Source: a phage
Direction: 5' to 3' (one strand)
Length of the DNA stretch: 64,000 nt
Assembly: GCA_018015315.1 (NCBI GenBank)
Contig: GCA_018015315.1_3629.1
Shown here: piece by piece, positions 1 to 64,000 of the stretch
Layout of the letters: every line of letters begins with the position of its first letter
Position numbering within the stretch: the stretch's first letter is position 1
Made by a program: the position numbers and the translations under genes
The notes under the pieces: generated by a model
Seen by the model: the letters and a program-made list of their open reading frames with translations, nothing else
Database searches by the model: none
Told to the model about the DNA's origin: nothing

Positions 1-38
1 AAAAAAATTTTTAAGCGCCCTGGAGGCTGTTGTAACGC

Positions 39-70
39 CAAAATAATAAAGGCTATGCAATCGCATAGCC
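39..70 (-). terminator. intrinsic terminator (minus-strand)
   Basis: 8-bp stem GGCUAUGC/GCAUAGCC, 4-nt loop, then UUUAUUAUUUU in transcript sense. Confidence 0.6.
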
Positions 71-108
71 AATAGGTGATTATGTTGCTGTAGGCCCTGC
101 CAGGGGCC

Positions 109-459
109 TTATTTTGCATTCTTGCCTGTATTGCCGCCACGGTACCAGCGTTTACGGTGAAAATGGTAATAATCTCCATCAGCATTGAACATCAGATGAT
201 TTTCAATAACCAGTTTACGAAGGTGGGCCGGATCTTGTTCCATTCTTGCCAGATTCCGGCGGCTGTTACGTAAGCGGATAAACTCCATATTCAGGCCGTT
301 GATCGCAGTATGGATGTCAAAGTAACCACCTTTAAGACGTTCACGCATGGCGTTAAGTTCGGAACTGTATACAGATTTTTCACAAATCAGGGCATTAGCC
401 AGGGCGCGGACCTTGGCAAGGGGGTTAAGCTCATTAAGGTAATATAGTTTAACTTTCAT
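109..459 (-). CDS. hypothetical early protein (116 aa)
   Basis: ORF track; first gene of compact minus-strand chain; terminator hairpin downstream at 39-70. Confidence 0.5.
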   Translation of the reverse strand: MKVKLYYLNELNPLAKVRALANALICEKSVYSSELNAMRERLKGGYFDIHTAINGLNMEFIRLRNSRRNLARMEQDPAHLRKLVIENHLMFNADGDYYHFHRKRWYRGGNTGKNAK

Positions 460-476
460 AAAATCACCTGCTGAAA

Positions 477-782
477 TTAGTTTGAGAAAACATCGTTCAC
501 AATAGCTATAACAATGCCGTTCACCTTGTCACGGTCAACAATACACAAATCACCATAAATCATGTGGTAGTCTGGATGATCTTTGACAGAGTAGTCAATC
601 AATGTTTTCTTATCGTCCAGCTTTTTAACTTCCATGGTCATTGTGATGAATTGCTCGTTAAAAGCGCTATTGCGGAAGACCATCACTTGACCGCCTTGAC
701 ATCCAGTGATCTCCACTTCCACGCCGTCTACGATCTGACCATCAAAGAAATAAAGATTATTGGCAGGTATAAACATAATCAT
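477..782 (-). CDS. hypothetical protein (101 aa)
   Basis: ORF track; fits minus-strand chain; no recognisable motif. Confidence 0.5.
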   Translation of the reverse strand: MIMFIPANNLYFFDGQIVDGVEVEITGCQGGQVMVFRNSAFNEQFITMTMEVKKLDDKKTLIDYSVKDHPDYHMIYGDLCIVDRDKVNGIVIAIVNDVFSN

Positions 783-819
783 TGCTCCTTTCGGTACTGA
801 TTATTTAACAGGGTTTAAA

Positions 820-863
820 TTTACTTTATTGATGGCCCTGGTGTCAAGGCCATCTAAAAATAA
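820..863. repeat. 44-bp palindromic intercistronic element, copy 1
   Basis: tttactttattGATGGCCctggtgtcaaGGCCATCtaaaaataa; identical to copy 2 over about 44 bp; abuts stop codon of gene 866..1066. Confidence 0.8.
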
Positions 864-865
864 AT

Positions 866-1066
866 TTATAAGCCTACAATCTCTTTGATTCGTCTAACTG
901 CTGCCTCAGCGCCTTGAGGATAGAAATTATGGTAACCAATCACGCGAGTGATACTAATAGCCGCTTGATGATCTTCATAATCGCCTTTGAAGATTTCTTG
1001 ACCATCAACCAGAACAGCCAGTTTTTCATCTTTTTTGAAGTTGATAACGCGGATATTCTTGCTCAT
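866..1066 (-). CDS. hypothetical small protein (about 66 aa, start MSKNIRV)
   Basis: ORF 866..1135 trimmed to internal ATG at 1066 preceded by AAGGAG; 44-bp palindromic element abuts stop codon. Confidence 0.45.
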   Translation of the reverse strand: MSKNIRVINFKKDEKLAVLVDGQEIFKGDYEDHQAAISITRVIGYHNFYPQGAEAAVRRIKEIVGL

Positions 1067-1165
1067 TTTTCTTTCTCCTTTCCAGGTCTTTGTTTGTGTA
1101 GTGGGGATGTCTCCCCGTTGATTGTTATTATCCACATTGCGGACCGGATTGCAACATCCTGGAAG

Positions 1166-1204
1166 AAAAATTTTTGAAAAAGTTAAGCCCCCATGATCGG
1201 GGGC
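1166..1204 (-). terminator. intrinsic terminator (minus-strand)
   Basis: Stem GCCCCC/GGGGGC with 6-nt loop, followed by U-rich run. Confidence 0.55.
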
Positions 1205-1209
1205 CGTTA

Positions 1210-1320
1210 TCAGTTACTTACAGCTATAAAGTACATTCCCACGCCTAGCAATATTTCAAGGGCGATGATCTCCAGCCATACTATAACATGTTGCACCTTG
1301 CCGCCAGGCTTAGGCTTATC
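1210..1320 (-). CDS. small hydrophobic peptide (about 36 aa)
   Basis: Hand-translated minus ORF MTTKDKPKPGGKVQHVIVWLEIIALEILLGVGMYFIAVSN; SD AAGGGGGAG; terminator 1166-1204 follows. Confidence 0.3.
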   Translation of the reverse strand, partial: DKPKPGGKVQHVIVWLEIIALEILLGVGMYFIAVSN

Positions 1321-1441
1321 CTTGGTTGTCATCGTCTCCCCCTTTCATTTTGTTGGTGATGACGTGATTTGCAATGGCCCCCAGGAGGCCTATCACTACG
1401 CACATTGCGAGAAAAATTATTTCTACCGTTGTTCGATCCAT
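1316..1441 (-). CDS. small membrane protein (about 41 aa)
   Basis: Internal start MDRTTVEIIFLAMCVVIGLLGAIA of ORF 1316..1501, SD GAGGAA; single predicted TM segment. Confidence 0.35.
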   Translation of the reverse strand: MDRTTVEIIFLAMCVVIGLLGAIANHVITNKMKGGDDDNQG

Positions 1442-1563
1442 TGTTATAAAATTCCTCAAGGTCAGGTTTGAAAATAAACTCTTCGGTGTCGAATCCATCA
1501 CGCCAGGCGGCTGGCTTCAGATCTTTACTAAAGGGATTAATTAGCGCGGCATTGTTGAGACGG

Positions 1564-1923
1564 TTAGCCCACATATTTTCTATTTCTCTCAAATAAGCGA
1601 TCCGCTTCAGTTAAACATATTTCATGGGCCTGATCTCTGGTTTTAGCCTCATCAAAAACTTGTTGTGCCAGGCTGCAGCGCAAGGAGACTGGAAGATCGC
1701 TATAATAGGCATTAACAAAAGTTTGTGCGTCATACAAGTCTGAAAATACTTTACCCTTTCTATTATTGCCCTTGTCAACAATTGCAAGGATGACCAGTAT
1801 AATAGTTGCAACCACTCCCAGGAAAATAGATATAACAAACCATAAGAAAGCTGACCTATCTATCTTGCCAGCGATCCAGGCGTTAAACAAGGCAACTAAT
1901 ACAGCTAAAATAATAAATTCCAT
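1564..1923 (-). CDS. membrane protein, two predicted TM helices (about 119 aa)
   Basis: ORF 1564..1956 with likely start MEFIILAVLV (SD GAGAGG); hydrophobic stretches EFIILAVLVALFNAWIAG and FLWFVISIFLGVVATIILVILAIV. Confidence 0.5.
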   Translation of the reverse strand: MEFIILAVLVALFNAWIAGKIDRSAFLWFVISIFLGVVATIILVILAIVDKGNNRKGKVFSDLYDAQTFVNAYYSDLPVSLRCSLAQQVFDEAKTRDQAHEICLTEADRLFERNRKYVG

Positions 1924-1987
1924 TCTATGTACCTCTCTTACATTTCTACTTAACAATAAGGCGGCAAATATGCCGCCTGTTACCTGG

Positions 1988-2368
1988 TTAAAAGTTATCG
2001 CCGTAAATTTTACCGCTTTCTACCCATACCACAACACGCGGCATATTATCCCATACATCTTGTTTTAGATTGAGGGCGTGCAATTCTTCGGTGGTGCTCA
2101 TACCTGGCACGGGTTGATTGTATACTGCAAAACGACCGCCTGCATAATCATAAGCCAGAGTTAAATCACACTGGATCATCTTTTTGATCATGGCGTTAAG
2201 CATAGCGGTAGCCGCATGCTGGTCACGTTTTAAAGGTAACGCTTTAATCAGTTTGCGATAGTTTTCGATATGGTCGCACACTGTTTCACGTGGAAGATCT
2301 TTCATATCTTCACGGAAGGTAACCAGGTTAAACATAACAGTGTCAATAGCTTTCGTGGTGTTTTTCAT
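1988..2368 (-). CDS. hypothetical protein (126 aa)
   Basis: ORF track; no recognisable motif. Confidence 0.5.
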   Translation of the reverse strand: MKNTTKAIDTVMFNLVTFREDMKDLPRETVCDHIENYRKLIKALPLKRDQHAATAMLNAMIKKMIQCDLTLAYDYAGGRFAVYNQPVPGMSTTEELHALNLKQDVWDNMPRVVVWVESGKIYGDNF

Positions 2369-2458
2369 AATGTTATCCTCTTCGTTTTGTGTGGGGGCAA
2401 ACGTCTTGCCCCCTTGAGTTTTAATATAGCACGTTTTTAGATTATTGCAACACTTTAC

Positions 2459-3082
2459 TTATGAAAAACTCATCTCGCCAGATTCATCGACATCAAACCG
2501 CCAGTCGTTGGCCTGGATGAGGCCGATCAAGTTCTCTGCCGTGAACTGTTCAAGATATGCCTCTTCAAGGCTTGCGTAAACCTTGCAAGATAGCTCCCGC
2601 ACCGTCTCGGTGATCAACTCTTCCAGCTCTTCCACTTTGTCTTCTTGTTTGGCGGTCAGATCCAGCCAGGTAGCATCAATATACCCGTTGATAGTATTTT
2701 CGTGACTATAGCGGCTGTATGCGTCACGTTCAACACTGGCTGATAGCTCGCCATCATGCATTGTTCCGAACAAGTGACGGATTGAGCGGAACTTAGTCAG
2801 CGCCTTGACTTTACGCAGGAATTTTTCCAGATCTACATTTTCAGCGCTAATTGATGCACCGTCGCCCTGACACCAAAAGCCGGACCAATGTACTTCAGTA
2901 TCTTCAAGGCCATACTCTGGAAAAACATATTCTTTATAGTATTCAATTACACTTTCTGCGAAAAAGTTATCACCGCTATTTTCTTCCCTTTCGCGGACCA
3001 TTTCAACGGCTTTTTCTTTTTGTTCGTCGGTCAGCACGTCGAAAGATAAATTGTAACCTGCAGTAATGTTAACGGTAGTCAT
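2459..3082 (-). CDS. hypothetical acidic protein (207 aa)
   Basis: ORF track; downstream of promoter 3142-3169 and a 5' stem-loop; motif FWCQGDGA not assigned to a family. Confidence 0.6.
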   Translation of the reverse strand: MTTVNITAGYNLSFDVLTDEQKEKAVEMVREREENSGDNFFAESVIEYYKEYVFPEYGLEDTEVHWSGFWCQGDGASISAENVDLEKFLRKVKALTKFRSIRHLFGTMHDGELSASVERDAYSRYSHENTINGYIDATWLDLTAKQEDKVEELEELITETVRELSCKVYASLEEAYLEQFTAENLIGLIQANDWRFDVDESGEMSFS

Positions 3083-3141
3083 GATATTTTCTCCTGTTTT
3101 CTTTTAAGTGGTGGCGGGAATTGTTCCCGCCTATGTGGTTA

Positions 3142-3169
3142 AGTATACTTGTTTAATCTTACTTGTCAA
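3142..3169 (-). promoter_or_regulatory. sigma70-type early promoter
   Basis: -35 TTGACA, 16-nt spacer, -10 TATACT; A/T-rich upstream; 5' stem-loop GGCGGGAA-ttg-TTCCCGCC at 3113-3131. Confidence 0.6.
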
Positions 3170-3419
3170 CACTATTTTTTAAATTATTGTGGCGTAAAAA
3201 GTTCAAGATCTCTTCAACATTGTCAACACGGCGGCAATTTTTGAACGCTACCAATTGCCCCAGGATTTTAATCACCGGGCGGCCCTGGCAGTAGCCTTGA
3301 AGAAAGCGCGCCTTAACTTTATCGGTGGAACTATCACGCCACCAAACCGCTTTATTGTTGCAGTAGTAAAAATTATTCAGGACTACATCAACTTTATCAA
3401 AATTTTTTAATTTACGCAT
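3159..3419 (-). CDS. hypothetical protein (86 aa)
   Basis: ORF track; promoter 3453-3480 upstream. Confidence 0.5.
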   Translation of the reverse strand: MRKLKNFDKVDVVLNNFYYCNNKAVWWRDSSTDKVKARFLQGYCQGRPVIKILGQLVAFKNCRRVDNVEEILNFLRHNNLKNSVDK

Positions 3420-3452
3420 GGTGTTTACTCCTTCTCTCGTTTAGATGCGGTT

Positions 3453-3480
3453 AGTATACCCTAGCTATTCCAGATGTCAA
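3453..3480 (-). promoter_or_regulatory. sigma70-type early promoter
   Basis: -35 TTGACA, 16-nt spacer, -10 TATACT. Confidence 0.55.
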
Positions 3481-3483
3481 GCC

Positions 3484-3654
3484 TTAAATTAAATCACTGT
3501 CAAAATAAACTGCTTCATTTTCATCAATGATCTCAATCTTTTTCTTTCCTAGCTCTAGGACCATGTACCAGGCTTGATCCTGAGCGGCGTCGAGATTATC
3601 ATACCATGCAATATTAACGCCTTTTTCTGTTACGTAAAACATTTTATTTTCCAT
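3484..3654 (-). CDS. hypothetical small protein (56 aa)
   Basis: Hand-translated MENKMFYVTEKGVNIAWYDNLDAAQDQAWYMVLELGKKKIEIIDENEAVYFDSDLI; SD AAGGGGAA; below ORF-track size cutoff. Confidence 0.35.
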   Translation of the reverse strand: MENKMFYVTEKGVNIAWYDNLDAAQDQAWYMVLELGKKKIEIIDENEAVYFDSDLI

Positions 3655-3665
3655 GATGTTTCCCC

Positions 3666-3764
3666 TTATTTGGAATTGCTAATGATAAAGCCTGCAAGCA
3701 AACAACCTATAACAAAACATAGGCCGCACATTATTAGTGGATTTTTAATCAGCTCGGTTAGCAT
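3666..3764 (-). CDS. small hydrophobic peptide (32 aa)
   Basis: Hand-translated MLTELIKNPLIMCGLCFVIGCLLAGFIISNSK with SD GGAGG; stop overlaps SD of next gene. Confidence 0.25.
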   Translation of the reverse strand: MLTELIKNPLIMCGLCFVIGCLLAGFIISNSK

Positions 3765-3769
3765 TTTAT

Positions 3770-3982
3770 TTACGCCTCCAATGTCATGATCTCGAACCTG
3801 GCTATAATAATCCCTACATCCACAAAGCATACAGGATCAACCATCTGGTTACATATAACCAGATGATCATCTTCCTCGTCGATGTACCAGTCATTATTGG
3901 CCTGTATTTCGTCCAGGTCATAGTAATGGCCTGCTTTGTATTTGCATTGTGCCTTGTAGTTAGAAAAATCGCAATAGACCAT
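3770..3982 (-). CDS. hypothetical protein (about 70 aa)
   Basis: ORF 3770..4000 with likely start MVYCDFSNYK after SD AGGAGA. Confidence 0.45.
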   Translation of the reverse strand: MVYCDFSNYKAQCKYKAGHYYDLDEIQANNDWYIDEEDDHLVICNQMVDPVCFVDVGIIIARFEIMTLEA

Positions 3983-4167
3983 GTTTTTTGTCTCCTGCAC
4001 CTTTCCCTTTCTTTAAATGCATCATGCTATAAAGTGTTATCCTTGTCAATGATATTTTTAACGCCATAAAACGGCCCTAGACGATGTTTTCAGGTTAAGG
4101 AAGGTGATTGCATAGGTGGGGGCGTTTATGGCTGTTGTAGGGCCAACCAGGGGCGCTATTTGAGGAT

Positions 4168-4198
4168 AGAAATAAAAAGCCCCGCCATTGTGCGGGGC
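4168..4198 (-). terminator. intrinsic terminator (minus-strand)
   Basis: Stem AGCCCCGC/GCGGGGCU then UUUUAUUUC. Confidence 0.6.
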
Positions 4199-4206
4199 TA
4201 TGGTTG

Positions 4207-4404
4207 TTATTCTTCTTTGTGTCGGTATCTTTCTGCCTGGCGTTCACGTTCAAGAAGCAAACCAGGTAACTTACGGTCGTAATGGTTGCGCCATAGCTTG
4301 CCAAATCTTTTTGGTTTGTTTAGCTTGTTGTTACGCTGGCGGCGTTCCGGCAACTCTTCGGAATCATGGGAACGCTTTACAATTTTTTCGAAATTAATTT
4401 TCAT
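4207..4404 (-). CDS. small highly basic protein (about 65 aa), possible nucleic-acid binder
   Basis: ORF 4207..4446 trimmed to MKINFEK start with SD AAGGGGGAA; Lys/Arg-rich; terminator 4168-4198 follows. Confidence 0.5.
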   Translation of the reverse strand: MKINFEKIVKRSHDSEELPERRQRNNKLNKPKRFGKLWRNHYDRKLPGLLLERERQAERYRHKEE

Positions 4405-4744
4405 AAATTCCCCCTTTGCTAACCTCAATATTTGCCTGAATTGCACGAATACGGCGCTTTATAGCTTCCTGGTTTGTGTGATCGTATCCCCAAAAGTCTA
4501 CAATTTTAGCGCCTCCAGCCTCCAGGCGATATAGTGTTTCTTGCATTTTGTAAGCGGGGATCGGTCGCGGTGTTACCTGGTCGCCTTTTTCATTCTTATA
4601 CTTGATAATATAATCTTCGTTGTCGTTGAATACCCAAAAAGGGTACGCCTCAGGAGTACTGTCTGTTTTATTTTTAGATTGGATCTTGTTTACAATTAAA
4701 GCCGTAGCAATAGCGCCGATGATAAAACTTGCCCCGCTGATCAT
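4394..4744 (-). CDS. membrane-anchored protein (116 aa)
   Basis: ORF track; N-terminal hydrophobic segment ASFIIGAIATALIV. Confidence 0.5.
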   Translation of the reverse strand: MISGASFIIGAIATALIVNKIQSKNKTDSTPEAYPFWVFNDNEDYIIKYKNEKGDQVTPRPIPAYKMQETLYRLEAGGAKIVDFWGYDHTNQEAIKRRIRAIQANIEVSKGGIYEN

Positions 4745-4818
4745 ATACTTTCTCCTTTCATGGTGTTGATAAACTATCTTTATAGATGGCCCTGTTCCAG
4801 GACCACCGAAAAAACAAT

Positions 4819-5064
4819 TTATTTCACAATCCCCACAAAACAGATCCCACCTTCACCAACATAAGCAATATCGGTAACTTTGTAATTGGTTAAGATTTGT
4901 TTATTCAGCTCATTAATAAAATCATTCATAGCTGCGGTGTAGTTGTCTTCCATATCCAAGGCATAATCCCAGGTATAAACCTTTTTACGTCCGAACCCTT
5001 TTACCATGATGCGGGCGCTTTTGGTGTTGGTCGGTGCATAGTATTTGGTGATTAATGCTGCCAT
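4819..5064 (-). CDS. hypothetical protein (81 aa)
   Basis: ORF track. Confidence 0.5.
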   Translation of the reverse strand: MAALITKYYAPTNTKSARIMVKGFGRKKVYTWDYALDMEDNYTAAMNDFINELNKQILTNYKVTDIAYVGEGGICFVGIVK

Positions 5065-5101
5065 GATTTTAACTCCTCTGTAAGTGTTAACAGTTTTTTA
5101 G

Positions 5102-5145
5102 TTTACTTTATTGATGGCCCTGGTGTCAAGGCCATCTAAAAATAA
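5102..5145. repeat. 44-bp palindromic intercistronic element, copy 2
   Basis: Same sequence as copy 1; abuts stop codon of gene 5148..5498. Confidence 0.8.
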
Positions 5146-5147
5146 GC

Positions 5148-5498
5148 TTACTCGTTTTCTTCCAGCTCTGTAAGCTCTTCTTTCACTTCTTCAAGCTCTG
5201 CCTGCAATTCTTGATAGTCTTCATCGTCTTCAATATCCAAGCTATCAATATAATCGCTAAAGCCGCAGCGATAAGCGATAGGATCCAGCTCTCTGAGGAT
5301 ACGTGAAGGAAGGAAAGAGATACAGCCGATCATAATTTCACCGTGGATCTCATCCAACCATTCATCATATTTTTCGTCGTATTTGTCCTCGTCGATCTCG
5401 AAATTATCGATCTTGTCTTCAAGTTCTGCGATCTGTTTTTTCAGAGCAGCGATCTGCATAGCTTTTTCTGCGTCAGTCATAGTGATCGTGGTATTCAT
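5148..5498 (-). CDS. acidic coiled-coil protein (116 aa)
   Basis: ORF track; Glu/Asp-rich heptad-like sequence; promoter 5551-5578 upstream; 44-bp palindrome abuts stop. Confidence 0.55.
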   Translation of the reverse strand: MNTTITMTDAEKAMQIAALKKQIAELEDKIDNFEIDEDKYDEKYDEWLDEIHGEIMIGCISFLPSRILRELDPIAYRCGFSDYIDSLDIEDDEDYQELQAELEEVKEELTELEENE

Positions 5499-5550
5499 AA
5501 TGTTTTCTCCTTTTATGTGCTCTGGGATGTACTCCCGTTTACGTGTTTAA

Positions 5551-5578
5551 GTATACTGATTTAAGTTAGCTTGTCAAT
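5551..5578 (-). promoter_or_regulatory. sigma70-type early promoter
   Basis: -35 TTGACA, 16-nt spacer, -10 TATACT; short 5' hairpin 5525-5537. Confidence 0.6.
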
Positions 5579-5694
5579 TAAAAGTTTAAGAAAAATTTTG
5601 CAAAACTGTTAGCACTACTCATCAACATTCCCGCCAGGATATAACTAACAATGCAAGCAATTACAGTTATTTTTGTATAACTATGTTTACTCAT
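5579..5694 (-). CDS. small membrane peptide (37 aa)
   Basis: Hand-translated MSKHSYTKITVIACIVSYILAGMLMSSANSFAKFFLNF with SD AAGGGGAG. Confidence 0.3.
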
Positions 5695-5734
5695 CTTATA
5701 TACTCCCCTTTTTGTAGTATTCTCTATATCTAAT

Positions 5735-5779
5735 TTATTTTATTTGATGGCCCTGGTTATCAAGGCCATCTAAAAATAA
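5735..5779. repeat. 44-bp palindromic intercistronic element, copy 3 (variant loop)
   Basis: GATGGCCctggttatcaaGGCCATCtaaaaataa; abuts stop codon of gene 5782..6168. Confidence 0.75.
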
Positions 5780-5781
5780 AC

Positions 5782-6168
5782 TCAGTAATTTTTCAACACT
5801 TTCCCGTCCAGTCTGTCAAGCTGGATCTCAATAGCTGCGGAGAATCTATTGTACACCACGTCGCCCATGGAGTCCAACCAATCTATAATATTATATACTT
5901 GCTCCTTGTTCTTGCAAGTACGTATCCGTTTCATAACGTATGCCGGATCAATATTGTTACTTCCGTGTTTATGGTCTTGCGCCAGGCTTGCAATAGCTTT
6001 CACCACCACTTGAAAGGGCTTCAAGGTGCCTTTTGCGTTCATCTCACGCGCTTTTGCGGCGCGGTTGTTATAGGTTACGATACGGCGGCAAATATTGACT
6101 AAATGCATGTCAATAATTTTTTCATCGTTTGCCAGCTCATTCATGATGCGACGGATATTTTTGTTCAT
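5782..6168 (-). CDS. hypothetical protein (128 aa)
   Basis: ORF track; promoter 6220-6247 plus 5' stem-loop upstream; 44-bp palindrome abuts stop. Confidence 0.55.
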   Translation of the reverse strand: MNKNIRRIMNELANDEKIIDMHLVNICRRIVTYNNRAAKAREMNAKGTLKPFQVVVKAIASLAQDHKHGSNNIDPAYVMKRIRTCKNKEQVYNIIDWLDSMGDVVYNRFSAAIEIQLDRLDGKVLKNY

Positions 6169-6219
6169 AGTGTTTTCTCCTAGTTGTGTTGGCGGGAATG
6201 TTTCCCGCCTTTGATATCT

Positions 6220-6247
6220 AGTCTACTTAAATTTTGCGGCGTGTCAA
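6220..6247 (-). promoter_or_regulatory. sigma70-type early promoter
   Basis: -35 TTGACA, 16-nt spacer, -10 TAGACT; 5' stem-loop GGCGGGAA-tgt-TTCCCGCC at 6191-6209. Confidence 0.55.
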
Positions 6248-6255
6248 ACTATTTT

Positions 6256-6654
6256 TTATTCGTGGGCGCATGTCACAATGTGCTTTTTATACCCCAGGTG
6301 GGCAGCAAGTGCTGACAAAAATTCTTCCTCATAGATCCAGCCGTTGGCAGTGATCCCCATAGCATTTAATGCGCTTTCAAGTGCTGCGTTGGCCTTATCA
6401 TAACCGTGTCCGCTGGCCTTGCCGCCAGTATAACCGTACTTATTGTTCTTGCTGTCGTGCATCCAAAAGACGCAATAATGAGTGTTACCGCTAGAGGCGG
6501 CATAATACCGGATCTCGGCTACTTCGTGTAAATTATTATCATCGTCCAGGCCAACCAGATTATAAGCCTTGTAAAATCCACGATCACGGCGGCAGTTCTT
6601 GACATCAGAAAAAGAGAAGTCGGCATTGTCAAAATTAAAGGTTGTGGTTTTCAT
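6256..6654 (-). CDS. hypothetical protein (132 aa)
   Basis: ORF track; promoter 6688-6715 upstream. Confidence 0.55.
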   Translation of the reverse strand: MKTTTFNFDNADFSFSDVKNCRRDRGFYKAYNLVGLDDDNNLHEVAEIRYYAASSGNTHYCVFWMHDSKNNKYGYTGGKASGHGYDKANAALESALNAMGITANGWIYEEEFLSALAAHLGYKKHIVTCAHE

Positions 6655-6687
6655 GATTTTATCCTCTTAGTGTCTTTTGTGATTTCA

Positions 6688-6715
6688 GTATATTTTGTGT
6701 CGGGGAGTATGTCAA
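6688..6715 (-). promoter_or_regulatory. sigma70-type early promoter
   Basis: -35 TTGACA, 16-nt spacer, -10 TATACT. Confidence 0.55.
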
Positions 6716-6718
6716 TAC

Positions 6719-6916
6719 TTATTTTTTATTAAACCAGTGATTGATCTGACCTTTTGTCAGGGCGCAACGATTAAGCTGTTGCAGGGTATAGCTATGACCG
6801 CGACGAAATTTATAAAGGCCTTGCCCGTTGTTGATGGTTACGTCTACCTGGCAAACCATTTGATCGGTGACCACCTGGCGAGCGTTGCGACGTGCTTTGA
6901 TTCCGTATACGTTCAT
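6719..6916 (-). CDS. hypothetical basic protein (about 65 aa)
   Basis: ORF 6719..6994 trimmed to MNVYGIKARR start after SD AGAGGAAA. Confidence 0.45.
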   Translation of the reverse strand: MNVYGIKARRNARQVVTDQMVCQVDVTINNGQGLYKFRRGHSYTLQQLNRCALTKGQINHWFNKK

Positions 6917-6997
6917 AATGTTTTCCTCTTTGCTAGTTAGTGCGGCGTTGTTCACCTTGTAGGGAAAGAATACCAGGATTAACCAGGTTGTCAATAA

Positions 6998-7168
6998 CTA
7001 TTTCAAATTATTTTTAGGGTAGAATTCACCAGCGGCGGCCCCTGCAGCCTCAACCATCATTTTTTCATAGTCCAACCAGTTGACCAGGGCATCACGCGCC
7101 GCTTTCTCACGTCTTGCATCGATATCTTTACTGTTCACTACGATATCTTTTTTATCTTTACCTTTCAT
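6998..7168 (-). CDS. hypothetical small protein (56 aa)
   Basis: Hand-translated MKGKDKKDIVVNSKDIDARREKAARDALVNWLDYEKMMVEAAGAAAGEFYPKNNLK, SD GGAGG; last minus gene before non-coding island. Confidence 0.4.
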   Translation of the reverse strand: MKGKDKKDIVVNSKDIDARREKAARDALVNWLDYEKMMVEAAGAAAGEFYPKNNLK

Positions 7169-7350
7169 TTTATTTTCCTCCCCTTGTTGGGTATCTCGGT
7201 ATCTCTTCTTCCTGATTCTTTTATACTACTCCCCAGGGCCTGGCGCAACCATTTTATAACTTTCCTCCCTGGTCCGGTCGGACATACCGGGCTGGCCCCG
7301 CCAGGCTGCAGCGGTTGGCGCACCGGGTTAGAAAATTTTTTGAAAAAGTG

Positions 7351-7379
7351 TTGACAGCGGCCCCGCCAGGTGGCATAAT
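7351..7379 (+). promoter_or_regulatory. strong sigma70-type promoter on plus strand inside minus-strand early region
   Basis: A/T-rich UP-like tract, -35 TTGACA, 17-nt spacer with TG at -15/-14, -10 CATAAT; reads into non-coding island. Confidence 0.55.
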
Positions 7380-7404
7380 GCACTCATCGAAAGGACGGCA
7401 GGCA

Positions 7405-7470
7405 CCGGTGACGGGGGAGACAACCACCGGGGATGGGCGCTATATAAAATGAGAACGGTTATCATTATCG
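7405..7470 (+). repeat. GC-hairpin module A (core GAGACAACCACCGGG plus GAGAACGGTTATCATTATC)
   Basis: GC-rich palindrome CACCGGTG...CACCGG around conserved 15-nt core at 7427-7441; about 25 nt downstream of plus promoter. Confidence 0.5.
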
Positions 7471-7529
7471 TCTAAAAATTTATGCGAAAAATCCTTGCTT
7501 TCTTTGTCCTGCGTGATACTATAATAACA

Positions 7530-7603
7530 AGCCGGGGCAACAGGGGCCGGGAGACAACCACCGGGCCTGCCCGTTATTTAGCAAACGAGAATGATTATCA
7601 TCC
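7530..7603 (+). repeat. GC-hairpin module B (core GAGACAACCACCGGG plus GAGAATGATTATCATCC)
   Basis: Same 15-nt core at 7551-7565 flanked by GGCCGGG/CCGGGCC; preceded by TATAAT-like hexamer 7520-7525. Confidence 0.5.
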
Positions 7604-7714
7604 AAAATTCTAAATGAGAACTCCTCGCATTTACTAAATTTAATTAGCATGCTAATTACCTACCGTGACAATTCTACATAAAATAATACTCCATAAAATA
7701 TTTCCATATAGAAA

Positions 7715-8166
7715 TTTTGAAAATCCATTTCCGAAAACGAAAAATCGATTTCGTTCCCAAAAATTTCAGATCGATCGCCAGACCAATTTCCAGAAAATCC
7801 GATTCAGAAAACGAAAAACAGATCGAGTACTGAGAAATTTATCGAGAAAAATTTTCAGAAAATCCAAGCCCTGAAATGAAAAGTAGATCGAGTACCTGGA
7901 AAGCTGCACCGCAACTTCAAGATAGTGGTTAGATTGTTACCATAGAAGGTCAAGGGTAAGTGGAGGAAGTTCTAGTAGAGAGAGGTTAGCATGTGTGGGA
8001 AATCTATAATGGTGGCCTGGAATATGGTGCAAACGATAGGATGAGTTATTCAGCTTGTCGCGCCTACTCTGAAAAATCCATTTTAGTTTTCGATCCATTT
8101 TCTGATTTTCTAAGAATTTTAAAATATCCGGCCCGGTGAAATATCAAAAGGAGGAAATCCATTTTA
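7715..8166 (+). repeat. array of degenerate direct repeats with core GAAAATCC(A)
   Basis: Core at about 7719, 7793, 7858, 8072, 8153; three units share ...GAAAAnnGATCGAGTAC; two distal units share GAAATCCATTTTAG; no convincing ORF. Confidence 0.6.
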
Positions 8167-8207
8167 GAAATCCCCCTTATACTTGATATGCCAGGAATTT
8201 TCAAGTA

Positions 8208-8537
8208 TCAGCTGTCTTTGTTTTTAGGTTTGTACATGCGCAGAGGTATGGTCTTTGTAACATTCCATTTCCTCAACCCTTCCCAGCTCCAGTTGTGGGC
8301 GTGATACCCGGTTATGCATGCACTGCTGGCGTGATCATAAGCATAAGAGAACGCTATGTGCACCAGGTGGGGCCAGTCCTTCCACGGCTGTGGACCGTAA
8401 GCCTTTCTCCAACACCGACACAAACTAATTGTCTCAAGAATAGGGAGAATAACAATTCCATATACCACCACCAGAATGGTCAGTGCAATGATTGTCAGGA
8501 ACACATACCCTGCAGTTGAAATGATGATCTCTGTCAT
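8208..8537 (-). CDS. integral membrane protein (109 aa)
   Basis: ORF track; hydrophobic stretch YVFLTIIALTILVVVYGIVILPIL. Confidence 0.5.
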   Translation of the reverse strand: MTEIIISTAGYVFLTIIALTILVVVYGIVILPILETISLCRCWRKAYGPQPWKDWPHLVHIAFSYAYDHASSACITGYHAHNWSWEGLRKWNVTKTIPLRMYKPKNKDS

Positions 8538-8737
8538 TTGTCGTCCCCTTTCTTACGAATATAGATGTGAGAGCCTGCCTGTATATAAATTTCTCGACCA
8601 TCCTCTGCAAAGATATGAAATACACGATCACCTTCGTACTCGATACTAGATATCTTCATAATGGTCTTTCCACCTGGGATACGGATCTCGTCCCCCACAG
8701 CGATGTTCCATGCAGATTTAAGCTTAAACATCTGCAC
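8534..8737 (-). CDS. hypothetical protein (67 aa)
   Basis: ORF track; 4-nt overlap with next gene. Confidence 0.45.
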   Translation of the reverse strand: MQMFKLKSAWNIAVGDEIRIPGGKTIMKISSIEYEGDRVFHIFAEDGREIYIQAGSHIYIRKKGDDK

Positions 8738-8969
8738 CCTCCTTTGGGAACTTGAATTCTGGCATAGCCGTATACGCTACAACAGGGTTGTGATCAAAGT
8801 AGAACTGACCGTTAATTATCCCGGTTTTGTCCACATAGTTACCAGATCCTGCAAGAACAACCTCGCAAGCTCCGAAATCCACATTGCCATTCTCATCTGC
8901 CATGGCTACAATATACTTTCCTAGAGGCATGTTTTTAACGCCGTCTACAAATGTCCACCCTTTGTTCAT
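8724..8969 (-). CDS. hypothetical protein (81 aa)
   Basis: ORF track. Confidence 0.5.
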   Translation of the reverse strand: MNKGWTFVDGVKNMPLGKYIVAMADENGNVDFGACEVVLAGSGNYVDKTGIINGQFYFDHNPVVAYTAMPEFKFPKEGADV

Positions 8970-8990
8970 AACTTTATCTCCTGGACTTTC

Positions 8991-9323
8991 TTAAGGTAAC
9001 CAGTAAACAATTTCGCCTTTCAGTTCCATGTCGTTACCGACATAGATTTTCCAGCCATCCATTTTAGCCACTGCAGGAGTGAAGTCCGAAGAACCACTAA
9101 CCTCTTTCCAAGTCCCGTAGTCAGGTTGCCAGATATAGAATCCACCTTCCTTGTCCCATGCTCCATATACCACATCGAGCAGGTTGCCCATTGCAACAAT
9201 AGTAGGCCGTGGGAACAATGCATCTACAGATGCGCCACAATATCTAGTATCTTTTAAATTGCACTCCCAAAAGATGTCTGCCAGTGTGGCGGCGATAGCT
9301 TTACGTCTTTCTAATGTTACCAT
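8991..9323 (-). CDS. hypothetical protein (110 aa)
   Basis: ORF track. Confidence 0.5.
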   Translation of the reverse strand: MVTLERRKAIAATLADIFWECNLKDTRYCGASVDALFPRPTIVAMGNLLDVVYGAWDKEGGFYIWQPDYGTWKEVSGSSDFTPAVAKMDGWKIYVGNDMELKGEIVYWLP

Positions 9324-9330
9324 ATCATAC

Positions 9331-9522
9331 TCACTTGTTGTTAATAAGTTCTAAAACTTTCTGTCTTACTTTGTCAAGGTCTGTGGATTCAAAAACTGTA
9401 CGATATCCCCAACTTTGCCCATAGGAGTGACTGCAATCCCCGTAGCACCATTGCTCAATTTGATAGTATTCAAGGAACGGGTGCTGTCTAACTATGATAC
9501 CATCCCGGTTAAAAATTACCAT
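9331..9522 (-). CDS. hypothetical protein (63 aa)
   Basis: ORF track; promoter 9554-9581 upstream. Confidence 0.45.
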   Translation of the reverse strand: MVIFNRDGIIVRQHPFLEYYQIEQWCYGDCSHSYGQSWGYRTVFESTDLDKVRQKVLELINNK

Positions 9523-9553
9523 AATACATCACTCTCTGTTAGTTTATGCATAT

Positions 9554-9581
9554 ATTATACACTGCAGTTTTCAGATGTCAA
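9554..9581 (-). promoter_or_regulatory. sigma70-type promoter
   Basis: -35 TTGACA, 16-nt spacer, -10 TATAAT. Confidence 0.55.
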
Positions 9582-9585
9582 TCTT

Positions 9586-9779
9586 TTACAGGTTACTCCA
9601 GTATAATCGGCATTTACATTTTGGGCAATAAGGTTCTTTTATGTAATAACCATCAGTCTTTGGAACACTTTTTGGTGCAGTTTTAAGATTGTACCTAGTA
9701 AAACATCGGAAGCAGGTTACCTCTCCCACCTGTTGATCGTTGATCCACTCACCAGAGTAAAGCTCTTTCTTGTTTCTCA
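9586..9779 (-). CDS. zinc-ribbon-like small protein (about 64 aa)
   Basis: ORF 9586..9837 trimmed to MRNKKELYSG (SD GGGAGAG); Cys pairs CFRC and CPKCKC. Confidence 0.45.
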
Positions 9780-9806
9780 TAATTCTCTCCCAAATCCTCT
9801 GCAATC

Positions 9807-9977
9807 TTATACCAAAATCTCCAGCCAGAAAGCACACGGGAACACTTTGAGGATTGAATCTTTACTTGGCTCGGAAGTTCTTTTTCCGTATGGTAGGTAG
9901 AAATACCCTCCTGCAGATTCTAACACAGCCCCTTCGGTTGTATCTATCACAGCCAGAATTAAGATTTTAGTCTCCAT
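9807..9977 (-). CDS. hypothetical small protein (56 aa)
   Basis: Hand-translated METKILILAVIDTTEGAVLESAGGYFYLPYGKRTSEPSKDSILKVFPCAFWLEILV; SD GAGGGAG; promoter 10006-10034 upstream. Confidence 0.3.
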   Translation of the reverse strand: METKILILAVIDTTEGAVLESAGGYFYLPYGKRTSEPSKDSILKVFPCAFWLEILV

Positions 9978-10005
9978 AGTGCTCCCTCTCTCAATAGTTG
10001 TGGTG

Positions 10006-10034
10006 ACTATACCATCTCAAAAACCAGCTGTCAA
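10006..10034 (-). promoter_or_regulatory. sigma70-type promoter
   Basis: -35 TTGACA, 17-nt spacer, -10 TATAGT. Confidence 0.5.
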
Positions 10035-10588
10035 CACTTTTTGTACTCCACCACGATAATATCTATATCAAAAGTGGCAAGGTTAATAACGTCCTCTACG
10101 TGCTCCCACTTCAAACCGCCTATGCCGCACCCGATCTTAGGGATGTAGAATGGTAAAGTCGATCCACTGAATACCTCATTGACTAGCTCAAAGCCTTTCA
10201 GGATTGAGAAATATTCAGCATTAGGTCCTGGGTAGAACTGAGTATACAGATTGATTCCGTAGACAATACCTCTCGGAGATAAGTGCTCCCATCGGGAGAA
10301 CGCACCCAGTTTACTTAGGCAACCATGTCTGGTCTCTTTGTCAGCTGCCAATGCTTGAGGGAACTCACGGGCAATCTGTTTTGCTATCCCCTTGCCCATT
10401 GTGTGGAAGCAGTTACAACCGTGGATCAGGTGACCAGCACCACTCTTAAAAAGGGAGATTAAATCTCCCTCTACAGTATCAATAATCACGGTATGCCAGC
10501 TCCTCTTCCACAATTTCAAAAAACTCATCCCAACCTTGTGGCATATTTGAGTTTCCGAAGTGGCTTTCATAGTAAAGGTTCTCACCAC
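10031..10588 (-). CDS. macro-domain protein, Poa1p-like (ADP-ribose processing family)
   Basis: Motif HLIHGCNCFHTMGKGIAKQIAREFP matches recalled Poa1p-type macro signature H-x-CNC...G-x-GIA...P; C-terminal PKIGCGIGGLKWEHVEDV; true start probably internal because 5' end overlaps upstream ORF. Confidence 0.7.
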   Translation of the reverse strand: MVRTFTMKATSETQICHKVGMSFLKLWKRSWHTVIIDTVEGDLISLFKSGAGHLIHGCNCFHTMGKGIAKQIAREFPQALAADKETRHGCLSKLGAFSRWEHLSPRGIVYGINLYTQFYPGPNAEYFSILKGFELVNEVFSGSTLPFYIPKIGCGIGGLKWEHVEDVINLATFDIDIIVVEYKKC

Positions 10589-10904
10589 TTGGGAGATAGA
10601 AATCTGTTACCTCGTAGAGTCCACAATCGTCGCACTCACCTTCTTCGAACTTGGCCTCAACCTTAATACCTAGGAAGGTGAAAAGTTTATGGATATCTTC
10701 AGTTTCGAACTCCCAGCAGATATTGTTTTCCGCATCGGTGTAGAACTGGATCAGCAGACCATTATCCAGTTTACCAAAATATTCTGTGAAGTAACTACCT
10801 TCCCAGAAATCTTTATGACAAATAATATCCATGCGCTTGCCCATGATAAAGGTGTGGGCGTTTTGGGCATCGTCACGAATCAGTTTTGGCATTTCATAGA
10901 TCAT
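10479..10904 (-). CDS. hypothetical protein (141 aa)
   Basis: ORF track. Confidence 0.5.
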   Translation of the reverse strand: MIYEMPKLIRDDAQNAHTFIMGKRMDIICHKDFWEGSYFTEYFGKLDNGLLIQFYTDAENNICWEFETEDIHKLFTFLGIKVEAKFEEGECDDCGLYEVTDFYLPSGENLYYESHFGNSNMPQGWDEFFEIVEEELAYRDY

Positions 10905-10972
10905 CTTAGTTCTCCGGGTTCAACAGGTGGTGGTGCTACAGGAAGATCATAAAACATAGCTATCACAGTCTC

Positions 10973-11170
10973 TTACACAGGAATTGCTTCAAACAGGCCG
11001 TTATCTATACCGTCCTTCAGATAGAGATTATATTCTATGTCGGTATCTGTATAAAGGGCAGCATCCAGCATTCTATCTGTGAGTCCATCCATTGGGTGGA
11101 GAAACCACCACCCACGCCAGTCAAAGTAACAGCCTGGTGCATCTTCTCTTACACGGATTCGATAAATCAT
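10973..11170 (-). CDS. hypothetical protein (65 aa)
   Basis: ORF track. Confidence 0.45.
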   Translation of the reverse strand: MIYRIRVREDAPGCYFDWRGWWFLHPMDGLTDRMLDAALYTDTDIEYNLYLKDGIDNGLFEAIPV

Positions 11171-11266
11171 GGGCAGTGGCCTCCTGTTAGTTATACATCC
11201 CAGTTTTCTTCGTTCATCACGTCCTCCCGTTCTATGAAGTTATAATTGCACACCTTTCCACCTGTG

Positions 11267-11683
11267 TCAACAGAAAACTTCAACAAACTCTTCCACAGTT
11301 TTAATGTCGTGGGAAAAAGGTTTACGGCTATAACGGGCAATAGCACTATCAACCACCGCCCGGTACTCCAAATCTTCAGAATATTTCATGAAGCATTGCA
11401 GCGTCTCTGGGCAGATAGCTAAATAGCTCCACCACCCTTCTTCAGATTGGTAGTCGAATCCCATACTTTCCAACCATGAAGCATATACTCCTGCACCCTC
11501 AAGCCAGTGAGTATTTTCATCCAGAAACTTGTTAATAGACATGTGAGCTTCTAAGCATTTATCCAGCTCTTTTCCGTTAACCAGCCACGCACTGACCGTG
11601 GCGCATCCAAGGTCTACAGATTGAGTTGACAGGTTGTATTGGTCATAGTTCTCAGGTTTAACAATGATATCTTCTAATGTCAT
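11267..11683 (-). CDS. hypothetical protein (138 aa)
   Basis: ORF track; follows terminator 11702-11731. Confidence 0.55.
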   Translation of the reverse strand: MTLEDIIVKPENYDQYNLSTQSVDLGCATVSAWLVNGKELDKCLEAHMSINKFLDENTHWLEGAGVYASWLESMGFDYQSEEGWWSYLAICPETLQCFMKYSEDLEYRAVVDSAIARYSRKPFSHDIKTVEEFVEVFC

Positions 11684-11701
11684 TTTTTAGATCTCCTTAT
11701 A

Positions 11702-11731
11702 CAAAAATGCCCCACCCTTTCAGGCAGGGCT
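11702..11731 (-). terminator. intrinsic terminator after SSB-like gene
   Basis: GCCCUGCC-UGAAA-GGGUGGGGC (G-U wobbles) then AUUUUUG; near-identical to terminator at 21848-21877. Confidence 0.6.
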
Positions 11732-11745
11732 ATGTTAACTAAATG

Positions 11746-12972
11746 TTAAAATGGGATGTCATCATCAAAGACGTACTGTGCTGGATTCTGATCCATCGGG
11801 TCATCTTCCTCATCATTTACAGGAGGGGCGTCTACAGTGTTTTGCTGTGGAGCGGCTTCCTGTTTGGCAGCTTGAGGTTCTTGATGGTCAGTGGACTCAG
11901 CACCGTTCTTGATCCAATCGTACAACGGCTCAGCCAGATTAGTCAAGACATCTTTTGCTTCTGCAGTAATTGCCACTGCAAAATCATCAACTTTCGTTTT
12001 CTTGTCAATACGGCGACAAGCGTTCAACACCGCATTACCGACACTGGCACCTACTTCATCTTCAGTTCGGTTGGTGGCTTGAGCATACTCTTTCTTAAGC
12101 TCAATAGTGACTACGTGTAGTGTTTTAGCCACTCCTAGCGGGTCGTCTACCTTAAACCCGCGATCCAGGATGATTTGCAACGCATTGATGCTATGCCCCG
12201 TTTCCACACCGATAGGGTCGTAAGAGGATTTACGCTTGCCACCAGAGCCTTGAGTGCCGTTCTCTGCCTTAGGAGGATAGGCCTTGAAACCACTGATAAT
12301 GTTTCCGGTGTCTTTGTCAACAATGGCTGCAACACGACCACCTACCACCAGGTCTTTAAGCTGCTCATCAGTTACAACCATAGCACCTTCGCCAATCTTG
12401 TGGTCATTAACAGTAACCACGTTGCCAACAATCTGGGTCACATCACCATAGATGCGTAAAACGTCCTGATTGGCATTCTGCTGAGGTTTCTGCTTCTGGC
12501 CTTGTGATTGTGCACCTTGTTGCTGTTTTTGCTGCTGAGTCGCTGCTGGAGCCTCTCCTGCACCCAGCTTAACCATCTTAGCCAGTGAGCCCTTGTAATA
12601 GGTCTTACCGTTATGCTCGTTTGCCTTCAAAGGGATATTTACGATCCATCCTGGCGTTACGGTTTCCCACTTGTCATCAATCTTAACAGAGACAGAGTCT
12701 TGATGACCTGGTTTAAGCAGCTTATCACCCATGCTGATCCAGACTTCTTCACCAGCTTGAAGCAGGTTATCAGAGGAATCCAGTTCAGAAATCAGTAAAG
12801 AGATGGTGTGGCTGGATTCAATTTTCTTACCTTGCCACACAGTGGTTTTAATACCTGTTGTAGGATCAGCACCTTTGATAGGCTTGATGCTGACACGTTT
12901 AATCATGCCGTGAGCTAGTAAAACAGTTTCACGCGGATTCATCGGGTTAGCGAATTGTTGAATAACGCTCAT
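11746..12972 (-). CDS. putative ssDNA-binding protein with SSB-type acidic tip DDDIPF
   Basis: C-terminus ...YVFDDDIPF identical to E. coli SSB tip; Gln/Gly-rich linker QQQKQQQGAQSQGQKQKPQQ; SD AAGGAG; N-terminal fold not recognised. Confidence 0.6.
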   Translation of the reverse strand: MSVIQQFANPMNPRETVLLAHGMIKRVSIKPIKGADPTTGIKTTVWQGKKIESSHTISLLISELDSSDNLLQAGEEVWISMGDKLLKPGHQDSVSVKIDDKWETVTPGWIVNIPLKANEHNGKTYYKGSLAKMVKLGAGEAPAATQQQKQQQGAQSQGQKQKPQQNANQDVLRIYGDVTQIVGNVVTVNDHKIGEGAMVVTDEQLKDLVVGGRVAAIVDKDTGNIISGFKAYPPKAENGTQGSGGKRKSSYDPIGVETGHSINALQIILDRGFKVDDPLGVAKTLHVVTIELKKEYAQATNRTEDEVGASVGNAVLNACRRIDKKTKVDDFAVAITAEAKDVLTNLAEPLYDWIKNGAESTDHQEPQAAKQEAAPQQNTVDAPPVNDEEDDPMDQNPAQYVFDDDIPF

Positions 12973-13337
12973 TATTTATCTCCTTGTTCTTCGTTAGTGT
13001 TTGCCGTGTGTGCAAACCCTGCTTGAATTAATTTGTCCTGAACTTGAGCCAACAGGCCCATTGCAAAACTTGTAGTCCCAGAGAGGGCCATCAGCATATC
13101 TCGTTGTTGAGCTACCCAACCTAAGGCATAGTCCAAACGACGATATTTTTCTTCTTCACGCAGAGCCTGGAATAATTGTTCAGCCTCTGGCTGTTGTGTA
13201 AGCTCCTGAAGTCTTCCCATGAAAGAAGAAAGCACTAGCAGAAGAGACACTTGATCTTTACTTAACCCTAAGAAAAATTCTTGAGGTTGTTCTTGCTCGT
13301 TCATCGCAACCGACGTTTGATCGTTCATTTGTTCCAT
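12972..13337 (-). CDS. hypothetical protein (121 aa)
   Basis: ORF track; stop overlaps SSB start (TAATG). Confidence 0.5.
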   Translation of the reverse strand: MEQMNDQTSVAMNEQEQPQEFFLGLSKDQVSLLLVLSSFMGRLQELTQQPEAEQLFQALREEEKYRRLDYALGWVAQQRDMLMALSGTTSFAMGLLAQVQDKLIQAGFAHTANTNEEQGDK

Positions 13338-13420
13338 TATGGAATCTCCGATTTTATTTGAACAACATAGAAGGAGACACTATTTTAGCATCCCCTTCTG
13401 TAAATTACAACAGGTATTTG

Positions 13421-13666
13421 TTAGCCAATCACTTCGAAAGTTCCCCAATTCCCGTCCAGCAGGCAGGTGATCGGATCCCCATCGTCGTCAAAGATTTCAA
13501 AGTTTTCAGCATCCAGGATGTGGCCCTCGAACACAATACTTTCGTCGCCACCACCAGAAATAACAGCGTATTCCTTACCTTGAGTCAAGTTTTGACACCC
13601 TTTGCCACCAAAACCTACTTCAACACAACGTACTTTCTGTCCTGCGCGAGCAACTGCTTCAGCCAT
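13421..13666 (-). CDS. hypothetical protein (81 aa)
   Basis: ORF track. Confidence 0.45.
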   Translation of the reverse strand: MAEAVARAGQKVRCVEVGFGGKGCQNLTQGKEYAVISGGGDESIVFEGHILDAENFEIFDDDGDPITCLLDGNWGTFEVIG

Positions 13667-13683
13667 CTTAAGGTCTCCTGATA

Positions 13684-14004
13684 TTAATCGTTAAGTTCAA
13701 AATAGATTTTAACAGCTTCATCGAAGATTGGAATCCCGATGTTGTTGATAAGCTGCCAAACTACCATATCTTTACCTGGATCTGGGAGAATGTCAACCTT
13801 TCTCCATGCGCTGTATACCCAGTTCGGACCGCCTTCTGCACTAACTGGCAGATTTTCACCAGCTTCCTGTAGATACTTATACAGCAAAAGATATTCTGGA
13901 TACTCTAGAACACTGTCCTCTGTAGTATATAGCAGTTCACGGTATACTTTTAAGAACCCTGCTGGGGTAATGTTTTCAGTCTTCATTTGCCGCTTCTCCT
14001 GCAT
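13684..14004 (-). CDS. hypothetical protein (106 aa)
   Basis: ORF track. Confidence 0.5.
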   Translation of the reverse strand: MQEKRQMKTENITPAGFLKVYRELLYTTEDSVLEYPEYLLLYKYLQEAGENLPVSAEGGPNWVYSAWRKVDILPDPGKDMVVWQLINNIGIPIFDEAVKIYFELND

Positions 14005-14368
14005 TCATCAGATCTGCCATAGCGTCACCAACGAAGAGGACAACCACATCGTTGACAGCGTCAGCATCATCTTTGTTGACGTTGCTGAATTTAGGACACA
14101 CAGCAATGATCATGTAAACACCATTACCAACCTGAACTGTCCGTGTGGTGCACATCATGGCGGTATTTGTACCTTCTTTGAAAGCGAAGCCTTGAAGACG
14201 CTCCTCCAAAGTGTTACCGGTAGATTTCAGAAGCGCCAGCTCGTCCAAGGCATAGATAATATCTCCGGAAGTTAGTGTTGCCTTGCCATCAGACACCATA
14301 ATCACTCCATCAGCGCCATCAAGCTTAGAGGCTTCAAAGATATCAATATCCCAAATATTTTTCATCAC
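13976..14368 (-). CDS. hypothetical protein (130 aa)
   Basis: ORF track; overlaps neighbours by a few codons. Confidence 0.5.
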   Translation of the reverse strand: MMKNIWDIDIFEASKLDGADGVIMVSDGKATLTSGDIIYALDELALLKSTGNTLEERLQGFAFKEGTNTAMMCTTRTVQVGNGVYMIIAVCPKFSNVNKDDADAVNDVVVLFVGDAMADLMNAGEAANED

Positions 14369-14637
14369 GCTTCCTCATCATCTAAGTAATCATCAAGAGA
14401 GGTGAAGATTTCACCGAAGTATTCTAAGATTTCTAGCTCACGTGTGGTGCAGCAAACATAATCGCCTTGGTCGTCCTTAATAGTGGCCTCTTTACCCAGA
14501 ATATCTACTTCAAGTTCATCGTTCAACAGGACGGCCCCTGTGTAAACTTTGTCAGCTGTACAGTCACGAAAAGCAGAGTCCTTCTCCAGATAGTCTGGCT
14601 TAACCTTGGCTTTAATTCGTTGGTATTGTTTGGTCAT
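14365..14637 (-). CDS. small paralog A of tandem pair (about 90 aa)
   Basis: ORF 14365..14697 trimmed to MTKQYQRIKAK (SD AAAGGGGA); shares AFRDCT...KDDQGDYVCCT pattern with 14701..14955. Confidence 0.5.
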   Translation of the reverse strand: MTKQYQRIKAKVKPDYLEKDSAFRDCTADKVYTGAVLLNDELEVDILGKEATIKDDQGDYVCCTTRELEILEYFGEIFTSLDDYLDDEEA

Positions 14638-14668
14638 TGCTGTGGTCCCCTTTCGTTTTGATAGGACC

Positions 14669-14697
14669 ATTGTATTAGGTCCTATCACTGTTGTCAA
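14669..14697 (-). promoter_or_regulatory. sigma70-type promoter
   Basis: -35 TTGACA, 17-nt spacer, -10 TACAAT. Confidence 0.5.
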
Positions 14698-14700
14698 GTA

Positions 14701-14955
14701 TTAATGTTCAGTTTTTACAAAAACTACTTCGTTAACAGTGCACCAGACAGAGTCTCCTTCATCATCTTTAAAGGTAAGGCACTGTGCTGAGTTTTCCAGC
14801 TCATCAAGCTCTTCTTGTGATAGAGGGGCCCCTTCTTCCAAAAGGGCTTTTACCAAAGGGTTATCACAAAACTCTGCTTCATAAATAGCGCCAAGTGTGC
14901 AATCTTTAAAAGCTCGGTCGTTTGCAACGCATTCTGGTTTCAACATGATTTTCAT
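14701..14955 (-). CDS. small paralog B of tandem pair (84 aa)
   Basis: ORF track; AFKDCT...KDDEGDSVWCT pattern; promoter 15007-15035 upstream. Confidence 0.5.
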   Translation of the reverse strand: MKIMLKPECVANDRAFKDCTLGAIYEAEFCDNPLVKALLEEGAPLSQEELDELENSAQCLTFKDDEGDSVWCTVNEVVFVKTEH

Positions 14956-15006
14956 CTTGGAGGTCTCCTTAATTATTTAACAATCAATGCTCTGTTTGTG
15001 GGAAGT

Positions 15007-15035
15007 ATCTTACATCTAACCTTACTTCTTGTCAA
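15007..15035 (-). promoter_or_regulatory. sigma70-type promoter
   Basis: -35 TTGACA, 17-nt spacer, -10 TAAGAT. Confidence 0.45.
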
Positions 15036-15430
15036 CGACTATTTTCAATCATCCACCAAGGATCAAGGTAGGTTTGTTGACTTTTTGCCCACTGGCAAAC
15101 ATCTTCGTACATCTGAACTTCGTTTTCAGTCAGTTCGCGAATAGGCTCATCTATACCCTCATTTTTGTGGTAATCCCAGCTGGCATCGATTTCCCATAGC
15201 CACGGTTTGTTATTTCCACGTTTACGCACACAGAAGTCACCAGGACGGCCTGCCAATGCATTTAAGAACTCGTTCTCCGCTCGCTCCTGAAGAATACTAA
15301 GGAGCAAAACGTTGGAGCATGACCGTAAAATATGCTTCAGCTCGCAGTCATCAATCTCAACTTCAATACGTTGTTTGACTGTGTGGGTACCTTTTACTAA
15401 CATCCTACCTCCTCTAAACGAACTCTGCAA
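15032..15430 (-). CDS. hypothetical protein (132 aa)
   Basis: ORF track. Confidence 0.5.
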   Translation of the reverse strand: MQSSFRGGRMLVKGTHTVKQRIEVEIDDCELKHILRSCSNVLLLSILQERAENEFLNALAGRPGDFCVRKRGNNKPWLWEIDASWDYHKNEGIDEPIRELTENEVQMYEDVCQWAKSQQTYLDPWWMIENSR

Positions 15431-15608
15431 GAGTTGTGTTGTTCACTGCACCGCAGTAAATGGAGTATCCCAGCCCATTAGAGTGCAGAAACCACGGCGT
15501 GCCGAAATTATCTTTCACGTAGACATCGCCGTTGTTTGTAAAGGGCCAATATTCTTCACCAAGGGTAAAATACCTATTCATACCTTCAGCAAGATACTTT
15601 ACTTTCAT
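15414..15608 (-). CDS. hypothetical protein (64 aa)
   Basis: ORF track. Confidence 0.4.
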   Translation of the reverse strand: MKVKYLAEGMNRYFTLGEEYWPFTNNGDVYVKDNFGTPWFLHSNGLGYSIYCGAVNNTTLAEFV

Positions 15609-15832
15609 AGGTCCTCTTCGACAGCTACAAACTTGGCAAGCAAAGTGGTTCCGTAGATATGATACTCACCGTTTGCCAGGTGAGAGATATACCAGGCAAC
15701 CCCTTCCTCGTCTTTAATCATTTTGTTTGCACGAGCTTTATCGTAATAAACCTCGTAGGTCTTTCCTTCTTTAAAGAATGACAGGTCTGTCATCTTTTCT
15801 TCTACAAAGGTAGCTTTAACCAAAGTCGTCAT
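15605..15832 (-). CDS. hypothetical protein (75 aa)
   Basis: ORF track. Confidence 0.45.
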   Translation of the reverse strand: MTTLVKATFVEEKMTDLSFFKEGKTYEVYYDKARANKMIKDEEGVAWYISHLANGEYHIYGTTLLAKFVAVEEDL

Positions 15833-16113
15833 TGATCGGTCTCCTTCTTGTTAAGTCTGAATACTGCAATAATAGCATTCCCAAGGTGCAGTGTCAAGTC
15901 ATTTCCAAGATACCACAGCATCCCACGGTCATCTTTAATGAAAGGGTAACAATCTGGTGCCTTCCAGACATTGTACACTTTCCCAACCTGAAAGAAATCA
16001 GGCCCTGTTGGGATTTTGGTGCCAGGCCACACTTGAGATACCTGAACACACTCCACCTGCATAATAACAGGAATAGTCATGGATGTAAATGTTTTTGTTG
16101 GTTCTACTACCAT
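15829..16113 (-). CDS. hypothetical protein (about 94 aa)
   Basis: ORF 15829..16203 trimmed to MVVEPTKTF after SD AGAGGAGA, avoiding overlap with polymerase 3' end. Confidence 0.5.
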   Translation of the reverse strand: MVVEPTKTFTSMTIPVIMQVECVQVSQVWPGTKIPTGPDFFQVGKVYNVWKAPDCYPFIKDDRGMLWYLGNDLTLHLGNAIIAVFRLNKKETDQ

Positions 16114-16162
16114 AAAAGTCTCCTCTTTGCTTAACAGCACCTCCCTGTGCTGATAGTTTACA

Positions 16163-18940
16163 TTAGTGACAATCACCCCAGTTACGACCACACAAGTATT
16201 CACCTGTGATCTGGAACGGGACTCCCATCATTTTAGAAGCTTGCCAGAAGCAATGCACCACCATTTCACCCACAGGGCTCCAGATAAGTTCAAGCTTTCC
16301 GTCATCGTTCAGGATAGGATCGTACACCGTGTTTCCGTCTCTGTCAACCACTTCGTTTCCGTTTTCATCCTTGCGTGCCTTTTTGTACTTATGACCGTCA
16401 AACACATGAAGTTTGGACTCCTGCTCTGCCTTAAATGCTTCCAATTCTTCAATTGTGTCGAAGGTGTACACAGTCTTATACTTAGGCGTGTCAGGGACCT
16501 GAAGTTGGTACTCATCATGGTAATAAATAATACGACGAACACCTTCATCGTACCACCCACGCTTCACCATTTGGTGGTGCATGAGTATCCCAACTAAGTC
16601 ACACAACGATGCACCACCATTTTGTTGGTATGCATTAAGTAAAGAGTGTTTAGATCGGGTCCAGATAGCATGACCATCAAAAGAGTAGATAAACTTCTTA
16701 CCCGTTGCTTCCCAGAATTTCTCCAGATCCTCTTTACGCCCTTTAAGACCAGGGTTGGCATCCCAAAGCGCATCGATTACCCTTTGCCCCAACTCTGGGG
16801 AGATATCCAGCATGTCTGCAACTTTATCTTTTTGTGCCCCATACATAACCCCGTACGTGATAGGTTTACCGTCGTTACGAGACACCTCTCTACCTGCTAC
16901 TTTCGTATATGCCTCAGCATTGTTTTGGTGGGCATCCCCGTTACTTACAACATCGTAATACAGGCCGTTGTCGAACTCAAAGGCACCCCAAGCCCCGATA
17001 AGCTGCTCTAAGTTGGACCCGTCAATACCGATCTCAAAGTATCCTGGAGGAACACCCCACAGACTGCGCATCTCTTTACCCATAACCACTTTAGGAGATG
17101 GTTTAGGCATGTTTGCACAAATACTGTGTTTCTGTCGGGAAGTGTTTGTTAATCCAGAACTTTTAGCAGGGAGCTTATGGTCAATCTTCAAACGTGGGTG
17201 ATTAAGAAGACCAGTATCAACCTTATCCTCCTTGATTGGATCAAGGACCGATCTGCGATTTCGCAATGATAACCACAAGACGATATCTTTAGCCATCTCT
17301 CCGTTCAATTTTTCAAGATTTGGGCATAGGTGTCCAAACGTATCTTTCAGCTGCGGAGAAGTAATAAGTGCTCTGGCTTTTCTACGTATTTTCCCGAATA
17401 CTTCCTTTTTAATCCTTTCGGAGTTAGGAAAGCTTCGGAACTTGTGCACTGTTGTCTGAAACTTAGCATCAGTTTTGTTCCAGAAGTTGATAATTAGATC
17501 ACAATACTCTGACTCTAAAAGCTCGTCCATGTATGCATATACTCGTGCATCAACATCTGCATCAGGTAGAGCTTTCTTCTTGCTGTCTTTAGTTACATCC
17601 TTAGTTCTCCACATTGTCGGAAGCCAACCAGCACTGATCAGGTATCGCTTAATGTCGTCCTGATTGCTGATTTTCATAGGTATCTTGCAGTCCGGCATTC
17701 GCTTCTGCTGTAGATCACTTATTGCCTGATCCATCAGCTCTTTAGGTAAAGGTTGTGGTGTGGAAGTGCCCTTAATATAGCCTCTCAAGAAATCAGCCAT
17801 CTTATCAAGGTCTTTGCAGCCCATCTCTTCACACCATTTTATCCCCATCTTGCTGACATCTCCTGTGGAGGTAAATGCTCGCTTAGGCGGGGCTTTGAAC
17901 TCTAAAGCACTCATGTCCACAGGATAGCCAAGCTTATCTTTTAACCATTTCCAACCATTGTTGGAGATTGTCCCATCTTGGTTAAACGGCTTTTCAGGGA
18001 ACTTGGGCCGCTGAGACATTGACAGCTCTTTTAAAGGAAGTTGAGGTTCAACACGATCAGCGATTTCTTTCATCCACGCATCGCAACGGTCACGTAAAGC
18101 AATAGCTCCATCTATGTCGAAGTATACACCCTGACGGGCCTGCAGCTCCATCAGGAAGTGCTGCAGCATGCCTCGACGTAGTGCGTTCTTCCAGGTGATC
18201 TTCTTGAACCCTTTCGGCTTCTCTTTGGCTGGATCGTACATAAAGTTCTGCATGTCAGATTTGCCGTAGAATACACCTTTTGATTCCGCTACCAGCTCTT
18301 TCCAGAGCAGCTCCTGGATGATAACGTCCTCGAATACACGATCCACATACTTCCACAACGGAAGATCGCGCCAGTCATCAATTTGAACTTTCTGGTTACC
18401 AAGGGCGTAGCCCCATGCCATAAGGCCGTGAGGACCAACAGGCTGCATTTTCTTAGTAACCGGGTTGAATACAGAGTCCGGACAACCTTTTGGTAAAGGG
18501 CGATCAGGCCACAAGATTCGGCTCATCGCCAACGTATCAAACAGGTTAACCTGGTGGTCGTTGATAGTCCCCATACATTTAGGATCACGGAACATATCAA
18601 AATGAATACCGGATAATCTCTCCATCAGCATAAAGTCATAACTGTAGCAGTTATGGCAGTTCAAAGCTGTTGGTGACCAGTCGGAATTGCCTGTAAGCCA
18701 ACCCTCCAACTCTGAAAAATCTGCTATGCGAACTTCAAAATCCTTATAAAGAGTTTTCTTTGCCAGAATAAAGTTCTTAGCCTTCTCTATATCCTCCTCG
18801 GAGTAGTGTGTGCGGTCATTCAGAGGAAGGAACAGCATAAAACGGTTCTTATTCAACGCTTTAAACAGGCCGCAGTGATAATAAAGGTCTGGATCTTCCA
18901 AAAGCCCAGAGGCCTCAAAATCGAAGCTATACATACTCAT
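16163..18940 (-). CDS. DNA polymerase, family A, with 3'-5' exonuclease domain
   Basis: Exo I FDFEASGL; Pol A motif B RNDGKPITYGVMYG; motif C YYHDEYQLQV; 925 aa; SD AAGGAG 8 nt before ATG. Confidence 0.9.
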   Translation of the reverse strand: MSMYSFDFEASGLLEDPDLYYHCGLFKALNKNRFMLFLPLNDRTHYSEEDIEKAKNFILAKKTLYKDFEVRIADFSELEGWLTGNSDWSPTALNCHNCYSYDFMLMERLSGIHFDMFRDPKCMGTINDHQVNLFDTLAMSRILWPDRPLPKGCPDSVFNPVTKKMQPVGPHGLMAWGYALGNQKVQIDDWRDLPLWKYVDRVFEDVIIQELLWKELVAESKGVFYGKSDMQNFMYDPAKEKPKGFKKITWKNALRRGMLQHFLMELQARQGVYFDIDGAIALRDRCDAWMKEIADRVEPQLPLKELSMSQRPKFPEKPFNQDGTISNNGWKWLKDKLGYPVDMSALEFKAPPKRAFTSTGDVSKMGIKWCEEMGCKDLDKMADFLRGYIKGTSTPQPLPKELMDQAISDLQQKRMPDCKIPMKISNQDDIKRYLISAGWLPTMWRTKDVTKDSKKKALPDADVDARVYAYMDELLESEYCDLIINFWNKTDAKFQTTVHKFRSFPNSERIKKEVFGKIRRKARALITSPQLKDTFGHLCPNLEKLNGEMAKDIVLWLSLRNRRSVLDPIKEDKVDTGLLNHPRLKIDHKLPAKSSGLTNTSRQKHSICANMPKPSPKVVMGKEMRSLWGVPPGYFEIGIDGSNLEQLIGAWGAFEFDNGLYYDVVSNGDAHQNNAEAYTKVAGREVSRNDGKPITYGVMYGAQKDKVADMLDISPELGQRVIDALWDANPGLKGRKEDLEKFWEATGKKFIYSFDGHAIWTRSKHSLLNAYQQNGGASLCDLVGILMHHQMVKRGWYDEGVRRIIYYHDEYQLQVPDTPKYKTVYTFDTIEELEAFKAEQESKLHVFDGHKYKKARKDENGNEVVDRDGNTVYDPILNDDGKLELIWSPVGEMVVHCFWQASKMMGVPFQITGEYLCGRNWGDCH

Positions 18941-18950
18941 AGAGTGTTCT

Positions 18951-18986
18951 CCTTAAAGGGGAGGCGGTTGTACTACCCCTCCCACT
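18951..18986 (-). terminator. possible attenuator hairpin between primase-helicase and polymerase genes
   Basis: GGGAGG/CCUCCC stem followed by CUUUAAGGAG (contains polymerase SD); weak U-tract. Confidence 0.3.
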
Positions 18987-18998
18987 CTTGGTTAAACA

Positions 18999-21077
18999 TT
19001 AAAAAGGTGTTTCATCGTCTTCAAAACCAGGGACCGGATCAGAGGATGGATCATCGTATTGGAGGTCTTCCTGCGTGTCAATAGGCTTGACAGTGGGTGT
19101 TACAACCTTATCAGCCACAACCTTGCCCATAGGTGTTTCTACAACTGCATGCTCTTGATCCTCAAACATAGCCTGAGGTCTCCAAACAACCTCCCCACCT
19201 TCTCCGTCTGTAAACATTTGCATTTCTTTGTCCCAGTACCAATTACTGGCATCATGGAACTTACCTGTGTGCGGGTCCATAACTAAAGTGTCAGCAATAC
19301 CTAAAGTTTTTGCTGGACGGTTCTTAAGACCTACCAGACGGACACGTCCACGAGAACGATCCACCATTTCTTCGGCCTCAACACCTATGACTACCCAACT
19401 CAACTGTTCAAGCCCAGCCGATCCTCGCAAATTCTCTTTTCGCACAGGATACCAGAAAGGTAACGGGTTACCATTTTTGTCCTTAGGAGGCACAATCTCT
19501 GTACGTTTGAGGTGAGCGATCACCAAGATAAACACGTTAAACTGCTTACAAAACGCAGCCAGTTGGGTCATAGCCATGTCCAGTTCTTTTCGCTCATCCT
19601 TAACATTAAGCCCTGAAATTACCATGGACAGGTGATCCAGCACAATATAACGACAATGGTACAGGCAAACCATTTGCTTAAGCTTGGTAATCAACTCGTC
19701 CACCGGAATAGACCCGAAATGTTTGAACACTTTGATTTTTCCAGCTTTTGCCCATGATTGGTGAATCTCTGCGTGTTCTTGATCAGTTAAAAACTGGCTA
19801 GGATCTTCAACAAACTCTTTAACATCAAACCCTAACTGGTTTGCATACAAGGAGTTAATTGCTTCCTCTGGATCCTCCTCAAGATGGATCATGCATAGAC
19901 GATCATCCTCTTCATAGTCATCGGCCTTCGGGCATGTCGGGTCCATTAGGTATCTTGCAATACAGTGTTCCAGTTTTTTAGCCACGGTTGTTTTACCGCC
20001 GCCTGATGGACCTGTAAGCATTATGAGTGTCCCTTTGTGCAAGCCTTTTAGCATTTTTTGCAGTTTTGGGAACTCTGCACTGATATCTACCCCGTTGGAA
20101 GTCTTTTTCCGCAAAGACTCGATAGAGAAGTCTTCTAAATCCGACACAGCATCAGGCACATATTTAACAGGGTGCCGGAACATGTTGACAATATCTTCCA
20201 GCTTTTTAGCCTTCAGCATGTCTCGGATATCTTTTACACCGTCAGGGTCATTTACTTCACCAGGGTATTCTACGTGGTAAACGTTATCAGCCATCAAAAA
20301 TGCTGCGATATTGTGCGTGGCCTCAACACCTTTAATGACGTGTTTTTGCTTCTCTACCTCGTTAGCTGCATCGTTATCCATTGCCAGCACAACTGTTCCA
20401 TAGCTACGGATAAACTTCTCATTGTTTGCAAAAGTATCTACTGCGTTTGCACATCCACAGTTAATTCCAACAAAAGGCAGGCAGGGTTTTCCTGCCAGAT
20501 CACCACCGTTGATAACTGCGTCGATCCCGTCCTGGACCTCTTTAGCCCACTGCTTCACCTTTGCCGGGGCTTTAGCGTTGGTGAGAATCCCTTTTACTTG
20601 TATCTGATATGCAGCCTGCCATGCTGCAATAACATCACCTTCTCCCTCACAAACGTTAATCTGCTTACGGTTGTTGGAAGATGCACACAGCTTTTGACCA
20701 AACATCTGAGAGTTGGCCTTTACGATGCCAACAACGGAGAAATGGCCCCTTTGCTCTTTAGGAATAGTCCAGTCACGCTTTTTGAAACCGGACAGATTCC
20801 CGTAGCGGTCGTAATATGGGAAATATGTTGCAGTAACTGTCACACCGTCTTCTTGGGACAATGCTGATCGCACACCAAAATATTGTGCAGCCATCAGACC
20901 GATATTTTGTTGTGGGACAGGGACGATTTTAGTATTTTCTAAAACAGTCTCTACAGTTTCAACCTCTTTTTCATCACGATAGTCTCGTTTCACACTTCCC
21001 CCACTTTTATACTTAGTTGCTTTCGGGTTTGGCTCACCGAAACGGTTGTATGCAGATGCCATAAATTTACTTCCCAT
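18999..21077 (-). CDS. bifunctional primase-helicase (Toprim + DnaB/gp4-like helicase)
   Basis: Toprim CEGEGD and LAMDNDAAN; Walker A GPSGGGKTT; Walker B IVLDH; ends in acidic tail EDDETPF; SD AAGGAG. Confidence 0.85.
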   Translation of the reverse strand: MGSKFMASAYNRFGEPNPKATKYKSGGSVKRDYRDEKEVETVETVLENTKIVPVPQQNIGLMAAQYFGVRSALSQEDGVTVTATYFPYYDRYGNLSGFKKRDWTIPKEQRGHFSVVGIVKANSQMFGQKLCASSNNRKQINVCEGEGDVIAAWQAAYQIQVKGILTNAKAPAKVKQWAKEVQDGIDAVINGGDLAGKPCLPFVGINCGCANAVDTFANNEKFIRSYGTVVLAMDNDAANEVEKQKHVIKGVEATHNIAAFLMADNVYHVEYPGEVNDPDGVKDIRDMLKAKKLEDIVNMFRHPVKYVPDAVSDLEDFSIESLRKKTSNGVDISAEFPKLQKMLKGLHKGTLIMLTGPSGGGKTTVAKKLEHCIARYLMDPTCPKADDYEEDDRLCMIHLEEDPEEAINSLYANQLGFDVKEFVEDPSQFLTDQEHAEIHQSWAKAGKIKVFKHFGSIPVDELITKLKQMVCLYHCRYIVLDHLSMVISGLNVKDERKELDMAMTQLAAFCKQFNVFILVIAHLKRTEIVPPKDKNGNPLPFWYPVRKENLRGSAGLEQLSWVVIGVEAEEMVDRSRGRVRLVGLKNRPAKTLGIADTLVMDPHTGKFHDASNWYWDKEMQMFTDGEGGEVVWRPQAMFEDQEHAVVETPMGKVVADKVVTPTVKPIDTQEDLQYDDPSSDPVPGFEDDETPF

Positions 21078-21831
21078 TAATTCTGCTCCTTACTACAGGC
21101 TCGTTTGCTAAGAATACAGCTTTTGCCCAGCCACGTGGTGTGAGGCTTCGGATCATCTTCGTTCTTGCACTCTTTCCACCCAGCTTAGCGTGTTGCATGG
21201 AGTACCCACTAACCGCGTCAACTATTTGCGGGACAGGTTTTGTGTCCGGGATTATAAATCCATTACCTATCCAGCCGCAAGTTATTTTTGGATAGGCATC
21301 ACGTGGAGCTATAAATTCAGGAAACCAGGGGTTTACATCATCCTCCGGTAAATACCCGCCATAGTCAGAAGGGTGAAAACGGTAATCAGGTTTGCGCCAC
21401 AGTGTGGACATAACACCCACAGGATTCTCTACATGCCACGGGCAATCGTAAATCTCTCCCAACTCTTCTGCAACCCGAGCATCCTTTACAGCATTGATCT
21501 GGATCAGCGGGTCCTTAGCCAGCTTCTTCTTAAAGTGTGCAGCACCTGACACCGCTAAGTGGGTGCACGGAGGAAATGCAAGAACAAAGTCCGGAGCTGG
21601 GTACATGCAGAAAGTTTCCTGAGGGAACCATGGATCAATCCAATAATCTACATAGTGAATATTTGGATGATCGGTGATCACCTCTGCATAACTGCCGTGG
21701 TCAGCACCTTCTGCGTTAAAGCACAGGCACAGATATCCAGCTTTTGCCCAGTCAATGACTGCACCGCCAGATCCGTCAAATAGACTCCACACAACACCTT
21801 TGTGGTAGTGTTCTTTATAGATAAATTTCAA
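21067..21831 (-). CDS. C5-cytosine methyltransferase-fold protein with atypical motifs
   Basis: Motif I SLFDGSGG, motif IV FPPCT (PCQ expected), motif VI HVENP (ENV expected); only about 254 aa; probable TTG start at 21831 after SD AGGAGA (track GTG start lies inside terminator hairpin). Confidence 0.6.
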   Translation of the reverse strand: MKFIYKEHYHKGVVWSLFDGSGGAVIDWAKAGYLCLCFNAEGADHGSYAEVITDHPNIHYVDYWIDPWFPQETFCMYPAPDFVLAFPPCTHLAVSGAAHFKKKLAKDPLIQINAVKDARVAEELGEIYDCPWHVENPVGVMSTLWRKPDYRFHPSDYGGYLPEDDVNPWFPEFIAPRDAYPKITCGWIGNGFIIPDTKPVPQIVDAVSGYSMQHAKLGGKSARTKMIRSLTPRGWAKAVFLANEPVVRSRINGK

Positions 21832-21847
21832 TTTGCTGTCTCCTAAT

Positions 21848-21877
21848 GCAAAAAGCCCCACCCTTTCGGGCAGGGCC
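21848..21877 (-). terminator. intrinsic terminator upstream of MTase-like gene
   Basis: GGCCCUGCC-CGAAA-GGGUGGGGC then UUUUUG. Confidence 0.6.
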
Positions 21878-21882
21878 TAGTG

Positions 21883-22365
21883 TTAAACCCGGATACCTAT
21901 TGTATACTCGGTGGATACCAATGTCAAATCTAAATTTAAAATTTCTTGCATCTCATAGTATGCATCCAGGGTGAGATACATTTCCCCATCCTTTTCTACA
22001 TACTTGTCCAAGTGCTTGAGGCATTTCGGATAACTATTAAGGGCAGCCTTTAGGCACTCAAACTCTGTGCTGTTGATGAATCCTTCCATCTTGGCTACCC
22101 GTTCTGGGGTAACGATAGCACTGTAGTGAGATTTAGCTTCCTGAATGCAATGGGTCCAAGCATCAACTTTCTCTTCGAAAAGTCCGAAGAACTTCTTTTT
22201 GGTGAGCTTCAGATTCTTTAAGTGCTTAAGCACTCGGTTGCCGATCACAGATACATCACGAAACTTAAAGATCACTTTGTCAATATCCTCGCGGCCTATT
22301 TTTACAAAGCAAGCCTCGCACATTTCAGGAGAGGCATAACCTACTTTCCACATAAAATCTGACAT
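21883..22365 (-). CDS. hypothetical protein (160 aa)
   Basis: ORF track. Confidence 0.55.
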   Translation of the reverse strand: MSDFMWKVGYASPEMCEACFVKIGREDIDKVIFKFRDVSVIGNRVLKHLKNLKLTKKKFFGLFEEKVDAWTHCIQEAKSHYSAIVTPERVAKMEGFINSTEFECLKAALNSYPKCLKHLDKYVEKDGEMYLTLDAYYEMQEILNLDLTLVSTEYTIGIRV

Positions 22366-22377
22366 AACACTCTCTCC

Positions 22378-22773
22378 TTATTCCTGAAAAGCAACGATAT
22401 CATATGCACTTACCAATGATTCCGGTGAAGAATGACTCCAGTCCAGGTTATCAGAGTATCCAGCGTGCTGTGCACCGCTACGTAGTTTGTATTTTACCCA
22501 CTTACCTGGTGCAGGGTTTTCACCACCTTCCCATGCTTCCCAGTCTTCTGACAGGCCGTCCTGAGAGCAGTCATCCACTTCACTGATAATCTTAGGGTTT
22601 GGCACCAAGATCCCTGCAGGCTCCTCCTTCCGGATAAGTGTCCACACAGCGTAGGTGTCTGAGCAGGCGCATGATAGCAAAGTATATCCACTATTTAGAA
22701 CTTCTGCAAGCTCTTTTTCAGCATCTTCCAATTTGGTTAAGTGGTATTGGATAATCTTCACACCTGTAATCAT
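22378..22773 (-). CDS. hypothetical protein (131 aa)
   Basis: ORF track. Confidence 0.5.
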   Translation of the reverse strand: MITGVKIIQYHLTKLEDAEKELAEVLNSGYTLLSCACSDTYAVWTLIRKEEPAGILVPNPKIISEVDDCSQDGLSEDWEAWEGGENPAPGKWVKYKLRSGAQHAGYSDNLDWSHSSPESLVSAYDIVAFQE

Positions 22774-23075
22774 CAGAAACCTCCCACTTCTTCAGCAAAT
22801 GCAGCTGCTGTCGTCGCTGCATCCAGATAGGACTCTAGTTCACGGGCTGCACGTTTGTAAATTGAGTGGCGCACATCGTTTGGCAATTGGTGGAAGTCCA
22901 CCTCTTCACCGTTGTGGTAAACATGCACATCGGTAATTTGTCTAAATCCGTAATAGTCAACATCAGAATCACGACACTCTGGGTCTGGCAACTGGACAAC
23001 TGCCTGAGCTTCCACAGTGAACATATCGTCAAGTTCGAAATCGATTTCAAAAGTGTATGGTTTATAACGTTTCAT
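22773..23075 (-). CDS. hypothetical protein (100 aa)
   Basis: ORF track. Confidence 0.5.
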   Translation of the reverse strand: MKRYKPYTFEIDFELDDMFTVEAQAVVQLPDPECRDSDVDYYGFRQITDVHVYHNGEEVDFHQLPNDVRHSIYKRAARELESYLDAATTAAAFAEEVGGF

Positions 23076-23135
23076 CGTTTAGTGCTTCCTTAGTTTTTGT
23101 GGGGAGGAGTGCCTCCCCTTTAGACTAACATCTTA

Positions 23136-23477
23136 CTACTGAAGGTCTTCAGAGTCAAGCTCAAAAAGAATCAAACTGTGCATGCTTGCAGAGAGATCAA
23201 CGCACCCTGCAATAATAAGGGTCTGATAGTAAGGTTCAGCACCCTCAATGTCTTCGTTAAAATCTACAACAAGATAGTCACCTTTGTTAAAGATGTATTT
23301 GTCCGATGTAAACGCAAAACCTGCCCAGTCCCCTACTGCAGGATCTTTATCAGTCACCTTTGTTAGCAGTAGGTCTTTTTCACGAGATCTTTTAGTAAAA
23401 TCGTGAATCACAACATCCTTCTCTTCAGGAGTTGGACTACCACACACGTAGTTAACTATATTTCTCCACAAACTCAT
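23136..23477 (-). CDS. hypothetical protein (113 aa)
   Basis: ORF track; 4-nt overlap with helicase gene. Confidence 0.5.
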   Translation of the reverse strand: MSLWRNIVNYVCGSPTPEEKDVVIHDFTKRSREKDLLLTKVTDKDPAVGDWAGFAFTSDKYIFNKGDYLVVDFNEDIEGAEPYYQTLIIAGCVDLSASMHSLILFELDSEDLQ

Positions 23478-24844
23478 ACGTCCCCCTCTTCTGCTCTGGT
23501 TTCAAAATCTTTCCTGACAATTTTGTCTAAGTCAGGGAATGTTGTATTGTAAAACTCTACGACTCGCGGGTCAACAATAATATCAACTTCTCTTAGTGGA
23601 CGCAACAAGTTTATCCCTTGTATTGTCTTAACTCGACTCAAAGCAACATACGTCATCCCAGGAGAGAAAGCTCCGTTCTTTCCAAGGTCTAGGTTGTAAC
23701 AATCTAGCGTAAGTCCTTGACTTTTATGAGATGTTACGGCGTACCCAGATTTTAGAGGAAGTTGCTTGTATGACCCAATCACCACCCTCTCTATAAACTT
23801 CTCCATCTTCCTTTCTGCAATGTTGTATCTTTGAGATGGCTTATACTCGTTATTCTCCCACAACCTTTGCTCTATGTCAACCTGTGTTCCATCTTCAAGC
23901 TCCACCACCACCGCCTTGTTCTTAAATTTAACAATTGTGGCACGTGTTCCGTTAACATAATAAGGTACTTTGTGCGTCGGGTCAACATCGTTGGCGGTTA
24001 TCATAACCTTCATGCCAATTTTCAACTTCATCTCCTGCTCAACTGGCAGGGTGGAGGGAAACTTACCTTTCATTTCACCAGTGTATACCTTTTCTGGGGC
24101 GTTGATGGCATCATAGAACCTTCTGTTCACTTCCTCCGCTTGTTTGTTGGTGGCGCAAATTGTGAGAGCGTCTGTTGGTACACCGCCTTTGTAACAACGA
24201 GCATTAAGTTCTGCTACAACCTCTTTTATGCGACGACCCTCACGAACACAGTTGAGCATTGTGGCAAATCGAATAGACTCCTGTCGGAACTGATCTACTA
24301 GGGCTATGTTGTGGAGGTCAAGCTCTTTCCAAGATTCGGTATAGCAACACAGGTCCGTATGGTAGAAGTTGAAGTAGGCTTCCTTCTCCATAGAAGATAC
24401 AACAGGAGGTGCTTGGTAAAAATCGCCAAACAATATGACCTGTATGCCTCCGAAAGGTTTGTCATTTTTTCGAAGGAAGCGGAGTTTCCTATCCATCTCT
24501 ATAAACTTATCAGCACGGATCATAGAGATTTCATCGATAATTAGGATGGTAAATGCCTTGCTTTTCAAAGGCTTTGCTGTTTTTGCCCTTATTGCAGTCC
24601 AGTCCGACTCCATGCTCACACCTGCTGCAAGATCGAATGTTCGGTGTGCTGTTGCTCCATTAACGTTTAATGCGGCTACCCCTGTCGGGGCAACCGTTAT
24701 GCAAGAGTCTCCATACATGGACTGGATCATGTTGATGAGGTATGTCTTCCCACAACCTGCGGGTCCTGAAACGAAGACATTCTCACCGCTCATGATTGCA
24801 ATGAGGGCAGCATCTGTGCCTACGTCATACTGCCCTTTTTCCAT
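23474..24844 (-). CDS. PIF1/Dda-like superfamily 1 DNA helicase
   Basis: Walker A GPAGCGKT; ITVAPTGVAA; ILIIDEISM; GDFYQAPPV; C-terminal ALSRVKT. Confidence 0.85.
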   Translation of the reverse strand: MEKGQYDVGTDAALIAIMSGENVFVSGPAGCGKTYLINMIQSMYGDSCITVAPTGVAALNVNGATAHRTFDLAAGVSMESDWTAIRAKTAKPLKSKAFTILIIDEISMIRADKFIEMDRKLRFLRKNDKPFGGIQVILFGDFYQAPPVVSSMEKEAYFNFYHTDLCCYTESWKELDLHNIALVDQFRQESIRFATMLNCVREGRRIKEVVAELNARCYKGGVPTDALTICATNKQAEEVNRRFYDAINAPEKVYTGEMKGKFPSTLPVEQEMKLKIGMKVMITANDVDPTHKVPYYVNGTRATIVKFKNKAVVVELEDGTQVDIEQRLWENNEYKPSQRYNIAERKMEKFIERVVIGSYKQLPLKSGYAVTSHKSQGLTLDCYNLDLGKNGAFSPGMTYVALSRVKTIQGINLLRPLREVDIIVDPRVVEFYNTTFPDLDKIVRKDFETRAEEGDV

Positions 24845-26049
24845 TACGCCTCCTCGTAGATAATGTCGATGATGTTACCATCACGGTCAACTACGTATTC
24901 AATCGGATCGCCATCTTTGCGTGATTCCGGTGCTGCTACGATTTCGTAGCGGCATGCACGGCACTTAGCACTGTTGTGTTGGTATGGCACACTAACCACA
25001 TCCGCAGGGTCAACCATAACCATCATTACGGTGCCATAGCCAGCTGCATACTCTTTGCTGGCGCAGTGCAGGCCATAAGAACACGCAGCTTCCGGATCAT
25101 CTTCTACAAAGTTACGAGGCATGGATACAAAAGCACCCTGGTATTGTGGAACTTTACCGCTGTGCCAATCCACCCACTTGCCTCCGTTAAACTGAACCCC
25201 TTTATAGCAAATGATTCGACCATCTTCTGCAACCTGGATGTCATTAGCCTGCATGAAATCGTAGAGCATGTTCACAGATTTTGCAGACGGGTTGCGTAGC
25301 AGACGGACAAGGAATTTAACATATCGGTCGTCCAGTGTTCCATCTACATAATCTTCCTCAATTTTCTTTGCAATGGTAGATTGCATCTCTACACCGTAGT
25401 AATAGAGCTTACCATCTTTCATAATCAGGTTGTCTGCAAGTGTAGTGAACTCATTCTTGCGTTCCAACCAGACAAGGATTTCACCAATTGCCTCGTCATA
25501 TTTCTGAACAGAGATATGGTCGAAGACTTTCTGGTAAACTTCTTCACTTTCACTGCGGCGAATTTCAAAAATACCTTCGTTACAGGTGATCTGGAGGAGT
25601 TCCCCGCAAATAACTACCAAAGGCTCGATGCTTCGAGTCTGTTGCTGAGACACACTGCTCACCACCTCCAGCACCGGATCTTTGACTTCTACTAAAGGTT
25701 CTTCTGACTTGATTGCCACCCCAGTGAACCCCACACCGTGAACAACGCACAGTGGGTATACCACACTCCAACGTTTAACGGAACCTTCTCCTGAATCTAA
25801 GATCATGGCGTACTTACCGTTGTCTTCCAGTCCGTAGCGGAATAAACGGGCCTCTTCGCGGGTTTCAAAATCCTCACGGGTATAGCAGACACTATCTCGG
25901 TCAGGATCAAACAGCTCTGGGGCACCCACTGCCAGTGTCCATGTTGTAGTACCTTTCTCAATAGCACATGTGAAACCCTTCTTCTCAAGTTCTGCACGGC
26001 GGTCGCGTGCTTCTTTACGAGTTTTGAAATGTTCGTAGATGAAAATCAT
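24844..26049 (-). CDS. rIIB: rIIB-like protein
   Basis: C-terminal GLHCASKEY, VDPADVVSVP, AKCRACRYEIV match recalled T4 rIIB; start set to MIFIYEHF with SD AAGGAGA just after rIIA stop. Confidence 0.75.
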   Translation of the reverse strand: MIFIYEHFKTRKEARDRRAELEKKGFTCAIEKGTTTWTLAVGAPELFDPDRDSVCYTREDFETREEARLFRYGLEDNGKYAMILDSGEGSVKRWSVVYPLCVVHGVGFTGVAIKSEEPLVEVKDPVLEVVSSVSQQQTRSIEPLVVICGELLQITCNEGIFEIRRSESEEVYQKVFDHISVQKYDEAIGEILVWLERKNEFTTLADNLIMKDGKLYYYGVEMQSTIAKKIEEDYVDGTLDDRYVKFLVRLLRNPSAKSVNMLYDFMQANDIQVAEDGRIICYKGVQFNGGKWVDWHSGKVPQYQGAFVSMPRNFVEDDPEAACSYGLHCASKEYAAGYGTVMMVMVDPADVVSVPYQHNSAKCRACRYEIVAAPESRKDGDPIEYVVDRDGNIIDIIYEEA

Positions 26050-26059
26050 AGCTGTCTCC

Positions 26060-28042
26060 TTATTTGGTGTTATTCTTTGCATCGATCAGTTCACGGTATT
26101 CAATCATAGCAGGAGTGTCCCAGTATTTCAAGCCTACATGCTTCAAAAGTGGGTATTTCTTTTCCAATCTTGCAATATAGGCCTTCCCGCACTTGACTCG
26201 GTTGGCGATTAAGATTTTGGCACGATGATTTAGCTCACTGTGCTTCCACGTGGTGTTACCTTCCCACTTGTGGAAATGTGGCCGATAATTTCCAAAATCT
26301 TGCATGGGAATAATTTTCCCTAATTGTCTATACAGGCTGTCATAAGAAGTCTCATTTGCTGCACGGGTCAGTAAGAATTTCCAAGCATCCTCTTTCAACA
26401 GGTGCTCCACATTCTTCTCTGTAACATACTGGCAATCAGGATCAGTCCAAAGCAGACGAGATTCAGATACCAGGTACAGATCTTCACCTTCAGGAATCTG
26501 AAGTGCCGCACGCACACGGTCATAATCTTGCTGGTAGATGTTACTCATCTGCCCCAGCCAACAACTTCCACGTTGGATATCACCCTCATAAGGGATGCAG
26601 TGTTTAATCTTCCGGAACTCTGCCTTAGTAATACGCTCACGGCGGAAGTAACCATCCTTCTCAAGTTTTTTAACCCAATAGCCTGGCTCATAACGAGTTT
26701 TTGTTTCACATTTCTTGACAGGTCGGCGAGGGAGCTCTGATAACAATTTGACCGTATCTGCAAAGAACGGGTGGTGTGCCGCTTCTTTAAACTCTTCCAC
26801 CAGATCCGTGTTCCGGCAATAGAAAACGTTGCGTCCGGTGATCTCGCTTAAGTAGTTACACTTATTTCGGTTATATTTGCCGTCTCCGTCGTTAAATACA
26901 AGGTATACACCTCGTAAGAACTCCGACTTTCCGTAACGAGCATAGCCTATGCGGCCTTTATTTAAGCCGCCAGCGAAAATTTCACAATCACCTAAGTCGC
27001 CAAGCCCTGTTTCTTCCCAACGGTTCCACATAAAGTTTTTGCCGAAGATGTGTCCGAACACCCCACTATTCTTCATCATTTCACGTGCTTCTGCGGAGGT
27101 TTTTGCCGTCTCCAGTTCTGCAACAACTTCTGCCCCGCGAAGACGTATACCTTCTTTGACAAAGGCCTCCAGGCGATCCTGGAATCCACCGTCGTCATGG
27201 CCCTCTATGGTCCATTCACGCCCAGGGTTAATATTACAATCCCCAATAGGAATTTCCACGCAGATTGCAGGGTAATCGGTCAATGTCTCCAGGAACTTAG
27301 AGCGGTAAGGTTGGTGACCCATCACAACACGGCTCTCATCAGAACTGGTATAACCTTTCAGGATGGTCATTTTCCAGCCATCCTTCTCGTAATGATACTG
27401 TGCCTCAACCTTATCACCTTCTAACATCTTACTGGTCATGGGATCGGTGACGGTGAACGGAAACTTCGCATAGCGTAAGCACGATGCAATAGCAGTGCGA
27501 TATTTCAGGACATGCTCTTTCTTAACATGGAACTGAACTTTTACCCCGTTGTGCTCTTCAGTCTTCCGCTCGCGGATCTTGGTAACGTTTGGGATACCCT
27601 GATCCAAGAACAATAGATATGTGCTTTCAACACCATTATGCACACTGATCACATCGAAAGTGTCCACCATGCTGAACGGAGCCTTTGAACCAACACCTTT
27701 ATTACCTACCAGAGCGTTGCTGTTGCGCTTGGTTGACTCCCCGAGGTTCATGAAAGTGTTGCGGACCATCTCTTCTGACATGCCTAATCCGACGTCCTGC
27801 ACAAAGAAGTATGGTTCAAGGTCTGTAGGAGAGTGAATAATGATCGGTACATCACCCCGTCCAGACTCAACATGGGAGTCCACGGCGTTGAAGATTGGTT
27901 CACGGCAGCTTGCCAGCACCTTATCTTCGTAAATCCCTTTAATGATTAGCCCAAAAGTCTCTTTGTTCAGAGAAATTGAGCCCCTGGTGACCTCCATATT
28001 CCCGGTTAGTACCGCTTTAGTTTCATTACTGTTTACGATCAT
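26060..28042 (-). CDS. rIIA: rIIA-like protein (N-terminal GHKL-type ATPase fold)
   Basis: N-box REPIFNAVDSH, D/G-box VQDVGLGMS, G2 GNKGVGSKAPFS, aligning with recalled T4 rIIA N-terminus; ATGA overlap with upstream hydrolase gene. Confidence 0.8.
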   Translation of the reverse strand: MIVNSNETKAVLTGNMEVTRGSISLNKETFGLIIKGIYEDKVLASCREPIFNAVDSHVESGRGDVPIIIHSPTDLEPYFFVQDVGLGMSEEMVRNTFMNLGESTKRNSNALVGNKGVGSKAPFSMVDTFDVISVHNGVESTYLLFLDQGIPNVTKIRERKTEEHNGVKVQFHVKKEHVLKYRTAIASCLRYAKFPFTVTDPMTSKMLEGDKVEAQYHYEKDGWKMTILKGYTSSDESRVVMGHQPYRSKFLETLTDYPAICVEIPIGDCNINPGREWTIEGHDDGGFQDRLEAFVKEGIRLRGAEVVAELETAKTSAEAREMMKNSGVFGHIFGKNFMWNRWEETGLGDLGDCEIFAGGLNKGRIGYARYGKSEFLRGVYLVFNDGDGKYNRNKCNYLSEITGRNVFYCRNTDLVEEFKEAAHHPFFADTVKLLSELPRRPVKKCETKTRYEPGYWVKKLEKDGYFRRERITKAEFRKIKHCIPYEGDIQRGSCWLGQMSNIYQQDYDRVRAALQIPEGEDLYLVSESRLLWTDPDCQYVTEKNVEHLLKEDAWKFLLTRAANETSYDSLYRQLGKIIPMQDFGNYRPHFHKWEGNTTWKHSELNHRAKILIANRVKCGKAYIARLEKKYPLLKHVGLKYWDTPAMIEYRELIDAKNNTK

Positions 28043-28539
28043 TTATTGCGCTCCTTGTAGTAGATATGGCTCCCGAATTGAGCTGTCCTCTGCATCTTTT
28101 TTGCCCATTTCGGTCGTACTTTGGTTGTATGGTAGTGTGTTGCTCCACCTGTTATATCCATAGCCATGTATGCAACATGGTTGTTATTATAGACTTTTAG
28201 AAGCATCTTTGCAAGACTTTTAGCGTGATCCCATGAATCTTTTTCTGTCACCTTAAAAGTTTTGCCGTGGTTTGTCCACGAAAACTGGTTAGGTTGGTAG
28301 ACAATCTTTCTTATAGTGTCTGGGTATTTGGGGTGAGATTTCCTGTTTAGGGTGGCAAACCCAGATGCCAGCATACCCATCGTGCCATCCCCTCTAGCTT
28401 CCCTGTAGATATTGCATGCTAGAATGTTTTCCTTAGTATCTGATGGCTTGCAAGTATGGTATACTTTTTGTTTTGGTGCTGCAACAACAGGCAGCGATAA
28501 AAATGCGCTCAAAATAATAGCAAAGATCTTAATTTTCAC
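28039..28539 (-). CDS. secreted cell-wall hydrolase, SleB-like domain with signal peptide
   Basis: N-terminal MKIKIFAIILSAFLSLPVVAAP; motif NIYREARGDG typical of SleB/Hydrolase_2; GTG start with GGAG SD; co-directional with rIIA/rIIB. Confidence 0.7.
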   Translation of the reverse strand: MKIKIFAIILSAFLSLPVVAAPKQKVYHTCKPSDTKENILACNIYREARGDGTMGMLASGFATLNRKSHPKYPDTIRKIVYQPNQFSWTNHGKTFKVTEKDSWDHAKSLAKMLLKVYNNNHVAYMAMDITGGATHYHTTKVRPKWAKKMQRTAQFGSHIYYKERNK

Positions 28540-28540
28540 A

Positions 28541-28566
28541 ATAACTCCAAATAGAAAATCCCCGCC
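28541..28566 (-). terminator. intrinsic terminator, UUCG-loop family
   Basis: CCCCGC-UUCG-GCGGGG then AUUUUCUAUUU. Confidence 0.55.
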
Positions 28567-28587
28567 GAAGCGGGGTGGTCTTAGAAA

Positions 28588-28968
28588 TTAATCGTAGTGT
28601 GCCAAAATCTCTCCATCGTTGCAAGTTCCCTCTACAAAGTTATGAAGATTCATGCACTCATCTTGATAGAAGAATTTACCGCTTTTCAGCCGTAAGCCAA
28701 ACAACTCCGCATCTCCACGATGGCAAGCCTCTACAAGTTCATAGATTTCATACGGCAACTCTCCGTCGTCATGGAAGAACCCAGCCTTATCGTTGACATA
28801 GATGAAGAAATAATCACTGCTATCGCAAGCGTCCAATATTTTAAACCAGATTTCATCTACATCTTTTTCTCGGATATCGATCACGCAAGTGGAGCTGCAT
28901 TCGTACTCCTTCTCCGGCTCCTCGGTCAATACCACCAGGTAGTTTCCCCGCTTACCTACTTTAGCCAT
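28588..28968 (-). CDS. hypothetical protein (126 aa)
   Basis: ORF track; terminator 28541-28566 follows. Confidence 0.5.
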   Translation of the reverse strand: MAKVGKRGNYLVVLTEEPEKEYECSSTCVIDIREKDVDEIWFKILDACDSSDYFFIYVNDKAGFFHDDGELPYEIYELVEACHRGDAELFGLRLKSGKFFYQDECMNLHNFVEGTCNDGEILAHYD

Positions 28969-28977
28969 ACAACCTCC

Positions 28978-30162
28978 TTAAGCTTTAGCCAAAATGGCGC
29001 TAAACTCTTCACCAAACTCTTTTACAATCTTCATCAGGTTTGGGTATGCTTTGATCAGCTGAGCAACAATCTTGTCACGACCTTTACCGATAAGCAAGGC
29101 ATTTCCTAAGGCATTAGGTTTCATCATCGCCATAAAGACTGAGAATACAAAATCTCGGTTCTCGTCCTTGAAGTTTTCCCAAAGGAAATCGAGGAAGTTT
29201 GCCACGCAGCTGACAAGATCTTCGTCTGAGATACTTGCATTTTCCATCATATTACGAATAGCGATACAACCTTCAGATCCAAGAATCCACAAGATGTCTG
29301 GCTGTTTAGGACCTACGTATTCTTTGCAACCTCCTGCCATAATCCGACCGATTTCCGGTAAGTTGCGTTTCTTGGTGTGGTAAGTCCAGATCTCTACCGC
29401 TGCAGTGTGACCAATAGCGCCTTGCAGAAGAACACGGGCCATAGCGTCAGAAATAATACCACTGTCAAAATCGTGCAAAATATCAGATGCAGCAACCCAA
29501 GATCGCGGTGTGGCAAAAGATGGACAATTAATCTCAGCCATGGCCTCATAATTATCGATAGCTGATGGAACTCTTTTCAGATATCCAATTACAGAGGAGT
29601 GCACCCCATTAAGGAATGCGTAGTCCTCAATAAACACCTCTGCATTGCTTGTAACTTCTACAATGATAAAACGGTTAGCCAGAGGGGCTTCGAGCGCCGA
29701 AAGAACCGCACCATCTGTAGAACGGTTACCAGCAGCCACAAAAACAGAGCCTTTAGGGAATGCATAGGTGCCGCACTTGTGGTCGAGCATAATTTGCATT
29801 GCAACCTTTTGCAGGTAGTTATCTGCATGAGTGAGCTCATCAAGAAAGATAATTCCGCTCCAGTCAGGATCCGCAGGCCAAAATTCTGGAATTGCAAACA
29901 CTGTACGTGTAGTTCCATCCGCTTCTACAGGGATAGGTAGCCCAGATAAGTCGGCAGGATCTTTATCTGACAGCCGCACGTCAACCAGGTTGTCATCTCG
30001 CTCACCGAACATATTGTCGGCGATCTGCTTCATCACCTGGCTCTTTCCCACGCCCATTGGTCCTAAAATCAGGACAGATCGGTTATGACGCTGGGCAAAC
30101 TGAATGATAGCTGGCAACTCACGGACAGTGATTTGACCACTTTCAAATACGTTTCTTGACAT
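28978..30162 (-). CDS. MoxR/CbbQ-like AAA+ ATPase
   Basis: Walker A GPMGVGKS; Walker B IIFLDELTHAD; 394 aa. Confidence 0.75.
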   Translation of the reverse strand: MSRNVFESGQITVRELPAIIQFAQRHNRSVLILGPMGVGKSQVMKQIADNMFGERDDNLVDVRLSDKDPADLSGLPIPVEADGTTRTVFAIPEFWPADPDWSGIIFLDELTHADNYLQKVAMQIMLDHKCGTYAFPKGSVFVAAGNRSTDGAVLSALEAPLANRFIIVEVTSNAEVFIEDYAFLNGVHSSVIGYLKRVPSAIDNYEAMAEINCPSFATPRSWVAASDILHDFDSGIISDAMARVLLQGAIGHTAAVEIWTYHTKKRNLPEIGRIMAGGCKEYVGPKQPDILWILGSEGCIAIRNMMENASISDEDLVSCVANFLDFLWENFKDENRDFVFSVFMAMMKPNALGNALLIGKGRDKIVAQLIKAYPNLMKIVKEFGEEFSAILAKA

Positions 30163-30431
30163 TAGTAAAAGTCCTCTACTTGTGTGTAAGTGTTTTCAAA
30201 GTTTTCCAAAACAGATATCACATCGGATATGTCAATATCATACGTGACTCTCCAGTTGTACGCAACCCTTTCTGCTGTTGCCTCTTCTGGCGCTAGTCGT
30301 CTGCTGGCATAAAAGAGTGTTGGAGTACACTTTCTTGCTTGCCCTCTAACTTTCCCATAATAATATCTGTGGATATCTTTGTCAAAATTTAACTCTTTTT
30401 CTGCACGAAGTTCATATTGCTGGTATAACAT
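30162..30431 (-). CDS. hypothetical protein (89 aa)
   Basis: ORF track. Confidence 0.45.
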   Translation of the reverse strand: MLYQQYELRAEKELNFDKDIHRYYYGKVRGQARKCTPTLFYASRRLAPEEATAERVAYNWRVTYDIDISDVISVLENFENTYTQVEDFY

Positions 30432-30475
30432 CTCTACTACTCCTTAAGCAGCATCCTTGCCGCCATTCCTGCCCA

Positions 30476-30856
30476 CTAAAATGCAGTCCGAATCCAGACA
30501 AGGTTCTTATCTGCCCAATCATAGAGGCAAGTCATTGCACTATTGAATTGCTCACACGGAGGATAATCTTCTTCCATCTGGCGCATAGCAGAGCCTTGTG
30601 GGTAAAGCTCCCGTGCTGCAAACCACGCATCGTAGTCATCCACGGTATCGAAGTAGTATACAACATCCTCCAACTCAGGATCGAACTTTGAATTATCAGG
30701 ATCCAGTTGTTCAGGGAACTTGGAGCGTAACTTGCCAGCCACAATGCTTGCCAACTCGCTAACATGCTTATTGTCCCACTCCGCTAGTTTCCCGTCTTCA
30801 GTGATGCGTCCTAACCACTGATCATGCAGGTCAATTGTTGTCTTCCACCGGGCCAT
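30476..30856 (-). CDS. hypothetical protein (126 aa)
   Basis: ORF track. Confidence 0.5.
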   Translation of the reverse strand: MARWKTTIDLHDQWLGRITEDGKLAEWDNKHVSELASIVAGKLRSKFPEQLDPDNSKFDPELEDVVYYFDTVDDYDAWFAARELYPQGSAMRQMEEDYPPCEQFNSAMTCLYDWADKNLVWIRTAF

Positions 30857-30858
30857 TA

Positions 30859-31116
30859 TCAGTCCACCTCTTCTTCTCGTTGTAGTTCAAGATACCCGTA
30901 GGTCTGGACATCTTGAAGGGTGTGGAACTCTCCATCTGCCGCTAAGGCACGAACAACTTGGCACAAAACCTTATGAGGAACTTCATCCAGACCCAGATTC
31001 AGTGCAGGAAACACCTTATCTAAGTCAACAAAATAAACAAACTGTAGCTCACCAGCTTCAAAAGGTGTATCTTCAATAAACATCTTCTCGGCATTAGTCA
31101 AGATCTGCACTTTCAT
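30859..31116 (-). CDS. hypothetical protein (85 aa)
   Basis: ORF track. Confidence 0.45.
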   Translation of the reverse strand: MKVQILTNAEKMFIEDTPFEAGELQFVYFVDLDKVFPALNLGLDEVPHKVLCQVVRALAADGEFHTLQDVQTYGYLELQREEEVD

Positions 31117-31472
31117 TATTCTACCTCCTCTTCTTTTTCTTCGGCATTAGTTTCAGTGCTACCCCACTCTGGAGTTTCCACCTCGATAGTAAACTCACGT
31201 ACTACACGGTAATTGCCCATGAAGCGCTCCACTTCGTCAAGGCTTACGGAGAAGCCATTGGCAACCAGGTCTGCAGCACCCTCTTCTACCAGGTAGTCCA
31301 GATTGGCTTCCAAAGCTTCAGGCTCAAACCCTGTTAATGCAATCAGATAACCTTCCCCTTCATCAGGGAGGACAATACATCCCAACTGATTTTCTTTGAA
31401 AAGGCAGTGACCATCATTATTGATTGGGTGTTCATTGCAGTAAATAGCTGCACGATAAGTAACTTTAGACAT
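31116..31472 (-). CDS. hypothetical protein starting MSKVTYRA (about 118 aa)
   Basis: ORF 31116..31493 trimmed to ATG at 31472 with SD AAGGAG 8 nt upstream; start region lies in the 29-bp inverted repeat. Confidence 0.5.
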   Translation of the reverse strand: MSKVTYRAAIYCNEHPINNDGHCLFKENQLGCIVLPDEGEGYLIALTGFEPEALEANLDYLVEEGAADLVANGFSVSLDEVERFMGNYRVVREFTIEVETPEWGSTETNAEEKEEEVE

Positions 31473-31477
31473 CGGTA
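31449..31477. repeat. 29-bp perfect inverted repeat, left copy
   Basis: Reverse complement equals TACCGATGTCTAAAGTTACTTATCGTGCA; spans start codon and first 8 codons of gene 31116..31472. Confidence 0.85.
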
Positions 31478-31485
31478 AGGTCTCC

Positions 31486-31764
31486 TTAGGCAATTGTCAT
31501 TTTACATTCTTGAAATTTTAACACAAGACGGTGATTGTGTCTAGTGTCTAAAAAGATTTTTTCAACCATCAGGCACACGGTATAACCGTCCATCTTGTTG
31601 ACAACAAAATCTCCAGGATGAGGGAGGATGTCTCCCGGATTGGGGAAACATAGTCCACTCAGAAAGGCATCGTCAGTGGTGGACTTAATAGATTTCCACA
31701 CACTGTCTGCCTGAACATGTTCACCGACGTAATATACATTACCACATGCCTTCATCATAGTCAA
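31486..31764 (-). CDS. hypothetical protein (92 aa)
   Basis: ORF track. Confidence 0.45.
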   Translation of the reverse strand: MTMMKACGNVYYVGEHVQADSVWKSIKSTTDDAFLSGLCFPNPGDILPHPGDFVVNKMDGYTVCLMVEKIFLDTRHNHRLVLKFQECKMTIA

Positions 31765-32660
31765 ACCCTCGCATAAATTAAACTTGTATCAGTATACTTC
31801 TTTAATGGGTAAATATCCTGTCCATAGATGCAATCATTAAACACCTCATCTACCCAAAGGCTACACTTATATCCCATCATTTCTAAAACACCCATCTCTT
31901 CTTCGGTAAACTTATCACCGCTCTTGCAAGATGTCAATACCTCATTCTGAACTCTTGCTACCTCGAAGCGGTTATTGGAAATATCGCTATTGGCGATCAA
32001 ATACTCACCTAGAGGGTGTGCGGCATTAAAGATGCACAGTGGACGGCTGACGTAATAGTCTCCGGGTGTATAAAAATTGTTGAGGTCTTTCACTAGAACA
32101 TTCTTATCAGTCACTTCATTTATAACATCATGCATATCGCACATCTTTATATGTTTGAGGATTCCATCCCCCGTCACAAAATAAAAACTTGCTGAGACAC
32201 TTTCGGCATAGATCTTACTAGATCCGTTGTAGTTGTATTTTACTCGGATGCTAACGGGGGTTTTTCCTGTCGCGTTAGCCATCATCCAAAGAAATGGCAG
32301 CTCATACTTCTCCTCTGAGGAAACAAAAGGTGAGGTAGCCAGAGATCGAAAACCTCCAGAGAAGTTGAAAGTTACAGAACCGCTCCGGCGGTATGATACC
32401 GCGTATTCTACTTTTATATCGACGTACCCATTGGAATAGGTGTGTCCTTCATTATCTAAATATGTCCACTTATCAGACCCAGATACCAATCTACGCTCAA
32501 TAACCTTCATCACTACAGGAATTAGTGGGTTGGTACAAACCGCTTTTGAAGTAGCTTTATCATCTAAAGCCTCGTAAATTGCAGAAAGGATGTCCCCAGC
32601 TGAAAGATTGGTTGTTATGTCCTGTTTCCACCGCGTACTAAAACTGTTAAGATTTGCCAT
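31761..32660 (-). CDS. hypothetical protein (299 aa)
   Basis: ORF track; driven by minus promoter 32701-32729; SD AGGAG. Confidence 0.6.
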   Translation of the reverse strand: MANLNSFSTRWKQDITTNLSAGDILSAIYEALDDKATSKAVCTNPLIPVVMKVIERRLVSGSDKWTYLDNEGHTYSNGYVDIKVEYAVSYRRSGSVTFNFSGGFRSLATSPFVSSEEKYELPFLWMMANATGKTPVSIRVKYNYNGSSKIYAESVSASFYFVTGDGILKHIKMCDMHDVINEVTDKNVLVKDLNNFYTPGDYYVSRPLCIFNAAHPLGEYLIANSDISNNRFEVARVQNEVLTSCKSGDKFTEEEMGVLEMMGYKCSLWVDEVFNDCIYGQDIYPLKKYTDTSLIYARV

Positions 32661-32700
32661 GAGGGAGTGCTCCTATGTTAGTTTTATTTCTAATGGGTGC

Positions 32701-32729
32701 ACTATATCGGAGATTTAGAGTAAAGTCAA
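32701..32729 (-). promoter_or_regulatory. sigma70-type promoter, leftward arm of divergent pair
   Basis: -35 TTGACT, 17-nt spacer, -10 TATAGT; reads into gene 31761..32660. Confidence 0.5.
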
Positions 32730-32742
32730 CACGTTTTTGATG

Positions 32743-32771
32743 TTGACATCTATTGAAACAATTGATACGAT
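32743..32771 (+). promoter_or_regulatory. sigma70-type promoter, rightward arm of divergent pair
   Basis: -35 TTGACA, 17-nt spacer, -10 TACGAT; reads into HNH-like gene. Confidence 0.5.
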
Positions 32772-32802
32772 TTCTTCACTTACAGAGCACGAGAGACAAC
32801 TC

Positions 32803-33780
32803 ATGAATCTTGAAAAATATTATACACCAGAAGAGTTAGAGCGCCTGCTCAAAAAATATAGACGCAAACAGAATAATGCACGGAAACGAGATATAGAGTT
32901 CGACCTGTCATGGGAAGAATACCTCCTATTTGGTAAAAAACTTTTAGGAGATGGAGTATGCGACTATACCCTTATACCTTTTGACATGCACACAGATGAA
33001 AACGGGCTGGGAAATCCTTTCTACCCATCTCTGGAGCGGATAGATGATGAAGGTCCTTATGCGGTTGATAACTGTTGTGTAGTGGGATTGAGATGCAACT
33101 CTCTAAAGGACTGTCTGGTAGATAAAAAGACTGCAGTCTTGATTAAAGACGAAACTGATCGAAAAATTGTCCAGCAGATGATGCTCCACCTGAGCGAAGA
33201 GCGTATGGAGAAATTGAAAGGTGATTATACTTTTGAAGATTTCATCTTGCAATATGGAACGGAAGAGGATAAACTAGCACTCTTTGACGAAGAAGAGGAG
33301 GAAGATATGCTACCGATGTCTAAAGTTACTTATCGTGCACCCAAGAAGCACATTTCCGACATTGTAAACGAGCCTATCACAGAAGAGATTGAAGAAATGA
33401 CGCAACAGGTGCATGAAGAGGAAAAAGAGACTCAGGAGGTCGAAGAGGAGCTTACAGAAGAGGTTCCTGCACTACCTGATGATGTTGAGATTGCCAAAGC
33501 TTACACTTTCTATTGTCAAACGTTCTACGATGTAGGTATGAAAGTTGATCTGTCGTTCAGCCAATTTAAGAGTTCGTATATTCGCAAATGCTGTGCTTTA
33601 ACTGGTGAACGTCTTGGAGCTGGACTTAAACCCCTGTTGGTGACCGACTGGAATAAAGGTTTCACTAAAGGAAACTTTATGGTAGTATCTCCAATTATGG
33701 AGAAAGCTATGACAGATCTTATGAAGACCACCCGCATGACAATGACCGAGTTGGCAGGTATTTTCAAACACGTTAAATAA
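32803..33780 (+). CDS. HNH-endonuclease-like protein with two tandem degenerate HNH-type domains
   Basis: SLERIDDEGPYAVDNCCVVGLRCNSLK and weaker repeat VTDWNKGFTKGNFMVVSPIMEK; acidic linker carries internal SD+ATG (MSKVTYRA) inside the 29-bp inverted repeat; start set to MNLEKYY because track start overlaps promoter. Confidence 0.55.
   Translation: MNLEKYYTPEELERLLKKYRRKQNNARKRDIEFDLSWEEYLLFGKKLLGDGVCDYTLIPFDMHTDENGLGNPFYPSLERIDDEGPYAVDNCCVVGLRCNSLKDCLVDKKTAVLIKDETDRKIVQQMMLHLSEERMEKLKGDYTFEDFILQYGTEEDKLALFDEEEEEDMLPMSKVTYRAPKKHISDIVNEPITEEIEEMTQQVHEEEKETQEVEEELTEEVPALPDDVEIAKAYTFYCQTFYDVGMKVDLSFSQFKSSYIRKCCALTGERLGAGLKPLLVTDWNKGFTKGNFMVVSPIMEKAMTDLMKTTRMTMTELAGIFKHVK
33311..33339. repeat. 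29-bp perfect inverted repeat, right copy
   Basis: TACCGATGTCTAAAGTTACTTATCGTGCA inside HNH-like ORF, encoding LPMSKVTYRA after SD-like GAGGAGGAAGA. Confidence 0.85.
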
Positions 33781-33813
33781 TGACAGGGGCCAATGGCCCC
33801 TTCTGGAGTTTTA

Positions 33814-35274
33814 ATGGATATCAGAAGTTCAGAAATCATTGCCTCACAAAAAGATGATGCCCTGAGAATGTTGCAGGCTGCACGTATGTATCTCCTTGAA
33901 AAGCTGCCGTTTTATGGCACACTGCTGTCAGGATTGCAGTTCGTAGAAAACCATACATGGTGCTCCACCATGGCAACCGACCATAAACGCATCTATTACA
34001 GTCCTGAGTTCATTATGGGGTTGGCTGATGAACGTAAGGCTATTCTTAAGGCTTCTCTAACTGACGAGCAGTTTGAGATGGCTGAGGTTTTCTATTCCCC
34101 CAAATCTGTGAAAGAGGTGGCCTTTCTTCTGTCGCATGAGGTGGGGCATATTATCTGTGATCACCTGGTCCGTGGTAAAAGCTTTGAGCCGGAACTGTTC
34201 AATATTGCTTGTGATCACGTTATCAACACAGGACTTGTGGTTGACTTTAGCAAGCCTCCTTGTGTTTTCTTCCCGAAGGGGAAAAGCACTACGTTCGTGA
34301 AAGGTAAGCCTTTTGGCTTCTTAGCCAGCTGCTACTGCGATATGAAGTTTCATGGATGGATTGCTGAGAACGTTTATGCAGTTCTTGATAAGCAAAGAGA
34401 TCAGAATAACGGTAAAAGTAAGAACGGTAAAGGTGAGAACTCTCAAGGTGATAAGCGACAAACAGATGATCACATGAGTGGGAACGGTGGCACCAGTGAT
34501 GATCTTGGAAAAGCTATAGGGTATGATCAGCCACAACCTGTAATCAGCCAATCTGATAAAGATCAGGCCATGCAGGACTCTGGTGATATGCTGGAGGCAG
34601 CAATGCAAGCGTCCGGAGGCCGTTGCCCCGAGGCGGTGCGTGAGTTTGTCAAGAACAGAGGTAAGCCTGTAATCAACTATATAGACATCATTAAGCAACG
34701 CATGTTGTCTAAACGAAAGGCTGAACTGACCTACAGAAAACCTGGTCGCCGATCTGGGTCTTTGACCAGCACAATGCGAAAAGTTGGGGCTATAAACAAG
34801 AACCAGCACGTTATTGTTCCTGGTCGTAATCCGGAAAACACTATAGATATTGTGGTGGCTTTAGACGTTTCTGGCTCGATCTCTCAAAGAACTTTAAAGA
34901 AAATGTTCAATGAAATCACCGGATTGTGCAATCTGTATAAAGAGTTTAAGGTTACAATGTTCTGTTGGTCAACTGAGGTTGGAGAGGTTAAAGTATACAC
35001 TCGCGGCAACATAGACGAGATGATTAACTATGAGGTCCACTCAACATGGGGCACAACAGCTGCTTGCGTGTTCGAGTATCTGGATGCCAACATACCGAAT
35101 GCAAAAGATGTCATCGTCCTGACCGACCTATACTTTGAGCATAACTTTGAACAAAAGGTTGTTGACAACAAGTGGAAAAAGTACGATACTTTATGGGTTC
35201 TAACCGAAGGGTATAATAAAAATTATATCCCGAGCTTTGGGAAAACTGTGGAATTAATCGAGTACGCTAAGTAA
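33814..35274 (+). CDS. metallopeptidase-like + von Willebrand factor A domain protein
   Basis: HExxH motif LSHEVGHIICDH; MIDAS motif VVALDVSGSIS; start MDIRSSEII with GGAG SD. Confidence 0.75.
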   Translation: MDIRSSEIIASQKDDALRMLQAARMYLLEKLPFYGTLLSGLQFVENHTWCSTMATDHKRIYYSPEFIMGLADERKAILKASLTDEQFEMAEVFYSPKSVKEVAFLLSHEVGHIICDHLVRGKSFEPELFNIACDHVINTGLVVDFSKPPCVFFPKGKSTTFVKGKPFGFLASCYCDMKFHGWIAENVYAVLDKQRDQNNGKSKNGKGENSQGDKRQTDDHMSGNGGTSDDLGKAIGYDQPQPVISQSDKDQAMQDSGDMLEAAMQASGGRCPEAVREFVKNRGKPVINYIDIIKQRMLSKRKAELTYRKPGRRSGSLTSTMRKVGAINKNQHVIVPGRNPENTIDIVVALDVSGSISQRTLKKMFNEITGLCNLYKEFKVTMFCWSTEVGEVKVYTRGNIDEMINYEVHSTWGTTAACVFEYLDANIPNAKDVIVLTDLYFEHNFEQKVVDNKWKKYDTLWVLTEGYNKNYIPSFGKTVELIEYAK

Positions 35275-35289
35275 GAGAGGAGGTTATTT

Positions 35290-35553
35290 ATGGCAACAGA
35301 GTTAAAATTTGCATCAAACCGTAAAACTAAGAAGTATCTGTCCTCAGTAGCTCCAGGCACTGTGGTGATGTTTGTTGATGAACTTGGGGATGTGAATACA
35401 GCACTTGTTGTAAAATCACATCCTGCAAACATATATGTTGGGGTATTTGACCTGTTCAGAAAGGTGTTTGTAGAACTACCTCACAGTTTGGTTGTTACAG
35501 AAATGGATGCCTGCATAGAAATTCTTGGCGAAGTTATGGTGGAGGAACAATAA
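35290..35553 (+). CDS. paralog 1 of tandem small-gene array (87 aa)
   Basis: Shares GTVV...FDL...LP...VTE.D..I.ILGE pattern with next three genes; SD GAGGAGG. Confidence 0.55.
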   Translation: MATELKFASNRKTKKYLSSVAPGTVVMFVDELGDVNTALVVKSHPANIYVGVFDLFRKVFVELPHSLVVTEMDACIEILGEVMVEEQ

Positions 35554-35819
35554 TGGCTACTAGCATTGTATTCAATTCTAAGGTGAAGAACAAAAAGCGT
35601 GCAGACAGTTTTCCGTGTGGGACCGTGGTAAGTTGCGACGGAGACGGCATTCAAAACATAGTTATGATTGTCAAAACAGGAGAACATTGTGTGTGGGGGT
35701 TCGATTTAGAAAATAATGAGTTGTACGATCTGCCGCCAAACATGAAAGTTACAGAGCTTGACACCAAAATTACCATCCTTGGAGAGGCAAGCTATTCAAA
35801 AGAAGGAGGAGAACAATGA
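35553..35819 (+). CDS. paralog 2 of tandem small-gene array (88 aa)
   Basis: Pattern as paralog 1; start overlaps previous stop. Confidence 0.55.
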   Translation: MATSIVFNSKVKNKKRADSFPCGTVVSCDGDGIQNIVMIVKTGEHCVWGFDLENNELYDLPPNMKVTELDTKITILGEASYSKEGGEQ

Positions 35820-36079
35820 CCACAAAAATCACTATCGCAGAACCGAAAGCTAACACTCAACCTATCGAAAAGTTTAAGTGCGGTGAGGTGGTAACATTCA
35901 CACCAGATAATGAAGATGCTAAGATTTTCGCAATGGTCACAGCTGAGTGGATGTGTGACAACACCACACAGGTTCTGCGTTTTGACACCTATCTTACCGA
36001 CGAAATCAGGAACGACAAGATCGTGACTGGTGTGGATACTGAGATTGTTTTCTACAAGAGCTTTTTAGAGGGTTTCTGA
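35816..36079 (+). CDS. paralog 3 of tandem small-gene array (87 aa)
   Basis: Pattern as paralog 1; 4-nt overlap. Confidence 0.55.
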   Translation: MTTKITIAEPKANTQPIEKFKCGEVVTFTPDNEDAKIFAMVTAEWMCDNTTQVLRFDTYLTDEIRNDKIVTGVDTEIVFYKSFLEGF

Positions 36080-36080
36080 T

Positions 36081-36314
36081 ATGGCAAAAATTCGTAAATT
36101 ATCCAGCAATCAGGTTGTGAAAGACTTTGAATCTGGAGAGATTCTGTATGTTCGTGATGCAGATGACGAATGTGAAGATCTTGTTATGTTGGTGGGGCAC
36201 GCTGAGGACGGATGCATCCAAGCTGTTTTTCTTGAAACAGCTATGGTGCACTGGATAGAGCTGGACCTGAAAGCACGAAAACCTAAAGCAGAAATCCTGA
36301 TTTACGAAGATTAA
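36081..36314 (+). CDS. paralog 4 of tandem small-gene array (77 aa, more divergent)
   Basis: Weaker match to the paralog pattern. Confidence 0.5.
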   Translation: MAKIRKLSSNQVVKDFESGEILYVRDADDECEDLVMLVGHAEDGCIQAVFLETAMVHWIELDLKARKPKAEILIYED

Positions 36315-36330
36315 CAAAAAGGAGAGAGCC

Positions 36331-36780
36331 GTGTTGAGCAAACGTGAATGCGACAGCATTAGCCTGAATTCTTATAAGAAACAATGGTTTGGAGTGGAAG
36401 TTTGCCGACTGCGGCTAGGCTCCTACCTGAACTTCGTTTATTATGAAAGCGATAGTCGTATCGTTTCTTATGAAGTGTTCTACACTAAGAACACCTTCGA
36501 ACTGCGCCGTAAAGTGGATGGTGGGAGAACTACCCCCCAGAATAATTGGGAAACTATCCTACCTACAGATGTTATAGGAAGTCCACTGAATGTATCTGAA
36601 GATGAAAATCTTATGGTTCATGCTATGATGGGACTTGACAGCTTAGAGCTGGCGATCTATGATATGTCCATCGAAGCAGTTAAGCTGGACTACATCGAAA
36701 ACACTTTAGAGGAAGGTATCAAGAAGTTTCTCAGTGAGAAATTAAAAGACCACTTTCATAAGGAGCTATACCTGTTATGA
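36331..36780 (+). CDS. hypothetical protein (149 aa)
   Basis: ORF track; non-ATG start likely. Confidence 0.5.
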   Translation: MLSKRECDSISLNSYKKQWFGVEVCRLRLGSYLNFVYYESDSRIVSYEVFYTKNTFELRRKVDGGRTTPQNNWETILPTDVIGSPLNVSEDENLMVHAMMGLDSLELAIYDMSIEAVKLDYIENTLEEGIKKFLSEKLKDHFHKELYLL

Positions 36781-37022
36781 AGACCCGTAAAGAACGTAAC
36801 AAAATTTTACCTGGAGCTCTAGAACACCTGATGAAGTGCAGATCTATTTGGCACTCTGCCAAGGAAGGGCAGAAGGTGGTTGTGGTTAGTGACAATACCA
36901 ACCCGTTTGGAGATTATACCACTATGATGGCCCCGTATGTCCGTGATGGTGTTGTGGAAGTGGTCCCTTACAACGGTCTGCATGAACGGCACTTTGAAAG
37001 CACTTTGCTAGTGGAGCTATAG
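36777..37022 (+). CDS. hypothetical protein (81 aa)
   Basis: ORF track; 4-nt overlap. Confidence 0.45.
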   Translation: MKTRKERNKILPGALEHLMKCRSIWHSAKEGQKVVVVSDNTNPFGDYTTMMAPYVRDGVVEVVPYNGLHERHFESTLLVEL

Positions 37023-37024
37023 TC

Positions 37025-37591
37025 ATGGCGGTCAATGTGGCTTACAACACAGGAAAGCTTGACAGAGACATTGGGTGTCTTGTCCTTTCAGATACAGAAG
37101 AGTATTGGGGTTATGGGTTGCTGTCAGACCCACACCCGAGCAACCTTGTATCAACAGTGCTATACCGCTACGACCCTGTGCCAACGGTACACGACAAAGA
37201 CATTCACGACCTCCGGATCAAGTGTCTGGAAGATCTGCTGAACAATGGTTGCAACGATCTGCGGGTAGCCAAAGAGAAGCTTACAAACATTCACAAAGAG
37301 GAAGTGATGAGCACCCTCAGTAAGAGATCAGTGCACAAAAAGATGATGCTGAACTTTGCAATGGGTATCTACATGGACGGGTATAAGGGAGGTGATCCGA
37401 TTCTCAAGCTTCGCTGCCCAACACTGTGGGAAAGAGTGGTTGACAGTAAGGACGGTACTGCCCTGCTTGAGCTACACACTGCAGGTTGGATTTGGAGGTA
37501 TGTGGACGGATACCCTCTGTGGGCATGTGGACCTGGGGAATTTGTTGACAGACCTAGCGCGGTGGTGGACTTACTATTGCAGTTTGAATAA
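37025..37591 (+). CDS. hypothetical protein (188 aa)
   Basis: ORF track. Confidence 0.55.
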   Translation: MAVNVAYNTGKLDRDIGCLVLSDTEEYWGYGLLSDPHPSNLVSTVLYRYDPVPTVHDKDIHDLRIKCLEDLLNNGCNDLRVAKEKLTNIHKEEVMSTLSKRSVHKKMMLNFAMGIYMDGYKGGDPILKLRCPTLWERVVDSKDGTALLELHTAGWIWRYVDGYPLWACGPGEFVDRPSAVVDLLLQFE

Positions 37592-37648
37592 AAAGGTGAG
37601 TTATAAGGTATTCATACACCTACCAACAATACAACAGGAGAGACTGAG

Positions 37649-37924
37649 ATGACGAAAGAAGAGGCCGACGTATTAGATTTTGCACTAGAGGCTACGCAGG
37701 AGGCTTTGGTGTTAGCTTGGAAAATGAACCAGCGTGCTGCAGAATGCAACCGCCGCATCAATGAGATTCTGGGCATGTCCATGTATGATTTCACTATGCA
37801 TGCTGGAGAGATTCCTGAATTAACTGCAGAGATGAATGATCTTGACAATAAGATTAATATCATTCTGAAGACAGCAGAAACAACTCACCAAACCGCCCGT
37901 AAATTTATCAACGAGAAGGTGTGA
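37649..37924 (+). CDS. hypothetical protein (91 aa)
   Basis: ORF track. Confidence 0.45.
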   Translation: MTKEEADVLDFALEATQEALVLAWKMNQRAAECNRRINEILGMSMYDFTMHAGEIPELTAEMNDLDNKINIILKTAETTHQTARKFINEKV

Positions 37925-38400
37925 ATATGGACTACAGCTACTGCGGGGAAGAAGTTCCTTTTAACTACAGCAATCTTACCACGAGCAATCCATATGAGAC
38001 TCGCCACGGCACACACATCATTGCCATTGACTTTGATGGAACGTTTAATGCGAGCCCTTTCATCTTCTCCCGCCTGATCAGGGATCTGAAGAAGGAGAGG
38101 TGGACAGTCTACCTTGTGACTTCTCGGTTCATCACTCAAGACAACGTGGACATTGAATATTGGCGCAAGGAGCTTGATGTTGGGGTGTTTTATACTGGCG
38201 GTGTTCAGAAGGCAGCCTACCTGGCGCAGTTTGATATCTACCCAGATATCTGGATTGATGATTCTCCGGCATGTATTCCGGCTAAAAATCAGTTAGAGTT
38301 TGCAATGAAGGAGATTGAGTACAAGTCTGATGCTAAGCGGAACGGATGGCCCTTTATTATTGAAGATTACCCAGACCCTGAGCCGGAGAAAGAGCCATGA
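37921..38400 (+). CDS. HAD-superfamily phosphatase, possible nucleotidase
   Basis: HAD motif I IAIDFDGTF, motif II YLVTSR, motif IV WIDDSP. Confidence 0.6.
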   Translation: MNMDYSYCGEEVPFNYSNLTTSNPYETRHGTHIIAIDFDGTFNASPFIFSRLIRDLKKERWTVYLVTSRFITQDNVDIEYWRKELDVGVFYTGGVQKAAYLAQFDIYPDIWIDDSPACIPAKNQLEFAMKEIEYKSDAKRNGWPFIIEDYPDPEPEKEP

Positions 38401-38570
38401 AACGAAGATATCATTACCTGATGTGGAAGTTATATCATGGTGCTGCTAAAGCTTACCGCACCGTGTTTAGCAATGACAATCACTGCATTATGTTACACCT
38501 TACCGCCATTAAACATCACAATGAGTGGATTCGTGCAATCGTGATAGGTGACAAAGACTTTAAGTAAGGT
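38397..38570 (+). CDS. hypothetical small protein (57 aa)
   Basis: Hand-translated MKRRYHYLMWKLYHGAAKAYRTVFSNDNHCIMLHLTAIKHHNEWIRAIVIGDKDFK; ATGA overlap with HAD gene stop. Confidence 0.35.
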
Positions 38571-38618
38571 ATGCCTCAAAAACGTAATAGTGTGGCTTTC
38601 TAGATGGAGACTGACTAA

Positions 38619-38999
38619 ATGTGCAAGTGTAAATCATATAATTGGAAAGTGAAAGGTGCCAAGCATCCAAATGTTATCGTTGATGTGCCTAAAAAGCTCC
38701 GTGACGGCAAAAAACGTGTGTGCCTTGATAAGTGCATGGCTAAACCTATCATGAGTCTATGGGCGGCAGGATTGAAAACTCTAAACTGCTGCTGTGGTCA
38801 TAACAAAGATGTTCCAAGCATCATTATCCCAGAAGATGCAGATCCTAAAGCTTATGCCAAAATACTGACCCGCTATCCCAGCACCTTCCTGATCGGAAAA
38901 TGGTGTCACGATGAACTTCAATGGTGGATAGCCTATGGTAGTATAGGCACTACTTTTGGCTTCCCAGCTTTGTCAGAGCGCTATGTCAAAGTGTCATAA
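38619..38999 (+). CDS. Cys-rich protein (126 aa)
   Basis: ORF track; Cys clusters CKCKS, CLDKC, NCCCGH. Confidence 0.5.
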   Translation: MCKCKSYNWKVKGAKHPNVIVDVPKKLRDGKKRVCLDKCMAKPIMSLWAAGLKTLNCCCGHNKDVPSIIIPEDADPKAYAKILTRYPSTFLIGKWCHDELQWWIAYGSIGTTFGFPALSERYVKVS

Positions 39000-39103
39000 T
39001 AGAATTTAAGGCCTCAAACGAGGCCTGTGCCTTCATAAATTGCCCCACCCTATGTGATTGCCTTCCTGAAACAAACACCCTCTTAAATCGCTTAAAATTA
39101 AGC

Positions 39104-39132
39104 TTGACATCAACGCAGAATTTTTATATGAT
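39104..39132 (+). promoter_or_regulatory. sigma70-type promoter
   Basis: -35 TTGACA, 17-nt spacer, -10 TATGAT; SD GAGGAG and ATG 39163 downstream. Confidence 0.5.
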
Positions 39133-39162
39133 TATCCCACCAACCAAGCAGAGGAGACTGTC

Positions 39163-39570
39163 ATGGATAATCTTACAAATATAAAAGTCGAAATTGTTAA
39201 GCTAAAATTCTTAGGCTTTCGAGACCCCAGCTCTATAACAGCTATAATCATGGATACCCATTTTACAGCAGGCAAGGAATACACTGCCGTCCGTTATACT
39301 TGCGGGGATCATAAATCTGCCTACAGTGTTAATACAAACCTCGGTGAGGGATATTTTATCCGTGATATTACGGATCATTTGTGGGGAATGTGGGAGTTGG
39401 TGAAGGAAGAGGGTAACTCACTCCCCAAAGAGATTTGGGTGCATACCTTCCACACAGGTAAGTTTGGAGGCACGGAACATAAATCTATTCACTACGATGA
39501 AGAAAGCGCCCTCAAGCAACAAGCTGTTCTTGGCGGGTCTGTAGAAAAATTTATTAAATGCGAGGACTGA
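39163..39570 (+). CDS. hypothetical protein (135 aa)
   Basis: ORF track; promoter 39104-39132 and SD GAGGAG upstream. Confidence 0.55.
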   Translation: MDNLTNIKVEIVKLKFLGFRDPSSITAIIMDTHFTAGKEYTAVRYTCGDHKSAYSVNTNLGEGYFIRDITDHLWGMWELVKEEGNSLPKEIWVHTFHTGKFGGTEHKSIHYDEESALKQQAVLGGSVEKFIKCED

Positions 39571-39573
39571 TAA

Positions 39574-39774
39574 ATGGCTGATTTTTGTAAAGACTGTTCT
39601 GAAGAGTTGTTTGGTCACGATTGCGGAGATCTGGAAGGACTAATCACAGAAGATCAGTGGAAGGAAGGTTATGCAGCACCTGTTATCTGCGAAGGTTGCG
39701 GCTATATCTACGTTGACCACAAAGGTAAACGCGTCCAGCCGTCTGAAGATGGGTCGTGTTGGGAATATTATTAA
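39574..39774 (+). CDS. zinc-ribbon-like small protein (66 aa)
   Basis: CKDC...CEGC Cys pairs; followed by bidirectional terminator. Confidence 0.45.
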   Translation: MADFCKDCSEELFGHDCGDLEGLITEDQWKEGYAAPVICEGCGYIYVDHKGKRVQPSEDGSCWEYY

Positions 39775-39775
39775 T

Positions 39776-39812
39776 TATAAAAAGAAAGGGGCCGTTTGGC
39801 CCCTTTTTATTT
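39776..39812. terminator. bidirectional terminator between convergent blocks
   Basis: Stem GGGGCC/GGCCCC with GTTT loop, A-run before and TTTTTATTT after; between plus gene end 39774 and minus gene end 39821. Confidence 0.65.
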
Positions 39813-39820
39813 ACCCTCCG

Positions 39821-42800
39821 TTAACGAGAGAAAGTTGCATAAGCTTCAAGATCATACTGCTGATCACCAGGAAGCATGGCACCTATGGAGCCAAACCCCA
39901 TGACCCTGCCTTCTACTGCCAACTGCAGTCTGAACCCTACCCATCCGGAACTTCTTGCAGCCTCGATGTTATCGCTATACCCGAAAGTAGCAAGCTCGTC
40001 AACTCCAGATCCGAACAGCAACTGGATCTGATTTCTCGGAAGCCCTATAATTTCAGGAATATATGCTCCGAAGTACACCATTTGCCCTACTTTAGGACCG
40101 CTGCCATACTCCATCGGTCTGCTTGCAGAGAAAGTCTTCATTCCTGAAGTCCCTGCCGGATTTGGGTATGCCCCGTTTGTTGCTCTGCCTATCCACATTC
40201 TCCACTGTGGTGTCATCTGTTTGACAGTGAAAGATGTTGAAGACGTCTTGCGGCCTGCATCATCCGTAACTACAAACGTTATGTTGACATTACCGGGCGC
40301 TTTAAATGTTACCAGTCCTGTGTTAGCATCAACAGTTGCTATGCCAGTATTACTACTTTCCCAAGTCTTTCTGATCCCTGTTACGTTGGAAGGGGTGATA
40401 GAGGGTTCCTGCATCTGCAGTTTACCGCCAACAATACCTATGCCATTGCCAGGGTTATACAACACCCCAACCTCATCTACAATATTCCCAGCCTTGAGGC
40501 TGTATTTTCTTGAGAAGTTGTAGGTTCCGTTATAAGTATGTGTCCCTGAGAATGTGACATCGGCCTTGCCGTGGGAGATGCAAACCAAAGCATACTTCCT
40601 GTCAGGCAATGTAGCCCCGGTCTCTGGGTGAGTTTTACCCACTTGGAACACGCCAGGATCGGTAGAGTCGTGGCTATCCCTGATAGAGCTTGGACCACCC
40701 ATTAACTGAGACAAGCAATCCCTTACCCACGTCCAGTTATTATCACTGGAGAAGTCAACAGTCAAATCAAACACAACCCACTCGTTAGGCTTCCAAACAG
40801 GTGTTGTAATAGACTTGCCTACGCCACCACCCTGAAGGGTAGATGACTGCTCAGTGATCAATGCTGCATAAGCCAAAGTCCCTAAACGCAAGGTCTGGCT
40901 TGCGGTTCTCACCACCTTAGAATCGGCATCTGTGAAGTTGTTGATAACCTGGAAGGTGCCATAAGTGTTTTTACAGGTGATTCTTGCATTCAGTGTGTCA
41001 ATCTTTCTCACATCTGCCATGGCAGTGTTAGACACAGAGAAGTCAGAAGCTTTGGCTGAGTTTGCTGCAACAACCGGAACAACGTTAAGAGTTGCGTTGA
41101 ACTGGCAAGCAGGAGTAACCAGCAGCCTGTTATCACCTATTTGCTTCCATGAAACACTTTGAACAGGTAGATTCCATTTGATACCTGAGAAAACTTTAGC
41201 AACCCTTGGTCCCAGAGCTCCAGTCCTGTTGTCTTTACAACACATAGACATGGTGATCGTTGACGGAGTGGCCTGACCAAACAATTGCTGTGCTTTTGCA
41301 GAAGACATGGTGTAGAAATTGTCCTTAACAAACTCATCAGCTGCTAACGATCCGTCAGATTTCCACCACTGCACCTGATACCCTGTCTTATCCCAGCCCC
41401 CAACCTGCTTCAAGTCTTCCCAAGAGATTTCCAGATCTCCCGTGGTAGGATTGATTGCAGCAGTCCCTGGTGTGCCGGATGACCACAATGGAATATCGAA
41501 CCACGCTGGTTTAACAGATTGCACTGCGTTAGGACCTATTGCAGCAGCAAGTTGTTGGCCCATCAATACGCGAGCATCTTTTACCAGACCCCACTCAATC
41601 ATGGATCCAGAGTAACCTTCTTTCTTGTAGGCCGAGGATCCGTTTAAGTGGATAAGTCTGCTTGTGCCGAAGTTATACGCTCCACCACCGTTGTCGTCTG
41701 CAAAGTTGTACACAATTCTATCCCTGGTGTCTTTCCACGCTCTACCACCTATTTCATAGTTGTGGTCATAGCAACGTTGCAGTGTTGTCCAGCAAATGAT
41801 AGCCATCCTTCTGCCATTGCTGAAGCCGAAGGCATTATCGTTAAGCTCTCTCCACAAATAGCAGTTGGTAGTCCACATGGCTCTGTGGATGTTAAACCAG
41901 TTGACAGATCTTGCAGCATTGTTGTAGTCGGTTCCCTCTAGAGTAGGCCACACTGCATTAACCAGCATGTCTTCTGTCCCCGCATCCATCAGGAATCCTC
42001 TTACCTTTTTACCCATTCCTACTCTGTCTTTAGCAATCCAGCTGCCAAACAGTCTCAGTTTGGGGCCAATAACAGTTTCCTCCGGATGCTCAAGAGAAAC
42101 ATATTTCAAGTGTACTGTAGGATCACCATAGGTGCCATCGCAGACACTTTTGTGCATGTTTTCACCAAGGTCCAGACGAATACCTGTAAGAGTTTTTGTG
42201 TTGTCTGTGAGTTTGTCTGTCAAGTCAAACTCATACCACCACCATCCAGCACCTAACAATACCTTCTTACAACGCTGTGCATCTGTATCAGATATTCTCT
42301 TATCCCCTGCAAAAGGCGAATCTGCAAATTGGTAGTGCAGAGCAATTTCAAACGGGTGTGTTGATGTTCCGTTTTCAGCAGGAACTTGCTTACCTATCAG
42401 GTCGCACTTAATGATCATCACGACACGTCTGTATCCATTGGCTACCGGAACGTCGAACGGATACTTCTCTCCGTTCATATTTGCATGGACAGACGAGAAG
42501 ACTATATACGGGTCAACAGCATTACCCAGGGTTTCAGGACCAGGGATCATTTTGTATTTCTTGACTTGCCCCATAATATAGTCGCTGCCATAGGTTGCAG
42601 CCTCGAAGCAAGATCCCCCGTTAGGTAGTTCCCCCGGACCCCAGAAAAATGCGCCATAACAGTTATAAAACCACTTGTTAGGGTCGTATTTGTTCTTGAA
42701 GGTCTGAACCTCGTTGGCCTGTTTTGTCAAGAAAACCTGCGTATCTGTGAAGATTGCAGGGTTTACTCTCGCCTGACGCGGAGGGTAACCTGTAGTCTGG

Positions 42801-45457
42801 TTAAACCACTGATTACAAGAGATATCTCTCATATAGTCATAATCGGAATATTTGTTTGCATCTTCGTTCCAACACAGGTTCAGGTTGGTGCCGCCCATGC
42901 ACACAATATATTCTGTGACATATTTATCACTTCTGGTTGGGATTCCTATGAACCATCTGTTAACAGGCTCGTCCCAAGCTGTCCGCTCATCTTTAACGCA
43001 GATAGCGATCCAGTCATGTGTTCCTGTTTTCTTGCACACATCGCGCTTCATACCATAATAAAACTCTTTAGTATTTGGCTCAGGTGCATTTATCAGGTAA
43101 CTCCACGCCTGATTTGCATAGGTTCCATTGGTGCGAGGATCATGGTCAAAGGCATACATGATGATCCTTTCTCCACCAAGATGTTCACCGAGGGTAACTT
43201 TGATGTTTACATCACCGTAACCGTTACGAACTATATCCATATTGTCAATAGAGATGCCTCTAGGGGTGTAGGCAATTTTCAGAGAACTATCTTCACTGGT
43301 ACCACCCAGAGTAATACCTATATTGTTTGTTGTTCCATCAACATATTTTACTGTAGCTTCCCAACGTATCCCGAAATACCCTGCGTTGTGGCTAACAACT
43401 TTCAGTGTGCGAGCACCTGGGTGAGGCTTACCAGGATCAGGCCATGGATCAGCATGCTCGTGCACTGTTAACGATGTTCCGTTCTGCTCGTTAACCTGCA
43501 GCATCTTCCCGCCTTTGCCGTTAGGGTTGAACTCCCACAAGGCTTGTGTTTTCACAAGATTGTCATAGATACTGCGTCTCTGGTCGTAGATCTCCTGGGT
43601 CACATCATACGTGGTAGATCCGGCATCTTGCCTGTGAAGCCTAACCATATATGCTGTATCGCTTTCTGGAGCAGGCTGAGAGCCGTTAAGCCCAAAGTAT
43701 ACAGTATCGTTTACATGGAACTGTTTCTTCCTGCCAACAGTGTGCCATTTGCCGTCTGACGGATATGCAGGAACTATAATGTTCCAGTTTAAGTTTCGTG
43801 TGGTGTGGGTTCTTCCAGCGCCATGTTTATCATGATAGGTGATCTTGACAGAATACAGACCGCGTCTGTTGATGTTACGGTTATGCTGGGTAACCACAAT
43901 CTCGTTAGCACCGCCATGGTTCCAGTTAGTAGAGAACTGATAGTTTGCATCTGTAACAACAGTACCTGCAGCGTTCACGAGCTCAATCTTGTCAATAATG
44001 AACGTAGCACCCTCCGGTTGAGGTTTCAACTTCATTTTGACAGTGTCGCCAATGTATATATTGCTAACACTGCTTACACCATTGACATCAAAGATGTCTT
44101 CGATACTCCAGCTATCTACCGGAACATTTTTATACCAATTCTCAGGAATCTCTGTGAACCCTTGGCTGTTAAGTCTGCCGCCGAACAGGTTATTAGATCC
44201 TGAAAAACTACCACGTGGTATTCCTGACCACCAAAGCTTTCCATTTACCACACAGAATGTGCCTAAGAAACCTTCCCTGTGGATCCCTTGAAAATAAACG
44301 CTTTCTGTCCAGCTTACTGGCTCTGTCTGTTCAACAAACTTAGCTGTTGCCAGCGCTCTGTAATGAATAAAATTGGCCCTAGGATTATTATTAGCAGATT
44401 GAGCACCAATATCGTTACACAGGTTTCTGGAGAAACCACGGTACTGTTTTGTACCATTATTGAAGAAAATTCCACTAGTCCCGTACCCGCGAGCCATAAT
44501 TACTTCATGGGTATAGGTGATGTTAAGGCTTCTCCACGTGTCGTCACCCCAAACATCCTGACCATAAAACACATTAACAAGTTGTTGGTCATCAGGTTTG
44601 TGCATCCTTTCTGTGGCTATAATTGCCCCGTTAGGACCACACATAAACCCTTTCCACTCCTCATCTGCAGGAATGCCTCTCAAATCGTTACGAGTAATCT
44701 GCACAGGAGGCCAAACAAGGTCGTTTCTATTGTTATTTCTCAGAAAGTCGTATCCAGCAATCCAGAAACCTCTAGGACCACCGAAAATAACAGAGTTGTC
44801 ATGCACCTCGCAGTTGATGCTTGGGTTTTTCCAAGGTCCTGTTTCAGGATTTTCCGATGTCTCACCAATCTTTACAGGGGTTGCATGCTGATTTTTATCT
44901 ACATGCAAAGATCCGTAGGTGTTGTTACCAGATCCATATAGGTTAAGTATGCCAGTGCCTTCTGCCTCTGCAATAACCCAGACAGTGTTGTTAATACCAC
45001 CCATCACCTCAATAAGGCGCTCTGGGTGGGTGTCAAGGTGCAACCCTTTAACAATCTGTTCCGGAAGAGGTGTCCACTCGTTTACGCAAACATCATTACC
45101 GCCTGCCGCAGTGGATCCGATAAGACCTGCAGTGCAGCCGATGTAGAAAAACTGGTTATCAAAAGTCCGGATCACAAACGCACGGTCTGCTCTCCACACA
45201 TGATCAACATTCCAGGCTGTTTCGCTTGGGTAGTTTATAGGGTTACGATCCCCAGTGCGACACTCCCCGAACTTGTTATAGCCCGTAATATTAAGCTGAC
45301 CATCATCAAAAAGTATAGCTAAGCTATTTACATAGGATACTGTGTTGCTTGTACCATCACTGTTGTCTATTGGGTATGACAGAACAGCAAGTTCCTTAAT
45401 TCCACCCCTCTTATCGAGGAAATGACGACCAAGTTTTAGCAAAGGGATTGGAAGCAT
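39821..45457 (-). CDS. giant tail fibre / adhesin-like structural protein (1878 aa) with Ig-like Big_2-type domain
   Basis: Uninterrupted 5.6-kb ORF; Gly/Asn/Thr/Ser-rich fibre composition; segment ESSNTGIATVDANTGLVTFKAPGNVNITFVVTDDAGRK resembles Big_2. Confidence 0.8.
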   Translation of the reverse strand: MLPIPLLKLGRHFLDKRGGIKELAVLSYPIDNSDGTSNTVSYVNSLAILFDDGQLNITGYNKFGECRTGDRNPINYPSETAWNVDHVWRADRAFVIRTFDNQFFYIGCTAGLIGSTAAGGNDVCVNEWTPLPEQIVKGLHLDTHPERLIEVMGGINNTVWVIAEAEGTGILNLYGSGNNTYGSLHVDKNQHATPVKIGETSENPETGPWKNPSINCEVHDNSVIFGGPRGFWIAGYDFLRNNNRNDLVWPPVQITRNDLRGIPADEEWKGFMCGPNGAIIATERMHKPDDQQLVNVFYGQDVWGDDTWRSLNITYTHEVIMARGYGTSGIFFNNGTKQYRGFSRNLCNDIGAQSANNNPRANFIHYRALATAKFVEQTEPVSWTESVYFQGIHREGFLGTFCVVNGKLWWSGIPRGSFSGSNNLFGGRLNSQGFTEIPENWYKNVPVDSWSIEDIFDVNGVSSVSNIYIGDTVKMKLKPQPEGATFIIDKIELVNAAGTVVTDANYQFSTNWNHGGANEIVVTQHNRNINRRGLYSVKITYHDKHGAGRTHTTRNLNWNIIVPAYPSDGKWHTVGRKKQFHVNDTVYFGLNGSQPAPESDTAYMVRLHRQDAGSTTYDVTQEIYDQRRSIYDNLVKTQALWEFNPNGKGGKMLQVNEQNGTSLTVHEHADPWPDPGKPHPGARTLKVVSHNAGYFGIRWEATVKYVDGTTNNIGITLGGTSEDSSLKIAYTPRGISIDNMDIVRNGYGDVNIKVTLGEHLGGERIIMYAFDHDPRTNGTYANQAWSYLINAPEPNTKEFYYGMKRDVCKKTGTHDWIAICVKDERTAWDEPVNRWFIGIPTRSDKYVTEYIVCMGGTNLNLCWNEDANKYSDYDYMRDISCNQWFNQTTGYPPRQARVNPAIFTDTQVFLTKQANEVQTFKNKYDPNKWFYNCYGAFFWGPGELPNGGSCFEAATYGSDYIMGQVKKYKMIPGPETLGNAVDPYIVFSSVHANMNGEKYPFDVPVANGYRRVVMIIKCDLIGKQVPAENGTSTHPFEIALHYQFADSPFAGDKRISDTDAQRCKKVLLGAGWWWYEFDLTDKLTDNTKTLTGIRLDLGENMHKSVCDGTYGDPTVHLKYVSLEHPEETVIGPKLRLFGSWIAKDRVGMGKKVRGFLMDAGTEDMLVNAVWPTLEGTDYNNAARSVNWFNIHRAMWTTNCYLWRELNDNAFGFSNGRRMAIICWTTLQRCYDHNYEIGGRAWKDTRDRIVYNFADDNGGGAYNFGTSRLIHLNGSSAYKKEGYSGSMIEWGLVKDARVLMGQQLAAAIGPNAVQSVKPAWFDIPLWSSGTPGTAAINPTTGDLEISWEDLKQVGGWDKTGYQVQWWKSDGSLAADEFVKDNFYTMSSAKAQQLFGQATPSTITMSMCCKDNRTGALGPRVAKVFSGIKWNLPVQSVSWKQIGDNRLLVTPACQFNATLNVVPVVAANSAKASDFSVSNTAMADVRKIDTLNARITCKNTYGTFQVINNFTDADSKVVRTASQTLRLGTLAYAALITEQSSTLQGGGVGKSITTPVWKPNEWVVFDLTVDFSSDNNWTWVRDCLSQLMGGPSSIRDSHDSTDPGVFQVGKTHPETGATLPDRKYALVCISHGKADVTFSGTHTYNGTYNFSRKYSLKAGNIVDEVGVLYNPGNGIGIVGGKLQMQEPSITPSNVTGIRKTWESSNTGIATVDANTGLVTFKAPGNVNITFVVTDDAGRKTSSTSFTVKQMTPQWRMWIGRATNGAYPNPAGTSGMKTFSASRPMEYGSGPKVGQMVYFGAYIPEIIGLPRNQIQLLFGSGVDELATFGYSDNIEAARSSGWVGFRLQLAVEGRVMGFGSIGAMLPGDQQYDLEAYATFSR

Positions 45458-45465
45458 TGTGTTCT

Positions 45466-45498
45466 CCAGATAAGAAAACCGCCCCGTCAGGAGCGGTT
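45466..45498 (-). terminator. possible terminator/attenuator between fibre genes
   Basis: Stem AACCGC/GCGGUU with 10-nt loop then UUCUUAUC. Confidence 0.4.
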
Positions 45499-45505
45499 AG
45501 ATATA

Positions 45506-47251
45506 TTAACGTTGTGCAATTACTACGTCTACAATATCACCAACACCACAATACGTTAATTGCAGCAAGGTAACACTGTTAGCCTTGTTGTTAATAACAG
45601 GTGTTGCCGACAGGATAGCATACTTATCGTGCAAAGTCACGTTGTGACCTACAGCATCCTGAATGACATAGATAACTGCAGTGAATGGATAAGGTTTATC
45701 TTCCGCTGATGTCCCAGGCCACTGACCTATTGTAAAATCCCCTTTAGCGTGGACAACATACATACTGGCCTGCCCGTTAGGTGTCCATGTCCCACTGGAC
45801 GCGTCAACCTCCTCTAAATCAAAATCTACCTTTCCTGCGTGGAAAGTAGGGGCAGTAATGGTTTTACCCGCCTCAATTTCTTGAGAGGTGGTTATCTTAC
45901 CGCTGGAGTTAATGCCATTACAAACAAAGTTGACATTAGAGAAGTCTGGCAGCCACCCAGTCACTGTGCCGGATATTTCAAGGTTGTGAAGGTAGGTGGT
46001 TCCCGTACCTGCTGCGTTTAAACTAACATCTCCATTTACCTGCAAGTTTCGGGTAACGTTGCAGTTTTCAGAGTTTGCAGTTGTTGCAGTTAAAGTGGTG
46101 GTTGTCAGCTCGGTAATTGTACCTTTATTAGCTGTAAGCCCTTCTCCTTCAAAAGTTGCACGCTCATTAACTCTTAAGGTATTCAGAGCTATGTTTTGGA
46201 TAGAGGCCGTACCTCGAATAACTACAGACCCGCCAACCTCCAAATCGCCATTTATCAATGCATCACCAGTGCTTTCAATATAGCTAGGGTAGATCATGGT
46301 GCCATCGACAGAGTATGTTATCCCTGTAACGGTACCTGTCACCTCAAGGTTCTTAACCCTGGTGGTCCCATCGACCTGCAATGTCGGTTCGGTTGCTGCC
46401 TTCATGGCATTACCACGAATGTACACGTAGTCAAAAAAGTTATTACCCAGACCATCAAAATGCACATCGTTATTATTAGCCACTGGTTTCCCAGAAGTTA
46501 TAGTGTCAGCTATAACCCTGTGGGTGGACACTTCATGAGGTTGCAGCTCTGTACTTCTCCAGTCTGCATGCTTAGGATCGCTCCACGCAAAAGTAAGTGT
46601 AGAAGTATTTGCCGTGAGGATTAGATTCCTAAAGCGTGCAGTAGAATCTGCCCCATTAACAGGTCCATGTAAGGTAAGGGTGCCACCAACTATGGTGTTA
46701 GCAAGTTCTGTAAGACCTTTTACCACCAAAGACCCTACAGTAACCTTCATCCCCTCCATAGCTTCAAATATGCTATCTACATAGTCAACAACAAACTCTG
46801 TGTTTGCTATAGACTCAGACTTATCGTCCATTGGAGGCGTAGGTACTCGCGGGTCACCTTCGAACCTTGGGCTGTTAAGTTTTGCGTAGTATTTTGCCAT
46901 TACTGCAGAGTCGGTATATAATCTCCAGTTTGGAGATTGTGAAGGATCTGCTGGCATTCTAACCGGGTTAGATTTTGATGCTGCGGGAGCGTACCACCAC
47001 TGAGGGCCTGTGTCCCCTTTAAACTCATATAGCTGGTTAAAAACTGTTGTGGATGCACCATACGCCCAAGGGATCGGCGGCGTTTTAAAATAAAGGGTGT
47101 CAAGCATGGCTTTTCGTACCGTAGGGATGGTGGTCCCATCCTCTACGACAACTTCATCCACAGCGTTACCGTTGACAATCAGGTGCAAACGTTCAGAATC
47201 AACAATTACTTGATCTACCGCCTGCTCAAAGCTTGTCATGTCTTGCGCCAT
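45506..47251 (-). CDS. tail fibre / tailspike-like protein (581 aa)
   Basis: Repetitive Gly/Thr/Asn-rich beta-type sequence; sits in fibre cluster. Confidence 0.65.
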   Translation of the reverse strand: MAQDMTSFEQAVDQVIVDSERLHLIVNGNAVDEVVVEDGTTIPTVRKAMLDTLYFKTPPIPWAYGASTTVFNQLYEFKGDTGPQWWYAPAASKSNPVRMPADPSQSPNWRLYTDSAVMAKYYAKLNSPRFEGDPRVPTPPMDDKSESIANTEFVVDYVDSIFEAMEGMKVTVGSLVVKGLTELANTIVGGTLTLHGPVNGADSTARFRNLILTANTSTLTFAWSDPKHADWRSTELQPHEVSTHRVIADTITSGKPVANNNDVHFDGLGNNFFDYVYIRGNAMKAATEPTLQVDGTTRVKNLEVTGTVTGITYSVDGTMIYPSYIESTGDALINGDLEVGGSVVIRGTASIQNIALNTLRVNERATFEGEGLTANKGTITELTTTTLTATTANSENCNVTRNLQVNGDVSLNAAGTGTTYLHNLEISGTVTGWLPDFSNVNFVCNGINSSGKITTSQEIEAGKTITAPTFHAGKVDFDLEEVDASSGTWTPNGQASMYVVHAKGDFTIGQWPGTSAEDKPYPFTAVIYVIQDAVGHNVTLHDKYAILSATPVINNKANSVTLLQLTYCGVGDIVDVVIAQR

Positions 47252-47260
47252 GATTTCTCC

Positions 47261-47527
47261 TTAAGCTTTTTGCTCTTCGTTTTTAACGTGGTCAGGGTGC
47301 TGGCAACCCCACCGGAGCGAGATGAATTTGCTAATAAGCTGGGGGCAGGCTACTGAAGGTGCATATATCCACGCATACCATTCAGGAAGCGTATCATTAT
47401 ACCCCATATGAATAAACACCCCAGTCATCACCGCCATGCCTATGTTCGACCATAGCTTAGATTGGGATACTTTCGTAGGGTCATCAGATGCCGCAACCAG
47501 TCCCCATAAAAACTGAGTTAGTTTCAT
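47261..47527 (-). CDS. hypothetical protein with one hydrophobic segment (88 aa)
   Basis: ORF track; hydrophobic NIGMAVMTGVFIHMG. Confidence 0.4.
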   Translation of the reverse strand: MKLTQFLWGLVAASDDPTKVSQSKLWSNIGMAVMTGVFIHMGYNDTLPEWYAWIYAPSVACPQLISKFISLRWGCQHPDHVKNEEQKA

Positions 47528-47538
47528 TTACCCTCTTT

Positions 47539-48585
47539 TTAAGCATAAGATATAGTGATCCATTGACCATTTACAAGTTTTTGGATAGCACCTGTCCAGT
47601 AGTCACCTTGATAAGGGTGTTTATAAGCGTAGTTACCAGAGCACATCACATGTCCAGGGTAGACTCTTGACTCTCTGTAGGTGGTTTTGAAACGGTTTGC
47701 TATCCTTACATCATCAACCCCTCTGCTAGGCATAGGAATAGTAAGGTTACCACTACTGTCTGCGCCGTTACCATTTACCCTGCGGACCACGTTTCTTCCA
47801 CCAACTGTTGCATATTGGCCCCTGACGGTTTCATCGTTACAATCAACTCTTCCACCTATTTGAGCGCTTCCGCAGGATTGTTGTCCATTAACAGTGGCTC
47901 TTGGTATAGTAACTGCATTGGCATTTGCAGAGGAACTTTTTGCATCGTTGCATTCAAGATTTCCTTGGATAGCCAGTCTTGCACGGTTGGCAGTTATAGC
48001 ATTGAGCTTCATAGCCGAAAACACAGGATGCCCACCAGAAGGTTGAAATCTCCAACGGAACCCGTCTATTTGGTGAGAAGGATCATCAAGGTCTGTGCCG
48101 TCAGCACCGCCGATGTTGTCCATAATCCAGAAGTCCATAGTCGTCTTGTCTGGAGTTATGGTGGTATATATTGCCGCATTGTCTGTTGACGCAGATGCAA
48201 ACTCGATTCTTTGAAGACCTAAAGTTTGAGTCTGAGTCATTATGTCTCCAGACTTGTCAACATACAGATCGTCCATTTCTTCAGGCGAGTATACATTGAG
48301 AACTTGACGTGCAGCAGCTTTGTCTGGAACGTCTGCTAGATTATTAGTGACCCTTAAGAATCTATTGTCCCATCCTGGGACAACATCCTCTGTTAAATGC
48401 TTTAACCACGCAGAAAGCATGTGAAGTTCAAAGTTAACAACTTCACATGCCACTCTTTGTGTCATATCCCAACCTTTCAATCTCTCTTCTTTTTTTGGTT
48501 GAGATTTATTCAACTCTCCCGTATTTTCAAGCACAACATCCTGATTGGCCCAAATATCAAGAGGGATAACTGGTTTAGTCATCAC
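47539..48585 (-). CDS. tail fibre protein, paralog A (348 aa)
   Basis: Conserved N-terminus and C-terminal tip IQKLVNGQWITISYA shared with 49597..50637; tip resembles recalled P2 gpH C-terminus. Confidence 0.65.
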   Translation of the reverse strand: MMTKPVIPLDIWANQDVVLENTGELNKSQPKKEERLKGWDMTQRVACEVVNFELHMLSAWLKHLTEDVVPGWDNRFLRVTNNLADVPDKAAARQVLNVYSPEEMDDLYVDKSGDIMTQTQTLGLQRIEFASASTDNAAIYTTITPDKTTMDFWIMDNIGGADGTDLDDPSHQIDGFRWRFQPSGGHPVFSAMKLNAITANRARLAIQGNLECNDAKSSSANANAVTIPRATVNGQQSCGSAQIGGRVDCNDETVRGQYATVGGRNVVRRVNGNGADSSGNLTIPMPSRGVDDVRIANRFKTTYRESRVYPGHVMCSGNYAYKHPYQGDYWTGAIQKLVNGQWITISYA

Positions 48586-48671
48586 GTTCTCCTGAGAAAA
48601 TTCCTTAGGACTATTTTAACACTTTAGGGAACAAAATGCAAGAACGGAGTCCTTTCCGTCCTGACCTTTGT

Positions 48672-48986
48672 TTACCTTTTACTATGCTCTACAAGCATGT
48701 GCAAAATCTTTTGTACATCAGCTCTGATGCCGGAGACATCTGTCCTAACATCCTGCTTAAGGTCGTTAATATCGGCCTCTAGCTTGCTTAACCGAGTCTC
48801 GATAATAGAATCAAGTTTATCTTTTGTAACCATACTGTTTTTCACTAAGATGAGGTCTTTCTCCAGTTCATCCAACCTCTTGGAAATGCCTTTCCATTTG
48901 GTGTGCCACTGGTTGAAAGCCCATACACAGATCGGGACAACGGTACCCATGCAGATACCGTACAATGCCGCCAAATCCAACTCCAC
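48672..48986 (-). CDS. membrane-anchored coiled-coil protein (104 aa)
   Basis: N-terminal hydrophobic segment then charged heptad region. Confidence 0.45.
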   Translation of the reverse strand: MELDLAALYGICMGTVVPICVWAFNQWHTKWKGISKRLDELEKDLILVKNSMVTKDKLDSIIETRLSKLEADINDLKQDVRTDVSGIRADVQKILHMLVEHSKR

Positions 48987-48997
48987 AACACCTCCTC

Positions 48998-49582
48998 TTA
49001 GAGGGTAGGTCGCTCCGGGAAGAAAATGTCAGGGGCTTTAGATGTATCTATTTCAAGAAGTTTTACCCTGTACATTTTCAAATCTCTGATGTTACGTTTC
49101 TGGTCATCAGTAAGATCATATTCAAGGTCAATCATGTCTTGATAGGCACCAATTCTAGCAGTAGCCCAAGCAAGTTCTGTCTCTATGACACCCTCTGCCT
49201 GTTGAACAAAGAATTCATTGTCTGTGACAAATTCATCACCAACTAAACGCAAAGCGTCGTGGTGAAGCATAATGTTTTCTGGTACCTCTTCTTTTTTGGC
49301 GATAACCACACGAAGACCTGGAGCAGGCCATAGGGCATCAGGTTCTTCTGTAGATGTCTTAAGAATTCCCTTCTCGTCAACAAGTAGGAAGATACAACCA
49401 GGATTTTCTTGTCGTAATGTTCGTGACTGCACATACCAATCGCCATCATCATTACGTAAAAAATACCCAGTGTATGCGGTGTAATCCTCAACCTCTTGAG
49501 GGGTCAGCTCCTTGGTTCCCTTGTTGGGGAGGTATTCGCCAGATCCCGGTTGGTAAAGTTTAAACTCTTGAAGTATTTTCAT
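48998..49582 (-). CDS. tail fibre assembly chaperone (Tfa-like)
   Basis: C-terminal RNIRDLKMYRVKLLEIDTSKAPDIFFPERP matches recalled Tfa signature; directly follows a fibre gene. Confidence 0.7.
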   Translation of the reverse strand: MKILQEFKLYQPGSGEYLPNKGTKELTPQEVEDYTAYTGYFLRNDDGDWYVQSRTLRQENPGCIFLLVDEKGILKTSTEEPDALWPAPGLRVVIAKKEEVPENIMLHHDALRLVGDEFVTDNEFFVQQAEGVIETELAWATARIGAYQDMIDLEYDLTDDQKRNIRDLKMYRVKLLEIDTSKAPDIFFPERPTL

Positions 49583-49596
49583 GCTAGTCCTCCGAT

Positions 49597-50637
49597 CTAT
49601 GCATAATTAACAGTGATCCATTGACCATTTACAAGTTTTTGTAAAGGTCCTGCCCAGTAGGTTGAACCACGCATCTCTTTTTTGTCACCGAAATGCCAAC
49701 CTGTGACAACGTAGCCGTTGCGAATTGGAGATTCGGAAACGCCGTCAACAAGTCTTGCACCGATTCTGATGTCTTGCACACCTGTCTGCGGGATAGTGAT
49801 CGTTACATCACCGTTGCCGTTAGCTGTCACTCCATTCACGGAGCGCACCACATTTCTGTTACCGACAACACAGTGCTGGCTTCTTACAACCATACTGTCA
49901 CAACTTGCACCACCATTAATATATACTGACCCAGCCGTCAACTGACTAGCCACATTACAGTTGGTGAATGTTGCTGTATTGCTGATAGTAAGGTTATTGC
50001 ACCTCATGTTATCGACAACTTCAACATTGCCTACCACTTTCAACAGCGCACGGTTAGCCGTGATCGCGTTAAGGTACATCAAAGTGAACTCTGGATTAAT
50101 ATCCGGCTGAGTTGGCTGGAATCTCCAACGAAACGCATCTACTGTAGATGTACCACCATCATCAAACGACCCAATATTATCACTTAACCCGAAGTCGAGA
50201 GTTGTCTTATCTGGGCCAATAGTTGTCTCTATCCAAGCCTTATCTGTCTCGGCAGCTTTAAAGTTGATACGTTGCAAACCCAATGGGCCTGTCATTGTAT
50301 CACCTGTAACTTTTACATACCTGGCGTCTGCCTCTTCCTTAGTAATAATCCCAAGGTTTCTACGGGCAACAGGAATGTTCAAAAGATCACTCAAGTTATT
50401 ATCACGTACCAGATAACGGCCTTCTTGAGCGGGGATCTGCTCGTCAGCAATGTATTTTGCCCAAGTTCCGAGCATATTGAAAATATAGTTAAGTTCTTCA
50501 CATGAGGGCTTTTGACCAAGATCCCAACCTTTTCTCCACAAATCATCAATCGGGCGTAGCCTGTTCTGTCTGTGGGTGTTAGGCAGAACCTGATCCTCCT
50601 CTGCCCAAATCTCTAATGGAAAACTAGGTTTTGACAT
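49597..50637 (-). CDS. tail fibre protein, paralog B (346 aa)
   Basis: N-terminus MSKPSFPLEIWAEEDQVLPNT and tip LQKLVNGQWITVNYA shared with paralog A; central region divergent. Confidence 0.7.
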   Translation of the reverse strand: MSKPSFPLEIWAEEDQVLPNTHRQNRLRPIDDLWRKGWDLGQKPSCEELNYIFNMLGTWAKYIADEQIPAQEGRYLVRDNNLSDLLNIPVARRNLGIITKEEADARYVKVTGDTMTGPLGLQRINFKAAETDKAWIETTIGPDKTTLDFGLSDNIGSFDDGGTSTVDAFRWRFQPTQPDINPEFTLMYLNAITANRALLKVVGNVEVVDNMRCNNLTISNTATFTNCNVASQLTAGSVYINGGASCDSMVVRSQHCVVGNRNVVRSVNGVTANGNGDVTITIPQTGVQDIRIGARLVDGVSESPIRNGYVVTGWHFGDKKEMRGSTYWAGPLQKLVNGQWITVNYA

Positions 50638-50649
50638 TTTATCTCCTGA

Positions 50650-52722
50650 TTATGAGAAGTCTGGCGGGACAACATCCTCTACATACCCTTTCAGAGCAAC
50701 CTGCCCCATATGAAGCACGGTAGAATCTCTAGCGGTAACAGTGATGCTGTCAGACATTACTTGCGGATATGCCCACACATACTGTTTTACCTCAGGGTAT
50801 CTATACTCTATAGTTGCCATGTTTCCGCAAATACATCTCCATAAAAATTCTTGGTAATTCCTGGTTGGGTCGTAGCCATATACCGGAGCAAGCTCTTTAC
50901 TAGGAACGAACCCTGCAAGGTATTGTATTTCAGACGGTTGCCAACCTAACTTAACGATAGGTATGTTTACAGACTCTTTTGCCTTTTCAATACCTCCCTG
51001 CATCACCCAATCGTAGCACTCAGTGCAGAAGAAATCAAGAGCACCTGCTTCCTTTTTATATTGGTCAGCAAGGTTCAGCTTTTGCGTAAGCTCGGTTTCC
51101 ATAATGGTTGGGAAAAACAGCAAAGCTGTCATCTGAGCTGATGCAGCGTGTGCTTTTATTGCCTTTGAAATAGCAGCAATACGAGCGCCAAGCTTACCAC
51201 GACAAAATGCTACATACTTGTCGTAAACACCGCCAGTTTTAGGATCGTCAATAGTCCCAATATCTAAGGCATACTCTCCTGTCTCATCATAAAACGCCTG
51301 TTTTGTAGGGTAATCATAAATACAAGGTCTACGAGTATCGGTATTGTACCACCACCACGGTTCACCAACCTGCATAATCACTGGCAGGTTGTTTCTCATA
51401 GCGACTGATGCAAAATTCTTAAATACTGCAGTAAGGAAATTCATACCCTCTTCAATGGTTGGAGACAGGAGGTAGCTACAAGGTGTATATCCTGTTTTAG
51501 CGTAGTTATCATTCCAGTCTCTTTGGGTCCATTCCAACGGGCAGGCATCGCTGTAAAGCTCAAAACTTACAGACTGCATAACGTCGAAGTTATGTCGTTT
51601 GGCATTGTACATAAAATCATCATGCCATTTATAAGCTGCAGCGTTTAGCGCCCCTGTTCTGTTTATAGACCATTGGGTTCCTGACCATGTGTAGTCATAA
51701 TAATGACTCATACCAACATAATGGTTTATGGTTCCGGTATAGCCCAGACGCTTGATATTGTTCAACACCCTTAAAGGAGATACGTTCCACATATCGTCAT
51801 ATGCGGTGCAGATCCCAACGTCGTGCTCTTTAACCTGAATATTGTTAAGTTGCATCATTTTCCAGCCCGTGTCTGGCTGAAGCAGATCTAGGCGCAACTC
51901 ACACTCTACATTTTCCGTTCTCGGGTCTGTGCTATTACTTACCCAGTCTTTAGGCATGAGCGGTATTAAAATTCTTCTCACCTGTCGAGGATCAACACCC
52001 ATCATGTTGTTGTTCTGATCCATCCCGACGCAGTCCTCGAAATCAATATGAATCTCTGCAACATTCTTATCCTCTGAGATGCTGACAGCATATTGAGCTA
52101 AAGGAACATAGATGATTGTACCATCAACAAGGTCTACAGTCATAATCATCTTTTCAGGAGTGGAGAAGTTGCTGGCATTGGTTATTGACATTCTGAACCA
52201 AAGCTTGGTGTTTCTCATCTCATAGTGATCATCAAACCCAATACCGAAATGGTCATACTTGTCAACTGTTTCCCAAATGCACCCAGCCATACCTCCATAT
52301 GTTCTTGACACTAAACGGTTAATACAACAGTTGTCATCTGCAACAATACAGGTACTTTCAGTCTGCTGAGTGGTTGTAACCCAATATCTTGGGTGAAACA
52401 TTCTCTCCTCGACAGTATCCCAAGATATTCTGTCAAGATTCTCATCTGAAACTATTGTACATTTCGCCCTTTGTGTCCCAATCATCACCCCTTGAGATTT
52501 TGATGAAAACTCCATAAAGAAGCTTCTTGGTAACCTGTTGGGTAATTTGTCAACAATTTCCACTGGGATTTCAATACTGGTTGCCCCAACTGGGATAGTT
52601 ATATCGCCCTCAACATGATCATAATCCCTACCAGGAACGGCAGTATCCTGAACTGTGCGGTAATGAAACCGTGCAGCCATTGTAGAGTAATCACGGTAAG
52701 GTTTAAAAACAGCTGTTGCCAT
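50650..52722 (-). CDS. large structural (tail/baseplate-associated) protein, function unresolved (690 aa)
   Basis: ORF track; sits between baseplate-like genes and fibre genes. Confidence 0.6.
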   Translation of the reverse strand: MATAVFKPYRDYSTMAARFHYRTVQDTAVPGRDYDHVEGDITIPVGATSIEIPVEIVDKLPNRLPRSFFMEFSSKSQGVMIGTQRAKCTIVSDENLDRISWDTVEERMFHPRYWVTTTQQTESTCIVADDNCCINRLVSRTYGGMAGCIWETVDKYDHFGIGFDDHYEMRNTKLWFRMSITNASNFSTPEKMIMTVDLVDGTIIYVPLAQYAVSISEDKNVAEIHIDFEDCVGMDQNNNMMGVDPRQVRRILIPLMPKDWVSNSTDPRTENVECELRLDLLQPDTGWKMMQLNNIQVKEHDVGICTAYDDMWNVSPLRVLNNIKRLGYTGTINHYVGMSHYYDYTWSGTQWSINRTGALNAAAYKWHDDFMYNAKRHNFDVMQSVSFELYSDACPLEWTQRDWNDNYAKTGYTPCSYLLSPTIEEGMNFLTAVFKNFASVAMRNNLPVIMQVGEPWWWYNTDTRRPCIYDYPTKQAFYDETGEYALDIGTIDDPKTGGVYDKYVAFCRGKLGARIAAISKAIKAHAASAQMTALLFFPTIMETELTQKLNLADQYKKEAGALDFFCTECYDWVMQGGIEKAKESVNIPIVKLGWQPSEIQYLAGFVPSKELAPVYGYDPTRNYQEFLWRCICGNMATIEYRYPEVKQYVWAYPQVMSDSITVTARDSTVLHMGQVALKGYVEDVVPPDFS

Positions 52723-53408
52723 TAACCCTCCTGTCTAGTTGCGTTTACTGTAATACTTTCACAATAAATGGTTGTGGTGTCCCAATCAGGTCTTACGTCA
52801 GGAACATACAGCAAAGTAGCCAGCCCACCAACTCCGAATTGGTTTTCTTCCCACACTGATCCGAAGCCAAGAGCTGCAGAGTCACCTTCAAAACCAAAAG
52901 CTTGCCCTTGCGATTCTGTAAGACGCAAATGACAAGGCAGTGGTAGCATGTCTAAGATCTGATCAATAGACTGCAATATGTCAAAGCAAGTTTTTCTAAT
53001 ATTTATGTCAAACCTGAAGTTGTCTCCTTTCCACGTATCGAAATTGTTTCTTCCGAACAATTGTCGCAAGGTGGAGATGACATCTTCGCGAGTCCCGCCC
53101 CTTGATGCTGCGGCCTGCTGAATAATTAGTGTGGCACGAAAATCAGCATCTGAAAGTCCATTCCTAAGAATACCGAGTTGATTACCAACTTCGTCAAGGT
53201 ATCTTCCGCTGGCATTATTAAGCAATCTTCCTTCAGCCAAACCTACCAGCATCTTATCAACATCCTCCAACCTTTTAAGGTACACGGTTAAGAATGTGAC
53301 TAAATTAACCTTCTCAGCCAGAAAATCTCCAGGCAGGTAGTCAAGACCTCCCTGAACAAAATCTGGCAGAGTGTGGATGTGGTTAACATCCGACTTAATC
53401 TCTGCCAT
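52722..53408 (-). CDS. baseplate-associated protein, possibly P2 gpI-like (228 aa)
   Basis: Position immediately after baseplate-J-like gene as in P2/Mu; weak sequence recall only. Confidence 0.45.
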   Translation of the reverse strand: MAEIKSDVNHIHTLPDFVQGGLDYLPGDFLAEKVNLVTFLTVYLKRLEDVDKMLVGLAEGRLLNNASGRYLDEVGNQLGILRNGLSDADFRATLIIQQAAASRGGTREDVISTLRQLFGRNNFDTWKGDNFRFDINIRKTCFDILQSIDQILDMLPLPCHLRLTESQGQAFGFEGDSAALGFGSVWEENQFGVGGLATLLYVPDVRPDWDTTTIYCESITVNATRQEG

Positions 53409-53419
53409 ATCTCGCCGCC

Positions 53420-54910
53420 TTAAATAGTTTGTTGGAAAGTTATATTACTTTCATCGAGGTCAAACACCTCGGTCATGTTTGCAACAATATCGTTTGCAGT
53501 GTAAGCTTCATCAGAAGCCCCCACAGGTTTAACTTGAATTACCAGTCTATTAAATCTACCTATCGACACAGCAGCAGATGCAGCACCAACCAATTGGATA
53601 TTGTACAACGTATCTGCAACATCCAGTCCGTTAACAACCTGCAAAAGAGCCTCTACAATGGCATCTTTTTCGGTTGTGGAAAGCGCAGCACCGGAGTAGG
53701 TAATTCTTACATCCAGGCGGTAGGTATTTGCCTTGGAATAATAAATTCTTTCAGTTTGACCGTCAGATGTAGTTACATCGTAGAAAATATTACCATAAGT
53801 TCTGTTCGTACAGGCTATAGTTTGGTAAAGTGCTTGGCAAATGTCCTCCGTTGCACCACCAAACACAACCACTTGGAACTTGTAAGGAGGTATACCTTTA
53901 GCATCAGTTTTATCGGTGTTGTTGGAGAACACTCTCACTTTCTCAACACCTTTCACCTCGCTTACCGCGCTAAGGATTGCAGGACGGGTAGCCTTCGATG
54001 TTAACTGTTTAGTGCTGGAAGCTCTTAAGCGATACTCGGAATCTTTCTCAACATCCCTGCCCTCGTTGAATCTTTCGCGGTTGGTAAGCTTGATAAATCC
54101 ACTGGGAGTAGGTGACATTGTTGTCACGGTTTCTGCCTCTCTTGACAGCTCACCAGCCTCGTTAGCGATAACATCCAAGGTGATGGTTCTTTCCCCTACA
54201 ATCGGGGATACTCTGAAATCTACCCTACTATTAAGTCCAACTTGATCAAGATTCGAATTGTACCCTATCCACAACGTTCCTGTCAACATATCGATCTGAA
54301 TCAAATCGTCGTTCAACAGGGTTGTATTATCGACAATGAATTGCTTAATCTCTCCGTAAAAGCTTGGCAGATCAGAAGAGTCCAGAGCCTTATCTGTTAA
54401 AACCAAACTTTTTGTTTTGATACTTCCATCTGTCTGGTTGGTAATTTGAAAGTTGTATTTACCAATCCTTAGGTCTGGAGCATTTATTCTGTGGGCAATA
54501 AGATTCCCTGCCACTTGCACATCATTACTAAGAACAAAGTTGCCACTATCCAGCGTATAAGTTTTGGAATCATAAATCATATTGTACGGCACAGTTGTGT
54601 TGATCGTCAACTGGCAGGTACCTGATGATTTAGAACGGCCTCTTCGGTAAATACCTTGTCTTCCAAGAAGTTCGTCTAGGTAAATACCTTCTGCCCCATA
54701 CAGCGTCTGTGATGCGTATACAGATGCTGCCATAAGAATAAGTTGATACTCTCGCTCGTTGAAGATAGTGGTCAGCTTATCTGCAACGGAGTTACTCTGT
54801 ACGTTGAAGTTTTCGCCAAAAGCACGGATCAGGCTTTGCTTAGTTTCAACGATTAGGTCATTTAGGGTTGGTATAACGAAACCAGCCTCTGTCAATCCAT
54901 ACTTAGCCAC
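53420..54910 (-). CDS. baseplate J-like protein
   Basis: N-terminal IPTLNDLIVETKQSLIRAFG resembles Baseplate_J (Mu gp47/P2 J) N-terminus; GTG start with SD GGAGGAG. Confidence 0.55.
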   Translation of the reverse strand: MAKYGLTEAGFVIPTLNDLIVETKQSLIRAFGENFNVQSNSVADKLTTIFNEREYQLILMAASVYASQTLYGAEGIYLDELLGRQGIYRRGRSKSSGTCQLTINTTVPYNMIYDSKTYTLDSGNFVLSNDVQVAGNLIAHRINAPDLRIGKYNFQITNQTDGSIKTKSLVLTDKALDSSDLPSFYGEIKQFIVDNTTLLNDDLIQIDMLTGTLWIGYNSNLDQVGLNSRVDFRVSPIVGERTITLDVIANEAGELSREAETVTTMSPTPSGFIKLTNRERFNEGRDVEKDSEYRLRASSTKQLTSKATRPAILSAVSEVKGVEKVRVFSNNTDKTDAKGIPPYKFQVVVFGGATEDICQALYQTIACTNRTYGNIFYDVTTSDGQTERIYYSKANTYRLDVRITYSGAALSTTEKDAIVEALLQVVNGLDVADTLYNIQLVGAASAAVSIGRFNRLVIQVKPVGASDEAYTANDIVANMTEVFDLDESNITFQQTI

Positions 54911-54978
54911 GTCACTCCTCCGGTATGAAAATCTCTACAAGGTATTTTACCAAATTTTGTAACAATAGTCAATCTGAG

Positions 54979-55006
54979 CATAAAAATAAACCCCGCCGAA
55001 GCGGGG
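54979..55006 (-). terminator. intrinsic terminator, UUCG-loop family
   Basis: AGCCCCGC-UUCG-GCGGGG then UUUAUUUUUAUG. Confidence 0.7.
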
Positions 55007-55015
55007 CTTTAAAGG

Positions 55016-58000
55016 TTAGTCGTGAGACTCGTTCCAAGGTCCCTGGAAGCTGGAGTTAGAACGACTAACAACCACAGTAGGACAGGATATTGTAATACCT
55101 GTCACGTTTGACGTTGACCACGGGGTGTAGATTTCAATAATAATGTCTATAGTCTGTTCACCTAGACCTGTTATCCCAACTGCACACATGCCATCGTTGT
55201 CGTTTCCGTACTTCTTGCCAGCAAGGAGTTGATGACCAGCTATCCACGCATTTAGTTGGGAGTTGGCACGAGTACCGTTCAGTTTAAAGAAGAATGTTAC
55301 GTTCTTACCTTGACCTGAAACGTTATCTACGTATCTCCACCTCCAACGGCAAACCCTCTGCTGGGAGTTATATACTGGAGCACAATCTCCGTAAGTCCTG
55401 TGTGCAACAATTGCACCTTCAAACTGGTTAGCACGAATAACAGAAGCTTCTACACGACCACGGAATGTACCTCCGGTTGCATCTATGGTGCCTCTAAAGC
55501 TACCATTATTGGCATAAACATCTCCACGGAAGGTACCACTAGTGGCGTTAACTGCCCCTGTGAAGTTACCAGAACTGGCGTTAATGTTGCCTTTCACCCA
55601 CACATCCATAAATTGGGCATGCCCGTTCTTGTTAATATACCAACCGTATTTATGGTACCCGTTGCCATCGTAGTTGTTTGACGAAATTTCTTGTGCAATC
55701 TTGGCAGAGGAGATCGTGCCATTCTCTATAAAAGCGTCTTTCAAGAACGCTTGGTTGTTCTTGATTGCGAAAGCAAGGGTTGCTGTTCCGTTTCCGGGGT
55801 TGTATACCGCAAAGTTGTTTGCACTAACCATGAAGTATGATTGAACTTGTCCCCCAGACCCCTCCATGCCCAGCTGGATACCTGCAACATACTTATTCCC
55901 TGCGGAGTCTACCTGTATCTTTGTTCCCCATTGAGCATTTACTTTGCCCTCTAAGTCGGTTACAGCCTTAGATGTTGTAGCTACTGCAGCTCTAAGCTCA
56001 GATACATCACCAACATCATCAATTATTTCCTGTTTAGCAACCGCAAGTTCTTGGCGAATAGCTGACGCGGTACCGTTAATAAGATCCACAGTGGCTTTAT
56101 TAGTATCAGAAATTGTAGCATCAAGTGCTGTTTTTGTGGAGGTAAGTTTCCCATCCAAGTCCTTAATTGCCTGCTTGTTGGTAGAGATCTCTCCACGGGC
56201 AGAAGTTATCTGCTCTGACAGTGCAGATGTTTTCTGATTCAATAAATCTGTGGTGGCCTTATTGGTATTAGCGATCAAAGTATTGAGATCAGTTTTTGCA
56301 GTGGTTATCTTACCATCTAACGTGGTATAGTTCTTAGATACCGTCACATTTGTCTGACTGATCTTTTGATCCAGGGTTTCAGAGGTCTTGTTCAAAAGAT
56401 CCACTGTTGCCTTGTTGGTGCTTAGGATACTTGCATCAAGCTCTGTTCTCTGAGTATTGATCTTGCCATCTAGAGTTTTATCTCCAGCAAGGTATCCGCT
56501 CTCAACACCCCCTATTTGCTCTACCAGCTCACCCTTGGCGGCAACCAATTTTTCATCTAAAGCCTCTGTCTTTTTGTTCAAAAGATCAGTAGTTGCTTTA
56601 TTGGTTGTCTCGATCAGGGATGCCAGTCTACCACTTTCAGTGTTCAGGTCGTTAGTAAACTTATTTTGTGCAGCAACAAGTTTCTTATCCAGTGCTGTAA
56701 TGTTACCATTGACATCCTCAAACTTCTGAGTTGTCTCTGTAACTACCGCGCCTATCCTATCCCCGAGTTGCTGGAATGCTTCATCTACCCTACCATCCAT
56801 GTATTTATTGAGCTCTGTGACCCGATTTTCAACCTCTTCGATAGAGGAATCTAAAGTGCTCATCAACTCTTTATAAGTTTCTGTCTTTTTAAATTCAGCA
56901 TCTATCTGAGGCATCAGATCTTCAATGGATGTATAGCAGCGTGCAGCGCATTCTACAAACTGAGAACTACCAAAAGCGTTTGTGGTTCTAATGTACCAAT
57001 AATAAATCTTATCGTTCTGCAGACCTTCAGATGTCCAAGTTGAACCAACACCCATACGCGTGGCTTTTGAAGTAACGGTTGCATCACTGGTATCTGGCAA
57101 TCTTGTCATCCCAGATGTCCAAAAGTCGTACTGGGTGCTTACACTAGCCAAGTCTCTGCTGTGCGGGATCAGGGTAATAGCAAAGTATCCCTGTTTAACC
57201 TCCACAGAAACAGGAGCTTCAGGTGCCTGAATGTTGAACTCACAATATGCTTCCGGAGATACACCACCTTTATAAGATGTTGCAACAACAGTGGCTGTGT
57301 AGAATCCTTTAGTCAGACCCTCAACACGGACAAACTGCTCAACTGTCTGTGCTGTCCAAACAATCTCTCCGTTCTTTCTTACCTGCACAATATTTTGAGC
57401 GTATGTCCCAACGTTGTCCCAAGCCAAAACACCGTGAGTTACTTCTCCAGCTTGGAGAACGGAATATCTGAAGTTTTGCGGTTGAGCTACACCAGATGGA
57501 GATATTGGAATATCTACATCGCCAGAATCCGGAAGTTGCCCTGTGGCATCATTCCACTCTTTAGCATCTTGACGAAGTTTTACCTTGACACCGCCCTTTT
57601 TAGTAAACTCCCATTCAAGAACTCTCATTTCTTGGCCCACTATACCAATACTTGGGAGGTCCATTGTAACGTAACGACCAGGTTTAAATTTGAAACCTCG
57701 CATATTGCAGGTGACTTCAATAATCCTGCCAGCTCTGGCACGTCTTAGGAAGATTGCAGAAACACGCTGAGCTTGATAAGGACTGGTAACAAAGCGATAG
57801 TCTATATCGATTATCTTTCTTTCTCCATCCTTCTCTATCCACTCTGGGACAAACACTGATGGAAAATCTGTTTCAGAATACCCTTTGGTCGGACTAGTGA
57901 ATCTGCCAGTTATTGTGTTGGATCTTTTGTCAAATGAGGCTTCCGGATAGATCTTAACCTCACCACAGACACAGTCCTCACTCAATGTCATTGTTGCCGG

Positions 58001-58855
58001 ACCATAGTATGCACCAACCAGCAAACCATACTTACCAGCAACATAACTAAGGTCTGCACCGCAAGCTTTCAGCATTTCTGCCATAATACTTGCTGGGGCC
58101 TCATCCATGTCAAACTCACCGTTAATGGTGTAACGTCGCTCACTGGTTCCGTCAGCGTTTTTTACTGCCTCGTCGCATATGTTGGCAGCCTCCTTAAAGG
58201 ACTCCCAGTTGATGGTTTCGTCAGGACATTTAAGGTACGTTCTTAAATAGTCTAGGATCACCAAGGCAGCGTTATTGGTATACACCTCTTTACTGATACG
58301 AGGATCATAGCATTTTTTACCAACCTTGACAAGTGTAACGTTTGGCAACCCAAAAGGAAACTTGTTAGGGTCAAACCTGAAGCTGGCACGTAGCCAACTG
58401 ATCCCTCTACCTATCATGTCTGGTGACCATGATGGGCAGTGTGTACCCATGAAAGGATCAGATGTTTTTCTGTCGTTATGTAGCTCCCACGATACCAGAT
58501 CTCCATACGAGGAAATAGGATTACCGTCGATAAGTATATCTTCTATACCTTCCAGAGGGTGATTGGCAAGAACAATAGCACAATGGAGGGTTCTGTCGCT
58601 ATCCTGCTCCAAAAACGCAAGCAATCCGGATGTGCGTGTCTTCCCATACACTACAGAGCAGGGTGCAGCAGAAGATCTGAGAAGCTTTTGTCTATCTTGC
58701 TGACTTCTGTAAGATTTGTTGCCCTCAAAAATCTTATCCAGAGTTCTGGTGGTAACAGTGTTCAGGCTGTCAGCCAGAGCTGCCTTGGATGCGTTCCAGT
58801 CATAACTTGAAGATCTTGCAGAAGCAACGATGTTATCAATCATTGCAATTGGCAT
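55016..58855 (-). CDS. large tail/baseplate protein with internal coiled-coil tandem repeats (1279 aa)
   Basis: Repeats such as TNKATTDLLNKKTEALDEKL and TNKATVDLLNKTSETLDQKI; SD GGAGG; strong terminator after stop; lambda-J-like assignment is uncertain. Confidence 0.7.
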   Translation of the reverse strand: MPIAMIDNIVASARSSSYDWNASKAALADSLNTVTTRTLDKIFEGNKSYRSQQDRQKLLRSSAAPCSVVYGKTRTSGLLAFLEQDSDRTLHCAIVLANHPLEGIEDILIDGNPISSYGDLVSWELHNDRKTSDPFMGTHCPSWSPDMIGRGISWLRASFRFDPNKFPFGLPNVTLVKVGKKCYDPRISKEVYTNNAALVILDYLRTYLKCPDETINWESFKEAANICDEAVKNADGTSERRYTINGEFDMDEAPASIMAEMLKACGADLSYVAGKYGLLVGAYYGPATMTLSEDCVCGEVKIYPEASFDKRSNTITGRFTSPTKGYSETDFPSVFVPEWIEKDGERKIIDIDYRFVTSPYQAQRVSAIFLRRARAGRIIEVTCNMRGFKFKPGRYVTMDLPSIGIVGQEMRVLEWEFTKKGGVKVKLRQDAKEWNDATGQLPDSGDVDIPISPSGVAQPQNFRYSVLQAGEVTHGVLAWDNVGTYAQNIVQVRKNGEIVWTAQTVEQFVRVEGLTKGFYTATVVATSYKGGVSPEAYCEFNIQAPEAPVSVEVKQGYFAITLIPHSRDLASVSTQYDFWTSGMTRLPDTSDATVTSKATRMGVGSTWTSEGLQNDKIYYWYIRTTNAFGSSQFVECAARCYTSIEDLMPQIDAEFKKTETYKELMSTLDSSIEEVENRVTELNKYMDGRVDEAFQQLGDRIGAVVTETTQKFEDVNGNITALDKKLVAAQNKFTNDLNTESGRLASLIETTNKATTDLLNKKTEALDEKLVAAKGELVEQIGGVESGYLAGDKTLDGKINTQRTELDASILSTNKATVDLLNKTSETLDQKISQTNVTVSKNYTTLDGKITTAKTDLNTLIANTNKATTDLLNQKTSALSEQITSARGEISTNKQAIKDLDGKLTSTKTALDATISDTNKATVDLINGTASAIRQELAVAKQEIIDDVGDVSELRAAVATTSKAVTDLEGKVNAQWGTKIQVDSAGNKYVAGIQLGMEGSGGQVQSYFMVSANNFAVYNPGNGTATLAFAIKNNQAFLKDAFIENGTISSAKIAQEISSNNYDGNGYHKYGWYINKNGHAQFMDVWVKGNINASSGNFTGAVNATSGTFRGDVYANNGSFRGTIDATGGTFRGRVEASVIRANQFEGAIVAHRTYGDCAPVYNSQQRVCRWRWRYVDNVSGQGKNVTFFFKLNGTRANSQLNAWIAGHQLLAGKKYGNDNDGMCAVGITGLGEQTIDIIIEIYTPWSTSNVTGITISCPTVVVSRSNSSFQGPWNESHD

Positions 58856-59292
58856 TAATACCTCCAGACATCAACAACGATAGAATCTTTCATGTCGAAC
58901 ATAAAGACCCCTTTATCACCTTTCGCCCAAATCTGGTTGTTCCAGAACACACCAGCGGTGAGCCCGTTCAGACCTTCGAAAATGACAATATCTCCACGCT
59001 GAACCTGTTTAGGAGTATCCAGCCGAGTCATAAAGAGATCAAAAATAGTAGGCAGGTGTGTGGTTTTGAAACGGAGCATGCACCATCTTTTGCTTTCCAA
59101 CTCTGTTTTATACGTTCCTTCGAAGTTAGAAAGAAAATCTGTTCCGTACTGGGCATCAACACACTTAGCTGCAAAGGTGCAACAATCGTGGAATCCCCAT
59201 TCAAAAGGTATGGTGGCCTCTTCGTCAAACACTTTCCACAATCTTTCTTGCCAATCCACTAAACGAGGGTGTGTGCTCATTAAACCTCCCAA
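58855..59292 (-). CDS. hypothetical tail-module protein, possible NlpC/P60-like peptidase (145 aa)
   Basis: FEWGFHDCCTFAAKCV and GDIVIF motifs; weak. Confidence 0.45.
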   Translation of the reverse strand: MGGLMSTHPRLVDWQERLWKVFDEEATIPFEWGFHDCCTFAAKCVDAQYGTDFLSNFEGTYKTELESKRWCMLRFKTTHLPTIFDLFMTRLDTPKQVQRGDIVIFEGLNGLTAGVFWNNQIWAKGDKGVFMFDMKDSIVVDVWRY

Positions 59293-59846
59293 ATGATCGG
59301 GCGGCTCGCCACCTGATCCACATATTTAAAAAATCTGTCATTATCGTTTCTTGAGCTGTGGCTTTCCTCCGTGTACCTATAAGGAAAACCTCTTAACCAA
59401 CTGTTGAAGATGGAAGAGATGGATATGGACAAAGCACTATTCTCACCTGTCTGAATAGCCATATCTGTTATAAGGCCGTCAAACAAGCCATTAGTTGTAA
59501 CAGGCAGACCATTCTCCATAGCGGTAATGTACAACGTGGCACGACAACCAGAATACTCCGTCTTCAGCAGATCACCAACATACTTAGGATCAAACCCGTT
59601 CAATGTTGCTACCACAGATCCGAAGTTGGTGGCATCTTTCTCAGACACAGCAGTTAATGTTGCTGATCCACCTATCCCTATAAAATGTTGCCCCTCAATT
59701 ACTACAACACCAGTGCCTGAGCACACCCTGACAGTTCCTGTCGGTAGCTCCAGCTTTGCAGCAATTAAGATCTCAACACCATCAAGCTCCAGCTTTTCAA
59801 GAAATAAATTATCTAATGGCGCTCTGATCATCTTAGAAATCCTCAA
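59280..59846 (-). CDS. hypothetical tail-module protein (188 aa)
   Basis: ORF track. Confidence 0.5.
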   Translation of the reverse strand: MRISKMIRAPLDNLFLEKLELDGVEILIAAKLELPTGTVRVCSGTGVVVIEGQHFIGIGGSATLTAVSEKDATNFGSVVATLNGFDPKYVGDLLKTEYSGCRATLYITAMENGLPVTTNGLFDGLITDMAIQTGENSALSISISSIFNSWLRGFPYRYTEESHSSRNDNDRFFKYVDQVASRPIIWEV

Positions 59847-60423
59847 AGAAGTTGATAACTATATTATCACCTTTTTGCATAGCATCGACTTTTTGCTTAA
59901 TTTTATAAATATCTCTGATATGAAACCTACCCTTTGGGGATTGAGTTATTATCTTCATAGTATCCCCTGCGGCAATAGGTTTCCTAAGTCTTGGAGATAT
60001 GCTTATAACAGCAGCCCCAACACCATCGCTGCGTACTGGAGCTGTTACTACTTTCAACTCATCGTTCACAGATATTTTATCACCAGCTCTGGCTATGTCT
60101 CTGTTTGGCTCCCACCCGACCGTCTTCAAAAAATCGTCGTTACCAGTAGGCCCAAGAGCGATTGGCTCATTAGCTGTTACCGAGTGACCGTAAGTTTTAA
60201 TGAGAAATATGTTCCCATCTTTATATACCTGATCAACAAAGCTCTTAAGCTCTAACAACTGTGACTCGCTGATATTGGAAACCGTCAAAGTGCCTTTCCA
60301 GTTAGGTGTGGCATAGGTTACTTTTTGCGTTTTACCTGTAAACGGACTTTTAAACGTAACAATATCTGCTAGCAGCTCCAATCTAATATCTGGAAGGTAT
60401 CTAGGCCTTTCCCATAAAAACAT
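59833..60423 (-). CDS. hypothetical tail-module protein (196 aa)
   Basis: ORF track. Confidence 0.5.
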   Translation of the reverse strand: MFLWERPRYLPDIRLELLADIVTFKSPFTGKTQKVTYATPNWKGTLTVSNISESQLLELKSFVDQVYKDGNIFLIKTYGHSVTANEPIALGPTGNDDFLKTVGWEPNRDIARAGDKISVNDELKVVTAPVRSDGVGAAVISISPRLRKPIAAGDTMKIITQSPKGRFHIRDIYKIKQKVDAMQKGDNIVINFFEDF

Positions 60424-60482
60424 TGTGCCTCCAGGTTAAACAATCATGATAGTTATTTTACCAGATTTTAAGTTAATACGCA

Positions 60483-60515
60483 ATATAAACAAAAAGCCCC
60501 CGCCGAAGCGAGGGC
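60483..60515 (-). terminator. intrinsic terminator, UUCG-loop family
   Basis: GCCCUCGC-UUCG-GCGGGGGC then UUUUUGUUUAU. Confidence 0.6.
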
Positions 60516-60520
60516 AATAC

Positions 60521-60853
60521 TTAAAATACTTCCAAGGTAGACGCTGGAGGGTCGAACATGTTCAATTTCATCGACTCTACAACTTTTCCGCTTTTTGAGA
60601 TAATGTTTTCTGCACCTTCGTCCAGAGTTAAAACATTAACATAAAACAATTCGCTTTTCTCACAAACAGGATAGACAACCATGTTGCCAAACTCATCTTC
60701 TGCCTCATAGGTATCTCCCGTCTCTGTGTAAACAAAGCCAGCAACCTCTACAAGAAGTGTGTTTTGCAACACCTCATTTTCGTAAAAGCCGATTTCATCC
60801 ATGAAACCGTTAAAGTCCTCCCTGTCAGTGAACCCGAGGGTAAAGGTATTCAT
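60521..60853 (-). CDS. hypothetical tail-module protein (110 aa)
   Basis: ORF track; terminator 60483-60515 follows. Confidence 0.5.
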   Translation of the reverse strand: MNTFTLGFTDREDFNGFMDEIGFYENEVLQNTLLVEVAGFVYTETGDTYEAEDEFGNMVVYPVCEKSELFYVNVLTLDEGAENIISKSGKVVESMKLNMFDPPASTLEVF

Positions 60854-63800
60854 TATTCAACACTCTCCATCATAAGTTGGGTATCTGTCAGCGCAGAGTT
60901 CCAAACTCTTATGTCCTTAATATGACCAAACAAATGTCTTTCTCCTGTTGCCGTTTGACCACCGATACGGATGAAAGCTCCTCCTGCCAGGAACTCCCAA
61001 GAAGACTGTGTTTCAGTGCTCACCAGTCCGTTAGCAAAAGAGCAAGTTTTACCGTCTTCTTTTATCCTGAACCCCATCTTCAGTTTACGCGCTTTAGCCA
61101 TCTCGTAGACACGTCTGTTTGACCCTCCAATATCGCAGTATGGATACCCATCCTCTGCAATATTTGTTGCAGAACCAAACCCGAGAATAAAAGCTGCGCT
61201 CGTCTGGTGTCCTTCTGTGTCTATAACCCTAGGGGCTGCGTTAGGAGCTTTGCCCCAACCTCTCCAGTTAGCATCCACAGTAGCGGCGATAGTGAACGGT
61301 CTAGGTGCTAAGTTATCCGTCATCGGGAATTTGCAAAGGTCTGCCGCTCTAGTTACAGGTGAAGATCCTGTGGGAATAAACGAGGACTCGCAAGAACCTA
61401 ACTCAAATTGAGGTATTGCAACATCAACCCAATCCCCTACAACATGCTGAGCACCTTCAGGTGGAGAAATCTGGAACTGGCACCCGATATTCTTGTCAGA
61501 GGCCACTGCCTCAAACGTAGCGGCAATCCTTACCCAAGCAGGTCCGGCTGTTTGCCATCTCTCAGCTTTTACTTTAATTCTCCCAGCTGCACCACCTGTT
61601 GTTTTAACTTCAAGTGTTGACAGGTTAACATAAGCGTCACCTTGGAATACTGTGGTGGATCCGTCATACATGTCGAATCTTACACGTAATCTCTGGTTCG
61701 CTTTACCTCCCCTTGCAATAATAGACCCAGTACAGAATTTCTCAGCACCTGTCACATCGGCACCTCTGGTGGCTGGAACTGTAGCAAGGTTTAACGCTGT
61801 TGTTTCCACACCGGATGCAGTGTTTACTGTAAATCTTGCACCTTTTGTGCCGTTGGTGTTTGTTACAGTACCACCAACAGTAATCTGTTGACTGGCTCCC
61901 CACTTGCTAGGATCTTCACTGTTGAGCATCAGGTTTGTCCTTTGCCCTTCAATGAGCAAACCATCTCTTTCGAAACGAGGTTGGTTAGCCTGTGCAACAA
62001 CCATAACACCACGTTTAGTGAAATAGGTCGCTGTAGACGGTCTGGAGAACACCATCTCACCTTCACCTAATACAGGTTTCAGGTTAGAAGTCAAAGGCAA
62101 CCACAAGTCAGGCATCACCGGAGCAGTTGTGCTTTCTGGGAAGCTTGTTCTCTTCCACTGGCTCCAAGCCATTCCGTTTCCAATGTTATTGTAATACCTT
62201 TCCCATGTTCCGCCAAGATACATCTTGTAGATCTGGATACAACCAGTGCCTTCGTTAGCAGAGTTTCTCAGCACGATCAGTGTGCCAGCCATCTGCTGTC
62301 CCGGCGGGTAGTTTCTTTCCGCTGTGGCGTTGGCATTTGCCTCTTGATGGTAAATACCTTCACGATCTGCCTTGTAATCGTTAAGGTTGTTAGTTCCCAA
62401 TCCTTGACCACGGTGCTGAATAACCTTGTTCCACGCTCTGTGGTTTCCCTGCTCTATGGAACGGGTATACAACTGGTCTAAACGACCTGCGATCTGGAAG
62501 GCATAGTTTCCAGAGAATGCCACAGACAACCCACCAACAACCATCGAACCTTCAGGTCCGTTGACATTGCCAGCCATTATTTTGGACGGGTTATTGTTGC
62601 CGAACTGGTTGTTCCAGTCAGCCCCTGTGTGGCATACAAAACCACCAGGTGCAGAGAAAGTGCCGTCTTTGTTGAAGTTATAGAATCTATGAGCAGAACC
62701 TACAACATCACGAACAATAACTTGACCCGCTTCTGGAGTAGATCTAAACTCCGCTTGACCTTTGAGATCAGCACCATTACCACATTTAGAGGTAAACGTA
62801 CCGTTAGTTAGATCCTCTGTTCCATCCGATGCACACTGGAATCCTGCATTAGAGAATAACGCCTTTCTAGGACTTCCGTAGCACAGATAGTCAATACCGT
62901 CTGCCCAGAGCTCAACTTTAGGCATGTTCATTTTGCTCATCACCGCATAGCGTTCAGCTGAGCCTATATAGTGCCACTGTGTGCCACCACCAGTGTAGAA
63001 TCCAGAGGTACCTTTGAAGTCAACAATAGGTCTGGTGTTGGTATTGTTATCTCCAAGAACAGCAAGATTCAAATCTGCCGACTGGAGAGGTGCAACAAAC
63101 TTAACCCCGTCCTGATTGTTTGTTACAGAACCAACCTGGTAGTCTTGTTCTTTGGTAAACACCTCTAAAACATTTCTACTTGCGTATATGCTGACAGGGA
63201 AAGCACGCGCCTCTGCATAGAAAGCAACATATTCTTGTTTACCCCTTGTTGGAGCAACCATCCCAAGAATTGCTTTTTCATTCTGGTAGAAATTTACTAC
63301 TCCGTAGAAAGAGTCCCCTCTATCTGTCCACCCACCAGTTCTATAATGACACTGTAAGGTAGCACAGTTCATGGGGTCACCACCAGATGACGACCTAGTA
63401 ACTATGGTAATATCGGTGCCAGTAGCTGGAGCATAATACGGATCTGTTCTAACTATAATTGGGTAGTATTTCCCATCTTCCATCCCTGCGGTTCTTGGCA
63501 GCGTTAAGAAATCTTTTACGCCTGCAGCTATAGGAACTCTAAACAGATTCTGAGCCTCTGCCAAAGTTGTAGCCCCAGTACCACCTGCGGCTTGCGGTAA
63601 AGGTTCCCACTTGGCCTTCCGGTTGTTATAAACACCCCATTCCAGAGTGCCGTTACCGGATTCATCCATCCCGCCATCCCAGATGACCATCTTGGCGGCT
63701 TTCTTGGATCCCCAGAAGCCTCTTTCTGCTCCTGAACTACGGATCCACTCTCCGAGTCCCCAGTTTGTCAGCTGACCAGTAAGATCCCCAACCTGCATGT

Positions 63801-64000
63801 ATTTAGGGCAGTCTAGCACGCCGTCTTCGCGGAAACCTAAATATCTATGGGTTTCAGATCCTTTTGCACCTTTGTGCAGGTGGATTGTCAACCAAGCCTT
63901 ATTGTCGTTTCTTACCTCAGAATAGATCCTATAACCATGCTCAAGAACACCATCAGTATTATATTTATCTCCATGGAGAATACCTGAGGCAGATTTAACA
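60853..64000 (-). CDS. large fibre/receptor-binding-like protein, N-terminus truncated by window edge (over 1049 aa)
   Basis: Reading frame stays open upstream of the track start (TTG at 63891) to position 64000; C-terminal GERHLFGHIKDIRVWNSALTDTQL suggests concanavalin/LamG-like lectin domain. Confidence 0.7.
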   Translation of the reverse strand, partial: VKSASGILHGDKYNTDGVLEHGYRIYSEVRNDNKAWLTIHLHKGAKGSETHRYLGFREDGVLDCPKYMQVGDLTGQLTNWGLGEWIRSSGAERGFWGSKKAAKMVIWDGGMDESGNGTLEWGVYNNRKAKWEPLPQAAGGTGATTLAEAQNLFRVPIAAGVKDFLTLPRTAGMEDGKYYPIIVRTDPYYAPATGTDITIVTRSSSGGDPMNCATLQCHYRTGGWTDRGDSFYGVVNFYQNEKAILGMVAPTRGKQEYVAFYAEARAFPVSIYASRNVLEVFTKEQDYQVGSVTNNQDGVKFVAPLQSADLNLAVLGDNNTNTRPIVDFKGTSGFYTGGGTQWHYIGSAERYAVMSKMNMPKVELWADGIDYLCYGSPRKALFSNAGFQCASDGTEDLTNGTFTSKCGNGADLKGQAEFRSTPEAGQVIVRDVVGSAHRFYNFNKDGTFSAPGGFVCHTGADWNNQFGNNNPSKIMAGNVNGPEGSMVVGGLSVAFSGNYAFQIAGRLDQLYTRSIEQGNHRAWNKVIQHRGQGLGTNNLNDYKADREGIYHQEANANATAERNYPPGQQMAGTLIVLRNSANEGTGCIQIYKMYLGGTWERYYNNIGNGMAWSQWKRTSFPESTTAPVMPDLWLPLTSNLKPVLGEGEMVFSRPSTATYFTKRGVMVVAQANQPRFERDGLLIEGQRTNLMLNSEDPSKWGASQQITVGGTVTNTNGTKGARFTVNTASGVETTALNLATVPATRGADVTGAEKFCTGSIIARGGKANQRLRVRFDMYDGSTTVFQGDAYVNLSTLEVKTTGGAAGRIKVKAERWQTAGPAWVRIAATFEAVASDKNIGCQFQISPPEGAQHVVGDWVDVAIPQFELGSCESSFIPTGSSPVTRAADLCKFPMTDNLAPRPFTIAATVDANWRGWGKAPNAAPRVIDTEGHQTSAAFILGFGSATNIAEDGYPYCDIGGSNRRVYEMAKARKLKMGFRIKEDGKTCSFANGLVSTETQSSWEFLAGGAFIRIGGQTATGERHLFGHIKDIRVWNSALTDTQLMMESVE

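Follow-up and report, generated by a model that had tools for sequence, protein, structure and literature searches.

A single minus-strand gene in a stretch of phage DNA raises the question of which ADP-ribose derivative a small phage macrodomain acts on, and what the phage gains from it. The stretch, here called the window, is 64,000 nucleotides long (NCBI GenBank assembly GCA_018015315.1, contig GCA_018015315.1_3629.1). An earlier description made from the letters alone (the sequence-only reading) saw in the gene a Poa1p-type macro domain among early genes, serving either in counter-defence against host ADP-ribosylation or in the removal of ADP-ribose-phosphate by-products.

The list of open reading frames gives a maximal frame of 185 amino acids at 10031..10588 on the minus strand, opened by an upstream GTG. 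The sequence-only reading regarded the true start as ambiguous, since this long frame overlaps the upstream gene. The matter is now settled in favour of a shorter gene, which starts with the GTG at 10487..10489 and overlaps its neighbour by 11 nt. The features concerned are:

10031..10489, minus strand: macrodomain gene, a relative of T4 tk.4/adfM; 152 amino acids, GTG start, TGA stop
10500..10505, minus strand: Shine–Dalgarno sequence GAGGAG, 10 nt 5′ of the GTG of the macro gene, found by inspection of the sequence
10490..10588, minus strand: extension of the maximal frame, non-coding in the macro frame and lying inside the upstream gene, which uses another frame

We take the product to be the 152-residue protein (MIIDTVEGDL...) because a 459-nt gene equivalent to 10031..10489 is annotated in three related records (FFH2, BP9 and CarlMeissner), because the Krischvirus ortholog begins at the same place (ATGATTATTGATACTGTA, compared with GTGATTATTGATACTGTA in the window), and because the sole in-frame ATG of the extension is not kept in CarlMeissner. 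The extension was absent from all homologs compared. These observations, together with the Shine–Dalgarno sequence, rule out the 185-residue frame as the gene.

The gene is real and well conserved, with matches far beyond chance. Around it, a 3-kb stretch shares 97.6% identity with Escherichia phage FFH2 and 95–96% with some 120 further genomes of Vequintavirus (rV5-like) phages; more widely, homologs turned up by tblastn in 2,784 of the 50,697 phage records searched, and there are 93 homologous protein clusters. Comparison with the CarlMeissner ortholog gave a dN/dS of 0.07–0.12, and the gene is under strong purifying selection (dN/dS of about 0.1).

Sixteen GenBank records labelled “Campylobacter phage”, with C. 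jejuni as host (MG065658, MG065661, MG065682 and 13 others), are about 95.6% identical over the 3-kb query, and are probably mislabelled or contaminant genomes. The “complete genome” record of BP9 (PP488543.1) looks chimeric: its final 12 kb or so (126–138 kb) carry genes of lambdoid type (integrase, Exo VIII, DnaT-like and Ea22), and the polymerase region is missing. FFH2 was used as the annotated reference genome in place of BP9. FFH2 and CarlMeissner carry a 1,326-nt methyltransferase gene between a 396-nt gene with its adjacent 306-nt gene and a 342-nt gene; at 22773..23136 the window has no room for it. Truncated macro alleles of 92–121 residues occur in some Vequintavirus-like assemblies (P0017, P0020, P0037 and P0053), and in P0017 the C-terminus of the upstream ORFan is fused to the macro N-terminus. 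Such alleles may reflect occasional gene breakage or sequencing frameshifts.

The macro fold that the sequence-only reading presupposed is predicted with high confidence: the AF2 model (pLDDT 96.9) is a three-layer α/β/α macro fold. The protein passes the gathering threshold of the Pfam Macro family PF01661 (27.7 bits, cutoff 22) and matches phrog_335 (“phosphatase”) with an E value of 1.8e-59. The best Foldseek match of the model was human TARG1 (OARD1), with a TM score of 0.78–0.85. In the macrodomain comparison table BT1257 stood at 18.9, M. tuberculosis DarG and Poa1p both at 18.3, TARG1 at 17.4 and Thermosipho DarG at 17.1, with coronavirus, alphavirus, MacroD, PARP and other macrodomains at 13.7 or below; the family profile matched the same five proteins with E values from 1e-16 to 6e-14. 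The nearest neighbours in both structure and sequence are therefore of the ALC1/TARG1-like class, well apart from the MacroD, viral and PARG types, and the protein is a stand-alone single-domain macrodomain of this class, which includes TARG1, DarG, SCO6735/BT1257 and Poa1p. The term “Poa1p-type” holds at the level of the class and for the N-terminal motif (LIHGCNCFHTMGKGIAKQIAREFPQA, aligned to Poa1p), although the protein as a whole is no closer to Poa1p than to DarG or SCO6735. The best NCBIfam model was the antitoxin DarG (NF048014) at 47.3 bits; the equivalog cutoff is 250, and with a score so far below it, no catalytic lysine and no second domain, a DarG equivalog was ruled out. Public records already name the gene as macro domain, phosphatase or O-acetyl-ADP-ribose deacetylase, where “phosphatase” comes from the old A1pp domain name and not from an assay.

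The motifs picked out in the sequence-only reading are all present, with corrected numbering (H23-G-C-N-C27, G32-K-G-I-A36 and P117-K-I-G-C-G-I-G-G-L-K-W128-E, the last at 10103..10141). Together with a further conserved segment around Gln84 they make up the active-site pattern:

10409..10423, minus strand: active-site motif H23-G-C-N-C27, in which H23 and N26 correspond to H24 and N27 of SCO6735, and G24 to V25
10382..10396, minus strand: phosphate-binding loop 1, G32-K-G-I-A36, in which K33 aligns with K34 of SCO6735
10211..10252, minus strand: N80-L-Y-T-Q84-F-Y-P-G-P-N-A-E-Y93, in which the alignments place Gln84 at Q85 of SCO6735
10106..10141, minus strand: diphosphate-binding loop 2, P117-K-I-G-C-G-I-G-G-L-K-W128, identified from the alignments

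Among 81 homologs, G24, N26, G34, A36, N80, Q84, P117 and G120 are invariant, and conservation is 90% or more at H23, Y82, T83 and G88. Both glycine-rich loops expected to bind ADP-ribose and its diphosphate (G32-K-G-I-A36 and G120-C-G-I-G-G125) are present and are invariant or nearly so in this set. HMMER and MAFFT alignments place Gln84 at the position of the catalytic lysine of related enzymes (K80 in DarG, K84 in TARG1), where Poa1p has a serine, and Gly124 at the position of Asp125 of TARG1 and Phe152 of Poa1p.

A glutamine at this position has a precedent in SCO6735 (Gln85), which efficiently cleaves T-linked ADPr-DNA made by DarT and rescues cells from DarT; its Q85A mutant is inactive, and H24Y and N27S mutants were also made (PMC9411070). 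For this enzyme a water-mediated, lysine-independent mechanism has been proposed, in which the backbone of Val25 positions the catalytic water, and an extended mobile loop together with K89 has been proposed to act as a DNA clamp (PMC9411070). In the alignment the macro protein is without the mobile loop and K89, having FYPGPN in place of HGMKTGSKGAP.

These features bear on a very improbable reading, in which the protein would be a non-catalytic binder or sponge, either of ADP-ribose-derived immune signals (for example of the Thoeris type) or of a host protein, or else the product of a decaying gene without a current role. Some macrodomains are indeed readers only, the gene is dispensable on E. 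coli K-12 (see below), and truncated or fused alleles are found on some contigs of about 135 kb. Against this, the residues relevant by comparison with SCO6735 (the His, the Asn, the Gln and both glycine loops) are invariant or nearly so in the 81 homologs, purifying selection is strong, and the T4 homolog has a loss-of-function phenotype.

That phenotype comes from a preprint of November 2025, in which tk.4 alone among the T4 genes was depleted on a host carrying DarTG2; a clean tk.4 knockout sensitised T4 to DarTG2, seen as a plaque phenotype only, and the gene was named adfM, for anti-DarT factor Macrodomain (bioRxiv 10.1101/2025.11.20.689424). The name AdfM was given independently to PhiKZ gp104, a Lys-type macrodomain that strips DarT2-made ADP-ribose from DNA (PMC13309987). 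We propose that the macro protein is an ADP-ribosyl hydrolase of the Tk.4/AdfM lineage whose likeliest role is counter-defence against DNA ADP-ribosylation by DarT2, a proposal to which we give about an even chance of being right. It is favoured, rather than proven, because Tk.4 is the closest characterised homolog, because a positional ortholog exists, and because the NARP1 genes discussed below are absent. What we infer rather than observe is that the enzyme acts on T-ADPr DNA, that the system it counters is DarTG2, and when the gene is expressed. The literature describes DarTG systems as native to E. coli strains (EPEC and C7), and the host range fits a DarTG target. The counter-defence role put forward in the sequence-only reading is in this form the best-supported one, T4 Tk.4/AdfM being needed against DarTG2, although where DarG and TARG1 have their catalytic Lys the macro protein has Gln, as SCO6735 does.

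If this is right, infection would activate a host DarT2-type toxin, which would ADP-ribosylate thymidines in single-stranded DNA and so block replication. The macro enzyme would grip the ADP-ribose moiety by its two glycine-rich loops and cleave the bond between thymine and ribose, releasing ADP-ribose and making the phage DNA replicable again. The chemistry is predicted to be lysine-free, of the SCO6735 type, unlike the lysine mechanism of DarG and TARG1: Gln84 would orient the substrate in a site lined by His23 and Asn26, with the Gly24 backbone carbonyl holding the water in position. With no second domain to bind DarT, the protein would act only by erasing the mark.

The promiscuity of the class counts against a reading limited to DarT2, as SCO6735 and TARG1 also hydrolyse protein-linked ADPr, O-acetyl-ADPr and U-ADPr RNA. 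The enzyme could then be a broader or different eraser, acting on protein or RNA marks made by other host ADP-ribosyltransferases or on O-acetyl-ADP-ribose from a phage Sir2-like enzyme, with DarT2 not its specific target; we consider this possible, if on balance doubtful. Many ADP-ribosylating defences exist, CmdTAC among them, some records name the gene an O-acetyl-ADP-ribose deacetylase, and FFH2 has a Sir2 gene (NAD-dependent deacetylase), beside genes for a nucleotide pyrophosphohydrolase and an RNA ligase, in a part of the genome outside the stretch covered by the window. That Sir2 gene, however, lies some 50 kb from the macro gene, and the two are not conserved together in the T-even phages, which carry tk.4; the adenine-linked ADPr that CmdT places on RNA is described as irreversible; and the sole phenotype known in the lineage is against DarTG2.

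The FFH2 cluster of RNA ligase, Sir2-like NAD-dependent deacetylase and nucleotide pyrophosphohydrolase lies at 66.7–69.5 kb, and with the macrodomain it gives this phage lineage several enzymes that handle NAD or ADP-ribose. The NARP1-linked macro genes of other phages also adjoin an RNA ligase gene.

Comparison with Poa1p brings in a further alternative. The macro protein might be an ADP-ribose-1′′-phosphate phosphatase like Poa1p or Adpp, converting ADPR-1′′-P, produced by RES-type NAD+ phosphorylases (aRES) or by RNA 2′-phosphotransferase pathways, to ADP-ribose; we regard this as unlikely. Three residues of Poa1p, H23, S30 and F152, are those mutated in the Poa1p structures, and we take their roles from the titles of the PDB entries alone. 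The macro protein keeps H23 and has a conservative replacement of S30 by T30, both of which are compatible with a phosphatase, but Gly124 takes the place of F152. Public records often carry the label “phosphatase”, which, as noted, goes back to a domain name.

A precedent is provided by macrodomains of the same broad family encoded within NARP1 operons, which are ADPR-1′′-phosphate phosphatases and let NARP1 rebuild NAD+ after phosphorolytic cleavage by RES-type enzymes; the member from Vibrio phage Gary removes the phosphate of ADPR-1P and is required for overcoming aRES (preprint of January 2026, bioRxiv 10.64898/2026.01.28.702374). Our tblastn matches placed such genes in Vibrio phage Thalassa, in the order Adps, macro (gp184), Namat, with a similar arrangement in an Acinetobacter phage and in a Pakpunavirus. 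However, Adpp acts within NARP1-AP, where it feeds ADPR to Adps and Namat, and both of these are absent here. Three Adps and three Namat queries gave nothing with E<1 by tblastn against the window or the complete genome of FFH2, while as controls the queries found each other at 1e-15 to 1e-115, and no Adps or Namat gene is annotated in FFH2. On both counts the window and the FFH2 genome gave no sign of a NARP1-AP context for the macro gene. We know of no described role for Adpp without Adps and Namat. The window has no tRNA genes, nor did a tRNA-splicing context come to light that would call for a by-product phosphatase of the Poa1p type. By identity, T4 Tk.4 rather than Adpp is the nearest homolog that has been characterised, and the short PGPN loop and GIGG are as in T4 Tk.4 and unlike the three NARP1-linked examples, although this signature is not diagnostic. 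The removal of ADP-ribose-phosphate by-products, as suggested in the sequence-only reading, has a precedent in phage Adpp and stays as a rival, set against the absence of the NARP1 genes.

We return to the anti-DarT reading and to the setting of the gene. In FFH2 the minus-strand arm runs from rIIA, rIIB, helicase, primase-helicase and DNA polymerase into a series of small ORFs that includes the macro gene, and in the window some 5.7 kb separate the macro gene from the DNA polymerase gene (16163..18940) upstream of it. The polymerase gene (minus strand, 925 amino acids) is intact in the window; in FFH2 it is split by insertion of an HNH endonuclease. There is no darT gene next to the macro gene: the five immediate neighbours are small ORFans without a Pfam or PHROG function, and the flanking genes in FFH2 are all annotated as hypothetical. 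The elements nearest to the macro gene on its upstream side are:

10479..10904, minus strand: acidic (pI 4.2) ORFan of 141 amino acids, phrog_8157, overlapping the macro gene by 11 nt
11027..11055, minus strand: candidate σ70-like promoter, TTTATA-17-TATAAT (10/12), upstream of the ORFan/macro pair, from a consensus scan
11242..11270, minus strand: candidate σ70-like promoter, TTGACA-17-AATTAT with a TG, heading the run of small genes that includes the macro gene, from the same kind of scan
11709..11730, minus strand: terminator-like hairpin of 9 bp (6 GC) with a T-tail, after the 408-residue gene, also from a consensus scan

The 11-nt overlap suggests that the ORFan and the macro gene are probably co-transcribed and translationally coupled, and the hairpin at 11709..11730 is likely to be the upstream boundary of the transcription unit. 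The consensus scan found 15 σ70-like sites in 8900..13200, the two candidates above among them, compared with 8.0 ± 2.8 expected. As a pattern match, this fits transcription of the region by the host polymerase, that is, early. The “early gene” context of the sequence-only reading agrees with the near-consensus promoters and the position in the replication arm, and is to that extent inferred only.

Several other elements lie close by. A perfect σ70 consensus (TTGACA-16-TATAAT, 12/12) is found at 9554..9581 on the minus strand, upstream of a 63-residue gene at 9331..9522, and an 11/12 extended −10 promoter-like site at 10006..10034 on the minus strand covers the macro stop codon, upstream of a 56-residue gene at 9807..9977; the two sites suggest many small, independent early transcription units. 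The small ORF at 9586..9837 (minus strand) matches Pfam PF23903, “Phage zinc binding domain”, with an E value of 1.4e-21, and relatives annotate a 195-nt version of it. The 408-residue protein encoded at 11746..12972 (minus strand) has a Gln-rich, low-complexity centre and carries no annotation in any related record.

Homologs of the 141-residue ORFan were found in four Vequintavirus clusters only, and its AF2 model (pLDDT 47.5) is unusable. As pure speculation, the ORFan could be a functional partner of the macro protein, for example a DNA-mimic inhibitor. This idea enters a bolder reading, which we consider distinctly unlikely: that the short-loop, Gln-type phage macrodomains, which include Tk.4, the Vequintavirus protein and many more and occur in about 5% of phage genomes, form a mechanistically distinct, lysine-free branch erasing base-linked ADP-ribose on nucleic acids, with a specificity extending beyond DarT2 (T-ADPr DNA, U-ADPr RNA and ADPR-1′′-P), so blunting several NAD+-based defences, and in Vequintavirus perhaps working with the acidic ORFan as a DarT-binding DNA mimic, like the second domain of DarG or AdfB.

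Some indication of the importance of the gene to the phage is provided by Vequintavirinae phage Bas54. In the available part of the HIDEN-SEQ data, bas54_0092 is a gene of 459 nt that shares 11 nt with a 426-nt gene, and the genes after it measure 171, 195, 192 and 333 nt. This layout is exactly that of the window. We identify bas54_0092 as the ortholog of the macro gene by synteny and gene sizes, not by sequence. In that same part of the data set it has insertions at all 31 of its 31 TA sites and counts as non-essential on K-12, which carries no DarTG; its lack of depletion in the one host comparison given there counts against the anti-DarT reading. The gene bas54_0087, by synteny the counterpart of the 408-residue gene at 11746..12972, is listed there as Essential. 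The macro gene is accessory in character, being dispensable on K-12 and under purifying selection, which accords with the anti-DarT reading.

If the anti-DarT reading is correct, phages of the rV5-like type (Vequintavirus) come equipped with an enzyme that erases the ADP-ribosylation of DNA by DarT2. Their host range is broad, and they find use in therapy cocktails and against E. coli O157; such an eraser would help to explain and predict that host range on clinical E. coli that carry DarTG; a second family of E. coli phages would then join the AdfM story. The Gln-for-Lys site, common to T4 Tk.4, would make a convenient system for the lysine-independent mechanism, described so far only for SCO6735. 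Given that the gene class is already annotated and the function of the T4 homolog already reported, the finding refines a question rather than opening one.

Among known systems, the closest is T4 Tk.4, which is 39% identical to the macro protein over its full length (E 2e-40); the two are of the same size and consist of one macro domain each. They have in common HGCNCFHTMG, NLYTQFxPGPNxEY, IG(C/A)GIG and the Gln at the catalytic-Lys position, and differ in that Tk.4 has GKGNW where the macro protein has GGLKW. In Krischvirus Delraymugoa, the protein encoded between vs and tk, which is the position of tk.4 in T4, is 69% identical to the macro protein. The settings differ, as tk.4 of T4 adjoins vs and tk, whereas the macro gene here comes after an acidic ORFan restricted to Vequintavirus, in the replication arm.

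The remaining members of the class are more distant. SCO6735 and BT1257 are Gln-type ALC1-like macrodomains with the same Gln, and H24, N27, K34 and Q85 of SCO6735 align with H23, N26, K33 and Q84 of the macro protein, but their identity to it is only 21–26% and their loop 2 reads GLAGG rather than GIGG. In DarG2 (T. aquaticus and M. tuberculosis) and in PhiKZ gp104 AdfM, Gln84 is replaced by Lys (K80 and K78, respectively), and DarG2 has in addition a C-terminal DarT-binding domain, whereas the macro protein (152 residues, a single domain) is without it and without an adjacent darT. TARG1, of the same class, removes T-linked ADPr from DNA; its catalytic dyad K84/D125 becomes Q84/G124 in the macro protein.

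The NARP1-linked, Adpp-type macrodomains are 33–36% identical to the macro protein, so that the 39% of T4 Tk.4 is only modestly higher. In the three NARP1-linked examples the Gln is followed by a longer loop, and they carry GLAG(G/E)DW, whereas the macro protein and T4 Tk.4 have a short PGPN loop and are of the GIG type. As a diagnostic for Adpp as against AdfM, the loop/GLAGG signature was ruled out, since members with a long loop also occur in other contexts (on a bacterial chromosome, in an RNA-repair cluster and beside NUDIX and NAMPT). In a neighbor-joining tree of 73 sequences with 100 bootstraps, the clade joining the window and Krischvirus proteins was found in 71%, and deeper nodes were unsupported; a clade of the window and T4 proteins to the exclusion of the NARP1-linked ones did not emerge with any confidence. 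The best explanation of these comparisons would be that the macro protein belongs to the phage Tk.4/AdfM lineage, as a member of the Gln type.

Follow-up and report, generated by a model that had tools for sequence, protein, structure and literature searches.

The small SleB-like protein encoded immediately upstream of rIIA in Vequintavirus is, in our judgement fairly probably, an exported accessory enzyme that weakens or remodels the cell wall, is kept at low levels and is not the lysis endolysin of the phage. Its gene was studied in a window of 64,000 nucleotides, the whole stretch of DNA analysed, which belongs to Vequintavirus (98.8% to phage MiataMamis). The ORF list and the sequence place it on the minus strand, as are all features given below, at 28039..28539, exactly where the first-pass annotation had put it, with a GTG start, a TGA stop and a product of 166 aa. 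It is the Vequintavirus orthologue of bas54_0065 (phage Bas54) and CB7_83 (phage CB7), a "putative cell wall hydrolase". The ORF and its features are far beyond chance, since the protein is conserved at 95-99% identity over 116 phage records and its AlphaFold model matches only SleB in the PDB. Much of this is already known. The gene has been annotated, its signal peptide published and its dispensability measured, and no new kind of system is described here. For the CB7 orthologue, the likeness to SleB, the signal peptide and the conservation throughout the Vequintavirinae have all been reported (PMC7344957). What is new is a terminator-like hairpin at the ribosome-binding site, conserved in architecture but not in sequence across four genera, together with GTG or TTG starts in three of the four, which suggests that expression of the hydrolase is throttled.

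The SleB/Hydrolase_2-like domain noticed in the first-pass annotation was confirmed by sequence profiles and by a predicted structure. The protein matches Pfam Hydrolase_2 (PF07486) with E=2.1e-19 over residues 51-161 (profile positions 2-100 of 100), at 70.4 bits for a gathering cut-off of 27 bits, and PHROG 938 ("endolysin") with E=1.7e-27. When a profile of the family was compared with the PDB, SleB was the sole match. The AF2 model has a pLDDT of 91.7 and Foldseek found only 4fet and 4f55, both the SleB catalytic domain, to be significant (E=6e-5 to 2e-4), with TM-scores of 0.72-0.79 when target-normalised and 0.57-0.59 when query-normalised, and an rmsd of 2.7 A for 4fet and 4.2 A for 4f55. 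The motif NIYREARGDG (residues 43-52, nt 28384-28413) contains the predicted catalytic glutamate, E47 (codon 28399..28401), which is invariant in alignments of 10 and of 69 sequences and aligned with the Glu of YGESRGE in 4f55/4fet. The corresponding residue of Bacillus SleB is numbered E157/E151. This catalytic Glu is essential in SleB (PMC12331253).

The spore-cortex lytic transglycosylases SleB and CwlJ of Bacillus (4f55, 4fet) thus share the fold and the Glu motif Y-x-E-[AS]-R-G with the phage protein, whereas the latter is only 20-24% identical to them. The features of SleB proper, namely an N-terminal peptidoglycan-binding domain, a YpeB partner and a muramic-delta-lactam substrate, do not describe the phage enzyme, whose host is E. 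coli. Pfam finds no PG_binding domain in it, some 25 residues separating the signal peptide from the catalytic domain. Its score against the NCBIfam equivalog spore_SleB (TIGR02869) is 48.3 bits for a cut-off of 236.5, and only the C-terminal catalytic part of that model (83-201) is matched. SleB proper requires muramic-delta-lactam, which E. coli lacks. Hence, the substrate of the phage enzyme must differ from that of SleB. By homology, this would be a single-domain lytic transglycosylase of the SleB/CwlJ (Hydrolase_2) fold, using E47 to cut host peptidoglycan at the MurNAc-GlcNAc bond while acting in the periplasm, and other Gram-negative members of the family suggest that it would act on ordinary peptidoglycan. 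The SleB-fold effector T6EC3 requires the equivalent Glu for toxicity and its action in the periplasm rounds and bursts E. coli, so the fold is able to act on the ordinary peptidoglycan of Gram-negative bacteria (PMC11148199). Yet, T6EC3 is not encoded by a phage; it is delivered by a T6SS and has a cognate immunity protein, whereas no immunity-like partner was identified for the phage hydrolase.

The Sec-type signal peptide proposed in the first-pass annotation stands as a prediction. Such a peptide, when cut by SPase I, has a positive n-region, a hydrophobic h-region of 10-16 residues and small residues at -3 and -1. Residues 1-20 (MKIKIFAIILSAFLSLPVVA, followed by APKQ; 28480..28539) show this n/h/c layout in the order MKIK, IFAIILSAFLSLP and VVA|A, with Kyte-Doolittle means of 2.0-2.6 over 11-mers. 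SPase I would probably cut after A20 (VVA|AP, between A20 and A21), as the hydrophobicity profile and the c-regions of orthologues indicate. An N-terminal hydrophobic signal is found in 119 of 121 homologues. AXA-type c-regions are kept in the orthologues of KB57, Hena1, CR9, VivaForever and T5-like phages, and N-terminal export signals occur in T5-like, Phapecoctavirus and Menderavirus homologues, with a signal peptide in those of T5-like rutana and Phapecoctavirus VivaForever. At least one record, that of Pr121LW, begins the ORF at an internal TTG, which truncates the signal peptide.

Export of the 166-aa precursor by Sec would release in the periplasm a basic mature enzyme (residues 21-166, 28042..28479) of 16.9 kDa with a pI of about 9.95, whose only two cysteines, C30 and C42, may form a disulfide. 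A holin would not be needed for it to reach the peptidoglycan. Sec-dependent and holin-independent delivery is typical of secreted endolysins (Lys44 of Oenococcus phage fOg44, for example) and of SAR endolysins (P1 Lyz and phage 21 R among them), and the predicted delivery of the hydrolase is alike in this respect. Yet, these are lysis endolysins, whereas the hydrolase is dispensable in Bas54 and is not part of a lysis cassette. Furthermore, SAR endolysins have an uncleaved and weakly hydrophobic N-terminal transmembrane domain (TMD), rich in Gly, Ala and Ser and about 20 residues long or more, whereas the hydrolase has a short, strongly hydrophobic h-region (Kyte-Doolittle up to 2.6), after which come Pro and an AXA site.

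The role of the enzyme is best approached through published Tn-seq data on Bas54, whose hydrolase is identical to ours at 165 of 166 aa and shares the hairpin, the GTG and the ATGA. In these data bas54_0065 is Non-essential, with insertions in 32 of its 36 TA sites, whereas the lambda-R-like endolysin bas54_0202 is Essential, with none in 24; rIIA and rIIB are Non-essential. The hydrolase would therefore be an accessory enzyme and not the main endolysin, and the suggestion of the first-pass annotation that it might be a signal-peptide endolysin fails as far as the principal endolysin is concerned. Non-essentiality was measured in LB only, the hosts being K-12 and two clinical strains, and it does not show the purpose of the gene. 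The lysis role would belong to the separate, cytoplasmic lambda-R-like enzyme, which is encoded outside the window. LysECP26, the lambda-R-like endolysin of the genus, has activity in vitro (PMC9728275), and its MiataMamis orthologue is 62% identical to lambda R. LysECP26 has a size similar to that of the hydrolase (156 aa), but its own 62% identity to lambda R and its catalytic Glu20 rule out that they are the same protein. The "endolysin" tested in Mydovirus KPP-1 was also considered as an orthologue of the hydrolase and ruled out, the KPP-1 protein being a GH19. The spanins adjoin the terminase and the lambda-R-like endolysin adjoins the ligase. There is no holin/endolysin cassette at the hydrolase locus, in agreement with the earlier remark on its context: the gene is flanked by rIIA, which rIIB follows, and by an ORF for a 126-aa protein of unknown function. 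Hence, neither the requirement for lysis and plaques, judged from the published Bas54 Tn-seq, nor the holin (and spanin) cassette that characterise a lysis endolysin is found for this gene, and the "endolysin" label in several database records is misleading for the hydrolase of Vequintavirus. A periplasmic wall-remodelling or accessory factor is the best reading, and such a role would be consistent with the predicted export and the dispensability.

The alternative that survives best, while unlikely, is a non-lytic role in the control of infection from the periplasm, be it superinfection exclusion, adaptation to modified peptidoglycan or envelope integrity with RIIA/RIIB. Predicted export and dispensability in the laboratory are frequent among accessory host-interaction genes, and a Gram-negative bacterium has its peptidoglycan remodelled by SleB-like enzymes of its own (bioRxiv 10.64898/2026.07.21.739787). 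The gene is also grouped with the non-essential rIIA and rIIB. Its TGA (28041-28039) overlaps the ATG of rIIA (28042-28040) in an ATGA at 28039..28042, as had been noted, and the junction is identical in Bas54. An AAGGAG Shine-Dalgarno of rIIA lies within the 3' end of the hydrolase ORF (28051..28056), 8 nt before the ATG. The identity of rIIA (26060..28042, 660 aa) is supported by PHROG 612 (E=1e-123) and Pfam HATPase_c_3, and that of rIIB (24844..26082, 412 aa as the longest ORF, with a start annotated at M12, nt 26049, in relatives) by PHROG 609 (E=2e-60) and by the annotation of Pr121LW and Bas54. Yet, of 80 diverse viral loci, only 7 have rII genes within 5 kb of the hydrolase gene. They are absent beside it in CR9, VivaForever, Mendera and rutana, and Certrevirus retains the hydrolase without rII (PMC7344957). 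The adjacency is thus lineage-specific, there is no conserved linkage to rII or lysis inhibition over the family, and the functional link to rII implied by the first-pass annotation is weak. The N-terminal repeat of rIIB matches Pfam SPOR, a peptidoglycan-binding domain that would fit a role at the wall, but the match is marginal (18-22.7 bits for a cut-off of 21, with half of the model covered) and Pfam does not find it in the rIIB orthologues of KB57 and Hena1. Homologue searches with this N-terminus returned two fragments only, its single-sequence AF2 model is poor (pLDDT 46.6) and no export signal was found in rIIB. Finally, the Bas54 hydrolase gene has no significant conditional phenotype in the clinical strain CFE303 (log2FC -0.88, q=1).

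We regard as improbable that the protein is a true signal-peptide endolysin, principal or co-principal, exported in advance and unleashed by a holin or by membrane depolarisation, as secreted and SAR endolysins are. The Vequintavirinae orthologues CB7_83, CR3_087, bas54_0065, KB57_245 and Hena1_02100 share size, signal peptide, Hydrolase_2 domain and a place upstream of the Pif1-like helicase module. The SleB-like gene is present in every genus of the subfamily while the canonical endolysin is swapped between lambda-R-like, GH19 and T5-like peptidase types. In Henunavirus, Mydovirus and Certrevirus-like loci, the hydrolase gene is followed by a gene for a small protein with 1-2 TMDs. In the Certrevirus-like L018 and L020 the two genes overlap at an offset of -3, CB7_82 overlaps too, and in these the small protein has been proposed to be a class II holin. 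Certrevirus thus has a membrane ORF after the hydrolase and no rII, Mydovirus and Henunavirus have a small membrane-protein ORF before rIIA, whereas in Vequintavirus the hydrolase overlaps rIIA directly. A holin-like 2-TMD gene after the hydrolase fits a lysis role in the sister genera and counts against the accessory reading there. In addition, expression of the CB7 orthologue was toxic to E. coli, reported as "data not shown" (PMC7344957), and more than 100 entries name the gene "cell wall hydrolase/endolysin". Against this stand the contrasting essentiality of the two enzymes in Bas54, a signal that appears cleavable rather than SAR-like and the position of the gene in a replication-gene cluster, not among late genes. 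Vequintavirus also lacks the small TMD gene after the hydrolase, and tblastn found no homologue of the Hena1 and KB57 membrane ORFs in the window or elsewhere in the MiataMamis genome (best E=0.36).

The accessory reading includes low expression, which the sequence upstream of the gene makes probable. A terminator-like element, identified by a terminator scan and RNA folding at 28549..28575, consists of the hairpin CCCCGC-TTCG-GCGGGG (28575-28560) and a T-rich tail, ATTTTCTATTT (28559-28549), which stops at the GGAG Shine-Dalgarno of the hydrolase (28545..28548), 5 nt upstream of the GTG start. The element is identical in Bas54. The succession of hairpin, T-tract and Shine-Dalgarno is common to Vequintavirus, Mydovirus, Henunavirus and Certrevirus-like loci with differing stem sequences, and GGAG or AGGAG occupies the same position in other genera. 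Starts are GTG or TTG in the first three genera. Certrevirus orthologues use ATG, so the weak start is not universal. Together, the GTG start and a hairpin reaching the ribosome-binding site would keep output low, but the hairpin could also terminate the upstream unit or stabilise the RNA. In a local RNA fold (z=-3.49), the Shine-Dalgarno and the GTG are base-paired to the 3' end of the preceding gene; we dropped this pairing as a regulatory feature as it is missing in the upstream region of KB57, the sole orthologue folded for it. Scanning the whole window against Rfam gave no hit at gathering thresholds.

The gene lies in a leftward replication-gene cluster with sigma70-like promoters, which makes early or middle expression plausible. 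Two candidates were found by consensus match, TGTTGACT-17-TATAGT (32701..32729) in the intergenic region between divergent genes, where the cluster starts, and TTGACA-17-TATTAT (11/12; 30385-30357). Sigma70-like sites between 22 and 34 kb are not above shuffles (26 observed, 21.1 +/- 5.2 in shuffles), so the timing is read from the genomic context, and a literature search found no transcriptome for an rV5-like phage. A further site from the consensus scan, TTGCAA-17-TATAAT (10/12), lies within the hydrolase ORF (28186..28214) and could drive rIIA/rIIB independently. Early co-expression with rIIA/rIIB, as supposed in the first-pass annotation, hence holds for the physical overlap and for a plausible early or middle timing, but co-expression is not assured given the hairpin, the Shine-Dalgarno that rIIA has of its own and this internal site.

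One might speculate that the hydrolase, the hairpin and ribosome-binding unit and the next gene form a throttled, Sec-dependent "second muralytic pathway" of the Vequintavirinae, in which a membrane partner would restrain or time the transglycosylase. In Vequintavirus this partner would be rIIA, whereas in Certrevirus, Henunavirus and Mydovirus it would be the small protein with 1-2 TMDs. We find this doubtful. If true, RIIA/RIIB of rV5-like phages would have a direct job related to peptidoglycan, and the benefit would appear with stationary-phase or highly cross-linked walls, on other hosts or under superinfection.

Loss of catalysis in a protein that still binds peptidoglycan, or decay of the gene, would account for the dispensability and the high insertion count (mean 916) in Bas54, but is very improbable: every family-invariant residue is kept, E47 included, the fold is predicted confidently, and the ORF is intact not only among the closely related records but also between genera, at about 50% identity. 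Least credible of all is a virion-associated lysin for wall penetration at injection. SleB-fold domains do form part of very large, structural-looking phage proteins (about 1000-1280 aa), but the hydrolase is a free-standing 166-aa protein, dispensable in Bas54, with a predicted cleavable Sec signal that would direct it to the periplasm, away from virion assembly, its homologue gp368 was not detected in PA5oct virions and the CB7 virion proteins of assigned function do not include CB7_83.

Enzymes of this kind are not restricted to Vequintavirus. Small Hydrolase_2 proteins, annotated as SleB-type cell wall hydrolases, are found away from the main lysis genes in T5-like phages (Demerecviridae), Phapecoctavirus and the jumbo phage PA5oct (gp368), where a canonical endolysin is also present; they are 35-40% identical to the hydrolase and differ from it in having other neighbours, none being beside rII. 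Free-standing SleB-type enzymes with a signal peptide thus occur in several large groups of virulent phages of Gram-negative bacteria, Vequintavirinae, T5-like phages, Phapecoctavirus and others, and accompany a canonical endolysin in each group carrying them. A lytic transglycosylase present in the periplasm before lysis ought to endanger the infected cell. What lets the cell tolerate it, and how the phage profits from it, is a small but real question.

The hydrolase is encoded on the minus strand at 28039..28539, exactly where the first-pass annotation had placed it, as a protein of 166 aa whose GTG start follows a Shine-Dalgarno GGAG (minus) at 5-nt spacing. Its stop TGA (28041-28039, minus) overlaps the ATG (28042-28040, minus) of a 660-aa rIIA (minus; PHROG 612, E=1e-123), with rIIB next downstream, so that the ATGA overlap described earlier is genuine; rIIA has an AAGGAG of its own 8 nt 5' of its ATG (minus). 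Over the 5.4 kb around the gene, identity is 98.8% with Escherichia phage MiataMamis and 96-98% with dozens of further rV5-like phages (genus Vequintavirus). At the protein level, 116 phage records show 95-99% identity, and there are 1150 remoter relatives in phages of Klebsiella, Salmonella, Pseudomonas and Vibrio, among others; the product names in the records are 'cell wall hydrolase', 'putative hydrolase' and 'endolysin'. The Pr121LW record (L001 15240-15713) annotates a 157-aa version from an internal TTG, which corresponds to L10 of the window protein, and thereby drops half of the signal peptide. We favour the longer form because its GTG has a GGAG and 166-aa homologues exist. Some 16-23 MG0656xx records named 'Campylobacter phage', host C. 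jejuni (matches H6, H17, H19 and H21-H26 of our search), share 96-99% identity with E. coli Vequintavirus genomes in the hydrolase region, and their host label looks doubtful.

The Sec-type signal peptide proposed at first pass is upheld by prediction. The N-terminus, MKIKIFAIILSAFLSLPVVA before a mature protein predicted to begin with APKQ, has the layout of a putative signal peptidase I substrate: a charged n-region, then ~15 strongly hydrophobic residues as h-region (Kyte-Doolittle 2.0-2.6), then a c-region of the form Pro...V-V-A. C30 and C42 are the only two cysteines of the predicted mature protein (146 aa, 16.9 kDa, pI ~9.95), a pair that would suit a periplasmic disulfide. A hydrophobic N-terminal signal was found in 119 of the 121 homologues retrieved, the remaining two being fragments, and n/h/c signals, most with an AXA-type end, in all relatives from Mydovirus, Henunavirus, Certrevirus, Phapecoctavirus, Menderavirus and T5-like phages. 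Judged from these sequences, export is a predicted family trait. A large subgroup of homologues (153-156 aa) carries an invariant ...LLLSTASC(E/D)H, resembling a lipoprotein signal, and ~130-aa homologues without a signal are also present in metagenomic viral contigs. For the orthologue of the Certrevirus CB7, its authors reported a signal peptide as well as toxicity when expressed in E. coli ('data not shown', PMC7344957).

Residues 51-161 match Hydrolase_2 (Pfam PF07486; E=2.1e-19, 70.4 bits, cut-off 27), which bears out the SleB-like domain first recognised from NIYREARGDG (residues 43-52), and PHROGs assigns the protein to family 938, 'endolysin'. When the family profile was compared with solved structures, the sole match was the catalytic domain of Bacillus SleB (4f55, 4fet; E ~1e-13), the Glu of NIYrE being aligned with the Glu of SleB YGESRGE, which is required for lytic transglycosylase activity (PMC12331253). 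A confident AlphaFold model from 69 homologues (pLDDT 91.7) had as significant PDB neighbours only these SleB domains, 4fet (target-normalised TM 0.79, rmsd 2.7 A) and 4f55 (target-normalised TM 0.72, rmsd 4.2 A). Invariant in the family are E47, N43, Y45, T63, R66, F86-S87-W88, D128, P143 and W145. Unlike SleB, the phage hydrolase has no peptidoglycan-binding domain. It was ruled out as SleB proper, scoring 48 bits against an equivalog cut-off of 236.5 bits and covering the catalytic half of the model only. A type VI effector of the SleB fold rounds and bursts E. coli from the periplasm in a glutamate-dependent way (PMC11148199), and hence this fold is able to attack ordinary Gram-negative peptidoglycan.

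Directly 5' of the hydrolase lies a terminator-like hairpin (28575-28549, minus), CCCCGC-TTCG-GCGGGG, whose tail ATTTTCTATTT runs up to the GGAG and leaves no promoter space between hairpin and gene. This architecture of hairpin, tail and Shine-Dalgarno is kept across four genera with unrelated stem sequences: AGCCCC-GCAAT-GGGGCT TTTTTAATTT GGAG...TTG in Mydovirus, AGCCCCT-ATCGC-AGGGGCT TGTTAATTT GGGAG...TTG in Henunavirus and AAAGGCTCAG-TGWTAAA-CTGGGCCTTT ATTATTT AGGAG...ATG in Certrevirus-like loci. Since it recurs though the stems differ and the gene 5' of the hairpin is not the same from genus to genus, the hairpin travels with the hydrolase. Three of the four genera start the gene with GTG or TTG, and terminator read-through together with a weak start would keep expression low. 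The minimum-energy RNA fold of 28530-28600 (minus) pairs the Shine-Dalgarno and GTG with sequence around the stop codon of the preceding gene, enclosing the hairpin (-20.5 kcal/mol, z=-3.49). This pairing may be due to chance, because it is absent from the KB57 upstream region.

The hydrolase belongs to a long leftward cluster (MoxR-like ATPase, rIIA/B, helicases, methylases, primase, DNA polymerase) that a sequence scan found to be dotted with strong sigma70-like sites, as would fit early/middle transcription by the host polymerase; we found no transcriptome of an rV5-like phage in the literature. One site (10/12; 28214-28186, minus) lies inside the hydrolase ORF, and this candidate promoter could drive rIIA/B separately from the hydrolase. 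Between 9000 and 22000 the sites are mostly on the minus strand (23/29), five match 11-12 of 12 (TTGACA-16/17-TAxxAT), and strong terminator-like hairpins occur at 21878-21853 and 11730-11709 (minus), a pattern consistent with many putative host-polymerase transcription units in this leftward early/middle region.

The hydrolase might be a partly redundant contributor to lysis. This is possible, and more plausible in genera with a holin-like gene 3' of it. In sister genera a small membrane-protein gene does lie just 3' of the hydrolase. Its product has 77 aa and two TMDs in Hena1 and 62-65 aa in Certrevirus-like loci, where L020 scored two TMDs and L018 a single one, and KB57 has at this place an unannotated 51-aa ORF with a hydrophobic N-terminus, MKKFLVIFVCITPLCVILSLSQPMYWEQICGAYAIGMATAAFRLNINNCKK (L004 5536-5691), located between hydrolase and rIIA and kept in three related viral contigs (L015-L017). 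In the KB57 record rIIA starts at position 1, and the 51-aa ORF is found past the hydrolase, before the end of the record. The Certrevirus-like ORFs overlap the hydrolase stop with a -3 offset, the same as that of rIIA in Vequintavirus, and the CB7 authors put forward the small ORF beside the hydrolase as a class II holin (PMC7344957). In CR9, from which a holin-like ORF is absent according to the literature, the hydrolase stop is overlapped by an unannotated ORF (MKNLFIWAITLLAVWMF...). Vequintavirus has no counterpart ORF and no detectable homologue genome-wide.

The support for another reading, in which the role of the gene may be tied to RIIA/B or to superinfection, is positional. The order hydrolase-rIIA-rIIB-helicase is kept in three genera, with an ATGA overlap in Vequintavirus, a 77-aa ORF between hydrolase and rIIA in Henunavirus and a gap of 169 bp, measured across record ends, in Mydovirus. 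Certrevirus has hydrolase-small ORF-helicase, rII being absent (our comparison; PMC7344957), other neighbours stand beside the homologues of Phapecoctavirus, Menderavirus and T5-like phages, and rII lies <=5 kb from the hydrolase in only 7 of 80 diverse viral-contig loci.

Some neighbouring genes deserve mention. The rIIB of the window (24844-26082, minus) is extended at its N-terminus by ~140 residues, with a repeat of the form F-x-[ST]-R-x-E-A-R...[KR]-W-x-V occurring twice (residues about 12-110); orthologues in KB57 and Hena1 keep the repeats. The first of them matches Pfam SPOR (peptidoglycan-binding) marginally (18-22.7 bits, cut-off 21), and residues 106-124, after the repeats, are moderately hydrophobic; a Pfam scan of the rIIB orthologues gave no match, and single-sequence AF2 of the N-terminus was poor (pLDDT 46.6). 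The MoxR-like AAA ATPase (28978-30162, minus) and a DUF2201 metallopeptidase/VWA protein (33793-35274, plus), usually a functional pair, here flank a divergent promoter region.

The closest complete genome is that of MiataMamis. Its lambda-R-like endolysin (156 aa, 62% identity to lambda R) adjoins DNA ligase ~70 kb from the hydrolase, and its spanins adjoin terminase; neither endolysin nor spanins occur within the 64-kb window. LysECP26, a purified enzyme of the lambda-R-like type, lyses Gram-negative cells (PMC9728275). The canonical endolysin family changes with genus (GH19 in Mydovirus KPP-1, T5-like peptidase in CB7), unlike the SleB-like gene, which is common to all. Gene-level Tn-seq calls for the Vequintavirus Bas54/MaxBurger (Extended Data Table 8, bioRxiv 10.1101/2025.11.20.689424) are Non-essential for the hydrolase bas54_0065 (insertions at 32/36 TA sites), rIIA bas54_0066 (90/101) and rIIB bas54_0067 (56/59), and Essential for the endolysin bas54_0202 (0/24) and the spanins bas54_0001 and bas54_0002 (0/29 and 0/19). 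In the clinical strain CFE303 the hydrolase showed no significant change (log2FC -0.88, q=1; bioRxiv 10.1101/2025.11.20.689424). As bas54_0065 is identical to the window protein at 165/166 residues and shares its hairpin, its GTG and its ATGA junction, the result transfers directly to the window gene. The signal-peptide endolysin that the first-pass annotation had offered as one possibility is thus contradicted, as the principal endolysin, for Vequintavirus by these Tn-seq data.

Just after the lambda-R-like endolysin of MiataMamis (L003 34207-34413, outside the window) is a 68-aa ORF of PHROG 4641, a family without assigned function, with a signal or lipobox-like N-terminus, MKDFLLAILFMAACLAC. 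Its Bas54 counterpart bas54_0201 and the annotated 'putative holin' bas54_0115 are both non-essential, and so neither is taken as a real holin. In the same Tn-seq data, bas54_0063 (MoxR ATPase) and bas54_0068 (helicase downstream of rIIB) are dispensable in K-12; they are strongly depleted (log2FC -7.2 and -6.3) in the table of conditional essentiality, taken here as K-12 vs CFE303. A 145-aa ORF adjoining a 1279-aa tail-fibre gene (58855-59292, minus) appears from position and gene order to be the counterpart of bas54_0030, labelled 'cell wall hydrolase protein' in Bas54. Its only matches are to Pfam DUF6950 and to a PHROG of unassigned function, so this label is without domain support.

The original observation is real and correctly described, though ordinary: the gene, its likeness to SleB, its signal peptide and its subfamily-wide conservation are already public, as are the candidate holin in Certrevirus and the dispensability. 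Our analysis adds the conserved hairpin-RBS architecture, the pattern of GTG/TTG start codons, the match between the rIIA stop/start overlap and that of the small membrane ORF in Certrevirus-like loci, and export statistics for the whole family. The best-supported reading is that of an accessory periplasmic wall factor. The hydrolase would be expressed weakly from the early/middle replication cluster, exported by Sec and processed by signal peptidase, and this predicted SleB-fold lytic transglycosylase would then work on the sacculus from the periplasmic side, weakening or remodelling the wall, with lysis itself probably left to the separate cytoplasmic lambda-R-like enzyme.

Follow-up and report, generated by a model that had tools for sequence, protein, structure and literature searches.

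The MoxR-class ATPase gene and the DUF2201 gene of this rV5-like Vequintavirus are members of a very widespread phage and bacterial gene pair. We consider it likely that an old inversion drew the two genes apart and that this ancient two-gene ATPase/DUF2201 module still works as an ATP-dependent protease or remodeller. In the window, as we call the whole stretch of 64,000 nucleotides (nt) analyzed, both ORFs were found where the preliminary description had placed them, that of the ATPase at 28978–30162 on the minus strand and that of the DUF2201 protein at 33814–35274 on the plus strand. The separation, given there as about 3.6 kb with small genes in between, measured 3,651 nt (3.65 kb) and comprises six leftward genes, a 142-nt divergent intergenic region, and a gene of 325 or 347 amino acids (aa) that had been termed HNH-like. 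The locus lies in an early/middle region adjoining rIIA/rIIB and nucleotide-metabolism genes, outside the structural modules. GenBank records already carry ATPase- or DUF2201-type annotations for both partner genes.

The ATPase, an orthologue of N4 gp24 (394 aa) recognized from its ORF, PHROG match, homologues, and structural model, carries a Walker A motif, GPMGVGKS (30040–30063, minus strand), and a Walker B motif, FLDE (29836–29847, minus strand), which agree with the patterns GxxGxGK[ST] and hhhhDE. Residues G37, G39, K40, and S41 of the former and D108 and E109 of the latter are invariant across 18 homologues. The protein matched phrog_1297 ("ATPase") at 1e-110, and more than 5,600 homologues were retrieved. 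With Pfam, it stayed under the gathering thresholds for every AAA family (16.7 bits vs 22 for AAA_5), and a search for AAA_3 (PF07726) gave no match; homologues ~35% identical to it (E 1e-45) match AAA_3, AAA_5 (PF07728), and bpMoxR (PF20030). In a profile search of the PDB, the best match was one AAA module of Midasin (E 1e-11), and a fold search with the AlphaFold model (pLDDT 84) returned NorQ and CbbQ2 as top matches (E 2e-8 to 5e-8). By its Walker motifs and these nearest folds, NorQ and CbbQ2, the ATPase is assigned to the MoxR class. No NCBIfam family matched either this protein or its partner; among the PADLOC defence models, the partner was without a match and the ATPase had P-loop-level matches only (E ≥ 5e-4).

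The partner, an orthologue of N4 gp25 identified from its ORF and Pfam, has 486 aa and consists of an N-terminal HExxH zincin-like domain, a disordered linker, and a C-terminal VWA/MIDAS domain. Both Pfam matches, DUF2201_N (PF13203; 5e-28, 98.9 bits vs a cut-off of 23.2) and DUF2201 (6e-11), exceed the curated cut-offs. The combination of an HExxH motif and a VWA MIDAS in one protein, reported before, was borne out by HEVGHIICDH (HExxHxxxxH; 34135–34164, plus strand) and DVSGS (34864–34878, plus strand). H115, E116, H119, H124, and the subsequent R do not vary among 23 homologues from phages and bacteria, and D358-V-S360-G-S362, G420-T421, and T444-D445 (residue numbers count from the ATG at 33793) are likewise invariant in the 23 sequences. 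Judged from these residues, the MIDAS is complete, and the residue chosen as the third metal ligand of the HExxH domain is a putative assignment. The VWA fold was recognized, with the NorD VWA and Rea1 MIDAS domains among the fold matches. The HExxH domain gave only weak matches to solved structures, confined to the surroundings of the HExxH (E 0.008–0.6), namely the minigluzincin MJ1213 (0.008) and M48-type BepA and HtpX (0.14–0.6); no significant solved relative of this domain was found, and both fold searches listed VWA matches and no peptidase. Literature searches returned no characterized member of the DUF2201 family. The start codon at 33814 has a GGAG Shine-Dalgarno sequence, and an alternative upstream ATG at 33793 falls within a GC-rich hairpin, AGGGGCCAATGGCCCCT (33785–33801, plus strand, z = -2.6), which directly precedes the Shine-Dalgarno sequence with its start codon; the annotation of phage Murica gives this hairpin as a terminator.

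The preliminary description had expected a MoxR/VWA couple that is usually linked, and other genomes agree with it. Of 78 viral contigs, 76 have the ATPase homologue as the immediate 5′ neighbour of the DUF2201 gene, read in the same direction (median gap 217 nt), and so do 72 of 77 bacterial loci, plus 5 with overlapping ORF calls (median gap 4 nt); the bacterial count covers the ~77 loci with enough upstream DNA, the search patterns bias both samples, and the bacterial set represents one gammaproteobacterial clade. In the viral loci, the pair is surrounded by genes of nucleotide metabolism and replication (thymidylate synthase, DHFR, 5′–3′ exonuclease). In bacterial chromosomes, the pair forms a free-standing operon. 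The same order occurs in N4, an N4-like roseophage, metagenomic phages, and jumbo phages, and the family is very large, with at least 14,288 clusters at 50% identity (E ≤ 1e-30). In Schitoviridae, N4 gp24 (AAA ATPase) and gp25 (vWFA) belong to the same two families as the window proteins (profile E 2e-58 and 1e-81) and resemble them in domain content, early/middle location, and the proximity of rIIA/rIIB, but they share only ~20–27% identity with them, and the N4 genes are direct neighbours that point the same way across a gap of 167 nt, whereas those of the window are divergent. gp24 and gp25 are two of the 14 N4-like core genes and are middle transcripts whose function is not known (PMC4193335, PMC2784036).

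Among characterized systems, NorQ is the structure that best fits the ATPase model (Foldseek E 2e-8, TM 0.62–0.67 on the target), and NorQ–NorD likewise joins an ATPase to a MIDAS-bearing adaptor encoded by a second gene, the NorD VWA being among the partner's matches. However, NorQ has ~260 aa and is 16–21% identical to the phage ATPase, whose C-terminal part adds a helical region of ~120 aa, and NorQ–NorD serves FeB insertion into nitric oxide reductase, whereas no NOR-like client exists here. CbbQ2, the second-best fold match, belongs to the Rubisco activase CbbQ–CbbO, which shares with RavA–ViaA the logic of a hexameric MoxR motor and a VWA adaptor that reads the client via its MIDAS; their clients (Rubisco; fumarate reductase, Nuo, and LdcI) are absent from phage biology. 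Midasin/Rea1, too, couples an AAA_5-type module to a MIDAS domain, but it is a giant single eukaryotic polypeptide with six AAA modules that acts to remove ribosome-assembly factors and lacks a peptidase.

These likenesses bear on whether the pair is instead a chaperone that inserts cofactors or activates enzymes, like NorQ–NorD, CbbQ–CbbO, CobS–CobT, and CoxD–CoxE, which we judge unlikely. A metalloenzyme, for example one of nucleotide metabolism, would then be matured or reactivated, and the HExxH site would serve to bind metal or hand it over, or would be a vestige. The ranking of NorQ, CbbQ2, and NorD among the structural matches speaks for this, as does the setting of the viral copies amid thymidylate synthase, DHFR, dUTPase, and dCTP deaminase genes. 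Characterized MoxR/VWA couples are also mostly metal-insertion or activase systems (PMC13036017, PMC7159879). However, the HExxHxxxxH with its catalytic Glu, invariant in phages and bacteria, marks a hydrolytic zincin, not a metal chaperone, and no conserved client-enzyme gene was found beside the pair in the bacterial loci. To our knowledge, none of the chaperone partners NorD, CbbO, and ViaA has such an HExxH peptidase-like domain, which further argues against a chaperone.

Comparison with related phages points to the way in which the pair came apart. Vequintavirinae show two arrangements. In phiTE and A73, the phosphohydrolase, ATPase, and DUF2201 genes are all co-directional, while in the Vequintavirus, Seunavirus, and Av-05-like genomes the block that spans phosphohydrolase through ATPase is inverted with respect to the DUF2201 gene, its internal order unchanged relative to transcription (compared with phiTE, A73, and L173). 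The six leftward genes of the window (89, 126, 85, 118, 92, and 299 aa; 30162–32660, minus strand), which fill the stretch from the divergent region to the ATPase, are the upstream part of this inverted block; they fall into PHROG families without an assigned function, and none matched Pfam. The phosphohydrolase block, which lies upstream of the ATPase in unsplit genomes, is seen in Seunavirus GAP31, where a homologue of the 126-aa gene (30476–30856) occupies the corresponding place next to the ATPase. Because the split arrangement is common to genomes with only 43–62% protein identity, it is old and stable. The module is normally an operon of two neighbouring genes that run in one direction, the ATPase leading, and in the common ancestor of the Vequintavirus, Seunavirus, and Av-05-like phages the segment from the first rightward gene (phosphohydrolase) through the ATPase would have been inverted, a direction assigned by outgroup parsimony without a rooted phylogeny.

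After this event, the ATPase would have become the last gene of a leftward unit and the DUF2201 gene the second of a rightward one, with a single back-to-back promoter-like region starting both, so that co-expression could have persisted. The divergent promoters announced earlier were recovered in part: the intergenic region (32661–32802, 142 nt) contains predicted back-to-back sigma-70-like consensus matches at 32729..32701 (minus) and 32743..32771 (plus), 10/12 each, which share the palindrome GTCAACACGTTTTTGATGTTGAC (32725–32747), but region-wide the number of promoter-like matches is not above chance (21 vs 17.1 ± 4.7 in shuffled sequence).

If the inversion had dissolved the couple, the two genes would now be functionally independent in rV5-like phages, with separate roles. 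They do occupy separate transcription units 3.65 kb apart, and a strong promoter-like match is predicted just 5′ of the ATPase (30385..30357, 11/12), so the ATPase may be expressed on its own. Independence is nevertheless very unlikely, as both genes are kept in every split-lineage genome examined, under strong purifying selection (dN/dS 0.009 for the ATPase and 0.07 for the DUF2201 gene in the split lineage) and with intact motifs. This co-conservation in related genomes is what the preliminary description had looked for in an interacting pair. Phage-database records of the two proteins also run parallel in number (670 vs 821) and in host distribution, and both genes lie at most 2.5 kb from the same divergent promoter-like region.

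The preliminary description had tentatively attributed the broken linkage to a mobile element, either an HNH homing gene or an element bounded by the 29-nt repeats, or both, inserted between adjacent genes and leaving them 3.6 kb apart. That the usual linkage is broken here stands; its likely cause, by the comparison with phiTE, A73, and L173, is a flipped block, and insertion, already largely refuted, is extremely improbable. It does have precedent, since phiTE carries a genuine HNH_3 homing endonuclease (Pfam 1e-24) exactly between the ATPase and DUF2201 genes, so this junction can take in mobile genes. The window also contains a perfect 29-nt inverted repeat, and the gene directly 5′ of the DUF2201 gene matches the "HNH endonuclease" and endonuclease VII PHROGs. 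However, insertion cannot place the two genes on opposite strands, some of the intervening DNA corresponds to what unsplit genomes carry 5′ of their ATPase (the phosphohydrolase block and the 126-aa gene), the whole interval between the two genes contains no transposase or integrase by Pfam and PHROG searches, and the age and stability of the split arrangement count against it as well.

The gene called HNH-like (325 aa, 32803–33780, plus strand; 347 aa from the TTG at 32737) gives it little help. It matched phrog_3118 at 8e-113 and, more weakly, the Srd and endonuclease VII families, and it is labeled "anti-sigma factor" or "HNH endonuclease" in GenBank; the HNH-like name comes solely from PHROG profile similarity. 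A Pfam search found no HNH or other match even at E 5, a PDB search gave none, no His is invariant among 8 homologues, and hhalign against the HNH_3 gene of phiTE returned a probability of 0.3%, i.e., no relation. In the protein, a variable acidic linker connects two conserved modules, and its gene (~40% identity across genera, dN/dS 0.21) is present in Seunavirus-like loci and stably inherited. From these comparisons, the product is probably not a nuclease.

The 29-nt inverted repeats reported earlier are indeed perfect, but they do not mark a mobile element. Arm 1 (31449–31477, minus strand) covers 5 nt and codons 1–8 (MSKVTYRA) of the 118-aa gene and is kept in ~116 related genomes as a conserved gene start, while arm 2 (33311–33339, plus strand), the same 29 nt within the linker of the 325-aa gene, occurs in only ~28 of the 116; in phage SophiaRose, a different stretch of 42 nt takes its place. 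On sequence comparison, arm 2 is a lineage-specific replacement of ~30 nt in the variable linker, copied from the start of the neighbouring gene. Pfam and PHROG searches detected no transposase, integrase, recombinase, or HNH domain between the arms, and the genes there, unlike arm 2, are present in all genomes compared. A transposon-like element with terminal inverted repeats was rejected, since it lacks a transposase or recombinase and arm 2 varies independently of the intervening genes.

There is hardly any likelihood that the pair is a virion-assembly chaperone comparable to the p618/p892 couple of Acidianus two-tailed virus, for which we know of no reported HExxH domain. Set beside the pair by description only, that couple is a virus-encoded MoxR ATPase and VWA couple with a role in the extracellular tail development of an archaeal virus (PMC7159879), and some N4-like roseophages encode virion proteins near their gp24/gp25 homologues (PMC4193335), but the genes of the window lie in an early/middle region beside rIIA/rIIB and nucleotide-metabolism genes and not in structural modules, N4 gp24 and gp25, as middle transcripts, are absent from the listed virion proteins (PMC4193335), and bacteria carry the same pair as a free-standing operon.

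By analogy with characterized couples, we infer that the pair is a two-component, substrate-specific ATP-dependent protease or remodeller. As in NorQ–NorD and other MoxR/VWA couples, the ATPase would assemble as a hexamer on which the VWA domain docks, its MIDAS site gripping a specific target protein by an acidic residue. Hydrolysis of ATP would remodel the adaptor or the target, and the fused HExxH domain would then cut the target or become switched on itself. FtsH offers a functional analogy only, in that an AAA+ motor and an HExxH metalloprotease together degrade selected proteins, but it is a single membrane-anchored polypeptide of another AAA+ clade with an M41 peptidase and no VWA, homologous only in the AAA+ fold. 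The phage pair would have remained functional after the inversion and would act in early/middle infection, outside virion assembly.

The 6.3-kb region that contains the two genes matched 122 phage records at 90–99% DNA identity, nearly all of them Escherichia rV5-like phages of the genus Vequintavirus, and the annotations of LL12 and Murica already list a "MoxR ATPase" and a "metallopeptidase (contains von Willebrand factor domain)". The minus strand of the window carries rIIB (24844-26082), rIIA (26060-28042), a SleB-like cell-wall hydrolase (28039-28539; Pfam, 2e-19) that separates rIIA from the ATPase block, a 126-aa gene, the ATPase gene (28978-30162), and six other leftward genes, small or without known function, that extend up to 32660. 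After a divergent intergenic region of 142 nt (32661-32802), the plus strand carries the 325-aa gene (32803-33780) and the DUF2201 gene (33814-35274), followed 3′ by several small rightward genes. In N4 as in rV5-like phages, rIIA and rIIB are at most a few kb away from the ATPase/DUF2201 genes. Over this region, sixteen MG0656xx records named "Campylobacter phage" (host Campylobacter jejuni) shared ~98% identity with rV5-like phages of E. coli, and this host label seems doubtful.

The gene at 28978-30162 had been described as a MoxR-like AAA+ ATPase, and our analyses support this assignment. The Walker A (GPMGVGKS) and Walker B (FLDE) motifs are intact and invariant in an alignment of 18 homologues, as are the residues at AGNR, LANR, and PR, here interpreted as sensor 1, the arginine finger, and sensor 2, respectively. 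The window ATPase alone scores below the Pfam thresholds; more than 5,600 relatives were found in the databases, those ~35% identical to it carrying AAA_3, AAA_5, and "bpMoxR" domains, and the family profile matched one AAA module of Midasin (1e-11). The best fold matches of its AlphaFold model (pLDDT 84) were the MoxR-type Rubisco activase CbbQ2 and NorQ, the latter solved together with its VWA partner NorD. By both motifs and fold, the protein belongs to the MoxR class.

Its partner matched DUF2201_N (5e-28) and DUF2201 (6e-11) in Pfam. The HEVGHIICDH segment and a complete MIDAS signature (DxSGS, GT, TD) are invariant across 23 phage and bacterial homologues, the two motifs are combined in one protein, as first proposed, and the partner can be classified from its sequence as both a VWA/MIDAS and an HExxH protein. 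The true start of the gene is 33814, also as first placed: a GGAG Shine-Dalgarno sequence is found there, and the ATG at 33793 is buried in a GC-rich hairpin (AGGGGCCAATGGCCCCT, 33785-33801; z = -2.6 versus shuffles) that lies 3′ of the 325-aa gene and ahead of the DUF2201 start. This hairpin, called a terminator in the Murica annotation, could act in read-through attenuation or transcript stabilization.

PDB sequence and profile searches with the N-terminal HExxH domain gave no significant match, and those with the partner established no tie to a peptidase of proven activity; the VWA domain dominated the results of both fold searches with the full-length model. PADLOC and NCBIfam contained no family for either the ATPase or the DUF2201 partner. 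The DUF2201 family comprises at least 14,288 clusters at 50% identity (E ≤ 1e-30), and the pair occurs in 670 phage records. The PHROG family of these metallopeptidase/VWA proteins, phrog_1314, is yet labelled "HNH endonuclease", a label also carried by N4 gp25, GAP31_033, and the RefSeq records of Murica and FFH2. Because the Pfam domains and motifs of DUF2201 proteins show no HNH, this looks like a mis-annotation propagating through RefSeq and PHROG-derived, pharokka-style records.

Profiles of both families were then searched in 80 viral contigs and 80 bacterial loci with DUF2201 relatives, gathered with narrower alignments since the 23-sequence alignment had no sufficiently conserved stretch. 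Of the 78 viral loci with enough upstream DNA, 76 have an ATPase homologue directly upstream of the DUF2201 gene and in the same orientation (median gap of 217 nt), as do all ~77 bacterial loci (median gap of 4 nt). The two viral exceptions are both rV5/Seunavirus-like. This adjacency was also found in Sulfurivermis fontis, metagenomic phages, an N4-like roseophage, and jumbo phages, and N4 gp24 and gp25 are the same adjacent pair. These last two are among the 14 core genes of N4-like phages and belong to the middle transcripts, without known function (PMC4193335, PMC2784036). The comparative evidence hence indicates that the ATPase and DUF2201 genes form a pair, in line with the MoxR/VWA partnership initially suggested.

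The neighbors conserved in the bacterial loci are a thioredoxin, a ~370-aa protein, an Hsp15-like protein, and a NUDIX protein, each present in at most 35 of the 80 loci, and none of them was indicated as a client protein. In environmental viruses, a family of ~100-aa ORFs with an N-terminal "K(L/M)D(x)R(H/Y)" and several conserved Trp recurs between the two genes, always on the same strand (profile match in 15 of 78 loci; loci L013, L015, L018, L023, L028, L029, L037, L047, L051, L060, L062, L063, L067, and L087). This ORF family may be a third component there; a homologue was not detected in the window.

The synteny comparison proposed in the preliminary description revealed two arrangements of the pair within the Vequintavirinae, adjacent and split. 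In Certrevirus phiTE, Septuagintavirus A73, and a metagenomic relative (L173), a rightward unit runs from a phosphohydrolase through small genes to the ATPase and then DUF2201. In Seunavirus GAP31, the related IMG/VR viral contigs L011 and L012, a 62%-identical Vequintavirus-like contig (L172), and the window, the ATPase is on the strand opposite to DUF2201 and is the last gene of a leftward unit, which in GAP31 starts with the same phosphohydrolase (52% identity to the phiTE gene). Since gene order is kept relative to transcription and orientation to DUF2201 is flipped, the phosphohydrolase-to-ATPase block appears to have been inverted, and since the adjacent arrangement is found in every outgroup, the inversion would, by outgroup parsimony, be the derived state. 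This pattern is the signature of an old inversion that separated the pair.

The separation had previously been attributed to the insertion of a mobile element. The linkage is indeed disrupted, and the ATPase/DUF2201 junction does tolerate mobile genes, as phiTE carries a genuine HNH_3 homing-type endonuclease (9475-9987; Pfam, 1e-24) exactly between the two genes. However, an insertion cannot put two genes on opposite strands, and the block is inverted, both of which argue against this origin of the split. The 325-aa gene, previously considered HNH-like, matched phrog_3118, a family that carries the label HNH endonuclease; its matches to the Srd and endonuclease VII PHROGs were weaker. It gave no Pfam or PDB match and has no invariant histidine among eight homologues, and it is kept at ~40% identity in Seunavirus-like loci (dN/dS of 0.21). 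It is a resident gene and probably does not encode a nuclease; a decayed copy of the phiTE HNH_3 gene was ruled out (hhalign probability of 0.3%).

The 29-nt inverted repeat (31449-31477 / 33311-33339) is perfect, as reported, and does not delimit a mobile element. The first arm coincides with the beginning of the 118-aa gene, covering 5 nt and the eight codons that encode MSKVTYRA, and is kept in ~116 genomes; the second falls within the acidic, variable linker of the 325-aa gene and is found in only ~28 of the 116, a Murica-type subgroup. At the position of the linker arm, SophiaRose (97% identical elsewhere) carries another sequence, of 42 nt, with microhomology on its flanks, and the repeat looks like a short copied patch produced by patch conversion with such flanks. 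Terminal repeats of an element and an invertible-segment site were both ruled out, as most relatives lack one arm and have the intervening genes unchanged. With inverted arms in divergently oriented genes, the two mRNAs bear an identical, not complementary, 29-nt sequence. MSKVTYRA is a genuine translation start in the 118-aa gene, and its second copy is internal to the 325-aa linker.

Two back-to-back promoter-like sites (10/12 each) were predicted in 32661-32802, the palindrome GTCAACACGTTTTTGATGTTGAC (32725-32747) giving both -35 elements. The divergent promoters described earlier are plausible on these matches, although the number of promoter-like sites over the region is not above chance. 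The palindrome could be an operator for a dimeric regulator. The best sigma-70-like match of the region (TTGACA-17-TATTAT, 11/12; 30385..30357, minus strand) falls within the 89-aa gene, a short distance 5′ of where the ATPase begins, and might serve as an internal promoter of the ATPase gene. The two partner genes are each at most 2.5 kb from the same divergent region, and co-regulation may therefore outlast the inversion.

Compared with SophiaRose, the ATPase gene shows 31 nucleotide differences and one amino-acid difference (dN/dS of 0.009) and the DUF2201 gene 32 and seven (dN/dS of 0.07); only this close-relative comparison gives usable ratios, dS being saturated against L172. The motif residues of both proteins are all intact in the split lineage, and both genes are present in all split-lineage genomes examined.

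In the NorQ-NorD system, a finger of the VWA domain is inserted in the pore of the NorQ hexamer. ATP hydrolysis there remodels the adaptor linker, and activation needs both carboxylates on the surface of the client enzyme and a NorD VWA domain that is intact (PMC13036017, PMC9976466). By analogy with this system and from motif conservation, the hexameric phage ATPase would work on the VWA domain of its DUF2201 partner, whose MIDAS site would hold an acidic residue on a specific target protein; the HExxH domain of the same partner, in which the catalytic Glu is invariant, would then cut the target or be switched on by remodelling. We tentatively propose, as a possibility held with low confidence, that the DUF2201 pair (N4 gp24/gp25 type) is an uncharacterised kind of two-component ATP-dependent protease, in which a MoxR hexamer drives a zincin-bearing VWA/MIDAS adaptor, and that it cleaves a specific host protein early in infection, for takeover or counter-defence, in unrelated lytic phages (N4-like, rV5-like, and several jumbo phages). 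Mechanistically, the chief alternative is a chaperone of the cofactor-insertion or activase type, as are most characterised MoxR/VWA couples. A role in virion assembly is argued against by the genomic neighbors, which are nucleotide-metabolism and replication genes, with rII genes in N4 and the window, and by the existence of free-standing bacterial operons of the pair.

The couple is of the MoxR/VWA kind and of the DUF2201 (N4 gp24/gp25) subtype, which is already catalogued and annotated; our literature search on DUF2201, COG3864, and MoxR in rV5 found no functional study and no characterised member of the subtype. In the CRISPRi-ART paper, the EdH4 and N4 targets are capsid and rII genes only. 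The window itself holds an ordinary, already annotated gene pair, and what is specific to it, the old inversion that uncoupled the operon, is a modest point of comparative genomics; the value lies in what a very common phage module does rather than in an oddity of the locus. With at least 14,000 clusters at 50% identity, the pair is among the largest uncharacterised enzyme-like modules of lytic phages, and rV5/EdH4-type phages or N4 are tractable systems in E. coli for perturbing each gene on its own, free of polar effects. The rV5-like phages hold both genes under strong selection despite the lost adjacency, which confirms that each is needed, and if the proposed mechanism is true, the couple would work in the rV5 lineage without operon linkage.
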